Shown here: piece by piece, positions 1 to 7,152 of the stretch | Numbering within the stretch: the first letter of the stretch is position 1 | Layout of the letters: the number at the start of each line of letters is the position of its first letter | IMG/VR virus record: IMGVR_UViG_3300030035_000037 | Location: 1 to 7,152 of that record | Direction: 5' to 3' (one strand) | DNA length: 7,152 bases | Source of the DNA: a virus | Taxonomy: Duplodnaviria; Heunggongvirae; Uroviricota; Caudoviricetes | Position numbers and translations under genes: made by a program | The notes under the pieces: generated by a model | The model's input: only the letters and a program-made list of their open reading frames with translations | What the model was told of the DNA's origin: nothing | Database searches by the model: none

Positions 1-80
1 AACTGCAGGAACCAGTAGCCCGTTCCCACCGCTGACGTGGTGTATGACACACCTGTTGTGATTTTTTCCATCTGGTACAT
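1..80 (-). CDS. S: Class II holin (S21-like pinholin), N-terminal 26 codons only; gene continues beyond the window start
   Basis: Minus-strand translation from ATG (rc of 78-80) gives MYQMEKITTGVSYTTSAVGTGYWFLQ, closely resembling the recalled N-terminus of phage 21 S holin; dual-start Met1/Met4 as in holin/antiholin pairs; GGGAGA Shine-Dalgarno about 8 nt upstream. Not in the ORF track because it is truncated by the window edge. Confidence 0.7.
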   Translation of the reverse strand, partial: MYQMEKITTGVSYTTSAVGTGYWFLQ

Positions 81-155
81 ACCCCGTCTCCCGCAATCCG
101 GAAGCTCACAACAACAAGAGGGGCGTCAGCTCACACCGACAGCCCCTGCGCATGG

Positions 156-425
156 TTACATCATCATTTCGCCGTCAGGCTGAGGCTCACTGCTACCATC
201 AGGCTGAGACCCGACGCCATCTGAAACAGCACTGTCATCCGCAATGCCTTCCGGCTCCGGAACAGTCGGTGCGCCCAGCAGTTCATCCAGAATGGCATCC
301 ACTTCTGCATCAAGACGCGCCTCAAGGTTCTGCCGAAGTTGCTGTTTCAGTGCGCTTCTGACTTCTTCAGAGCGCAGGACTTCCTTCACTGCTTCAGCAG
401 TGACCAGCGATTTTATTTCTGACAT
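156..425 (-). CDS. Hypothetical small protein (89 aa) with a helical N-terminal half and a highly acidic Asp/Glu/Ser/Pro-rich tail
   Basis: ORF-track frame 156..539 begins at a TTG; the first ATG is at 425 (MSEIKSLVTAEAVKEVLRSEE...), with a weak GAGAAA Shine-Dalgarno. Sits between the esterase and the holin. No recognisable motif. Confidence 0.45.
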   Translation of the reverse strand: MSEIKSLVTAEAVKEVLRSEEVRSALKQQLRQNLEARLDAEVDAILDELLGAPTVPEPEGIADDSAVSDGVGSQPDGSSEPQPDGEMMM

Positions 426-462
426 GGTATTTTCTCGTTGAAAGGTGTTGTTAAGAAAGTTG

Positions 463-645
463 CTACGGAATGAGAGGCTCTTCGGGTTTTGTTCCGGCTG
501 ACTGACTGGCACTGATTTTCTCAGCGGCCCTTTTGTCAATCTGTCTGCGCCAGAAATCTCTCACGACTCTGTACCCACCCGAAAGAAGATACAGCACACA
601 GACCGCCGTACAGAAGTACAGCATCACCTGATGAATAAATGTCAT
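463..645 (-). CDS. Hypothetical small single-pass membrane protein (60 aa)
   Basis: ATG at 645; hydrophobic stretch FIHQVMLYFCTAVCVLYLL followed by a basic cluster RVVRDFWRRQIDKR (positive-inside); weak ribosome-binding site. Confidence 0.4.
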   Translation of the reverse strand: MTFIHQVMLYFCTAVCVLYLLSGGYRVVRDFWRRQIDKRAAEKISASQSAGTKPEEPLIP

Positions 646-663
646 AATTTCTTACCGTTATGG

Positions 664-692
664 TTGACAATGAGAATTGTTTTCATTTAAAA
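664..692 (+). promoter_or_regulatory. Candidate sigma70 promoter on the plus strand, antisense to the late operon
   Basis: Perfect -35 TTGACA at 664-669; -10-like TTTAAA/TTAAAA at 686-692 with a 16-17 nt spacer; predicted start near 698-700. Confidence 0.3.
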
Positions 693-742
693 AACCAATG
701 TACGAAAGCATCTTTTCTTTACATTCTCCATTGGGATTACCT

Positions 743-779
743 CCGCCAGCTTCCATTCCTGCCGCTGGCGGCTTTTTTT
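743..779 (+). terminator. Rho-independent terminator on the plus strand
   Basis: 8-bp GC-rich stem CCGCCAGC (743-750) / GCTGGCGG (764-771) with a 13-nt loop, followed by TTTTTTT at 772-778. On the minus strand there is no U-tract after the hairpin. Confidence 0.45.
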
Positions 780-784
780 AGCAA

Positions 785-2650
785 TTATGCGGCTGCTCCA
801 GCTTTGTTTGCTTTAACTTCCACCGTATCAATAAGTACAGGGTAGGTTTCTGCACTACCTGTAATATCCGTAATGACAAACCTGTTGAGTCCATTAGCAG
901 TATTGGCCCATTTCACCAGGTCAAACGCCTGTCCATCCACACCATCAAGCACCGGAGTAACATTAATGCTGTTACTGCCCTTAAATTTAAATGCAAGCGT
1001 ATGCCAGTCATGGTCGAATGCGCCAAACGTGCCAAGTTCTTTTTGTTGATTAACTGTATGATGGTATGCAACATTAATACTGGCTTTATCTGTCTGGACA
1101 AAGAAAGAACTCAGATGGCCTTCACCACCCTCACCCGGCCATTCCGCTATTCGCCAGTACAAACCAAAGGCATACTTGTTTCTGGTTGTCTCAAGATTGA
1201 CGTTTTCGGGGATTTTAAACCGGACAGCAATTTCCCCGCCTTTTTCCAGTAAAAGTTTTGCCTTGTCTGCAGCAATATCACAGTACATTGACCAGGATTT
1301 CGCGCTGTTATTTTTCTCAATTCGCAGAGCTTTATTGCCGCTGTCATCAACCAGTGTGCGTCTGCCATACATACCGTCCCAGCCATAAGGTTTCAGCTGA
1401 TTGTCTGTAGCTTTTTTGGCATCGTAAAAAATTACAGACTCTGAGGTGGTAACCGGCCTGTCTGGAACAACCACCCCGGCAGTACCATTAACAAACGCAG
1501 AAGACTTACCCGCGCAGCTCAGAATCGCCGTTGCCAGACGGTCGGAAATAATCCCACGGCGAGCCCATGAACTGAAATGGCTCGCCCTGTCCTGTGACGT
1601 CCAGGTGGCTGAGCTGTCACGCCATTTCGAACCGTAATAACCGATACCCGGAATGTCCGGGTCTTCTTCCGGTTTGTTCGTCGGCACATTCACCCCGTTC
1701 TCATCGGTCATGAACGGTACGAAATGGATATTCTTTTCCGTTTTATTTTTATAGCTGCCGTACACCGTCTGGTACGTGGATTCGTTCTTCTGCTTCCAGA
1801 AATACGTCGTGTCCCCGCATATCCAGGGAACACCGCCAGCAGAGCCACCGACGCACTGGCCTGCCATATCCGCCAGGTCTGCACGGAATTTATCAACCAG
1901 CGCACCAAACTGTGCGGCATGATTTGCCGGCGTACCGCCAAAATCAAATTCCCCCTGCATCCACACCACGGCAAACAGCACATTTTTCGGGTTCTTCTCC
2001 AGTGCCGCTTTTGTTCGACCGATAAGGTCCTTATACAGCGGCTTGTCCACACCCCAGCGGGTTGAATTCTCCGAGGCACCACTCGCGTCACTGTATGTGC
2101 CATCAGCTCCGGTGGTGAACGCTGAACCACCACGACAGCACGGAACCAGCAGAATGCCCGCATTCGCCGGTATAAACGGCAGCAGTTTTTTGGCGATATG
2201 CAGCCCCTGCCCCACGGTTCCGTACTGCCCCTTTGACAGGTCCGCTTTCGGATGGTTAAGACGGCTCATGTCCTGCACATCATGCAGACAATGGTCCGCC
2301 GGAATGATGTCGTTATATTTGCATGCTGCACCGCCCGGTGTCACCGTACTGCGACGCGCCAGTTGCTTAATACGCGGGTCCGGACGGTCATATGTCCCCG
2401 GCAGCGGAAGGCCTTCACCATACGACATGCCGTTTGACTGCCCTGCCAGAACCACAACAAAGTAATACTCCGGGTCGCTGGTGGCGCTGATTACTGCACC
2501 TTCTGCTGCAATCGCCTGCATCAGAGTATAAGGGGTTATGGCCACCGGACTACCAAACGGCTGCCAGCCCTCTTTCAGTTTATGTGTCAGCTTTTCCGCA
2601 AGATCTGACGGCGACGCCGCCCTGACAACATCATAGTGTTTAAATGCCAT
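785..2650 (-). CDS. nanS-p: Prophage-encoded sialate 9-O-acetylesterase (NanS-p type; N-terminal DUF1737-like region, SGNH/SASA esterase core, C-terminal carbohydrate-binding region)
   Basis: 621-626 aa ORF; GQSNGMSYGEG motif typical of SASA/SGNH esterases; conserved position downstream of the toxin/moron site and upstream of lysis genes in Stx-type phages. ORF-track start is 2665 (MVERTM...); ATG at 2650 (MAFKHYDVV...) is preferred because GGA lies 7 nt upstream. Confidence 0.88.
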   Translation of the reverse strand: MAFKHYDVVRAASPSDLAEKLTHKLKEGWQPFGSPVAITPYTLMQAIAAEGAVISATSDPEYYFVVVLAGQSNGMSYGEGLPLPGTYDRPDPRIKQLARRSTVTPGGAACKYNDIIPADHCLHDVQDMSRLNHPKADLSKGQYGTVGQGLHIAKKLLPFIPANAGILLVPCCRGGSAFTTGADGTYSDASGASENSTRWGVDKPLYKDLIGRTKAALEKNPKNVLFAVVWMQGEFDFGGTPANHAAQFGALVDKFRADLADMAGQCVGGSAGGVPWICGDTTYFWKQKNESTYQTVYGSYKNKTEKNIHFVPFMTDENGVNVPTNKPEEDPDIPGIGYYGSKWRDSSATWTSQDRASHFSSWARRGIISDRLATAILSCAGKSSAFVNGTAGVVVPDRPVTTSESVIFYDAKKATDNQLKPYGWDGMYGRRTLVDDSGNKALRIEKNNSAKSWSMYCDIAADKAKLLLEKGGEIAVRFKIPENVNLETTRNKYAFGLYWRIAEWPGEGGEGHLSSFFVQTDKASINVAYHHTVNQQKELGTFGAFDHDWHTLAFKFKGSNSINVTPVLDGVDGQAFDLVKWANTANGLNRFVITDITGSAETYPVLIDTVEVKANKAGAAA

Positions 2651-2843
2651 GGTTCTTTCCACCATCTGAAAAATGATTCTTTAAAATACCTGACATGTAA
2701 TACAGAAAAAACACAAAACCATACCTTAAATAAAAACCTCATCATCAAGCAGATATGCATGGATAAACTACAAGACGAGATATAAACCACCCTGCATTTA
2801 AATAAACAATAAACAACATCAGAAAAATAATTCTGCTCTATGG

Positions 2844-2870
2844 TTTACATTCAAAAATATCATTTATACT
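2844..2870 (+). promoter_or_regulatory. Candidate sigma70 promoter for the plus-strand cargo ORF
   Basis: -35 TTTACA (2844-2849) and -10 TATACT (2865-2870); spacer is 15 nt, which is short, so this is a weak call. Confidence 0.3.
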
Positions 2871-2910
2871 TTTCAGAACATCACCAGCAATGCATAAACA
2901 AGGAAACCAA

Positions 2911-3246
2911 ATGAAGTGGATTGTGATTGATACAGTTATCCAGCCATCATGCGGAATATCTTTTTCAGTCATATGGAGTAAAATAAAATTAATAATCTGG
3001 TATCAATCGGATGCTTTCTTACCTCCTGAAAGTATATTTACACTGACTCACACAGGCATCATGCTCAATAACAAAGTGCTACCTGTAACCATTTACAACG
3101 TAGTACCATTCAATAAAACATTCTGGAATTTAATCAAAAACAGCCAGGAATGCCCTACAAATACAGATAACGTATTGAATGAATGCTTTAATAACCGTTG
3201 CACTCTGCAAATATGTCCTTATGGGCTAAAACAACAAAGTCCATAA
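2911..3246 (+). CDS. Orphan hypothetical protein (111 aa) in an AT-rich island, opposite strand to the phage late operon; moron/cargo gene candidate
   Basis: ATG at 2911 with AGGA 6 nt upstream (the ORF-track start at 2890 lacks a ribosome-binding site); more than 110 open codons in visibly AT-rich DNA is unlikely by chance; 6 of 13 Ile codons are the rare ATA; four Cys cluster in the C-terminal 30 residues (C-x10-C-x4-C-x4-C). No family recognised. Confidence 0.5.
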
Positions 3247-3282
3247 GGAGTTTACTCACATCTGACAAAATCAATATAAACA

Positions 3283-3302
3283 GCCCCTCCGGAGAGGGGC
3301 TG
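3283..3302. terminator. Perfect 8-bp GC-rich stem-loop bounding the AT-rich island; possible terminator or mRNA 3' stabiliser for the cargo ORF
   Basis: AGCCCCTC cgga GAGGGGCT at 3283-3302, 37 nt after the cargo ORF stop; no clean U-tract on either strand. Confidence 0.35.
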
Positions 3303-3498
3303 GAGAGTGGCGCTATGTGCCATTGCATGGTGCCGGGTGCCTCCCGGTGAATTCAGTACCAGCACCTGAATCCGCGATTATCCCATATACCTACTCGCTG
3401 ATTGCCCCTCCGCACAGGGGGATTCACCATGCCAGTTTCTTTTAACAAACTCCCCGCAAACCAGACAACAGTCAACCGCCTGAATTGTGAGACATTTA

Positions 3499-3524
3499 AA
3501 AAAAAGGCCCGCAAAAGCGAGCCA
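3499..3524 (-). terminator. Rho-independent terminator of the tRNA operon (minus strand)
   Basis: Minus-strand GGCTCGC tttt GCGGGCC (3524..3507) followed by eight U (rc of A-run 3499-3506); begins 14 nt after the 3' end of the last tRNA. Confidence 0.7.
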
Positions 3525-3537
3525 GGGAAAATAAGTG

Positions 3538-3614
3538 TGGCGCGTTGTACTGGATTCGAACCAGTGACCGATTGCTTAGAAGGCAATTGCTCTGTCCGGC
3601 TGAGCTAACAACGC
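3538..3614 (-). tRNA. argO: tRNA-Arg, anticodon TCT (reads AGA)
   Basis: Manual fold of the minus strand: 7-bp perfect acceptor GCGTTGT/ACAACGC, D-arm GCTC..GAGC, anticodon loop CTTCTAA, T-loop TTCGAAT, encoded CCA. Gene symbol assigned only from the conserved ileZ-argN-argO order of Stx-type phages, recalled from memory. Confidence 0.9.
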
Positions 3615-3628
3615 AGGATACAGATAAT

Positions 3629-3704
3629 GAACCGCCTTCGGGGACCCGAACTCCGCGCAACCAGCTTCGAAGGCTGGCGCTCTTTCCTGATGAGCTAATG
3701 GCGG
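3629..3704 (-). tRNA. argN: tRNA-Arg, anticodon TCG; atypical (possibly divergent or degenerate)
   Basis: Manual fold: acceptor CCGCCAT/AAGGCGG (6 of 7 pairs), D-arm GCTC..GAGC, anticodon stem CCAGC/GCTGG with loop CTTCGAA, T-arm CGGAG-TTCGGGT-CCCCG (one A-C mismatch, G at the usually invariant A58), 3' TCA instead of encoded CCA. Exact 3' end is uncertain (3629-3631). Confidence 0.6.
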
Positions 3705-3711
3705 TATGTGA

Positions 3712-3787
3712 TGGTGGCCCTTGCTGGATTTGAACCAGCGACCTGGCGATTATGAGTCGCTCGCTCTCACCACTGAGCTAAAGGGCC
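3712..3787 (-). tRNA. ileZ: tRNA-Ile2 type, anticodon CAT (lysidine-dependent AUA decoder); a tool may call it tRNA-Met
   Basis: Manual fold: perfect acceptor GGCCCTT/AAGGGCC, anticodon loop CTCATAA, T-loop TTCAAAT, encoded CCA; overall very close to the recalled E. coli ileX sequence. Confidence 0.88.
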
Positions 3788-3796
3788 GGGAGCAGA

Positions 3797-3825
3797 ATAA
3801 TAATGGTGCGTAATTAATTCTGCAA
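3797..3825 (-). promoter_or_regulatory. Candidate sigma70 promoter for the tRNA operon
   Basis: Minus strand: -35 TTGCAG (3825..3820), 17-nt spacer, -10 TATTAT (3802..3797); predicted start 2-4 nt upstream of the mature 5' end of the first tRNA. Confidence 0.45.
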
Positions 3826-3836
3826 TCTCATCCGTT

Positions 3837-4886
3837 TCAAACGATTAAATCCTGAACTTCCCTGACTGTCTGCTCAAAACGTCCTGTCTCCAGTTCAACG
3901 CCAATCGCACGACGCCCGAGCGCCAGTGCCGCTTTTACCGTTGAACCCGACCCCATGAAAAAATCCGCAACCAGATCACCAGGACGACTGCTTGCGCTGA
4001 TTATCTGCTGCAGCATTTCTGCCGGTTTTTCGCACGGATGTTTCCCGGGATAGAACTGCACCGGTTTATGTGTCCACACATCCGTGTACGGCACCTGCGC
4101 CGTCACACCAAAATACCGCCGCAGATGTTTATATTCACTCTGCAGCTCCGCATACTGTCGGTTCAGTGAAGTATACGTATCCACCAGCTGGTGGTGGGGC
4201 TTTTCCAGTTCCCCCCGCTGATGCTTCTCTTCTGCCACCCTGGCAAACAGTGCCTGTAATTTCAGATAATCGCTTTCGTTCGGCAACTGCCACTGACTGG
4301 CACTGAACCAGTGCGACACCATGTTTTTCTTTCCTGTGGCATCTGCAATCTGTTTTGCCGTTATCCCCAGGGCCGCGCATGCATCACGAAAGTAAGAAAT
4401 CAGCGGGGCCATCACATGCTGTTTCAGTGCCCTGCCCTTCGCCTCATACCCGGCATCTTTCGGACGATACGGCCCCTGATAATGTTCCGCGAACAGAATG
4501 CGCTCTGTGGCGGGGAAATACGCCCGCAGGCTTTCCTTGTTGCACCCGTTCCAGCGTCCGGAAGGCTTCGCCCAGATAATATGGTTCAGCACACTGAAGC
4601 GTTCACGCATCATGATTTCGATATCAGATGCCAGGCGATGACCACAGAACAGGTAAAGACTTCCGGCAGGTTTCAGCACCCGCCAGAACTGCGCCAGACA
4701 CTGGTCCAGCCACTTCAGGTAATCATCGTCGCCCTTCCACTGGTTATCCCAGCCCTCAGGCTTCACTTTAAAGTACGGCGGGTCCGTGACTATCAGGTCA
4801 ACAGAATTTTCGGGTAACGACCGGATAAATTCCAGGCAGTCGGCGTTGATTAACTCACAACTGGATATTTTTACAGTATTAAGCAT
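3837..4886 (-). CDS. DNA methyltransferase, beta-class (motif IV before motif I), predicted N6-adenine specific; orphan (no cognate nuclease in window)
   Basis: 349 aa; SVDLIVTDPPY near the N-terminus (DPPY favours N6-adenine over N4-cytosine SPPY); AdoMet motif DFFMGSGST near the C-terminus; architecture of the N6_N4_Mtase family. Weak Shine-Dalgarno; a GATC overlaps the start region at 4887-4890. Confidence 0.9.
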   Translation of the reverse strand: MLNTVKISSCELINADCLEFIRSLPENSVDLIVTDPPYFKVKPEGWDNQWKGDDDYLKWLDQCLAQFWRVLKPAGSLYLFCGHRLASDIEIMMRERFSVLNHIIWAKPSGRWNGCNKESLRAYFPATERILFAEHYQGPYRPKDAGYEAKGRALKQHVMAPLISYFRDACAALGITAKQIADATGKKNMVSHWFSASQWQLPNESDYLKLQALFARVAEEKHQRGELEKPHHQLVDTYTSLNRQYAELQSEYKHLRRYFGVTAQVPYTDVWTHKPVQFYPGKHPCEKPAEMLQQIISASSRPGDLVADFFMGSGSTVKAALALGRRAIGVELETGRFEQTVREVQDLIV

Positions 4887-4980
4887 GGATCATTAAGCCT
4901 GTCTCTGATAGGCTCATTCTGCTTTTGCGCAAAGCAGTGGGCCTGAGGTTTGCTTGTGAACCCAACGCATGAGCAGATGG

Positions 4981-5007
4981 CTGGTGGGTGCCCCTAACAC
5001 CCACCAG
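4981..5007 (-). other. Perfect 10-bp GC-rich inverted repeat with 7-nt loop in the methyltransferase 5' leader
   Basis: CTGGTGGGTG ccccTaa CACCCACCAG at 4981-5007; no U-tract on either strand, so not a canonical intrinsic terminator. Confidence 0.5.
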
Positions 5008-5026
5008 CCGCCCATTTACCACAAAT
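5008..5026 (-). repeat. Second, truncated copy of the pR' -10 core (ATTTGTGGTAAAT followed directly by GGGCGG)
   Basis: Minus strand 5026..5008 ATTTGTGGTAAATGGGCGG versus pR' (5441..5411) ATCTGTGGTAAAT-TTGCTCTAACGAT-GGGCG: 12 of 13 identical then GGGCG, with the 13-nt initial transcribed segment absent. Confidence 0.55.
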
Positions 5027-5050
5027 AAAAAAGCCTTCACTGCGGAAGGC
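5021..5050 (-). terminator. Rho-independent terminator after the small winged-helix-like ORF
   Basis: Minus strand GCCTTC cgcagt GAAGGC (5050..5033) followed by TTTTTTATTTGT (5032..5021); the ORF stop codon (5037-5039) lies inside the stem. Confidence 0.6.
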
Positions 5051-5234
5051 GTCTGTAACAACCGAACTGATAGTCTGCCAGACCCGCCATAACCAGCTGG
5101 GTCAGTATTAACTGGCAGCGTTCGCGTGAAAGGTAAGTATTCTGTGCAATCTCCCCGACTGTCGCCGGTTCGGTAACGCTTAATTCATTAAACACTACTC
5201 TGGCGGTTTCTGTCATATCCTGCTGTTTTAGCAT
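5037..5234 (-). CDS. Small hypothetical protein (65 aa) with a predicted winged-helix/HTH-like segment; possible DNA-binding regulator
   Basis: ATG at 5234 preceded by AAGGGA; ORF-track version 5037..5321 starts at a GTG and is less likely. Segment TVGEIAQNTYLSRERCQLILTQLVMAGLA has the pattern of a winged-helix recognition region (PapI/FaeA- or MarR-like); weak, pattern-only assignment. Confidence 0.45.
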   Translation of the reverse strand: MLKQQDMTETARVVFNELSVTEPATVGEIAQNTYLSRERCQLILTQLVMAGLADYQFGCYRRLPQ

Positions 5235-5354
5235 GTCTTTTTCCCTTTTCCGGTTAACGTGACACACCAATAACTCTTGTCGAAAAAGCCAGCAAGCTGA
5301 AAGACAGGTATTCACCGCCACCAGCGCGTTTACTGTACTGACGCGATTTCAGTC

Positions 5355-5378
5355 ATAAAAAACCCGCCAGGCGGCGGG
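5355..5378 (-). terminator. tR'-like Rho-independent terminator downstream of pR'
   Basis: Minus strand CCCGCC gcct GGCGGG (5378..5363) followed by TTTTTTAT (5362..5355). Confidence 0.7.
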
Positions 5379-5421
5379 GTGTAAAAAATCTTCTAACGTC
5401 AGGCATAAAACGCCCATCGTT
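5355..5421 (-). ncRNA. Predicted short pR' leader transcript (about 65 nt), analogous to lambda 6S RNA / the StxS sRNA of Stx phages
   Basis: Predicted start at A 5421 (7 nt after the -10) and tR' U-tract ending near 5355; contains an A/U-rich single-stranded stretch before the terminator hairpin. Existence inferred from promoter plus terminator only. Confidence 0.5.
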
Positions 5422-5455
5422 AGAGCAAATTTACCACAGATTCGGGAAAAATCAA
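5416..5455 (-). promoter_or_regulatory. Late promoter pR' (lambda-like) with extended -10 and promoter-proximal pause element; presumed Q engagement site
   Basis: Minus strand -35 TTGATT (5455..5450), 16-nt spacer, TGg-TAAATT extended -10 (5433..5428), then TGCTCT and AACGATGGG at +1 onward; the -10 plus AACGAT arrangement matches lambda pR' as recalled from memory. Lies 6-45 nt downstream of the Q stop codon. Confidence 0.65.
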
Positions 5456-5460
5456 CAACA

Positions 5461-6282
5461 CTATCGCGTTACCCTCTTTAACTGCCGCTCCGCCCATGCC
5501 TCTTCAATGTCAAACCGAACCACCAACGTATCGTAAAAGCGTTTCACTGATTTTTTCCACGTATCAAGCGTGATAGCACTCGTCACTTTGCATATGGCAT
5601 TAAATGCCTCCGTTGATGGTAGTCTTTCACAGCCACGACCACCACAACGCTGGCAGTCTCTGATAACAGGCATACCACGTTTTACCGACTCTTCACGATG
5701 AATGGCGACACCACGCCCACGGCAATCCTTACAGGCGGTGGAAACCTCACCCTTTCCGCCACACTCCGGACAGGCAACTTTTACCACCTCCCTGACTTTT
5801 TTCCATTCTTCCCAGTAAGACGGATACACACCTTTCGTACACTTTGCCCATACCGGCGGCTTACCATCCGGATACTGGACCTTGTTTGTAAAAACTACGC
5901 TTTCAATAAATTTTTCCCCATAGCAACAAGGGCACTGCTTTTTACTCGCTGCGCTGCGGGCATAATCCTCAAAAGCGTACGAAGCCATAATGCGCATCAC
6001 TACCGGTTTTATTTCTGCCGGGAGTTTTCTTAACGCCGCCACGCGATCACACCGACTGAGTGCATATTCTGTCAGCAATTCTGTTGCCCGCTCTCTGTCA
6101 TTCATACTAATGCCCATTTTCCCAAGGAACGCAGAAAACCCCATCTCAGCCCGATTCTGTGTCATGCCCTGCGCGGCCATCACATCAGTGATACTCAGCG
6201 CATCTTTCGACGTTGAGGCCGATGCATCAGTCAGGCCGGGGGATTTTGGGGAGTAGTATTTCGGTAAATCTTCCAGTTTCAT
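5461..6282 (-). CDS. Q: Late-gene antitermination protein Q, lambda-Q family, with an enlarged Cys-rich zinc-binding region
   Basis: 273 aa; blocks matching recalled lambda Q: YSPKSP, DVMAAQGM, ASYAFEDYARSAA, C-terminal LKRVTR; multiple CxxC pairs; located immediately upstream of the lambda-like pR'; start overlaps the rusA stop (ATGA). Confidence 0.88.
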   Translation of the reverse strand: MKLEDLPKYYSPKSPGLTDASASTSKDALSITDVMAAQGMTQNRAEMGFSAFLGKMGISMNDRERATELLTEYALSRCDRVAALRKLPAEIKPVVMRIMASYAFEDYARSAASKKQCPCCYGEKFIESVVFTNKVQYPDGKPPVWAKCTKGVYPSYWEEWKKVREVVKVACPECGGKGEVSTACKDCRGRGVAIHREESVKRGMPVIRDCQRCGGRGCERLPSTEAFNAICKVTSAITLDTWKKSVKRFYDTLVVRFDIEEAWAERQLKRVTR

Positions 6283-6659
6283 TTTTTGACCTGCCCTTCA
6301 AGCATTATGGGGTAAATCTTCACCCCCAGACGTCCACCAGATACTGGCTGAGCACGAACGATATTGATTTCATCAAACTGCTCATCGTCCATTAGCAACC
6401 CCGCATGCGTCAGCGCATCCAGCGGCGCTTTCAGAATATTGTCCAGGTCACGGCGGCGCTTATCCGGTGGTTCTGCAATAATTTTTATTGCCAACCTTCC
6501 GGACAGGCTTAATTTCAGCCGCTGCTGGCGAACAATAAGCGCCACTGCCCGGCGATAACGCTCCCCGGCTTTTGATACAAAATATGTGCTGCCACGACGA
6601 CGCCAGTAAGTGTTCACCGTTGGCGGGTAAGGCAAAACAAATTCTATGCGTTCAGTCAT
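6279..6659 (-). CDS. rusA: Crossover junction endodeoxyribonuclease RusA (Holliday junction resolvase)
   Basis: 126 aa; PYPPTVNTYWRRRG near the N-terminus and RRRDLDNILKAPLDALTHAGLLMDD acidic catalytic region match the RusA family pattern; canonical position just upstream of Q. Confidence 0.88.
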   Translation of the reverse strand: MTERIEFVLPYPPTVNTYWRRRGSTYFVSKAGERYRRAVALIVRQQRLKLSLSGRLAIKIIAEPPDKRRRDLDNILKAPLDALTHAGLLMDDEQFDEINIVRAQPVSGGRLGVKIYPIMLEGQVKK

Positions 6660-7152
6660 TTATGCTTTCCACTTCAAAACACCCGAATTTCTCGCGTGCA
6701 TTAAAAAACGAATCAGCAACAACAGCTGGCTGCCGTGTTTTTCTTCAAAATCTTTTACCCCGGCGTGTAGTTCGCTATGGCATTTACGGCACAGCGGAAT
6801 AACAAACAAATCATCAGCCTTTGTTCCCATCCCTCCCAGTCCATGACCAATGATGTGATGCGGATCATCTGCCTGATTGCCACACGTCATGCATTTCTGC
6901 GTTTTTACCCAACGCGTGTATACAGGCATCTCTTCCCGTTGTGATTTCTGGCGCTGGAGATACTGAGCCGGTGACTCCGGATCAACGGCAATGCTGACCA
7001 CCGTCTTTTCCTGTGGCGGGTTTTGCTGGTGGGCGTGAGGCAGCGGCGCAAGATTTTTTGTGCGCTGCTTCAGTATGCTGGTGGCGGTCTGCTCTCCCGG
7101 TACGATGTCGCTTTCACGGTACATTGAGCGGATTTTTTCCGCACGCAACCCC
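6660..7152 (-). CDS. Cys/His-rich HNH-motif protein (DUF968/YdfU-like), C-terminal part; likely continues beyond the window end
   Basis: Frame is open to the right window edge; C-terminal motif CMTCGNQADDPHHIIGHG...IPLCRKCHSELH (CxxC ... HH ... CxxCH) resembles an HNH zinc-binding nuclease fold; stop TAA abuts the rusA ATG. Family name is from memory and unverified. Confidence 0.55.
   Translation of the reverse strand, partial: GLRAEKIRSMYRESDIVPGEQTATSILKQRTKNLAPLPHAHQQNPPQEKTVVSIAVDPESPAQYLQRQKSQREEMPVYTRWVKTQKCMTCGNQADDPHHIIGHGLGGMGTKADDLFVIPLCRKCHSELHAGVKDFEEKHGSQLLLLIRFLMHARNSGVLKWKA

Follow-up and report, generated by a model that had tools for sequence, protein, structure and literature searches.

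The question raised by this locus is whether the short spacer between an esterase gene and the lysis genes of a prophage encodes a small RNA of its own, made against the late operon, and to which known RNA such a transcript would be related. The earlier note had suggested that a plus-strand promoter and a hairpin delimit an antisense RNA of about 80 nt, and had left open whether the hairpin belongs to the esterase mRNA instead. Our analysis indicates that positions 664-779 on the plus strand are probably an autonomous small-RNA gene, namely a diverged, prophage-borne paralog of the Hfq-dependent sRNA Esr41.

Genomic context of the cassette

The window, i.e., the whole stretch of 7,152 nucleotides analyzed here, is the late-regulatory and moron region of a lambdoid prophage resembling Stx phages. 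According to the ORF listing, every gene of the window lies on the minus strand, and the candidate RNA does oppose all of its neighbors, as the earlier note had observed. At the high-coordinate end, a DUF968/NinG-like gene (6660-7148, minus strand) and RusA (6279-6659, minus strand) take their names from the RefSeq annotation of homologous stretches. They are followed by a Q-type antiterminator (5461-6282, minus strand) and a DNA methylase (3837-4886, minus strand), both assigned by Pfam, by three tRNAs (3538-3787) and by an STnc100/PasD-like sRNA (3272-3461; Rfam, 132 bits). No stx genes were found in the window.

The cassette itself is flanked by two minus-strand genes. The first is a NanS-p-type sialate O-acetylesterase (785-2665), which comprises the Pfam domains DUF1737, SASA and DUF6645 and whose homologs bear the annotation 'SASA family carbohydrate esterase'. 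The second is DUF1378 (463-645; Pfam PF07125, E 6e-38), the first gene of a DUF1378-DUF826-holin block in which DUF826 occupies positions 156-425 (minus strand; Pfam) and the holin gene, also on the minus strand, starts near base 70, as read from the sequence. From the stop codon of the esterase gene (785-787) to the start codon of DUF1378 (643-645), the spacer measures 139 nt, and the cassette within it is convergent to the esterase gene and divergent from DUF1378.

Putative promoter, terminator and predicted transcript

The plus strand carries a -35 hexamer TTGACA (664-669) that matches the consensus at all six positions, a perfect -35 as previously noted. It is followed by an 18-nt spacer (ATGAGAATTGTTTTCATT, 670-687) and a -10 hexamer TAAAAA (688-693), which matches TATAAT at four of six positions, with the A at -11 present and the T at -7 missing. 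The description of this element as a modest -10 was accurate: a strict promoter scan made no call at 664-693, because the scan demands a T at position 6 of the -10 hexamer. The -35 hexamer is placed 19 nt upstream of the DUF1378 start codon on the opposite strand, and the TTGACA motif occurs four times in the window against five occurrences expected.

Approximately 50 nt downstream of the -10, the GC-rich hairpin and seven-T run of the earlier note are present as an intrinsic terminator (743-779, plus strand). It consists of an 8-bp stem with seven G-C pairs, whose arms read CCGCCAGC (743-750) and GCTGGCGG (764-771), a 13-nt loop, C772 and seven U residues (773-779). A terminator scan lists the inner part of the 743-771 hairpin, and the end of the T-run lies 5 nt from the esterase stop codon.

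Transcription from this presumed sigma-70 promoter (TTGACA, 18-nt spacer, TAAAAA) would start at ~698-700, a position chosen because the Esr41 RNA begins 6 nt after its own -10. The hairpin and its seven U residues would terminate transcription within the U-run (~777-780), yielding a predicted sRNA of ~82 nt (698-779, plus strand). An RNA of 83 nt from the plus strand is predicted to fold (-19.6 kcal/mol, z = -2.7) with a stem-loop at its 5' end, which a single-stranded stretch separates from the terminator. The most conserved block, a putative seed at 724-731 (TTCTCCAT, or UUCUCCAU in the RNA), is partly paired in the minimum free energy fold and unpaired in the centroid. On its own, such evidence from a single sequence is weak, and the case depends on comparison.

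Homology to the small RNA Esr41

Esr41 (EcOnc14; Rfam RF02676) is a validated 74-nt Hfq-dependent sRNA encoded on the island SpLE1/OI-43 of EHEC O157. In a permissive scan, the RF02676 model aligned over its entire length (1-74 of 74) to window positions 705-779 with 20.7 bits, and it also matched the copy of the cassette in VT2-Sakai/Sp5 at full length with 30.9 bits. Both scores fall short of the gathering score of 102 bits, while true Esr41 reaches 108.6. As the Rfam scores were far under the cutoff, we performed the reverse test with profiles that contain no Esr41 sequence. An nhmmer profile of 27 prophage variants (described below) matched the SpLE1 Esr41 locus from the TTGACA to the U-run with an E-value of 2e-8, and the RNA part of the profile alone still matched Esr41 with 3.8e-5. 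Furthermore, a covariance model of 14 variants (model R1) matched Esr41 over its full length (31.6 bits, E 6.9e-7). In a direct pairwise comparison, the window and Esr41 are 66% identical over 121 columns (z = 8.5), a score reached by none of 1000 shuffles, and identity rises to 73% in the 3' 60 nt.

The aligned core reads ACAUU--CUCCAUUGGG-AUUACCUCCGCCAGC ... GCUGGCG in the window and ACAUUUUCUCCAUGGGGUAUUCCCUCCGCCGGC ... GCUGGCG in Esr41, with ACAUU(UU)CUCCAU.GGG.AUU.CCUCCGCC common to the two. Within it, TTCTCCAT recurs unchanged in the corresponding segment of Esr41 (AUUUUCUCCAUGG); in the RNA, the Esr41 seed segment is (A)UUUUCUCCAU, compared to which the window block has two fewer U residues. 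The stem core and the U-run are also common to both. The Esr41 promoter consists of TTGACA, an 18-nt spacer and TATATA, and the window has the same spacing with the weaker -10 TAAAAA. The two RNAs differ in their 5' stem-loops and terminator loops, and the window RNA is ~8 nt longer. They also differ in setting, as Esr41 stands alone beside iha in its island whereas the window copy lies antisense inside a prophage late operon. Moreover, expression of Esr41 is proven, while the window subtype is a predicted RNA.

The homology from promoter to terminator with a validated sRNA thus lends support, at the level of sequence, to the proposal of an autonomous antisense RNA of about 80 nt. Judging from the comparison, the cassette appears to be a new, previously unlabelled and diverged member of the Esr41 family that occupies a conserved sRNA slot of prophages. 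BLAST searches with Esr41 returned only copies that were at least 95% identical, at 714 places in 695 E. coli genomes, and recovered no copy of the window subtype among the E. coli genomes. Because only near-identical copies are retrieved in this way, Esr41 has been described as specific to one island.

Conservation among prophage copies

We collected the cassette from 80 IMG/VR loci with DUF1378, from the Sp5 locus and from the window, which gave 32 unique versions. Of these, 27 were aligned, and these 27 unique variants derive from 70 related loci. Five of the six -35 positions are invariant among them and the sixth is nearly so; in the -10, T688, A689 and A691 are invariant. The TTCTCCAT block is invariant at seven of its eight positions, the stem core GCC[A/G]G / C[T]GGC is invariant too, and every variant keeps the stem together with a T-run of at least five. 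The promoter spacer, the 5' body and the loop are more variable than the promoter hexamers, the seed block and the stem. In the most diverged variants (L018, L029 and L053), the loop is wholly swapped and the stem and T-run are retained. This pattern fits a transcription unit, in which promoter, putative seed, stem and T-run would be kept and loops replaced wholesale.

The stem also shows compensatory changes, in that the pairs flanking the core covary: pair 8 occurs as C-G, T.G or T-A, pair 9 as G-C or A-T, and pair 2 as C-G in the window but as A-T in the Pas cassettes (see below). Within the six core terminator pairs, RNAalifold found no covariation across 14 diverse variants. A conserved 5' structure was considered and dropped, as the same RNAalifold analysis retains the terminator helix only; the predicted 5' stem-loop of the window RNA is confined to a single lineage.

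Among 5,426 complete E. coli genomes, 979 carry the window subtype, at 2,225 places in total. The spacer is also present in 294 phage records, mostly of Stx1- and Stx2-converting phages and including VT2-Sakai/Sp5, where the copy lies at ~1,270,632-1,270,715 on the minus strand of NC_002695.1. Similarity to the Stx phages ends exactly at the end of the T-run (window position 783), from which we conclude that the cassette travels with the DUF1378-lysis module and not with the esterase C-terminus. A search of the DUF1378 protein against species-representative genomes gave no confirmed relatives, and the distribution is known from phage material of Escherichia and Shigella.

The same alignment bears on the proposal that the hairpin serves the minus strand, either as a 3' stabilizer of a processed esterase mRNA or as an RNase site in the late transcript, with the TTGACA being coincidental. 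On the mRNA strand the hairpin is located 13 nt past the esterase stop codon, and the minus-strand fold of the stretch is at least as good as that of the plus strand (-23.3 kcal/mol, z = -2.8). However, the T-run is present on the plus strand only, the minus strand continuing past the hairpin with AGGTAATCC. Wobbles within the helix, which occur in five unique variants at three positions, are solely G.U pairs of the plus strand and would be A.C mismatches on the minus strand; no A.C within the plus-strand helix was observed among the variants. Given the U-run and the G.U wobbles on the plus strand only, the hairpin is a plus-strand terminator and not a feature of the esterase mRNA. Moreover, the (nearly) invariant TTGACA aligns with the Esr41 promoter, and the homolog Esr41 is experimentally an RNA of the corresponding strand. 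We therefore regard a minus-strand role as very improbable, and the protection of the esterase mRNA 3' end, offered earlier as an alternative, is disfavored. A small protein is scarcely credible. The ORF listing does contain an ORF of 61 codons on the plus strand (660-845), and its dismissal in the earlier note was justified: 11 of the 70 copies have ATT or ACG at the start codon, the length ranges from 3 to 99 codons, there is no Pfam match, and the frame crosses both promoter and terminator before running antisense into the esterase gene. A minus-strand mini-ORF from 731 to 687 (MENVKKRCFRTLVF) follows a GGAGG (744 to 740), and ATGGAGAA with an upstream GGAGG or GGTGG is conserved on that strand; these bases are complementary to the conserved TTCTCCAT...CCTCC, which accounts for their conservation. 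The mini-ORF varies in length and sequence, with 14 aa in the window, MEKK in Sp5, MEEVGH in L053 and MENDM in L018, and its conserved bases recur in the unrelated context of Esr41.

Other small RNAs at the esterase/lysis junction

The earlier note had also pointed to sRNAs in related phages, and verified sRNAs indeed share the site and orientation of the window cassette in other prophages, namely EcOnc33, PasA and PasC. At 11 DUF1378 loci, a different cassette is found at the same place. It comprises TTGACA, a 17- or 18-nt spacer, TAAAAA, an unrelated body, a CCGCC/GGCGG stem and a T-run before the esterase stop codon. The complement of the EcOnc33 northern probe is contained in this alternative cassette in Sakai Sp6, antisense between ECs_1527 (esterase) and ECs_1528 (DUF1378). 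EcOnc33 was detected as an abundant RNA of ~71 nt on a northern blot and in five of five Hfq-CRAC datasets (Tree et al. 2014). It shares with the window the identical TTGACA-N18-TAAAAA promoter, the antisense esterase-DUF1378 slot and a stem base CCGCC/GGCGG followed by a U-run just before the esterase stop. In contrast, its RNA body is unrelated to that of the window, as model R1 recognizes the terminator only (E 0.61), and UUCUCCAU is missing from its transcribed part. As EcOnc33 is expressed, a promoter with the hexamers and spacing of the window is active in vivo at this position.

PasA and PasC of EPEC E2348/69 are northern-verified, Hfq-dependent RNAs and major hubs in RIL-seq data, listed with the gene orders '> < >' for PasA and '(> <) >' for PasC in Table S6 of the same study (PMC8550237). 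We checked their coordinates on NC_011601.1 and found both antisense, between the esterase and the lysis genes, which is the arrangement of the window. Their Sakai counterparts, the Hfq-CRAC peaks EcOnc51 (PasA) and EcOnc52 (PasC), are likewise antisense just after the esterase gene in other prophages, and an esterase-PasA-holin-lysozyme arrangement has been described in a 2026 preprint. PasA and PasC resemble the window cassette in their TTGACA -35, a length of ~80 nt, a GCCAGC/GCTGGC stem core and seven U residues, and the PasC terminator abuts the esterase stop codon as does that of the window. The Pas cassettes, however, abut the holin gene, whereas the window cassette abuts DUF1378, and the seed that has been proposed for PasA (GCCAGCACCU) is part of the terminator arm and not of UUCUCCAU. 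Membership in the PasA/PasC family, which was the first lead and came from position, was rejected, as the similarity is confined to the terminator (GCCAGCGTCC...CGCTGGC). Outside the terminator, the 5' parts gave z ~0, nhmmer reached E-values of 0.03-0.06 at best and the covariance model gave at least 0.25.

Several further RNAs were compared with the cassette. HnrS (EcOnc10, 11, 12), EvrS/Esr023 and Esr055 were discarded as candidates, since they reside at other loci. AsxR and AgvB (Rfam RF02703 and RF02702) are convergent prophage sRNAs from the late-region moron zone of Stx phages. They are located on the other side of the esterase, between moron and esterase (AsxR at 5474-5526 of locus L001), measure 51-60 nt, act as sponges of core sRNAs and gave no match to the window in the Rfam scan.

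Predicted mode of action and targets

In the mechanism that we propose, the RNA would be composed of three modules, i.e., a variable 5' stem-loop, a single-stranded conserved stretch (ACAUUCUCCAUUGGGAUUACCUCC) and the terminator hairpin with its U-tail, the usual Hfq-binding module. The window RNA would act as an Esr41-type, Hfq-dependent repressor in trans with the same core seed: UUCUCCAU may pair with GGAGA-containing sites at or near the ribosome-binding sites of target mRNAs and thereby repress them. Compensatory mutations have confirmed that Esr41 itself pairs directly with chuA, cirA and bfr and represses them; in addition, it confers resistance to colicins Ia and Ib and affects fitness under iron limitation (PMC5286369). 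It also represses the LEE and raises fliC expression. The position of the seed follows from a published RNase E-CLASH hybrid, in which Esr41 AUUUUCUCCA... is joined to a target fragment containing UUUGGAGAAAAGG. From this one hybrid, the Esr41 seed is expected to contain UUCUCCA and to pair with GGAGAA sites, which places the seed on the very block that is invariant among the prophage copies.

Targets inside the window were searched with RNAduplex by pairing positions 721-752 with nine translation start regions, and no match survived correction for the nine tests. One nominal match was obtained upstream of 5321 (0.007 of shuffles), where the start codon is doubtful. As the RNA would be transcribed against the late operon, it would be a perfect antisense partner for the stretch of late mRNA that separates the esterase gene from DUF1378, and an additional action in cis on this mRNA is conceivable.

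Expression evidence and alternative explanations

Hfq CLIP-type data had been suggested as a check on the antisense RNA. The Hfq-CRAC table of Sakai (Table S2, Tree 2014) has no EcOnc peak at the Sp5 copy, although Esr41, EcOnc33, EcOnc51 and EcOnc52 are all present in it. The portion of the RNase E-CLASH tables available to us (Waters 2017) holds no fragment at coordinates 12706xx or 12707xx, and the EDL933 RNA-seq list (Table S3, Han 2017) names no candidate between z1466 or z3342 and the next gene. Likewise, the accessible part of Sy 2020 reports nothing at the window subtype, and a literature search with the hairpin sequence in both orientations, as DNA and as RNA, found no paper. The absence of the window subtype from the Hfq-CRAC list, the CLASH coordinates in that portion and the EDL933 list, together with its weak -10, would agree with a silent or decaying relic, i.e., an Esr41 homolog that is no longer meaningfully expressed and of which only the terminator matters. 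Yet in a relic, the -35, -10 core, seed block, stem and U-run would not stay invariant across 27 unique variants whose loops and 5' bodies have been replaced. The compensated stem changes also oppose this explanation, and EcOnc33 is abundant from the same promoter hexamers and spacing. We thus consider a relic unlikely.

A further explanation assigns the main role to cis action, which is compatible with a role in trans. The cassette would then be an antisense RNA similar to lambda OOP, or a convergent unit that separates the moron region, with its tRNAs, PasD/STnc100-like RNA and esterase, from the lysis block, and would pair or collide with leaky rightward transcripts of the lysogen, so that DUF1378, DUF826 and holin stay silent without Q. 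Lambda OOP is a 77-nt RNA with its own constitutive promoter and terminator that is made against a phage operon, overlaps the 3' end of the upstream gene and acts in cis via RNase III. Its layout is similar to that of the window cassette, but there is no sequence relation and the regions differ (cII-O versus the late operon). For a cis role speaks the full complementarity of the window RNA (698-779) to the late mRNA directly upstream of the lysis block. In addition, four unrelated or barely related bodies (Esr41-like, EcOnc33, PasA and PasC) occupy one slot in one orientation, which suggests that position and orientation are themselves selected. Pas-type loci have an added sense-strand terminator just before the holin gene, in line with a need for insulation, and the RIL-seq partners of PasA include the 3' end of the adjoining esterase mRNA. 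Against it, Esr41 works in trans from an island that lacks such a context, and conservation peaks in an 8-nt seed-like block and not over the whole antisense stretch; an antisense RNA that acts in cis only matches its target whatever the sequence, and conservation is not required. Moreover, the ribosome-binding site of DUF1378 is outside the RNA, whose 5' end would be ~50 nt away. Cis action as the main role is therefore possible, but we hold it to be on the less likely side.

Possible reach of Esr41-type control and a tentative link to iron

The paralog reading bears on how Esr41 itself is understood, which has been described as a pathotype-specific sRNA of one island with effects on haem and siderophore receptors, bacterioferritin, colicin sensitivity, the LEE and motility. 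If the prophage paralog is active, Esr41-type control would also reside on lambdoid prophages, Stx-converting ones among them, and frequently with several copies in the same genome: the window subtype occupies 2,225 places in E. coli genomes as compared to 714 for Esr41 itself. These copies directly adjoin toxin, esterase and lysis genes. Active paralogs that share the seed may also mask the phenotypes of Esr41 deletions and alter their interpretation. The Esr41-like cassettes would represent a fourth sequence class at a conserved phage sRNA position.

A broader model, which we put forward as speculation and rather doubt in its entirety, treats the esterase/lysis junction as an exchangeable sRNA slot in which the promoter/terminator frame is fixed and seeds are swapped (Esr41-like, EcOnc33, PasA, PasC). 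In it, the Esr41-like occupant on Stx phages would be Fur-repressed via positions 666-684 and respond to iron. Through chuA, cirA and bfr it would retune the iron uptake of the host as well as its sensitivity to colicins, and in cis it would serve the lysis genes as a safety catch. If both the slot and the Fur reading were true, Esr41-type regulation would be a phage-spread function of variable dosage and not a single-copy, EHEC-specific trait.

The Fur part of this model draws on a tentative Fur-box-like site on the plus strand (GACAATGAGAATTGTTTTC, 666-684) that overlaps the -35 and the spacer and agrees with GATAATGATAATCATTATC in 14 of 19 positions. No other site in the window reaches 14 matches, where 0.11 such sites are expected. 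Most variants score 12-13 of 19 and the distant ones 9-11. Conditional expression through such a box could possibly explain why the window subtype escaped detection, and we treat this as a lead only. The abundance of RyhB in the CRAC cultures speaks against simple Fur repression as the cause of the non-detection. The promoter stretch is also weakly matched by the Rfam PrrF model, whose 5' end runs from the -35 TTGACA through the spacer.

A shared slot between the esterase and lysis genes

At least four RNA bodies, namely the Esr41-like RNA of the window, EcOnc33, PasA and PasC, occupy a common slot between the esterase and lysis genes, with the same orientation and a TTGACA promoter. A cassette different from the Esr41-like one was found at the esterase-DUF1378 position in a set of the extracted comparison loci (L043-L045, L050, L054, L056, L058-L061 and L070, as well as L087, there at 2686-2834 on the minus strand), and this cassette is the published sRNA EcOnc33 of the Sakai prophage Sp6.

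The Pas-type loci contain a terminator-like hairpin on the sense strand, formed by GCCGTCAGTGGGTGACACTGGCGGC and followed by T6 (L002 2728-2768, +; L003 2535-2576, +; L005 3783-3823, -). It is located upstream of the holin gene, separating this gene from the promoter of PasA or PasC, and has no counterpart in the window. In prophages PP2 of E2348/69 and Sp12 of Sakai, two antisense cassettes lie in tandem 3' of the esterase gene, i.e., PasA/EcOnc51 and a shorter PasC-like cassette adjoining the stop codon. The terminator of this second cassette accounts for the 236-nt 'minor' PasA species. Sakai Sp4 shows the PasC-like cassette (EcOnc52) only, adjoining an IS629 insertion. In the comparison loci, these cassette regions correspond to L002 2366-2470 (-), L004 3011-3098 (-) and L005 4085-4184 (+).

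Sequence elements overlapping the Esr41-like cassette

A Fur-box-like sequence at 666-684 (+) overlaps the -35 element and spacer of the sRNA promoter and matches GATAATGATAATCATTATC at 14 of 19 positions. It is the top-scoring match in the window, where 0.11 would be expected. Most cassette variants score 12-13/19, and the score is only 9-11/19 in the distant variants and in the Pas promoters.

Read as its complement on the mRNA strand, the conserved sRNA core gives GGAGG, 8 nt and then ATGGAGAA (744 down to 687, -), and thereby forms a 14-codon mini-ORF preceded by a good Shine-Dalgarno sequence. The length of the mini-ORF varies from 4 to ~24 codons in other variants, although ATGGAGAA is conserved.

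Further features of the window

An STnc100-like sRNA was identified at 3272-3461 (-) by a strong, full-length Rfam STnc100 match of 132 bits, directly 3' of three tRNAs and 5' of the esterase gene; sRNA genes therefore flank the esterase on either side. PasD, and hence EcOnc13 too, has recently been connected with STnc100. Inside the AT-rich stretch 2666-3271, a 118-aa ORF (2890-3246, +) runs against the direction of every other gene. Its match is phrog_4407, a family of unknown function (E 4e-73); a Pfam search yielded no match. Promoter-like sites occur at just two places in the window, 2803-2831 (+) and 2962-2989 (+). This region resembles a moron in reverse orientation, occupying the position of stx and the AsxR/AgvB-type RNAs in Stx phages.

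The long Q-type antiterminator (273 aa; 5461-6282, -) possesses, together with its Antiterm domain, CxxCxGxG zinc-finger repeats that match the DnaJ central domain weakly (26 bits, below cutoff) and that both precede and overlap the Antiterm domain.

What the first reader, a model, noticed from the sequence alone, without database searches (positions are those of the whole stretch)
2651..3305. AT-rich cargo island with an orphan, AUA-rich, opposite-strand ORF at the toxin/moron hotspot
Between the tRNA operon and the esterase, where Stx phages carry stxAB, there is a roughly 600-bp island that is visibly much more AT-rich than its flanks. Its only substantial ORF (2911-3246, 111 aa) is on the plus strand, antisense to the whole late operon. 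It has its own AGGA ribosome-binding site, a candidate promoter and a perfect 8-bp hairpin after the stop. Six of its 13 Ile codons are ATA, the codon read by the Ile2-type tRNA encoded about 500 bp away. The protein has a C-terminal four-Cys cluster and no family I can recognise. An independently expressed gene of unknown function in a known virulence/moron slot is the best candidate here for something undescribed.
Basis: partly seen in the sequence, partly recalled or inferred. Interest (0 to 1): 0.75.

Follow-up and report, generated by a model that had tools for sequence, protein, structure and literature searches.

The report
Known RpoS-stabiliser gene iraL in prophage
The "orphan" gene is iraL, an already characterised small protein that protects the stress sigma factor RpoS from degradation; it sits as an AT-rich, self-transcribed cargo gene in a lambda-like prophage beside the place where Shiga toxin genes insert.

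Summary
The island (2666-3280) is 32% GC against 51% for the rest of the window. It holds a plus-strand 111-codon ORF (2911-3246) with an AGGA ribosome-binding site, 6 ATA among 13 Ile codons, four C-terminal Cys and a perfect hairpin 34 nt after the stop.

The ORF is not an orphan. Its product is 100% identical to IraL of uropathogenic E. coli CFT073 (c1429). The island occurs in 1446 of 5426 complete E. coli genomes.

Three points of the interpretation fail:
- ATA richness is what the base composition predicts (5.6 expected). K-12 iraM, which has no tRNA neighbour, shows the same bias.
- The hairpin is the intrinsic terminator of a convergent, known sRNA (Rfam STnc100, 3461-3272, minus strand).
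- stx2AB inserts at 3494/3497, next to the island rather than in it.

Verdict: already known, low interest. One thread remains open: the four tail Cys are the most conserved residues of the whole IraM/IraL family, yet they are absent from the only crystal structure.

The parts
2666..2910 (+). AT-rich (29% GC) divergent intergenic region between the esterase start codon and iraL; it holds the iraL promoter and 5' UTR
   Evidence: Composition. About 97% identical to the CFT073 iraL upstream region, with 7 differences in 245 bp.
2844..2870 (+). Likely sigma-70 promoter: -35-like TTTACA (2844-2849), a 15-nt spacer, and -10 TATACT (2865-2870)
   Evidence: Hexamer positions. The -10 lies 7 nt upstream of the RACE start. 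The consensus scan, which requires a 16-18 nt spacer, did not call this promoter. The hexamer assignment is my inference; the published figure is not held.
2878..2910 (+). iraL 5' UTR, from the transcription start (2878) to the start codon; AGGA Shine-Dalgarno at 2901-2904. A T at 2891, specific to this window, creates an in-frame ATG at 2890
   Evidence: PMC4045071 gives the mRNA 5' end as ACATCACCAGCAAGGCATAAACAAGGAAACCA. The window matches it with one mismatch.
2911..3246 (+). iraL coding sequence, 111 aa: an RssB anti-adaptor of the IraM/IraL family
   Evidence: 100% identical to CFT073 IraL WP_000871291.1. 62% identical to K-12 IraM. NF007393 at 162 bits. PDB 8TWD at E = 9e-32. The structure model superposes on 8TWD with target-normalised TM 0.91.
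3151..3225 (+). C-terminal Cys4 tail (residues 81-105: C81, C92, C97, C102, then P-Y-G)
   Evidence: C81, C97 and C102 are invariant and C92 is present in 42 of 43 family representatives, down to 20% identity. With the 43-sequence alignment the tail reaches pLDDT 65-81.
3281..3302 (.). Perfect 9-bp hairpin with a 4-nt loop, shared by the convergent iraL and sRNA transcription units. The U-tract lies only on the minus strand (3280-3272)
   Evidence: Terminator scan. It forms the terminal stem of the Rfam STnc100 match. It is invariant in two Stx2 phages, including one that lacks any iraL-like gene.
3272..3461 (-). STnc100-family small RNA gene (Rfam RF02076), convergent with iraL
   Evidence: cmscan gives 132.4 bits against a gathering score of 47, E = 7.8e-30, covering the full model 1-206. 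The segment lies directly downstream of stx2B in Stx2 phages (PMC12370729).
3494..3497 (.). Junction where Stx2 phages carry the 1.3-kb stx2AB cassette
   Evidence: In blastn, window 1509-3494 and 3497-5377 align to LC567840 positions 3036-5045 and 6378-8260. The 1332 bp between them hold stx2B and stx2A.
3538..3787 (-). Context: phage tRNA cluster (Ile2-type with CAT anticodon, Arg-TCG, Arg-TCT), followed by a terminator-like site at 3506-3523
   Evidence: ARAGORN, Rfam and the terminator scan. The CAT tRNA is identical to the CFT073 gene annotated tRNA-Ile.
785..2665 (-). Context: NanS-p-type sialate O-acetylesterase (DUF1737 + SASA + DUF6645), divergent from iraL
   Evidence: Pfam scan. It is annotated yjhS or SASA esterase in related prophages.

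Best explanation
The ORF at 2911-3246 is iraL. Its product binds the response-regulator-like adaptor RssB. RssB then cannot hand the stress sigma factor RpoS to the ClpXP protease, so RpoS accumulates even during exponential growth.

The gene is a prophage moron. It is an AT-rich cassette with its own sigma-70 promoter (start at 2878), transcribed in the lysogen against the direction of the late operon. It is inserted between the NanS-p esterase gene and a convergent STnc100-family sRNA, whose terminator hairpin lies 34 nt past the iraL stop.

[quoted passage not shown] Inferred here: that this window's copy behaves the same way, and that iraL transcription ends at or near the shared hairpin.
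For: - Protein identity: 111/111 to CFT073 IraL.
- DNA identity: the region from the esterase start to 3490 is about 98-99% identical to CFT073, and the coding sequence has a single synonymous difference.
- Family score: NCBIfam NF007393 'anti-adapter protein IraM', 162 bits against a cut-off of 121.
- Solved relative: PDB 8TWD (IraM bound to RssB), E = 9e-32 over residues 1-78.
- Fold: the AlphaFold model matches 8TWD (target-normalised TM 0.91, rmsd 1.2 A) and then PmrD 4HN7.
- Interface: 10 of the 14 IraM residues listed as contacting RssB in PMC10844676 are identical in IraL. The other four are T13S, L75I, H63N and I64V.
- Published function: PMC4045071 reports the 5'-RACE start, RpoS stabilisation in log phase, and two-hybrid and copurification evidence for binding to the RssB N-terminal domain.
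- Published expression: iraL (c1429) mRNA rises 1.6 log2 on a shift to 37 C (PMC12890032), and IraL levels are higher in CFT073 lacking Fur (PMC7157518).
- Distribution: 1446 of 5426 complete E. coli genomes carry the island at 90% identity or more, and 1384 of them keep the whole 1-kb module of esterase N-terminus, iraL and sRNA.
- Intact homologs: diverged relatives (53-89% identity) keep an intact reading frame.
Against: - Nothing was measured in the strain this window comes from.
- Two promoter-proximal SNPs differ from CFT073, at position -1 (2877) and at +14 (2891). The second creates an upstream in-frame ATG whose use is unknown.
- The best -35 hexamer has an unusual 15-nt spacer, and the consensus promoter scan did not call this promoter.
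- The hairpin has no U-tract on the plus strand, so the 3' end of the iraL transcript is not established.
- Pfam-A gives no match, even at E = 10.
Confidence: 0.95

Rival explanations
1. The gene acts like K-12 IraM rather than CFT073 IraL. It would be induced by PhoP/PhoQ under Mg2+ starvation and would contact both domains of RssB.
For: RefSeq names every copy 'anti-adapter protein IraM'. The protein is 62% identical to IraM, and the core fold is the same. One PhoP-box-like site, TGTTTATTGTTTATTTA, lies at 2799-2815 (-), 63-79 nt upstream of the transcription start, with one mismatch.
Against: The protein is identical to IraL, not IraM. blastn finds similarity to K-12 iraM only within the coding region, 2908-3230, so the promoters are unrelated. 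The PhoP-like site is not significant: 24 of 200 shuffles give at least one such site in the window, and the local sequence is AT-rich. IraL was reported to bind only the RssB N-terminal domain and to act in log phase.
Confidence: 0.1
2. Expression of the ORF is coupled to the neighbouring phage tRNA-Ile2 gene, which would supply decoding capacity for its many AUA codons.
For: Six of 13 Ile codons are ATA. That compares with 14 of 76 in the window's minus-strand genes. A tRNA with a CAT anticodon, annotated as tRNA-Ile, lies 466 bp away.
Against: With third-position frequencies A:T:C of 41:32:23 in this ORF, 5.6 ATA codons are expected, and P(at least 6) is 0.51. K-12 iraM has 8 of 18 ATA codons, and no tRNA gene is annotated within the 8 kb examined around it. 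The DA33133 prophage carries the same island with a tRNA set that differs in number, one Arg and one Ile. The bias therefore follows AT content.
Confidence: 0.05
3. The ORF is a decaying or non-functional remnant, or a chance ORF in AT-rich spacer DNA.
For: It is short, AT-rich, has no Pfam match and lies antisense to the operon.
Against: The frame is intact in all 16 aligned family members, whose identity to the window protein runs from 53% to 89%. It is also intact in 43 representatives down to 20% identity, which keep invariant Trp and Cys positions. The difference from CFT073 within the coding sequence is synonymous. Function has been demonstrated experimentally.
Confidence: 0.01
4. The protein is a PmrD-like connector that acts on a response regulator other than RssB, for example by protecting phospho-PmrA.
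For: The core fold matches PmrD structures: 4HN7, 2JSO and 2RQX, with target-normalised TM 0.70-0.73. The database's precomputed domain list tags the family with PF11183, which from my own knowledge is the PmrD family.
Against: Identity to PmrD is only 14-20%. My own Pfam scan finds no match even at E = 10. Direct RssB binding has been shown for IraL and seen in a crystal for IraM.
Confidence: 0.03

Closest known systems
IraL of uropathogenic E. coli CFT073 (c1429; Hryckowian et al. 2014, PMC4045071)
   Same: The protein is identical, 111/111. The promoter, 5' UTR and flanks are near-identical. The neighbours are the same: tRNA Ile-Arg-Arg, a DUF1737/esterase gene and the holin region of a lambdoid prophage.
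   Different: The window has SNPs at 2877 and 2891, and the second creates an upstream in-frame ATG. The esterase is full-length here but truncated in CFT073. CFT073 has an IS200 and a DUF3927 gene between Q and iraL, whereas the window has a DNA methylase.
IraM (YcgW) of E. coli K-12, the PhoP-induced anti-adaptor; structure 8TWD
   Same: 62% identical over 107 aa. Same beta-barrel core, same Cys4 tail, and similarly AT-rich and ATA-rich.
   Different: The promoter and chromosomal context differ: K-12 iraM lies next to the e14 end and icdC. IraM is reported to contact both RssB domains and to respond to Mg2+ starvation. IraL is reported to contact only the N-terminal domain and to act in log phase.
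IraL/IraM paralog of Stx2a, Stx2c and Stx2k converting phages (for example LC567840, phage 2851, phage 1717)
   Same: 72-74% identical to IraL. In LC567840 it lies at the same site and in the same antisense orientation, between the STnc100 segment and the yjhS/nanS-p esterase.
   Different: It is 107 aa and coexists with stx2AB. It is unannotated in most GenBank records. I found no functional study of it in the library searched.
AsxR/AgvB-type anti-sRNA morons 3' of stx2B (Tree et al. 2014, PMC4104026)
   Same: Same architecture: a cargo gene antisense to the late operon, convergent with an sRNA just downstream of the stx slot. In LC567818 the segment that replaces iraL ends in a plus-strand terminator directly beside the shared hairpin.
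   Different: Here the cargo is a protein-coding gene. Rfam finds no AsxR or AgvB match in the window at E up to 1.
PmrD connector proteins (PDB 4HN7, 2JSO, 2RQX)
   Same: Same small antiparallel beta-barrel plus helix, and the same logic of a small protein that binds a response-regulator receiver domain.
   Different: Only 14-20% identity. PmrD structures are 81-88 residues and align only to the core. IraL targets RssB; from my own knowledge PmrD targets PmrA.

Membership tests
IraM/IraL/RssC anti-adaptor family | Sequence scores above the curated family threshold (NCBIfam NF007393) | tested here: met
   162 bits against a cut-off of 121, aligned 1-110 of the protein to 1-113 of 114 profile positions.
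IraM/IraL/RssC anti-adaptor family | Beta-barrel, beta-hairpin and helix core, as in the IraM crystal structure | tested here: met
   phmmer against 8TWD gives E = 9e-32. The AlphaFold model superposes on 8TWD_A with target-normalised TM 0.91 and rmsd 1.2 A over 78 columns. Core pLDDT is 90-97 with the 43-sequence alignment.
IraM/IraL/RssC anti-adaptor family | Conservation of the residues that contact RssB in the IraM-RssB structure (clusters I-III) | tested here: met
   I4, I6, W22, K26, I42, C14, F18, W30, I61 and Y62 are identical. T13S, L75I, H63N and I64V are substituted (alignment; residue list from PMC10844676).
IraM/IraL/RssC anti-adaptor family | Binds RssB and stabilises RpoS against ClpXP | not testable with these tools
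   Shown experimentally for the identical CFT073 protein (PMC4045071). Not measured for this strain.
IraL subtype (as opposed to IraM) | At least 95% nucleotide identity to CFT073 iraL with a conserved promoter region, the criterion used in PMC4045071 | tested here: met
   One synonymous difference in 336 bp. The upstream 245 bp has 7 differences. The -10 hexamer is identical, and the window base matching the RACE start is unchanged.
Lambdoid prophage moron | Own promoter and a transcript made in the lysogen; composition unlike the flanks; located in the region downstream of Q; present or absent between conserved flanks | tested here: met
   RACE start in uninduced log-phase CFT073. 32% against 51% GC. 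It lies between Q/tRNAs and the esterase and lysis genes. Prophages with both flanks but no iraL exist: LC567818 and many O157 genomes.
Rfam RF02076 STnc100 sRNA (the neighbour that owns the hairpin) | Covariance-model score above the gathering threshold over the full model, with a terminal stem-loop and U-tract | tested here: met
   132.4 bits against 47, model positions 1-206 of 206, at 3461-3272 (-). The terminator scan finds the same hairpin followed by TTTATATTGA on the minus strand.
Pfam PF11183 (from my own knowledge, the PmrD family) | Match to the Pfam model | tested here: not met
   hmmscan returns no family for IraL or K-12 IraM, even at E = 10. A precomputed tag lists PF11183 for the homologs. 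The similarity is visible only at the level of fold.

The most novel reading that the evidence does not exclude
The C-terminal tail of IraL/IraM (C81-x10-C92-x4-C97-x4-C102-P-Y-G) may be a conserved Cys4 metal-binding or redox-sensing module that controls the stability or activity of the anti-adaptor, rather than a flexible, poorly conserved appendage.

- Across 43 family representatives down to 20% identity, the only invariant residues are W72, C81, C97 and C102. C92 and P103 are each present in 42 of 43.
- The tail was removed for the only crystal structure because it is proteolytically unstable. It was described there as less conserved and flexible.
- With a diverse alignment AlphaFold gives the tail pLDDT 65-81.
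- A tail-only profile finds only non-significant resemblance to CCCH zinc fingers, E = 0.4-10.
- Searches of the held library for IraM together with 'zinc' or 'cysteine' turned up no paper that discusses these residues.
Probability: 0.3. Interest if true: 0.4.

Novelty: already known. Interest (0 to 1): 0.12.

Why it matters
iraL changes how much RpoS a strain holds during growth. It therefore shapes stress tolerance in uropathogenic E. coli, Shigella and other strains, and that role has already been published.

This analysis adds bookkeeping, not discovery:
- it gives the exact anatomy of the cassette beside the stx insertion point;
- it shows that the cassette shares a terminator hairpin with the STnc100-family sRNA;
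- it shows that a paralog rides next to stx2 in many Stx2a/Stx2c phages, mostly unannotated;
- it shows that the family's four tail cysteines are its most conserved residues.

The last two are cheap, testable leads for anyone working on RpoS control in pathogenic E. coli.

Tried and rejected
- **Pfam scans.** The ORF gave nothing at E 0.01 or at E 10. The family was found through NCBIfam and genome annotation instead.
- **Promoter scan.** The consensus scan missed the experimentally mapped iraL promoter and proposed two other plus-strand sites (2803-2831 and 2962-2989). Its hit count was no better than in shuffles, so I disregard those sites.
- **PhoP box.** The search gave one 1-mismatch site upstream of iraL, at chance level. 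In K-12 the same pattern gave only 2-mismatch sites upstream of iraM, also at chance level. The pattern test therefore cannot decide.
- **First structure prediction.** With 15 close homologs the tail had pLDDT below 50. This reflected the shallow alignment, because 43 diverse sequences raised it to 65-81. Coordinates are not returned, so Cys-Cys distances could not be measured.
- **Tail-only profile against PDB sequences.** No significant hit.
- **Whole-window search.** No complete E. coli genome or phage record holds the whole 7.1-kb window collinearly. Best coverage was 86% at 89% identity, so the source strain was not identified and the prophage is a mosaic.
- **Literature search for iraM, stx and prophage.** No study of the Stx-phage paralog was found.
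- **Toxin or effector cargo.** The idea that the island holds a stx-like cargo was rejected once the ORF was identified.

Full report
**What the window is.** The minus strand carries the late-regulatory region of a lambdoid, Stx-phage-like prophage. In order it holds:
- a DUF968/HNH protein (6660-7148);
- RusA (6279-6659);
- a Q antiterminator (5461-6282);
- a DNA methylase (3837-4886);
- three tRNAs (3538-3787);
- a NanS-p-type sialate esterase with DUF1737, SASA and DUF6645 domains (785-2665);
- DUF1378 and DUF826 proteins.

The finding covers the gap between the tRNAs and the esterase.

**Checking the observation.** The features are all there.
- The interval 2666-3280 is 32% GC, and 2666-2910 is 29%. 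The remainder of the window is 51%.
- The largest ORF in the interval is on the plus strand, 2911-3246, 111 aa. The mechanical ORF list starts it at an in-frame ATG at 2890.
- AGGA is at 2901-2904.
- Six of the 13 Ile codons are ATA.
- Four Cys sit at residues 81, 92, 97 and 102.
- A perfect 9-bp hairpin with a 4-nt loop lies at 3281-3302, 34 nt after the stop.
- The tRNA that ARAGORN calls Met(CAT) is 76/76 identical to the CFT073 gene that RefSeq annotates as tRNA-Ile.

**What the ORF is.**
- A megablast of the 655-bp interval hits 1446 of 5426 complete E. coli genomes at 90% identity or more. In every listed record the feature under the match is annotated 'anti-adapter protein IraM'.
- The protein scores 162 bits on NCBIfam NF007393, whose cut-off is 121.
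- It matches the crystallised IraM fragment 8TWD at E = 9e-32.
- It is 62% identical to K-12 IraM and 111/111 identical to the CFT073 protein WP_000871291.1.
- That CFT073 gene is iraL (c1429), described by Hryckowian et al. 2014 (PMC4045071). IraL is a paralog of IraM, 58.9% identical by their count. [quoted passage not shown]
- The gene lies on the potB island, which RefSeq annotation shows to be a lambdoid prophage.
- The paper's 5'-RACE sequence, ACATCACCAGCAAGGCATAAACAAGGAAACCA, matches window 2878-2909 with one mismatch.
- A -10 hexamer TATACT lies at 2865-2870, and a -35-like TTTACA lies 15 nt further upstream. The hexamer assignment is my inference.
- Later RNA-seq and proteomic papers report regulated iraL expression: up on a shift to 37 C, and up in a fur mutant.

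There is a transcript, the homologs keep the reading frame, and the gene is not a remnant.

**How it works.** By identity with the studied protein, IraL binds RssB and prevents delivery of RpoS to ClpXP.
- Of the 14 IraM residues listed as contacting RssB in the IraM-RssB structure paper, 10 are identical in IraL and 4 are conservatively changed.
- The AlphaFold model superposes on 8TWD with target-normalised TM 0.91. The next best matches are PmrD structures, as the structure paper also reported.

**The ATA / tRNA idea.** The count is right, but the inference is not needed.
- The ORF's third positions are A 41, T 32, C 23 and G 16. ATA is therefore expected for 43% of Ile codons, which is 5.6 of 13, and P(at least 6) is 0.51.
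- K-12 iraM has 8 ATA among 18 Ile codons, and no tRNA gene is annotated within the 8 kb examined around it. The Stx2-phage paralog has 7 of 15.
- The bias follows AT content.

**The hairpin.** Its T-run (TTTATATTGA) lies on the minus strand. The plus strand continues GGAGAGTGG.
- An Rfam search places a full-length STnc100 sRNA (RF02076) at 3461-3272 on the minus strand, at 132 bits against a gathering score of 47 (E = 8e-30). The hairpin is the terminal stem of that match.
- The hairpin and several internal blocks are invariant in two Stx2 phages, where this segment follows stx2B. That agrees with a report placing STnc100 75 nt downstream of the stx2 operon (PMC12370729).
- It also agrees with Tree et al. 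2014, who describe convergent sRNAs 3' of stx2B at this moron site (PMC4104026).
- iraL and the sRNA are thus convergent and share one hairpin. Whether the hairpin also stops iraL transcription is not known.

**The stx slot.** I aligned the window to two Stx2a phages with blastn.
- In LC567840 (Stx2_EH1846), window 1509-3494 and 3497-5377 are collinear with the phage. The 1332 bp between them carry stx2B and stx2A. The toxin cassette therefore inserts at 3494/3497, between the tRNA terminator and the sRNA, and not in the AT-rich island.
- That phage also has a 107-aa gene at the iraL position and in the same orientation. It is 73% identical to IraL.
- In LC567818 (Stx2_14040) the iraL segment is absent. 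A different 434-bp stretch takes its place and ends in a plus-strand terminator next to the shared hairpin, the position of AsxR-type anti-sRNAs.
- In complete genomes, 1384 of the 1446 iraL carriers keep the contiguous 1-kb module of esterase N-terminus, iraL and sRNA. Many O157-type genomes have both flanks without iraL.
- A tblastn of IraL against 50,697 phage records finds 46 with a family member. Four are near-identical IraL in non-Stx phages. Forty-one are the 72-74% paralog in Stx2a, Stx2c and Stx2k phages, and most of those are unannotated.

**The cysteines.** A full HMMER search of 1.84 billion representatives with a family profile found 95 proteins.
- In an alignment of 43 full-length representatives, down to 20% identity, the only invariant columns are W72, C81, C97 and C102. 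C92 and P103 are each present in 42 of 43.
- The tail consensus is C-P-G-N-x7-C-x5-C-x-F-x2-C-P-Y-G.
- The IraM structure paper removed residues 79-107 as proteolytically unstable, and called the tail less conserved and flexible. It mentions no cysteine or zinc in IraM.
- With 15 close sequences AlphaFold gave the tail pLDDT below 50. With 43 diverse sequences it gave 65-81.
- A tail-only profile finds only non-significant CCCH zinc-finger resemblances.
- A metal-binding or redox role is therefore a reasonable but untested lead.

**Verdict.** The interpretation as an undescribed orphan is wrong. This is iraL, a known and experimentally characterised anti-adaptor gene, carried as a prophage moron next to the stx insertion point. 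Novelty: already known. Interest is low. The minor leads are the Cys4 tail, the Stx2-phage paralog and the terminator shared with STnc100.

Noticed in passing
window 3272-3461 (-): A full-length STnc100-family sRNA gene (Rfam RF02076, 132 bits) lies convergent with iraL. The same segment follows stx2B in Stx2 phages.
   Followed up: yes
window 3494-3497: This is the exact junction where Stx2 phages (for example LC567840 and LC567818) carry the roughly 1.3-kb stx2AB cassette. The window is an 'empty' stx site flanked by the tRNA terminator and the sRNA.
   Followed up: yes
L004 (LC567840) 4466-4789 (+); 41 phage records: A 107-aa IraL/IraM paralog (72-74% identical to IraL) occurs in Stx2a, Stx2c and Stx2k phages, including 2851, 1717 and the Stx2c series. 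In LC567840 it sits antisense between the sRNA and yjhS. It is unannotated in most records, and no functional study was found in the library searched.
   Followed up: partly
window 3151-3225 (IraL residues 81-105): The four tail Cys are the most conserved residues of the whole family (43 representatives, down to 20% identity). The tail is nevertheless missing from the only crystal structure and was described there as poorly conserved.
   Followed up: partly
window 2890-2892 (SNP at 2891) and 2877: A G-to-T change relative to CFT073 creates an in-frame ATG 7 codons upstream of the iraL start, 13 nt from the transcription start and with no Shine-Dalgarno before it. A second SNP lies at position -1. 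Their frequency among strains and their effect are unknown.
   Followed up: partly
window 2799-2815 (-): A PhoP-box-like direct repeat, TGTTTATTGTTTATTTA (one mismatch), lies 63-79 nt upstream of the iraL start. It is at chance level: 0.13 such sites are expected per window, and 24 of 200 shuffles have at least one.
   Followed up: partly
window 3317-3445 (+): A 42-codon GTG ORF lies inside the sRNA segment. RefSeq marks the CFT073 and DA33133 equivalents as an incomplete pseudogene. It is probably an annotation artefact laid over the STnc100 RNA.
   Followed up: no
window 3506-3523 (-): A second terminator-like hairpin (GGCTCGC...GCGGGCC followed by T8) lies directly after the last tRNA-Arg. 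It would separate the tRNA cluster from the sRNA and the stx site.
   Followed up: no
L005 (LC567818) about 3900-3935 (+): In an Stx2a phage without iraL, the replaced segment ends in a plus-strand intrinsic terminator (GCCCGCG...CGCGGGC followed by T6) that abuts the shared hairpin. This is the arrangement expected for an AsxR-type anti-sRNA.
   Followed up: partly
whole window: No complete E. coli genome or phage record holds the 7.1-kb window collinearly; the best is 86% coverage at 89% identity. This combination of Q, methylase, tRNA, iraL and esterase modules is a mosaic not represented in those collections.
   Followed up: no

Follow-up and report, generated by a model that had tools for sequence, protein, structure and literature searches.

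Related systems

The RssB anti-adaptor IraL has been studied experimentally in Escherichia coli CFT073, in which it binds RssB and stabilizes RpoS in logarithmic phase (Hryckowian et al. 2014, PMC4045071). The distribution of IraL was also described, and IraM and IraL were found to differ in the conditions under which they act and in their contacts with RssB (PMC4045071). The small RNA STnc100 is located 75 nt downstream of the stx2 operon (PMC12370729), and its copies are transcribed in EDL933, one of them having been confirmed by Northern blot (PMC5331693). A relationship of STnc100 to PasD and its association with prophage sialate esterase have been reported as well (preprint 10.64898/2026.05.13.724894). 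All parts of the interval analyzed here, namely IraL, copies of STnc100, and STnc100 downstream of stx2, are already described.

The stretch of DNA analyzed here (the window) is 7,152 nucleotides in length and comes from a Caudoviricetes record (IMG/VR IMGVR_UViG_3300030035_000037, positions 1 to 7,152). The interval of interest lies between the last tRNA gene and the esterase gene of a phage late region, and is 99.5% identical over its whole length to stx-negative prophages of many non-STEC strains. With a probability of about 0.9, we consider it to be the region of accessory genes ('morons') in the late operon of an stx-negative lambdoid prophage that is common in E. coli.

Organization of the late region

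Late transcription runs from right to left in window coordinates, and the late genes are on the minus strand.

6660–7148, minus strand: DUF968 gene (ORF list and annotation of relatives)
6279–6659, minus strand: RusA (Pfam)
5461–6282, minus strand: Q-family late antiterminator, 273 aa (Pfam PF03589, E 5e-51)
about 5037–5321, minus strand: small ORF, 94 aa (ORF list)
3837–4886, minus strand: N6/N4 DNA methyltransferase, 349 aa (Pfam PF01555, E 6e-44)
3712–3787, minus strand: tRNA with CAT anticodon, Ile2/Met (ARAGORN, Rfam)
3629–3705, minus strand: tRNA-Arg (TCG) (ARAGORN, Rfam)
3538–3614, minus strand: tRNA-Arg (TCT) (ARAGORN, Rfam)
785–2665, minus strand: NanS-p-type sialate O-acetylesterase, 626 aa, DUF1737 + SASA + DUF6645 (Pfam)
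463–645, minus strand: DUF1378 ORF (Pfam PF07125, E 6e-38)
within 156–539, minus strand: DUF826 ORF (Pfam PF05696, E 1e-36)
80–3, minus strand: class II holin, first 26 codons, cut by the window edge (translation MYQMEKITTGVSYTTSAVGTGYWFLQ)

The module order Q, tRNA triplet, esterase, and holin, on which the original prediction was built, is present (PF03589, three tRNAs, SASA/DUF1737/DUF6645, and a holin N-terminus), and this one-stranded lambdoid late-region architecture is shared with Stx phages. The DNA methyltransferase between Q and the tRNAs had been omitted from that prediction. Copies of Q in relatives are annotated "antitermination protein", and those of the esterase are annotated SASA family carbohydrate esterase or yjhS. 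The window end (1–117) is 96.6% identical to positions 3965–4081 of a relative (L003), overlapping its annotated holin (3829–4044). The DUF1378 and DUF826 pair is also found between esterase and holin in a TerB-type locus (L005).

The tRNA triplet is annotated as tRNA-Ile, tRNA-Arg, and tRNA-Arg in the RefSeq entries of relatives, and presumably corresponds to ileZ-argN-argO of phage 933W. The CAT tRNA was called Met by ARAGORN, as against tRNA-Ile in the RefSeq annotation of near-identical copies, and we take it for a lysidine-type Ile2 tRNA. The small ORF at 5037–5321 has a weak match, below the cutoff, to a TrmB-type helix-turn-helix (Pfam, E 0.0065); relatives have here a 198-nt hypothetical gene or, in O157:H7, a frameshifted 'TrmB family transcriptional regulator'. 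A terminator scan of the minus strand downstream of Q gave two terminator-like hairpins with T-runs (5378–5363 and 5050–5033), which may represent tR' and a second terminator ahead of the methyltransferase.

The anti-adaptor gene iraL

The interval's principal coding sequence is a plus-strand ORF (2890–3246) that does not appear in the original prediction.

2911–3246, plus strand: iraL, RssB anti-adaptor of the IraM/IraL family, 111 aa (identity to the CFT073 protein, NCBIfam, PDB)
2844–2878, plus strand: iraL promoter region (RACE match, placing the likely transcription start at 2878)

The predicted product is identical in 111 of 111 amino acids (100%) to IraL of the CFT073 potB prophage (WP_000871291.1). 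No Pfam model matches this ORF, and it was identified instead through NCBIfam (NF007393 for IraM, 161.7 bits against a cutoff of 121, which places it in the family) and a PDB sequence search (8twd, IraM, E 9e-32). RefSeq annotates the copies in relatives as anti-adapter protein IraM. The identity to CFT073 extends upstream of the gene, with 88 of the 90 nt preceding the start being the same, and the 5' RACE sequence of the CFT073 iraL mRNA (PMC4045071) matches window 2878–2909 at 31 of 32 nt. By reading of the sequence, a candidate promoter has a –10 element TATACT (2865–2870) and a –35 element TTTACA (2844–2849). Identity to the CFT073 protein, along with that of promoter and transcription start site, marks the gene as specifically IraL.

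The translation start of iraL is likely ATG 2911. An in-frame ATG 21 nt upstream (2890–2892) results from a T specific to the window, the corresponding base in CFT073 being G. This ATG is inside the mapped 5' UTR, and its use would add seven residues. It is probably not the start, although it is the choice of the ORF finder, as it is created by the single mismatch in the RACE match.

K-12 IraM (b1160, next to the cryptic prophage e14) is a member of this protein family and is 62% identical to the window protein, but the upstream regions of the two genes do not align, no alignment being found upstream of the start codon. The upstream region of K-12 iraM is PhoP-dependent. Since the upstream regions do not align, no regulatory inference was carried over from iraM to iraL.

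By analogy to CFT073, the window gene is expected to be active. IraL would bind the adaptor RssB, RpoS would then not be passed to ClpXP, and RpoS would accumulate during growth. A lysogen would in this way gain a prophage-encoded boost to its general stress response.

The STnc100 sRNA gene and terminators

The minus strand of the interval contains an sRNA gene and two intrinsic terminators.

3523–3506, minus strand: intrinsic terminator right after the tRNA cluster, GGCTCGC-TTTT-GCGGGCC then T8 (terminator scan)
3461–3272, minus strand: STnc100-family sRNA gene (Rfam RF02076; related to PasD) (cmscan)
3302–3281, minus strand: sRNA intrinsic terminator, 9-bp G+C-rich stem (7 G-C pairs) then TTTATATT (terminator scan, Rfam consensus 3' hairpin, fold)

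The sRNA gene belongs to the STnc100 family, matching the full model (1–206) with 132.4 bits, as compared with a gathering score of 47 (cmscan, E 8e-30), and has a Rho-independent terminator at its 3' end. Its fold is modestly more stable than those of shuffled sequences (z –1.86), and the identification therefore rests on the covariance-model score and not on energy. By analogy with described copies, the window's STnc100 is presumably expressed as an sRNA. A scan and reading of the minus-strand sequence directly upstream of the sRNA gave no convincing sigma-70 promoter; TTGACT at about 3477–3472 was considered as a –35 element and rejected, there being no acceptable –10 at proper spacing. The sRNA may either have a promoter of its own or be processed from a longer RNA.

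STnc100 is a constant element, lying 66–79 nt downstream of the preceding gene in every locus type compared. The preceding gene is stx2B in the Stx2a phage Stx2_EH1846 (L002; 75 nt), stx1B in L006, DUF3927 in L005, and tRNA-Arg in L008 and the window. The post-tRNA terminator is also retained, being found upstream of stx2A in EH1846 and upstream of TerB in L005.

Two small ORFs in this region (3402–3608, plus strand, and 3353–3586, minus strand) were rejected as genes; they have no Pfam family match and overlap the sRNA and tRNA. In public annotations, the strand opposite STnc100 carries a 'hypothetical protein' or pseudogene (window 3317–3445, plus strand; L003 6718–6843; L006 3901–4224), which is probably an annotation artefact of a structured sRNA region rather than a gene. 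Weak Rfam matches to Plastid-ycf2 and P26, below their gathering scores, were treated as chance. Phage vB_EcoS-640R1 has two tandem copies of STnc100 between tRNA and iraL (L001 5622–5810 and 6086–6279), indicating that the sRNA module can be duplicated.

The toxin site is empty

The window was searched for toxin genes with Stx2A and Stx2B from phage Stx2_EH1846 and with Stx1A and Stx1B from the Stx1-converting phage AP005153. Against the whole window, tblastn with the four proteins gave nothing below E 0.26, and word-7 blastn with the stx1 and stx2 cassettes gave chance matches of 13–16 nt only. The absence of stxAB claimed in the original prediction is thereby confirmed, and the comparison with stx loci that it had called for reveals no residual stx fragment. 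A Shiga-toxin-converting phage has stxA and stxB coding sequence in its late operon, and the window has neither. The gap between the last tRNA and the esterase is small, as had been said, although its size is 872 bp (2666–3537) rather than about 890 bp. The statement that it has no minus-strand ORF of at least 60 aa is strictly wrong, as a 67-aa GTG ORF (2587–2790) overlaps the esterase start; this ORF is, however, meaningless.

The site of the toxin cassette in relatives can be located in the window by alignment.

about 3494–3501: empty cassette junction (alignments to L002 and L005)

Window 1509–3494 aligns to positions 2536–4545 of the EH1846 locus (about 81% identity), and window 3497–5377 aligns to its positions 5878–7760 (94% identity). 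The 1332 bp between these aligned blocks in EH1846 hold stx2B and stx2A. With collinear flanks and the 1332-bp stx2AB segment missing, the window is equivalent to the EH1846 arrangement minus the cassette. Likewise, window 1520–3501 and 3497–7140 flank a 748-bp TerB/DUF3927 cassette in L005.

The frequency of each form was determined with 161–201-nt probes spanning each junction, at ≥80% coverage, in 5,426 complete E. coli genomes. The empty junction occurs in 1,020/5,426 genomes, the tRNA-Arg/TerB junction in 823/5,426, and the tRNA-Arg/stx2A junction in 592/5,426, making the empty form the most frequent of the three probed. A 1,021-bp probe gave 1,378 genomes, a number that may include TerB-bearing loci, as pieces up to about 1 kb apart were joined, and the short probes were used instead. 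Unrelated lineages (O157:H7 and O145) share the 161-nt empty junction with 100% identity; in a non-Stx prophage of O157:H7 PV15-279, it is 100% identical to the window over these 161 nt.

The stx2AB and TerB/DUF3927 cassettes start with nearly the same 10–11 nt (ATATCTGCGCC / GTATCCGCGCC) after the T-run of the tRNA terminator, as seen by comparing window 3494–3505, L002 5860–5880, and L005 5845–5865. The motif is absent from the empty junction, and a similar string (ATCTGTGTC) recurs at the other cassette end in the Stx2a phage. This shared motif could be a recombination footprint or could be due to chance.

Comparison with related prophages

The potB prophage of CFT073 is stx-negative and carries the identical IraL, with window 2497–3502 being 98.7% identical at the DNA level. 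Its genes follow the same order, consisting of Q, tRNA-Ile/Arg/Arg, the STnc100 region, convergent iraL, DUF1737/esterase, and holin. In CFT073, however, the segment from tRNA-Arg to the sRNA region is longer by about 640 bp, which include a DUF3927 gene. An IS200 follows Q in that locus, the methyltransferase is missing, and the esterase is truncated, whereas the esterase of the window is intact and the junction is empty.

Stx2a phages (Stx2_EH1846, LC567840; 933W/Sp5 type) share with the window the methylase, tRNA triplet, terminator, STnc100, a convergent IraM-family gene, NanS-p esterase, and holin. On the methylase/tRNA side, DNA identity to EH1846 is 94%. Unlike the window, EH1846 has the 1332-bp stx2AB cassette at the site that is empty here. 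Identity is only about 81% on the sRNA/IraM-like/esterase side and 73% for the IraM-like protein, and the Q type is different. Non-Stx prophages with TerB and DUF3927 (E. coli IBS28 and STEC1589) have the same backbone and Q type as the window, with 90% identity over 3497–7140, along with STnc100 and an IraL-type protein that is 90% identical. They differ in having the 748-bp TerB/DUF3927 cassette at the site that is empty in the window.

These comparisons give a map of the region in which a constant sRNA is flanked by two positions that vary independently. Position A, from the tRNA terminator to STnc100, has no cassette in the window, stx2AB in Stx2 phages, and TerB and DUF3927 in IBS28/STEC1589-type strains. 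Position B, from STnc100 to the esterase, is occupied by iraL in the window and CFT073 and by the 73%-identical IraM-like paralog of IraL in Stx2a phages. It lacks an iraL-type gene in the PV15-279 prophage, which has the empty junction and the sRNA. The experimentally studied IraL is thus a cargo gene of a late-region module, adjoining the toxin site.

Origin of the stx-negative arrangement

The original prediction had offered two descriptions of the locus, an stx-negative relative of Stx phages or a toxin-replacement derivative whose slot holds different cargo. The description as an stx-negative relative holds up well, as window and EH1846 align collinearly to the left and right of a clean 1332-bp absence, which comprises stx2A, stx2B, and short flanks. 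The replacement explanation, by which iraL, the sRNA, or both were inserted for stxAB as alternative cargo in the same slot, has some appeal, since iraL, an accessory gene that modifies the host and has its own promoter, is located between the tRNAs and esterase, at roughly the position of stx. But the supposed substitutes coexist with the toxin, as stx2AB, STnc100, and the IraM-like gene occur together in Stx2a phages (L002), and the order and orientation of the last two, downstream of stx2B, match those in the window. Because Stx2a phages carry both elements alongside stx2AB, the sRNA and iraL adjoin the toxin site and are not substitutes for the toxin. The O157:H7 non-Stx prophage points the same way, having the empty junction and the sRNA without iraL. 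This prophage and the coexistence in Stx2a phages indicate that the iraL position varies independently of the toxin position, and we consider replacement to be extremely improbable.

A descendant of an Stx phage might instead have recently lost exactly stxAB, either by recombination with an empty-site relative or by deletion. The precise match of the missing segment to the boundaries of the stx2AB cassette and the 94% identity of the tRNA/methylase side to EH1846 would fit such a loss, as would the highly mosaic nature of lambdoid prophages, the window itself being a patchwork. The sRNA/iraL side tells otherwise, as its identity is only about 81% with the Stx2a phage but 98.7–99.5% with stx-negative prophages (CFT073 potB and others). 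Neither a scar nor an stx remnant was detected in the window, and the 161-nt empty junction, identical in O157:H7 and O145 and present in 1,020 genomes, resembles a stable circulating allele rather than the outcome of repeated deletions. We therefore regard recent loss as very unlikely, if somewhat less so than replacement. The closest relatives of the interval are all stx-negative. As these nearest relatives lack stx and the Stx2a allele is only about 81% identical, no recent toxin-bearing ancestor is indicated, and the lineage appears not to have undergone a recent toxin loss. The window thus has a late region like that of Stx phages, without stx and with no sign of a toxin swap, and its reading as an accessory-gene region of an stx-negative prophage prevents a misreading of this kind.

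Convergent transcription

In the accessory-gene region so understood, the minus strand would be read through the tRNA triplet, the intrinsic terminator, the empty cassette junction, and STnc100 with its own terminator. iraL, on the opposite strand and convergent with STnc100, would be transcribed from its own sigma-70-type promoter. The sRNA terminator (3281–3302) has no T-run on the plus strand, and is thus not an obvious terminator for iraL. For this reason, read-through from iraL into STnc100 is possible, and transcripts from iraL may extend over the STnc100 gene in antisense orientation. In the other direction, Q-antiterminated late transcription could proceed past both minus-strand terminators after induction and run antisense across iraL. 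The convergent layout might even constitute a switch, in which IraL and high RpoS would be restricted to lysogeny and turned off on induction, with iraL activity tied to the level of the sRNA. We consider this proposal, which is drawn from gene layout, to be unlikely.

Mosaicism of the window

In a collection with one genome per species, neither a 40-mer from the esterase nor a 33-mer spanning the empty junction had an exact match. No match to the whole window was found in complete E. coli genomes, the best coverage being 74–86%. This is because the part made up of the esterase 3' half and DUF1378/DUF826 comes from a different mosaic block. Window 118–1518, which comprises the esterase 3' part and DUF1378/DUF826, is absent from the nearest relatives of the slot, and is only 81–85% identical to Stx phages. 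The esterase gene is itself mosaic, with its 5' part (1509–2504) being 96.5% identical to the Stx1-converting phage AP005153.

Follow-up and report, generated by a model that had tools for sequence, protein, structure and literature searches.

The window, by which we mean the whole stretch of 7,152 nucleotides of phage DNA that was analysed, contains three tRNA genes on its minus strand. ARAGORN places them at 3787-3712 (anticodon CAT), 3705-3629 (TCG) and 3614-3538 (TCT), and the Rfam tRNA model RF00005 recovers the same three genes with 72.5, 43.4 and 70.1 bits, respectively, compared to a gathering score of 29. The agreement of the two methods bears out the three-tRNA operon that an earlier note on this DNA had placed on the phage sense strand, which is the minus strand of the window and is common to the Q, methylase and esterase genes. 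The genes are ileZ (tRNA-Ile2 type, 3712-3787), argN (tRNA-Arg, 3628-3704) and argO (tRNA-Arg, 3538-3614). CCA is encoded at the end of ileZ and argO, and the argN tRNA (3704-3631) is followed by TCA (3630-3628). With no CCA present, ARAGORN and the NCBI pipeline pair A(-1) with U73 and thereby place argN one base off.

The surrounding genes on the minus strand encode a DUF968 protein (7148-6660), RusA (6659-6279), a Q antiterminator of 273 residues (6282-5461; Pfam PF03589) and an N6/N4 DNA methylase (4886-3837), with two small ORFs between Q and the methylase. Beyond the tRNAs lie an STnc100-type sRNA (3461-3272; 132 bits) and a DUF1737/SASA/DUF6645 esterase of 626 residues (2665-785), which is followed in minus-strand order by a DUF826 protein. 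The cassette is therefore located between the segment containing Q, PR′, tR′ and the methylase and that containing the sRNA, esterase and lysis genes.

A lambda-like late promoter region with its terminator (5357-5455, minus strand) was identified directly after Q from the sequence and a terminator scan. PR′ consists of TTGATT (5455-5450) and TAAATT (5433-5428), separated by 16 nt, and is followed by the pause motif AACGAT (5421-5416). In an alignment, the segments GGTAAATTTG and AACGATGGG of this region are identical to lambda PR′. The terminator scan also revealed a G+C hairpin with a T tract (5378-5363) on the 3′ side of PR′, which is likely to be tR′. The tRNA cassette is situated ∼1.6 kb downstream of PR′/tR′ and, thus, inside the Q-dependent late transcription unit. 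An alternative in which PR′ lies at the STnc100 site, so that the tRNAs would precede the late promoter, was considered and dropped, as the lambda-like PR′/tR′ was found directly after Q.

A 651-nt region around the tRNAs matches 311 phage records, mostly of Stx-converting phages, many of which annotate ileZ, argN and argO, and is 95% identical to phage Nil3 across 625 nt. Compared to the Sakai prophage Sp5, ileZ is identical at 76 of 76 positions, argO at 76 of 77 and argN at 69 of 77. Gene order and anticodons, homology and late-region location all agree with one assignment: judged from its sequence, the cassette is the ileZ-argN-argO cluster of E. coli lambdoid and Stx prophages. The observation and overall interpretation in the earlier note were correct, but the note had missed that the cassette was already named; it has long been known, and hundreds of phage and E. 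coli records annotate it. The cluster was reportedly first described by Plunkett et al. in the 1999 paper on the 933W genome. The naming is otherwise documented by database annotations; in the literature searched, the gene names ileZ, argN and argO returned nothing relevant.

The cassettes of 933W and Sakai Sp5 share with the window the same genes, order, anticodons, promoter and terminator hairpin. In Sp5 (NC_002695) and the window alike, the cassette lies downstream of Q, PR′ and tR′ and upstream of cargo and lysis genes. The neighbors differ on both sides. In Sp5, ileZ2, argN2 and argO2 are immediately upstream of stx2A, whereas the window is devoid of stx genes downstream and continues instead with the STnc100-type sRNA, an ORF of the IraM family and the esterase gene. 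The methylase preceding the cassette is complete in the window, while Sp5 retains only a 3′ remnant. The window and Sakai argO genes differ by a single base. The eight positions that distinguish argN from Sp5 argN2 include four that damage either the structure or the CCA end.

A closer match to the argN part of the cassette is found in a non-Stx lambdoid prophage of E. coli O104:H4 (NC_018661.1, tRNAs at 2164651-2164900). The 77-nt argN, the spacer between argN and argO, and the terminator all match the window exactly, and STnc100 and a SASA esterase likewise follow downstream. However, the gene upstream encodes a helix-turn-helix protein instead of the methylase, the promoter is TTGATT-17-TATTAT with a different spacer, the Q protein is of a different, shorter type, and argO carries two extra changes.

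ileZ has a CAT anticodon on a body that resembles ileX rather than a tRNA-Met. It is identical to ileX of K-12, a lysidine-dependent tRNA-Ile2 with anticodon CAU, at 68 of 76 positions, including the anticodon loop, the encoded CCA and the acceptor pairs C4:G69 and C5:G68, which we take from the literature to be the TilS determinants. The phage-borne gene differs by U6-A67 and A27·C43, in place of C6-G67 and G27·U43. PGAP (the NCBI pipeline) names an identical gene tRNA-Ile, and ileZ is presumed to read AUA once modified to lysidine by the host TilS. The anticodon of argO corresponds to the codons AGA and AGG, which it would decode, and that of argN (UCG) to CGA and CGG. argO shows zero mismatches in the Rfam alignment and its allele, with 36 copies, is the commonest among related loci. 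The description of the two outer genes as textbook tRNAs thus holds for argO, but not strictly for ileZ, in which A27·C43 is the single mismatch.

The predicted cassette promoter is of the sigma-70 type and occupies positions 3797-3825 on the minus strand, with a -35 hexamer TTGCAG (3825-3820) separated by 17 nt from a -10 hexamer TATTAT (3802-3797). TATTAT ends 9 nt ahead of the first tRNA, and transcription would be expected to start at ∼3790, a few nucleotides before that gene. A generic promoter scan of the window did not call this site, because its -35 hexamer agrees with the consensus at no more than three of six positions. Together with the location of the cassette downstream of PR′/tR′, the weak hexamer and the silent scanner could be taken to mean that TTGCAG-17-TATTAT is fortuitous, and that the tRNAs are produced only from the Q-antiterminated transcript driven by PR′ or by read-through from upstream. 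We give almost no credence to this explanation. The pattern TTG-N20-TATTAT has one match in the window, compared to 0.04 expected by chance. We also retrieved 120 IMG/VR loci with the same 3′ half of ileZ; the 110 that had sufficient flanks entered the analysis. At least five different upstream contexts occur among these 110 loci (the 3′ end of the methylase, a tR′-type terminator directly adjoining the promoter, and three more). TATTAT is unchanged in all contexts and is preceded by TTGNNN exactly 17 nt upstream, with TTGCAG, TTGCGG, TTGAAG, TTGCAA and TTGATT as variants of the -35 hexamer. In two contexts, the hexamers and their spacing are kept even though the spacer sequence is wholly different. 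A fortuitous match would not be expected to persist through replacement of the spacer and of everything upstream.

Experimental support comes from the homologous cassette of the Sakai Stx2a prophage (Sp5), in which dRNA-seq by Sy et al. (PMC7547250) identified a primary start site that drives the tRNAs. TTGCAG-17-TATTAT is likewise present in Sp5, and its distance from ileZ is unchanged. We consider that the comparative evidence for a promoter outweighs the miss by the generic scan. The claim that the tRNAs possess a promoter of their own and can be expressed without Q is therefore upheld by conservation independent of context, by the low chance expectation and, through homology, by the Sp5 start site.

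At the other end of the cassette, an intrinsic terminator (3498-3523, minus strand) consists of the hairpin GGCTCGC-TTTT-GCGGGCC (3523-3506) followed by a run of eight T residues (3505-3498). Its stem contains 7 bp, of which six are G-C pairs in the terminator scan, and its predicted folding energy is -14.3 kcal/mol (z = -3.8). The GGCTCGC-loop-GCGGGCC hairpin and T tract, with variants in loop and stem, are retained before at least three different downstream sequences. The strong terminator attributed to the cassette is hence confirmed by the hairpin and T8, by the z-score and by its preservation as the downstream DNA changes.

In lambdoid phage genomics, the term moron denotes a gene that has been inserted between phage genes together with a promoter and a terminator of its own. 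The sequence comparisons support the view that the cassette is such a self-contained, moron-like unit: it is composed of promoter, payload and terminator and moves as a unit between different phage backbones. It is unlike other morons in that the payload is three tRNAs rather than protein-coding, and in that it faces the same way as the late operon, so that read-through transcription would reach it as well. In the lysogen, the cassette promoter would give rise to a precursor of ∼300 nt that ends at the hairpin-T8 terminator, and host RNases would presumably cut this precursor into three tRNAs. Upon induction, as the position of the cassette suggests, Q-modified polymerase from PR′ would read through both tR′ and the cassette terminator, yielding extra tRNA at the time when the late genes are translated.

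The middle gene, argN, has the lowest Rfam score of the three. In the Rfam alignment, the acceptor stem contains a non-pairing A6·A67 and the T stem an A52·C62 mismatch. The T loop reads UUCGGGU, which places a G at position 58, and the discriminator U73 is followed by TCA instead of CCA. All four defects reported for this gene (an acceptor mismatch, an A-C mismatch in the T stem, G58 and no encoded CCA) are thus real. Compared to the canonical allele, they correspond to the changes G52A, A58G, T67A and C74T. G52A is predicted to break a T-stem pair, A58G to remove the T54-A58 tertiary pair, T67A to break an acceptor pair and C74T to destroy the encoded CCA. argN passes the tRNA covariance model but departs from a canonical elongator tRNA in its incomplete stem pairing, its G58 and its 3′ end; to our knowledge, all E. 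coli chromosomal tRNA genes encode the 3′ CCA. ARAGORN, Rfam and the NCBI pipeline all call it a tRNA, so that the rejection by a tRNA caller contemplated in the earlier note did not occur. A20, C35 and G36, which we take from the literature to be the Arg identity elements, are intact.

In the minimum-energy fold of the window argN, the T arm is replaced by a shifted hairpin in which positions 54-58 pair with 63-67, and which uses both G58 and A67. A cloverleaf-like fold is kept by three canonical-type alleles (n9, n5a and n2b, the last of which carries G58 only), and it is lost in the minimum-energy folds of Sakai argN2 and the Nil3 allele as well. The lost T arm lends weak, qualitative support to an impairment of the window allele. 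The cloverleaf probability from thermodynamic folding is low even for canonical alleles and argO, which makes this test uninformative between alleles.

Comparison of argN among the 110 loci indicates how unusual this combination is. The commonest allele has A-U at 6-67, G-C at 52-62, A58 and CCA after U73, and none of the four window defects is present in the canonical alleles found elsewhere. Sakai argN2 is of this canonical kind. So is argN of TUM10008, the closest overall relative of the window, which differs from the window argN only from the T arm onwards. On this evidence, the four defects are properties of the window allele and not of the argN gene. The gene is canonical at all four sites in 38 of the 110 loci. 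Single defects are rare (G58 only in six loci and A52 only in one), and one further locus combines G58 with G67 and the lack of CCA. A52, G58 and A67 occur together in 16 loci, three of which, including the window, also lack the CCA. In all 16 loci with three lesions, the downstream context is of the STnc100 type, pointing to a single origin of these alleles. No TCG tRNA was called in the remaining 48 loci; in 26 of them, intact ileZ and argO surround a scrambled argN. Three loci contain a chimaera of the 5′ part of argN and the 3′ part of argO, and there ARAGORN calls ileZ alone. The Rfam score falls stepwise along this series, from 58.4 and 56.0 bits for canonical alleles to 54.0 for G58 only, 50.4 for A52 only and 43.4 for the window lineage.

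The three genes also differ in their variability. Among the 58 loci that contain all three, nucleotide diversity is 0.0745 for argN, 0.0165 for argO and 0.0045 for ileZ, the last value being biased low since the loci were collected by the 3′ half of ileZ. argN is thus ∼4.5 times more diverse than argO. Within the three-lesion lineage, the corresponding values are 0.019, 0.003 and 0.003, and half of the six sites that segregate in argN affect G10, G50 and C74. Across 32 distinct argN alleles, we detected no two-sided change in the helices, and the covariation score was no better than that of shuffles; the alleles are too similar for covariation to prove or disprove structural selection. As no compensatory changes were found, the only support for structural selection in the canonical alleles is their invariance and G-U wobble. 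argN as such is carried by ∼1,230 complete E. coli genomes. An exact copy of the 77-nt window allele is present in 132 complete E. coli genomes, O104:H4 included (2009EL-2071 of O104:H4 and FDAARGOS_348 are examples of carriers), and is annotated there as tRNA-Arg; the NCBI pipeline assigns no pseudogene flag to the identical sequence. A scan of a genome collection with the 5′ half of argN recovered only four species representatives and no deeper divergence, which suggests that the range of argN is narrow and centred on Escherichia.

The earlier note had left open whether argN is impaired, diverged or specialised. The data favor an allele that is both impaired and diverged, and nothing points to specialisation. 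We regard it as likely, though well short of certain, that the window argN is a decaying and probably impaired copy. Its product would most likely fold, mature or become charged poorly, which would make the gene a hypomorph or a pseudogene, and the degraded copy probably persists by being physically locked between two tRNAs under selection. A degraded argN allele in a known, moron-like ileZ-argN-argO cassette is also what best explains the locus as a whole, a conclusion that we hold to be highly probable. It may be set against decay that the window argN still scores above the Rfam gathering score and carries no pseudogene flag. Both facts suit a different reading, in which argN continues to work as a tRNA-Arg(UCG), the mismatches and G58 being tolerated, the 3′ end trimmed and CCA added by the host enzyme, so that all three tRNAs decode. 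E. coli can add CCA post-transcriptionally, and certain tRNAs of phage T4 rely on this step; the missing CCA need not, therefore, be lethal to function. Furthermore, neither the D arm (with A20) nor the anticodon arm differs from canonical alleles, copies of the allele are frequent and have spread to at least three upstream contexts, and CGA and CGG are moderately enriched in the ORFs of related phages. However, the four changes are independent and all fall at positions of architecture or 3′-end recognition, with none of them neutral, and they leave the gene 13-15 bits below canonical alleles, with its T arm lost in the minimum-energy fold. The lineage keeps gaining changes that break pairs, while argO and ileZ of the same loci do not, and the frequent outright destruction of argN elsewhere implies that it is dispensable. 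Neutral hitchhiking explains the spread to 132 genomes, as retained function also would. On balance, we consider a working argN unlikely, although by no means negligible. The literature searched contained no data on a mature, aminoacylated argN RNA of the window allele.

It is very improbable, in our estimate, that argN has acquired a role other than decoding, for example as a tRNA-like spacer that directs RNase P or RNase E in maturing the flanking tRNAs, as the source of a tRNA-derived regulatory fragment, or as a decoy or replacement substrate for nucleases that target tRNA-Arg. Some features could be read in this way: the three-lesion lineage contains no clean deletion of argN, its acceptor 5′ half and D arm are near-invariant even in wrecked copies, and A58G and T67A jointly create the 5-bp shifted hairpin described above. 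However, no alternative structure is supported by covariation, and both the three chimaeras and the 26 scrambled copies are difficult to reconcile with a conserved alternative function. Hitchhiking accounts for the persistence of argN with no extra assumption. We attach equally little probability to the three-lesion argN being kept across E. coli lineages, O104:H4 included, as a non-decoding tRNA-like RNA.

Confirmation of the cassette itself adds nothing new, as Stx and other lambdoid prophages are textbook carriers of it. A modest new point is that the three genes are unequally constrained: ileZ and argO are near-invariant, whereas argN is polymorphic, often wrecked and the least constrained. 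The four-lesion argN of the window and the 132 complete E. coli genomes is nevertheless reported as an ordinary tRNA-Arg by annotation pipelines, which has some slight relevance for counting functional phage tRNAs and for modelling the decoding of CGA in pathogenic E. coli.

Codon usage was tallied for the codons assigned to the three tRNAs. The eight sense-strand ORFs of the window contain, per 1000 codons, 8.8 ATA, 7.2 AGA, 7.2 AGG, 3.9 CGA and 9.9 CGG. The corresponding frequencies for 542 distinct long ORFs of related loci (157,632 codons) are 9.9, 7.2, 5.0, 5.5 and 10.9. Typical codon-table values for E. coli K-12 are ∼4.3, ∼2.1, ∼1.2, ∼3.5 and ∼5.4, respectively. Relative to these K-12 values, the codons of ileZ and argO (AUA, AGA and AGG) are enriched two- to four-fold in the phage ORFs, compared to 1.1- to 2-fold for those of argN (CGA and CGG). 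The cassette probably aids translation of those phage and cargo genes in which AUA, AGA and AGG are abundant, and the lower enrichment of the argN codons fits weaker selection on argN.

The AUA-rich cargo ORF near the tRNAs corresponds to 2890-3246 on the opposite strand, with six ATA among 118 codons and a G+C content of 35%. The large esterase ORF, with four ATA in 626 codons, was ruled out as this cargo. The product of ORF 2890-3246 belongs to the IraM anti-adapter family (NF007393, 161.7 bits compared to a cut-off of 121; phrog_4407), and its equivalent in TUM10008 is annotated as IraM. The proposal that tRNA supply is linked to translation of the cargo is therefore only partly sustained: the ORF is indeed rich in AUA, but it lies within an island of 26-39% G+C, the composition of which alone suffices to explain this richness. 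Viewed against that background, a functional link between ileZ and the IraM-like ORF is no more than plausible.

Among the loci retrieved through the 3′ half of ileZ, the most frequent single state of the argN slot between ileZ and argO is represented by L079 (1504–1603, minus strand) and is shared by about 19 similar loci. In these, unrelated sequence (…GAGCAGACGACACGATAACAGGG…) stands in place of the anticodon arm, while ileZ and argO are intact, and no tRNA was recognised in the slot by either ARAGORN or Rfam. L020, L047 and L093 show another state, a fusion in which argN supplies the 5′ portion and argO the 3′ portion (…GAACGCCAGCCTTCTAAGCAATCGG…); recombination of one tRNA-Arg gene with the other would be expected to produce such a fusion. 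ileZ is the only tRNA called by ARAGORN and Rfam in L020.

An alternative cassette of four tRNA genes, in the order ileZ, Lys(TTT), Thr(TGT) and Gly(TCC), is present in L060 (2197–2506, minus strand) and in 13 similar IMG/VR loci. The second tRNA of this cassette has the acceptor, D and T arms of argN combined with a different anticodon arm. It contains a compensated C7-G66 pair and a cytosine, instead of the uridine, at position 33, and scores 44.4 bits with Rfam.

The methylase gene is intact in the window, whereas Sp5, the Stx2a prophage of E. coli O157 Sakai (L123), retains only a ∼100-nt remnant of its 3′ end, located between tR′ and the tRNA promoter (L123 1310–1430). The presence of this remnant beside the Sp5 cassette suggests that the tRNA genes were transferred between phages along with a fragment of the methylase gene. 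The argO2 gene of Sp5 (L123 1641–1717), which adjoins stx2, has G rather than A at position 37 (anticodon loop CUUCUGA), a variant also found in two IMG/VR loci.

A λ-like PR′ and tR′ (5357–5455, minus strand) lie directly 3′ of Q in the window. The −10 element (TAAATT) and the pause motif (AACGAT) of this promoter are identical to those of λ PR′; the adjacent Q is of a non-λ type (PF03589, 273 aa). The tR′ hairpin is located only about 40–60 nt downstream of PR′, implying a very short terminated transcript.

Between the terminator of the tRNA cassette and the esterase gene, an STnc100-type sRNA (3272–3461, minus strand) is matched over the full length of the Rfam family with 132.4 bits; the match ends in a strong terminator (3302–3281). 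In Stx phages, this slot is occupied instead by stx. A 2026 preprint links STnc100 to PasD, a prophage sRNA that precedes sialic-acid esterase genes.

The opposite, plus strand carries an ORF (2890–3246) within an island of 26–39% G+C; it belongs to the IraM family of anti-adapters (NF007393 at 161.7 bits; phrog_4407). IraM inhibits RssB, thereby stabilising RpoS. ATA accounts for 6 of the 118 codons of this ORF, and two promoter-like sites are located on the plus strand (2803–2831 and 2962–2989).

Follow-up and report, generated by a model that had tools for sequence, protein, structure and literature searches.

The window, a stretch of 7,152 nt of caudoviral DNA, encodes an orphan adenine methyltransferase of the M.EcoGII/M.EcoGI type near the start of a Q-dependent late operon, where it is preceded by a conserved and covarying leader RNA and, further upstream, by the gene for a 65-residue protein that shows strict synteny with this methyltransferase family. 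We lean, with slightly better than even confidence, towards the view that this is a hyper-methylation cassette of lambdoid prophages in which the enzyme is held under multilayer control, including a small-protein safety catch or timer. The M.EcoGII-type enzyme, its toxicity, its silence in lysogens and its proposed anti-restriction role are already known. The leader, a second non-coding element in front of the small gene (motif 2) and the small protein are apparently undescribed as companions of such enzymes.

The genes and signals are arranged in the order Q, a tR'-like terminator, the small ORF, a second terminator-like hairpin, the methyltransferase and three tRNA genes (Table 1). The Q gene marks the start of the late operon. 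The putative pR' received no score from a consensus promoter scanner; in homologous loci, the alignment places a promoter-like pair at the same position, 5' of a short terminated leader, and a GC hairpin with a T-run equivalent to tR' is present in all aligned loci. A scan across positions 3400-5600 identified no sigma-70-like promoter. The hairpin that overlaps the small-ORF stop codon is found in most loci with a variable sequence, and divergent lineages have a canonical terminator between the small gene and the methyltransferase. The flanks vary around the pair, both in the type of Q and in the downstream cargo, which can be for example stx, IraM or TerB. In many Stx2 phages, the cassette is placed directly upstream of stx2AB, and in phiP27 an unrelated GIY-YIG gene is located upstream of the gene pair. 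The CAT tRNA was called as tRNA-Met and is annotated as Ile in RefSeq.

Table 1. Features of the late region surrounding the methyltransferase gene, with positions in the window
Feature	Position	Strand	Basis
Q antiterminator gene, 273 aa	5461..6282	-	Pfam PF03589 Antiterm, E=5e-51; phrog_127/25523 "anti-termination protein Q-like"
pR'-like late promoter, TTGATT-N16-TAAATT	5428..5455	-	Pattern only, read from sequence
tR'-like intrinsic terminator, strong, CCCGCCGCCTGGCGGG + T6	5357..5378	-	Terminator scan
Motif 2, promoter/operator-like DNA motif	5259..5296	-	Alignment 5' of small ORF, Escherichia to Xenorhabdus
Gene for small protein (predicted winged helix), 65 aa	ATG 5234 to stop 5037	-	phrog_331
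Terminator-like hairpin, GCCTTCCGCAGTGAAGGC + T6ATTT, overlapping the small-ORF stop codon	5023..5050	-	Terminator scan
Conserved structured 5' leader, 131 nt, ending at the methyltransferase ATG	4887..5017	-	Covariance model R1
Leader domain 1	P1 5010-5015/4969-4974; P2 5000-5009/4979-4989	-	
Leader domain 2	P3 4952-4961/4888-4898; P4 4938-4944/4910-4916; P5 4919-4937	-	
Methyltransferase gene, 349 aa	ATG 4886 to stop 3837	-	M.EcoGII/M.EcoGI-type, orphan, beta-class
Three tRNA genes (CAT/Ile-type, Arg-TCG, Arg-TCT)	3538..3787	-	ARAGORN, Rfam tRNA, RefSeq annotation of near-identical prophage
Terminator after tRNAs, end of same late transcript	3506-3523		Terminator scan

The methyltransferase matches Pfam PF01555 (N6_N4_Mtase) over residues 29-340 (E=6e-44), and its TDPPYF motif at residues 34-39 precedes FFMGSGST at residues 309-316, which is the beta-class motif order. 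It is identical to M.EcoGII at 331 of 350 positions (~95%), where the true identity is probably slightly higher because the reference, taken from the supplement of PMC11551740, is a machine-read text with a few obvious errors. The roughly 17 substitutions are mostly placed between residues 164 and 275. For comparison, M.EcoGI and M.EcoGII are identical at 333 of 349 positions. Relatives with solved structures are M.RsrI, CcrM and M1.MboII, and members of the same family are encoded by phage 1720a-02, phiP27 and many Stx2 phages. The motif order, the full-length identity and the location as a prophage-encoded orphan in a lambdoid late region all place the enzyme with M.EcoGII and M.EcoGI. No nuclease partner gene was found within the window, where PADLOC returned methyltransferase models only, nor adjoining the gene pair in related loci with listed gene content. 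The preliminary description, which had proposed an orphan beta-class N6-adenine methyltransferase behind pR' and tR' with no partner nuclease, is borne out by the Pfam match, the motif order, the terminator scan and the related loci.

M.EcoGI and M.EcoGII originate from prophages of E. coli O104:H4 C227-11 (Murray et al. 2018; PMC5778455). Both are non-specific; their constitutive expression makes clones sick, and in the lysogen they are silent (PMC5778455). A 2025 review groups M.EcoGII with Mom as "silent in lysogens and toxic" (PMC12707154). M.EcoGII is thought to shield phage DNA against restriction (PMC5778455, PMC6602927, PMC12707154). Homologs at 92-93% similarity are predicted to be non-specific, and in two STEC lysogens no methylated motif was detected beyond GATC and CTGCAG (PMC6602927). 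By homology, the window allele would also methylate adenine in any context. Expression upon induction, as suggested previously, is expected both from the placement behind pR'/tR' and from the lysogen silence of the 95%-identical M.EcoGII, and the suggested protection of progeny DNA agrees with the role proposed for that enzyme. Epigenetic control, the other role put forward, is unlikely for any-context adenine methylation by an enzyme that is silent in lysogens.

The 150-nt spacer in front of the methyltransferase contains three hairpins: the terminator-like hairpin at 5023-5050, a 16-bp stem-loop at 4969-5015 and a compound stem at 4888-4961. The fold of this region in the window has an energy of -72.7 kcal/mol (z = -3.8), and none of 200 shuffles was as stable. 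The hairpins and the weak Shine-Dalgarno sequence noted in the preliminary description are real, and they belong to a conserved structured leader. The covariance model R1 scores 129 bits on the window (E about 5e-27) and places the leader at the methyltransferase ATG in 45 of the 78 species-level loci. The spacer varies very little in length (147-154 nt in Enterobacteriaceae and Erwiniaceae), and 46 columns of the spacer alignment are invariant. The best-conserved sequence of the locus is non-coding: identity of the leader to the window is 82%, versus 36% at four-fold synonymous positions in the neighboring gene. Such conservation amid saturated synonymous sites argues for purifying selection rather than recent exchange.

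The leader behaves as an RNA. In the alignment, 96.4% of the pairing cells are paired, versus about 35% when the partners are slid. Compensatory double changes were seen at 10 pairs, versus 3.1 +/- 1.3 in shuffles (0/500), as counted in an alignment that was fitted to the covariance model; they come from few clades, chiefly Providencia/Morganella, Rosenbergiella and Salmonella. The G-U pairs are compatible with the sense strand alone. The methyltransferase ATG is located exactly 34 nt past a leader-only pattern in 112 of the 120 viral contigs found with the pattern, and it is missing from two of the 113 such contigs that extend far enough downstream. Nucleotides -2 to -12 relative to this ATG form the 3' strand of P3, and a usable Shine-Dalgarno is absent at the methyltransferase start (best anti-Shine-Dalgarno duplex, 20 nt before the ATG, -3.0 kcal/mol here and on average -2.2 kcal/mol across 50 homologous leaders). 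The position of P3 suggests that it represses translation of the methyltransferase; alternatively, the leader could stabilise the mRNA or enhance translation. Its internal loops GCGAACC, CCUAUCAGAG and CAAAAGCA are invariant. A search against Rfam 15 with permissive filters (E<=1) returned only P26 nearby, on the opposite strand, at 24 bits versus a gathering threshold of 36.

Several other interpretations of the spacer were discarded. A 33-aa ORF with an invariant ATG (4914-5015) is broken by 1-nt indels in relatives, and the changes within it are pair-compensating. A split Shine-Dalgarno formed through domain 2, as in T4 gene 38, is not supported, since the purine run 5' of P3 forms a weak duplex with the anti-Shine-Dalgarno (mean -3.5 kcal/mol). 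An alternative pairing of the P1 3' strand with the P3 5' strand, by which the start would be released, has only 71% of its cells paired, with two central mismatches in most sequences; its covariation comes from one clade, and it is kept as a lead only. Among the known phage sRNAs, the anti-sRNAs AgvB and AsxR lie 3' of moron cargo instead (PMC4104026).

The phrog_331 family, to which the small protein belongs, is narrow, and every homolog examined is encoded directly upstream of this methyltransferase family. The synteny extends to small proteins that are 42-50% identical and associated with different Q types; the pair is kept together across several Q families down to 42% identity in the small protein and 62% in the methyltransferase. 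The small gene is present in 60 of the 78 species-level methyltransferase loci and is thus missing in about a quarter. The opposite state, a small ORF without the methyltransferase, was rejected as genuine, since the cases found are decay products. In one locus, the leader and 45 codons remain after an internal deletion in the methyltransferase, and a few viral contigs have truncations at the small-ORF/methyltransferase locus. The synteny gives strong support to the previously suggested functional link between the small protein and the methyltransferase.

For the small protein, structure prediction gives a winged helix with high confidence. The AlphaFold2 model has a pLDDT of 92.9 and the topology H1-b-H2-H3-wing, and it lends strong support to an assignment that the preliminary description had made from a sequence pattern. 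Support from sequence profiles stayed weak, with 18.0 bits for TrmB (E=0.003; cut-off 25.6), 14.7 bits for MarR_2 (cut-off 27) and no NCBIfam match. The homologs are named "hypothetical" or "TrmB family" at NCBI. The generic fold is shared with TrmB/MarR regulators, but the MarR dimerisation helices are missing, and a structure search for a specific relative returned generic winged helices only. The protein contains two cysteines, at positions 40 and 59, neither of which is part of a CxxC pair, and by a count from the sequence it is slightly acidic overall, which is unusual for a nucleic-acid binder. The Z-alpha domain, which binds Z-DNA and Z-RNA, is recognised by an Asn and a Tyr in helix 3 and Pro-Pro-x-Trp in the wing, and this signature is not found here. 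A 94-aa version of the ORF, starting at GTG 5321, was also rejected: conservation begins at MLKQQDMT, and 5' of this point the frame is not the same from one genus to another. Lengths of 94-106 aa are given in many database entries. No literature was found under the protein accession, the locus tag or the PHROG number, and two papers on M.EcoGII (PMC5778455, PMC7544214) contain no description of the upstream small gene and leader.

Motif 2 reads CTTGCTG-N12-AAGAGTTATTGGTGTGTCAC in the window and CTTGCTG-N11-CCAGAGTTATCTGTATGTCA in the family consensus, from which the window copy differs by more than three bases. It occurs once per locus, only in loci with the small ORF and always in front of it. 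RNAalifold predicted no conserved RNA structure for it. Xenorhabdus-type sequences do not retain its short inverted repeat, CAGA-N4-TCTG, and no clear palindrome is shared across lineages. The motif may be a promoter or an operator. The -10-like hexamer ends in G (TATTGG, TATCTG or TACATG), which is poor for sigma-70, and it was rejected by the scanner, which counts against an independent promoter. Neither the leader nor motif 2 is in Rfam, and a limited literature search found no description of them.

In the reading that we favour, the enzyme would N6-methylate adenines in any context and make progeny DNA refractory to many restriction enzymes, and the gene would carry several locks because this activity harms the host chromosome. 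The first layer would be transcriptional: two terminators, tR' and the small-ORF hairpin, follow pR' ahead of the gene, which would be reached only by Q-modified RNA polymerase, after induction. The second would act on translation, which would be intrinsically throttled by the pairing of P3 with the 11 nt just before an AUG that lacks a Shine-Dalgarno. The third would be the small protein, acting in trans as an accessory that is dedicated to this enzyme family. Its gene has the appearance of a self-contained unit with a promoter/operator-like motif, an ORF and a terminator-like hairpin, and we therefore lean towards, rather than conclude, that the protein is made independently of the methyltransferase and acts as a negative safety catch or timer. 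It would then bind its own control region and/or the leader.

Control of the opposite sign, in which the small protein would be made from the late transcript, bind the leader RNA, open P3 and so activate, with a delay, translation of the methyltransferase, is modelled on the zinc-finger protein Com, the translational activator of Mu mom (PMC3299994, PMC6483171). We consider it unlikely. In 15 of the 45 species loci with the leader, the small gene is missing and the methyltransferase is nevertheless intact, which is a better fit for a dispensable negative or modulating factor than for an essential activator. Leader domain 2 can also be missing where the small gene is present: Xenorhabdus/Photorhabdus and a Proteus-like lineage combine it with a short spacer and a plain terminator, and one of these has a normal Shine-Dalgarno. 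The small protein can therefore not act only through P3. Activation of this kind would also leave motif 2 unexplained, and it is not matched by the separation of the two genes or by the absence of a zinc finger. A further extension, in which the leader is a new class of cis-regulatory RNA with the phrog_331 protein as its trans partner, and thus a second, independently evolved switch of the com-mom type, is similarly doubtful. There, the invariant internal loops would form a pocket for a protein or a ligand such as SAM/SAH, and a winged-helix RNA binder would replace the zinc finger and time genome-wide adenine methylation during induction of lambdoid phages, including Shiga-toxin phages.

The small protein may instead be the regulator of a transcriptional module, as the preliminary description proposed; it would bind to operators in the DNA, regulate its own promoter and govern how the methyltransferase gene is transcribed. 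The unstructured motif 2, with its promoter-like geometry and constant association with the small gene, points in this direction, and so do the nearest structural neighbors of the protein, which are mostly transcriptional repressors (BlaI, ArsR, MarR). Furthermore, L44, T45 and Q46 are the only invariant residues of helix 3 in the aligned homologs, and this LTQ stretch is the recognition-helix segment. However, the scan found no promoter-like site between the small ORF and the methyltransferase, the spacer behaves as RNA in its G-U pairs, compensatory changes and frame-breaking indels, motif 2 has no clear palindrome, and the protein is not a controller protein by family or fold and has no nuclease beside it. 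We regard such a module as distinctly unlikely.

Even less probability is given to an action on the methyltransferase or its product, with the small protein inhibiting the enzyme or serving as its antitoxin, directing it to phage DNA or reading m6A in DNA. The restriction of the family to the neighborhood of this enzyme and an unusually hydrophobic helix 3 (CQLILTQLVMAGL) are in line with this possibility, and N-terminal winged-helix dimerisation domains from SAM-dependent O-methyltransferases are among the top Foldseek matches. Winged-helix domains able to sense m6A are known from prokaryotes (PMC11037411). Equally improbable is passive linkage, with the small ORF as a hitch-hiking unrelated moron and the spacer as a DNA-level recombination or module-boundary sequence, for although lambdoid late regions are mosaic, with Q type and cargo changing around the pair, and about a quarter of the species loci do without the small gene, the pair is retained at great divergence, the spacer is conserved next to saturated synonymous sites, the compensatory and G-U pairs are strand-specific and the distance from the leader to the ATG is constant.

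M.EcoGII is in wide use as a reagent for chromatin footprinting and RNA labelling and a textbook "Trojan horse" of phages against restriction, and the literature searched does not describe by which means a phage keeps an enzyme of this type safe. Since the cassette is part of the same Q-dependent transcript as the tRNAs and, in many Stx2 phages, directly upstream of stx2AB, its terminators and leader are part of the 5' region of the toxin transcript. If the leader were a protein- or ligand-responsive switch, it would represent a new class of regulatory RNA and a case of convergent control of phage DNA-modification genes.

Among known systems, M.EcoGII and M.EcoGI are the closest to the enzyme, being prophage-borne orphans of 349 aa in which DPPY comes first and FxGxG last. 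The small-ORF unit resembles a moron, and the same slot holds stx, IraM or TerB in relatives, but the small ORF is not free-standing and occurs only together with this methyltransferase family. Morons located behind the Q-dependent late promoter often have their own promoter and terminator (Juhala et al. 2000, cited in PMC4104026). The preliminary description had compared the pair with controller proteins and with PapI-like regulators, and membership in either group is not supported by our results. With controller proteins, the pair has in common a small protein of a DNA-binding fold beside a methyltransferase and a conserved motif before its own gene. Those proteins, such as C.PvuII and C.AhdI, are Xre-type HTH dimers of ~80 aa that bind palindromic C-boxes and time nuclease expression, whereas the fold predicted here is a winged helix whose wing is a beta-hairpin, there is no nuclease and no clear palindrome, and no HTH_3/Xre (PF01381-type) match was obtained in Pfam at E<=0.1. 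PapI and FaeA are likewise small (~70 aa), stand-alone winged helices linked to adenine methylation. PapI operates fimbrial switches together with Lrp at Dam GATC sites, and no such context exists here; the small protein has no match to PF04703 (FaeA/PapI), and PapI is not among the top structural neighbors listed.

The multilayer control is best read as comparable in logic to com-mom of phage Mu, although the components differ. Com has a four-cysteine zinc finger (CxxC...CxxC), and the small protein has a predicted winged helix without CxxC pairs. The genes overlap in Mu and are here separated by 150 nt and a terminator-like hairpin, the partner gene is missing in a quarter of the loci, unlike in com-mom, and the leader of 131 nt and five helices is far larger. 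The enzyme is unrelated to Mom, and it differs in class from Hin1523 (alpha). Mu-like prophages in turn combine a Com-like gene with the non-specific adenine methyltransferases Hin1523, Hia5 and Nma1821 (PMC3299994, PMC6483171). In both systems, a small protein (~40-65 aa) is encoded immediately 5' of the gene for a toxic, late, anti-restriction DNA-modification enzyme that is silent in lysogens, and the sequestration of the start in a stem, which is known for mom, is predicted here with support from covariation.

The window represents the late-regulatory region of a lambdoid prophage, in which every relevant gene lies on the minus strand, and gene calls, profile matches and a terminator scan showed that the coordinates and layout in the preliminary description were correct. 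The order Q, small ORF, methyltransferase and tRNA genes is also annotated in phiP27, phage 1720a-02, many Stx2a/c/d phages and thousands of E. coli prophages. In phiP27, a 409-aa gene of the GIY-YIG nuclease family (L002 5954-7183) is placed between the Q-like gene and the small ORF; genes of this type were not seen in the other inspected loci. The IraM-family ORF is AT-rich (about 34% GC) and lies on the strand opposite to the late genes, with the tRNAs on one side and the nanS-p-like esterase on the other, which corresponds to the stx2AB position in Stx phages; the toxin position is taken here by a prophage moron that stabilises RpoS. The STnc100-type sRNA is located directly beyond the tRNA-cluster terminator, in the region of reported convergent prophage sRNAs behind moron cargo. 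The nanS-p-type esterase, which is typical of Stx-phage late regions, is followed by small DUF1378 and DUF826 genes.

Features of the late-regulatory region and of the methyltransferase leader
Feature	Position	Strand	Remarks
DUF968/HNH gene	cut by window end	-	followed by RusA
RusA		-	between DUF968/HNH gene and Q
Q antiterminator	5461-6282	-	PF03589
Short promoter-like stretch	between Q and terminator 5357-5378	-	
Strong intrinsic terminator	5357-5378	-	
Small ORF, 65 aa	5037-5234	-	followed by 150-nt spacer
Leader domain 1	4969-5015	-	P1 and P2, 16-bp interrupted stem (RNAalifold)
Leader domain 2	4888-4961	-	P3-P4-P5 (RNAalifold)
Methyltransferase, 349 aa	3837-4886	-	PF01555
Three tRNA genes	3538-3787	-	followed by terminator
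STnc100 sRNA	3272-3461	-	Rfam RF02076, full-length, 132 bits, E=8e-30
IraM-family anti-adaptor ORF	2890-3246	+	NCBIfam NF007393, 162 bits against cut-off 121; phrog_4407
nanS-p-type sialate O-acetylesterase, 626 aa	785-2665	-	DUF1737, SASA esterase and DUF6645

The methyltransferase is almost certainly an M.EcoGII-type enzyme. It is identical at 331 of 350 positions to M.EcoGII, as printed in the supplement of PMC11551740, and has the beta-class motif order with DPPY ahead of FxGxG. M.EcoGII and M.EcoGI, sister enzymes of 95% identity, methylate adenine whatever the sequence context; constitutive expression sickens cells, and both enzymes are silent in the lysogen. Their authors, who also noted a very similar enzyme in phage 1720a-02, proposed that they are switched on at prophage induction to defeat the restriction of the next host (PMC5778455). 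Homologs at 92-93% similarity in two STEC genomes were predicted to be non-specific, and no methylated motifs beyond GATC and CTGCAG were detected in these genomes (PMC6602927). The enzyme itself is already known, and the protection of progeny DNA suggested in the preliminary description agrees with the published view of the family, since anti-restriction on induction is what the M.EcoGII literature proposes (PMC5778455). The other suggested role, epigenetic control, is unlikely for a family with these properties. Public records name the window protein “site-specific DNA-methyltransferase”, whereas the characterised 95%-identical homolog is explicitly non-specific. The gene is internally deleted or truncated, with small ORF and leader kept, in several prophages (L005 5344-5500; L123; L102; L206, L279 and L293), a pattern that fits counter-selection of a toxic gene in the resident state.

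The sole solid family match of the small protein is phrog_331, of unknown function. Profile matches to TrmB, MarR and DprA_WH were weak and each below the threshold, while the AlphaFold2 model, built from 18 homologs, is a confident canonical winged helix (pLDDT 92.9; H1-strand-H2-H3-beta hairpin), so that the fold previously proposed is supported by structure prediction rather than by profiles. The family is small and confined to Enterobacterales: clustering at 90% identity gives 334 clusters, and at 50% identity only 61 representatives remain in a set of 1.8 billion proteins. All homologs with inspected context, including those in Klebsiella and Salmonella and the most distant members (42-50% identity), are encoded immediately upstream of, and codirectionally with, a member of this methyltransferase family, regardless of the Q type that precedes the pair and of the cargo that follows it. 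The small ORF is present in 60 of the 78 informative one-per-species methyltransferase loci (Escherichia to Providencia, Xenorhabdus and Photorhabdus; methyltransferase identity 62-99%) and in about 103 of 115 viral contigs retrieved via the leader, and the rare loci with the small ORF only are methyltransferase deletions. The exclusive synteny and the presence in 60 of 78 loci therefore identify the small protein as a dedicated but dispensable partner of the methyltransferase.

The earlier comparison of the pair with controller-protein modules and PapI-like regulators does not hold: the fold is wrong for a C-protein and a nuclease is absent, and there is no profile match to PapI/FaeA. Com is likewise ruled out by the absence of a zinc finger. 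Many public annotations give the small ORF as 94-106 aa, starting from an upstream GTG/ATG (window 5037-5321, minus strand; database entries P0001-P0120), and a few name it “lipoprotein” or “DUF3927”; conservation favours the 63-65-aa form. The NCBI name “TrmB family transcriptional regulator” rests on a sub-threshold match. In L021 (Kosakonia sacchari) and L024 (titled Vagococcus sp.), a 79-aa ORF with three CxxC pairs (MGICSGCAKPL...CPEC...CPAC; both 3558-3797) takes the place of the winged-helix gene just upstream of an intact leader and methyltransferase; its product may be a zinc-ribbon protein that stands in for the partner and recalls Com. Contamination or chimeric assembly is the probable origin of some genome records that carry this Enterobacterales cassette under the labels Vagococcus, Chryseobacterium, Collinsella or Geobacteraceae MAG (L024, L035, L036, L017).

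In Enterobacteriaceae and Erwiniaceae, the spacing of the two genes hardly varies (147-154 nt), and the best-conserved stretch of the locus is the 131 nt ending at the methyltransferase ATG. This leader contains 46 invariant columns in 33 sequences and has a mean identity to the window of 82%, compared with 70% DNA identity for the methyltransferase gene and a saturated 36% at the four-fold synonymous sites of that gene. A 33-aa ORF overlapping the leader was rejected as coding because one-base indels break its frame. The predicted fold has two domains, with nucleotides -2 to -12 before the AUG forming the 3' strand of P3. Standard pairs make up 96.4% of the pair cells in 49 distinct sequences versus 23-39% with the partners slid, and compensatory double changes occur at 10 pairs versus 3.1 +/- 1.3 in column shuffles (0/500), the events coming from few clades and the counting alignment being fitted to the model. 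The frequent G-U pairs are compatible with the sense strand only. A covariance model built from 32 sequences found the leader abutting the methyltransferase ATG in 45 of the 78 species loci, 15 of them without the small ORF, and nowhere else in 789 kb. As an independent check, a DNA pattern from P3-P5 alone retrieved 120 viral contigs, with the methyltransferase ATG exactly 34 nt past the pattern in 112; it was absent in 2 of the 113 with enough downstream DNA. The best anti-Shine-Dalgarno duplex in the 20 nt before the AUG averages -2.2 kcal/mol, and there is no Shine-Dalgarno. No family in Rfam 15 matches the leader, which is likely to be a functional cis-element. A Dam site (GATC) at -7 to -4 before the methyltransferase ATG is nearly invariant (window 4887-4893, minus strand, and homologous leaders); it forms the P3 3' strand, and in some leaders the 5' strand carries another GATC. 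Pairing within the helix may be all that this conservation reflects.

The spacer is shortened to 73-105 nt in Xenorhabdus/Photorhabdus and a Proteus-like lineage, where it keeps a P2-like hairpin followed by a U-run, a plain intrinsic terminator, after which one case has a normal AAGGA Shine-Dalgarno. The elaborate leader, which is centred on Enterobacteriaceae, therefore derives from a spacer of the terminator-containing kind.

A second conserved element, motif 2 (CTTGCTG-N11-CCAGAGTTATCTGTATGTCA), lies between the terminator tR' and the small ORF, is limited to loci with the small ORF, at one copy per locus, and is conserved from Escherichia to Xenorhabdus, the window copy (5259-5296) being a diverged version. 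It has no predicted RNA structure. Its geometry is that of a promoter (TTGCTG, 17 bp, TAYNTG), but the promoter scanner gives it no score and its -10-like hexamer ends in G, which is poor for sigma-70. Motif 2 is the best candidate for the small protein's own operator and, together with the terminator-like hairpin at the ORF stop, makes the small gene look like a self-contained promoter-gene-terminator unit.

The methyltransferase is located behind the late promoter pR' and two terminators. It would be transcribed by Q-modified polymerase only, P3 and the missing Shine-Dalgarno would hold its translation low, and the winged-helix protein would modulate this control, a composite picture that we consider, on balance, plausible. 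The small protein may be a Com-like activator, a DNA-level controller or a protein-level partner of the methyltransferase. We lean towards the view that the small gene is expressed independently and that its product acts negatively or as a timer, because the small gene has its own control-like motif and terminator, the latter standing between it and the methyltransferase, and because methyltransferase and leader are still intact in loci that have lost it.

The literature searched does not describe how M.EcoGII, a reagent in wide use, is controlled in nature, and in many Shiga-toxin phages the cassette lies within the 5' portion of the stx2 transcript. No description of the partner protein or the two conserved non-coding elements was found in the same literature, and the latter are absent from Rfam. 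The closest functional analog is com-mom of phage Mu, along with related systems that have a Com-like gene ahead of a non-specific adenine methyltransferase (PMC3299994, PMC6483171). Here as there, a toxic late anti-restriction enzyme is combined with a small gene upstream of it and with a start site that is sequestered, in the present case by prediction. However, the cassette differs from com-mom in that its small protein is a winged helix rather than a zinc finger, in its 131-nt five-helix leader and in the terminator between the two genes.

Follow-up and report, generated by a model that had tools for sequence, protein, structure and literature searches.

A probable pR'/qut/tR' late-gene control cassette, with a predicted 65-nt leader RNA, downstream of a lambda-family Q gene in lambdoid prophages

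The Q gene, its downstream promoter region and the late genes

We analysed a 7,152-nt stretch of DNA from a tailed-phage (Caudoviricetes) record, called the window below; the window features that we discuss lie on its minus strand. Positions 5461-6282 encode a Q antiterminator of 273 aa that belongs to the lambda Q family (Pfam PF03589, E 5e-51), and the open reading frame is intact. The protein aligns with lambda Q from first to last residue at 30% identity (BLASTP E 7e-38), with a strongly conserved N-terminal segment, and it matches the lambda Q structures 7UBM (E 3.8e-39), 4MO1 and 7UBJ. The sequence-only reading had placed a Q gene upstream of the promoter described below, and the Pfam, alignment and PDB matches all agree with it. 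In lambda Q, the N-terminal segment refolds into a nozzle at the RNA-exit channel (PMC9388147). Compared with lambda Q, the zinc-ribbon arm of the window protein carries an insertion of ~66 aa that includes two further CxxC pairs. The arm of lambda Q contacts the Q-binding element (QBE) and sigma region 4, so the insertion may alter the docking of Q. The inserted segment also yields a sub-threshold match to the DnaJ CXXCXGXG domain (Q residues ~120-215).

The Q gene ends with a TAG stop codon at 5463-5461, and a -35 hexamer, TTGATT (5450-5455), begins 6 nt past it. The 16-nt promoter spacer, TTTCCCGAATCTGTGG (5434-5449; also written TTTCCCGAATCTGTG), is a candidate QBE, and its 3' end forms an extended -10 motif, TGg, with the TG at 5436-5435. 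Next come the -10 hexamer TAAATT (5428-5433), a gap, TGCTCT (5427-5422), and a sigma-dependent pause element, AACGATGGG (5413-5421), made up of AACGAT (5421-5416) and GGG (5415-5413). All of the hexamers, the spacer, the gap and AACGAT had been picked out from the letters alone, and we found each of them on the minus strand as placed. A simple promoter scan of the window did not list pR', because 8 of the 12 hexamer positions agree with the consensus, against a threshold of 9 of 12, with the extended -10 TG uncounted; lambda pR' scores 9 on the same count. The window contains a single copy of the arrangement TAAATT-N6-AACGATGGG, for which shuffled sequences give an expectation of 0.01.

Further downstream, a terminator scan and the predicted fold both identify an intrinsic terminator, tR', at 5357-5378. 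It consists of the hairpin CCCGCC-GCCT-GGCGGG (5378-5363), in which all six of the six stem pairs are G:C and the loop is GCCU in RNA, and of a T6 run (5362-5357) that would give a U6 tail. This bears out the earlier claim of a terminator downstream of the promoter, with an RNA end ~65 nt from the start. Between tR' and the first late open reading frame lies a late-transcript leader (5235-5356), which is conserved in phage SfV, in Stx2a phages and in prophage Sp6 of E. coli O157:H7 Sakai. We propose that transcription of this leader would be expected only with Q present. A fold test of the same interval gave no signal (z 0.05).

The late genes in the window comprise a 65-aa open reading frame, a DNA methylase, three tRNAs, an STnc100-like RNA and a NanS-type esterase; the lysis genes would follow next in the late operon. 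The 65-aa product (5037-5234), a hypothetical protein in the annotations of related phages, has a weak TrmB-like winged-helix match, and a terminator-like hairpin (5050-5033) overlaps the end of its reading frame. An N6/N4 DNA methylase is encoded at 3837-4886 and a NanS-type sialate O-acetylesterase (DUF1737-SASA-DUF6645) at 785-2665. Both would be expected to be expressed only through Q-dependent read-through from pR'. The tRNA genes (3538-3787) are a Met-type CAT, which is annotated in Sakai as ileZ, tRNA-Ile, followed by Arg-TCG and Arg-TCT; ileZ-argN-argO is the usual lambdoid tRNA cluster 3' of pR'. Directly 3' of this cluster is an Rfam match to STnc100 (3272-3461; 132 bits, E 8e-30) that has its own terminator (3302-3281). 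In Stx phages, the stx genes occupy the position of this RNA, 3' of the tRNAs. In published RNase E-CLASH data, the STnc100-homologous region of Sakai Sp6 ('ECs1525 5'UTR/mRNA') is found in chimeras with RyjA and EcOnc40.

Comparison with lambda, related Q loci and database copies

The lambda region reads TTGACT-17-TAAATT-TGACTC-AACGATGGG. The window shares with it the -10 hexamer TAAATT, the 6-nt gap and an identical AACGATGGG at +1 to +9, and blastn aligns the two sequences with 87% identity over 31 nt that span the -10 and the initial transcribed region. The suggestion that the locus reproduces the -10 and initial region of lambda pR' therefore holds in both sequence and spacing. In both cases, a Q gene of family PF03589 lies directly 5' of the promoter, and since the window Q belongs to this family, we read the match to lambda pR' as homology and not chance. 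The resemblance is one of homology across the entire regulatory cassette. It extends to a predicted 5' hairpin closed by AACG(A)/(U)CGUU and, as predicted for the window, to a terminated leader RNA made without Q. There are also clear differences. Lambda combines a TTGACT -35 with a 17-nt spacer, whereas in the window the -35 is TTGATT and the spacer is 16 nt long and ends in an extended -10 TGn; the two spacers are unrelated in sequence; and the window Q has the zinc-ribbon insertion noted above. The window terminator ends at ~+65 and not at +194, so that the predicted RNA is a third of the length of lambda 6S RNA, and it lacks the orf-64 start. The blastn similarity between the window RNA and 6S stops near +27.

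To what extent is this arrangement shared by other Q loci? A scan of relatives, with one genome per species, yielded 41 loci in Enterobacteriaceae that encode Q homologues with 38-97% identity, from about 20 genera including Escherichia, Shigella, Klebsiella, Enterobacter, Kluyvera, Silvania, Leclercia, Yokenella, Kosakonia, Phytobacter and Mangrovibacter. The closest is from E. albertii, with a Q that is 97% identical and an identical pR' region. The exact AACGATGGG stands six bases past a -10-like hexamer in 32 of the 41 loci, and a one-to-five-base variant occupies the same place in another 8; one locus (L033) is alone in having no recognisable cassette region. A G:C-rich terminator hairpin with a T-run, starting between about +25 and +47, is present in 40 of 41 loci (the terminators of L008 and L026 were read by eye). 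The RNAs predicted from these 40 loci are 48-79 nt long, with a median of 62.

Two promoter classes track two Q subclasses. Promoters of the class with a 260-276-aa Q, which includes the 273-aa window Q, share (C)TATTTAC-TTTTCCCGAATCTGTG-TAATTT, and those that accompany the 250-aa Q of the Qin/SfV type share TTGCA-TTTTCAAAAAATATGG-TA(A/G)GAT. We compared 27 distinct promoters of the 260-276-aa class, whose Q proteins are 54-97% identical to the window Q. Their -35 hexamers occupy the same position, with the consensus TTTACT, and the identity of the spacer (0.88) is similar to that of the hexamers (0.86 and 0.92) and higher than that of positions -6 to -1 (0.68). The stretch that leads from the Q stop codon to the -35 is unconserved in sequence across genera, and conservation drops again past ~+27, where the linker that precedes the terminator varies between lineages in length and sequence. 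Promoter spacers are normally not conserved, and the lambda QBE sits between -35 and -10. Because the spacer is conserved like the hexamers and lies where the lambda QBE does, we infer that it is the Q-binding element of this clade; its sequence is unlike the lambda QBE, and it is the conservation that makes it a candidate. The structure of the lambda Q-QBE complex has been described (PMC9388147).

Stx2a phages that have an unrelated 126-aa Q (PF06530, the phage-21 family) share the hairpin and a 120-nt leader with the window at 88% identity, and they have no similarity 5' of the hairpin, where the promoter and initial transcribed region are unrelated. A recombination joint is located at the terminator (window 5357-5378 and 5235-5356; L002 2490-2645). 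The promoter and pause element, together with roughly the first 40 nt of the RNA, travel with Q, and the terminator with the late-gene module.

Within E. coli, the element is common. A 131-bp segment (5340-5470) is found in 1684 of 5426 complete genomes (31%), with at least 99% identity in 799 records and up to four copies per genome, and the RefSeq E. coli genomes carry no RNA gene annotation over it. Near-identical copies follow ECs_1524 in Sakai prophage Sp6, where the predicted +1 corresponds to NC_002695.2 position 1,554,210 on the plus strand (RNA interval 1,554,210-1,554,275), and are also present in O157 strain F6294 and in the Stx2a phage Stx2_EH1910, 5' of stx2A. The gene order in Stx2_EH1910 is Q, cassette, small open reading frame, methylase, three tRNAs and stx2A. 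Compared with the window RNA, those of Sp6 and EH1910 have two substitutions in the hairpin, one each in the stem and the loop, and a U-tract that is longer by one base. Diverged copies of the 250-aa subclass lie 3' of Q in phage SfV and in K-12 Qin, where the Q gene is ydfT (quuQ); the predicted +1 of the Qin copy corresponds to NC_000913.3 position 1,642,422 on the minus strand, 3' of ydfT. All four of these copies (SfV, Qin, Sp6 and EH1910) resemble the window in Q clade, in the AACGATGGGC pause element and in a terminator 40-65 nt on, and SfV and Qin differ in Q subclass, in the spacer (TTTTCAAAAAATATGG) and in the linker. Among the four, the terminator is the only part that is annotated, and only in SfV, where the homologous hairpin is recorded as a putative rho-independent terminator. 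Complete phage genome records with the cassette are SfV, Evi, mEp460_ev081 and Stx2_EH1910.

Given this combination of Q family membership, promoter and pause elements and recurrent architecture, we consider it highly probable that the locus is a pR'/qut/tR' late-gene control cassette of a lambdoid prophage with a lambda-family Q. From the elements we infer promoter activity, a start site, a pause position, binding of Q to the spacer and efficient termination, which would work together as follows. The sigma-70 promoter pR' would fire 40 nt past the Q stop codon, and the non-template AACGAT (+1 to +6) followed by GGG would then re-bind sigma region 2 and hold the polymerase near +17. The lambda pR' pause is at +16/+17, and in the window U17/G18, with a G at -10 of the site, fits the elemental pause consensus and is a candidate pause site. 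A universal pause sequence has been linked to sigma-70-dependent pausing (PMC5001585). Without Q, the polymerase would leave the pause and stop at the hairpin and U6 (+44 to +65), releasing a 65-nt RNA. When Q is present on the conserved -35/-10 spacer, it would board the paused polymerase, and the Q-loaded polymerase would read through tR' into the late genes. Several features count against such a cassette: the promoter hexamers are weak (8/12), the spacer is unlike the lambda QBE in sequence, the CLASH cluster described below appears to start 5' of the predicted +1, and the terminator stem is just 6 bp long.

The predicted short RNA and its possible roles

With a start at the first A of AACGAT, the position used in lambda, the RNA would run from 5421 to ~5357 and measure 65 nt. 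Its minimum free energy (MFE) is -21.9 kcal/mol (z -2.48), and the MFE fold predicts a 27-nt 5' stem-loop (+1 to +27; 5395-5421), a 16-nt A/U-rich single-stranded linker, AGAAGAUUUUUUACAC (+28 to +43; 5379-5394; also written AGAAGAUUUUUU), and the terminator. In the 5' stem, AACG pairs with CGUU and GGGCGU with AUGCCU. A 5' hairpin of the same kind, in a 23-nt or a 27-nt version, is predicted in almost all relatives and in lambda; within the 27-nt class, pairing holds for 94% of cells, and the 5' arm is the invariant pause element. A covariation test of this stem-loop came out no better than column shuffles, and we therefore treat the stem as a prediction. We propose that the 5' part is conserved because polymerase must pause and Q must load, and possibly also because the stem-loop shields the 5' end.

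Published data from Sakai contain traces of this RNA. In the RNase E-CLASH tables of Waters et al. (PMC5286369), two entries labelled 'ECs1524 3'UTR' cover it; one of them, with six reads, consists of AACGATGGGCGTTTTATGCC and then oligo(A). Reads from the locus begin AACGATGGGCG, at the predicted +1 A. RNA from the locus is present in the cell and comes into contact with RNase E, and the reads include a class that starts at +1. The cluster coordinates appear to start ~7 nt 5' of the predicted +1, and since the base preceding +1 is a pyrimidine, RNase trimming of a longer transcript could also be the source of these 5' ends. One chimeric read joins AUGCCUGACGUUAGAAGA to ChiX/MicM, with a duplex energy of -7.1 kcal/mol and no replicate, and its 'overlaps Hfq-CRAC reads' flag is non-zero. 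Another single chimeric read links HnrS (EcOnc11) to the final 40 nt of the Q (ECs1524) coding sequence (L050 ~130-170). The sequence-only reading had predicted a short regulatory RNA here, likened to 6S and StxS. A terminated RNA of ~65 nt is consistent with the reads that begin AACGATGGGCG, and the likeness to StxS is one of analogy only.

The RNAs that occupy similar positions help to frame this analogy. StxS is transcribed from pR' to tR' as a 258-nt RNA, from which RNase E cleavage yields a 74-nt form (Sy, Lan and Tree 2020, PMC7547250), and its Hfq binding and its targets rpoS and stx1B have been demonstrated (PMC7547250). Like StxS, the window RNA is positioned between pR' and tR', straight after Q in a lambdoid prophage and 5' of tRNAs and a toxin/moron region, and it is predicted to be a lysogen-made by-product of antitermination control. 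The two differ in sequence and in the Q protein that they accompany. The 144-aa Q associated with StxS in Sakai Sp5 is a PF06530 protein of the phage-21 family, while the window Q is PF03589, and we rejected homology with StxS on the grounds that a blastn comparison with the Sp5 Q-to-tRNA interval returned a 23-nt hairpin only (E 0.002). That hairpin, AACCCGCCGATGCGCGGGTTTTTTT, is a terminator-like structure at the Sp5 StxS locus (L051 770-795), ~45-70 nt past the Q933 stop; it resembles the window tR' hairpin (87% over 23 nt) and, by coordinate conversion, lies inside the 258-nt StxS precursor, near its 5' end.

HnrS (EcOnc10-12) is another RNA of this kind, a 66-nt multicopy prophage sRNA (PMC13502914). 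It is similar to the window RNA in size, in its origin from lambdoid prophages of EHEC and in ending with an intrinsic terminator. It differs in sequence (ATAACAATAATAATCTTCTACCCAATCAG...) and in location: in Sp10 it is encoded close to the lysis and terminase genes, on the strand opposite to the late operon, and not at pR'. With an HnrS sequence taken from the primer table of the preprint, we found no match in the window at up to 3 mismatches, and, given also the different location, we rejected identity. Lambda 6S itself is a 194-nt RNA that has been recovered with Hfq and several partners, with function unassigned (bioRxiv 10.1101/2024.10.31.621285). An Rfam cmscan over 5355-5455 gave no match at E values up to 1, and literature searches with ydfT sRNA, ECs1524, quuQ and the RNA sequence found no paper on the RNA.

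We propose that the main identity of the short RNA is that of a terminated late-operon leader. It could have a second role, as a trans-acting Hfq-associated sRNA or sRNA sponge that is made constitutively in lysogens and functions like StxS. We regard this as possible but rather unlikely. The architecture is one typical of Hfq-dependent sRNAs, with a 5' stem-loop, a 16-nt A/U-rich stretch containing AGAAGA and U6, and a G:C hairpin with U6, and there are precedents at the same genomic position in StxS (PMC7547250) and in the Hfq-recovered lambda 6S (bioRxiv 10.1101/2024.10.31.621285). The Sakai RNase E-CLASH data, which include the RNA itself, the ChiX/MicM chimera and the non-zero Hfq-overlap flag, point the same way, as does the presence of the element in nearly a third of complete E. 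coli genomes. Against this, the linker, which would be the seed, varies in length and sequence across cassettes, conservation ends at ~+27, no conserved seed was found among homologues between +28 and the terminator, and no target came to light. The ChiX chimera is a single read of -7.1 kcal/mol that is absent from the replicate, and the duplexes predicted with ChiX (with a query sequence confirmed in part against the CLASH reads) and HnrS are no better than shuffles, of which 26% and 10%, respectively, do as well. The RNA has no Rfam match, our searches turned up no paper that names it, and it has no entry in the list of orphan Hfq sites for Sakai (Tree 2014, Table S2). This last absence is weak evidence, because that list left out sites within 100 nt of an open reading frame; StxS2 itself was dropped from it owing to a nearby downstream open reading frame (PMC7547250). 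The regulatory role is thus suggested by analogy, together with weak traces in vivo. A fuller version of the idea, in which the ~65-nt RNA would be a constitutive Hfq- and RNase E-associated prophage sRNA or sponge, with ChiX as a possible partner, found in about a third of E. coli strains and taking the place of StxS in Stx2a phages with a lambda-type Q, strikes us as doubtful.

Could the hairpin instead serve mainly to end the early-right operon, that is, the Q mRNA, with the promoter a relic in a decaying prophage and no discrete RNA? The weak promoter hexamers would fit, as would the CLASH label 'ECs1524 3'UTR', the apparent extension of the CLASH cluster a few bases 5' of +1 and the many copies in cryptic prophages such as Qin. 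However, conservation across genera covers the promoter, spacer and pause element but leaves out the interval from the Q stop codon to the -35, a pattern that a relic would lack. The Q gene is also intact in the window, and the cassette is carried by the complete phage records SfV, Evi, mEp460_ev081 and Stx2_EH1910. We consider such a relic very improbable. That the transcript is a tiny mRNA, in which the ATG inside AACGATGGG opens a 22-codon reading frame (MGVLCLTLEDFLHPAAWRVFYD), is scarcely credible: several third-position differences among relatives in the first eight codons (TGC/TGT, CTG/CTA, TTA/TTG, GTA/GTG) speak for it, but there is no Shine-Dalgarno sequence and a leader of just 3 nt, the pause element accounts for the ATG, and we rejected a small peptide on finding that the ATG is lost in L011 (CTG) and L035 (ATA) and that a stop codon closes the frame after 2 codons in lambda, after 6 in L023 and after 11 in L039, and that in other cases it stays open through the terminator.

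Implications for late-gene control and toxin output

The window thus appears to carry a known kind of late-gene regulatory cassette, of which this member and its widespread short RNA were previously uncharacterised. Across the enterobacterial loci compared here, leader RNAs of 50-80 nt would be the norm for lambda-family Q cassettes, and the 194-nt 6S RNA of lambda the exception. The spacers, conserved like a protein-binding site, offer candidate Q-binding elements for two Q subclasses. If the RNA had targets, it would be a widespread regulator expressed in lysogens, present in 31% of complete E. coli genomes. As a late-gene control element, the cassette would govern the timing of prophage late-gene expression. 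In at least one Stx2a phage it lies directly 5' of stx2A, and its promoter, pause site and terminator would therefore bear on toxin output.
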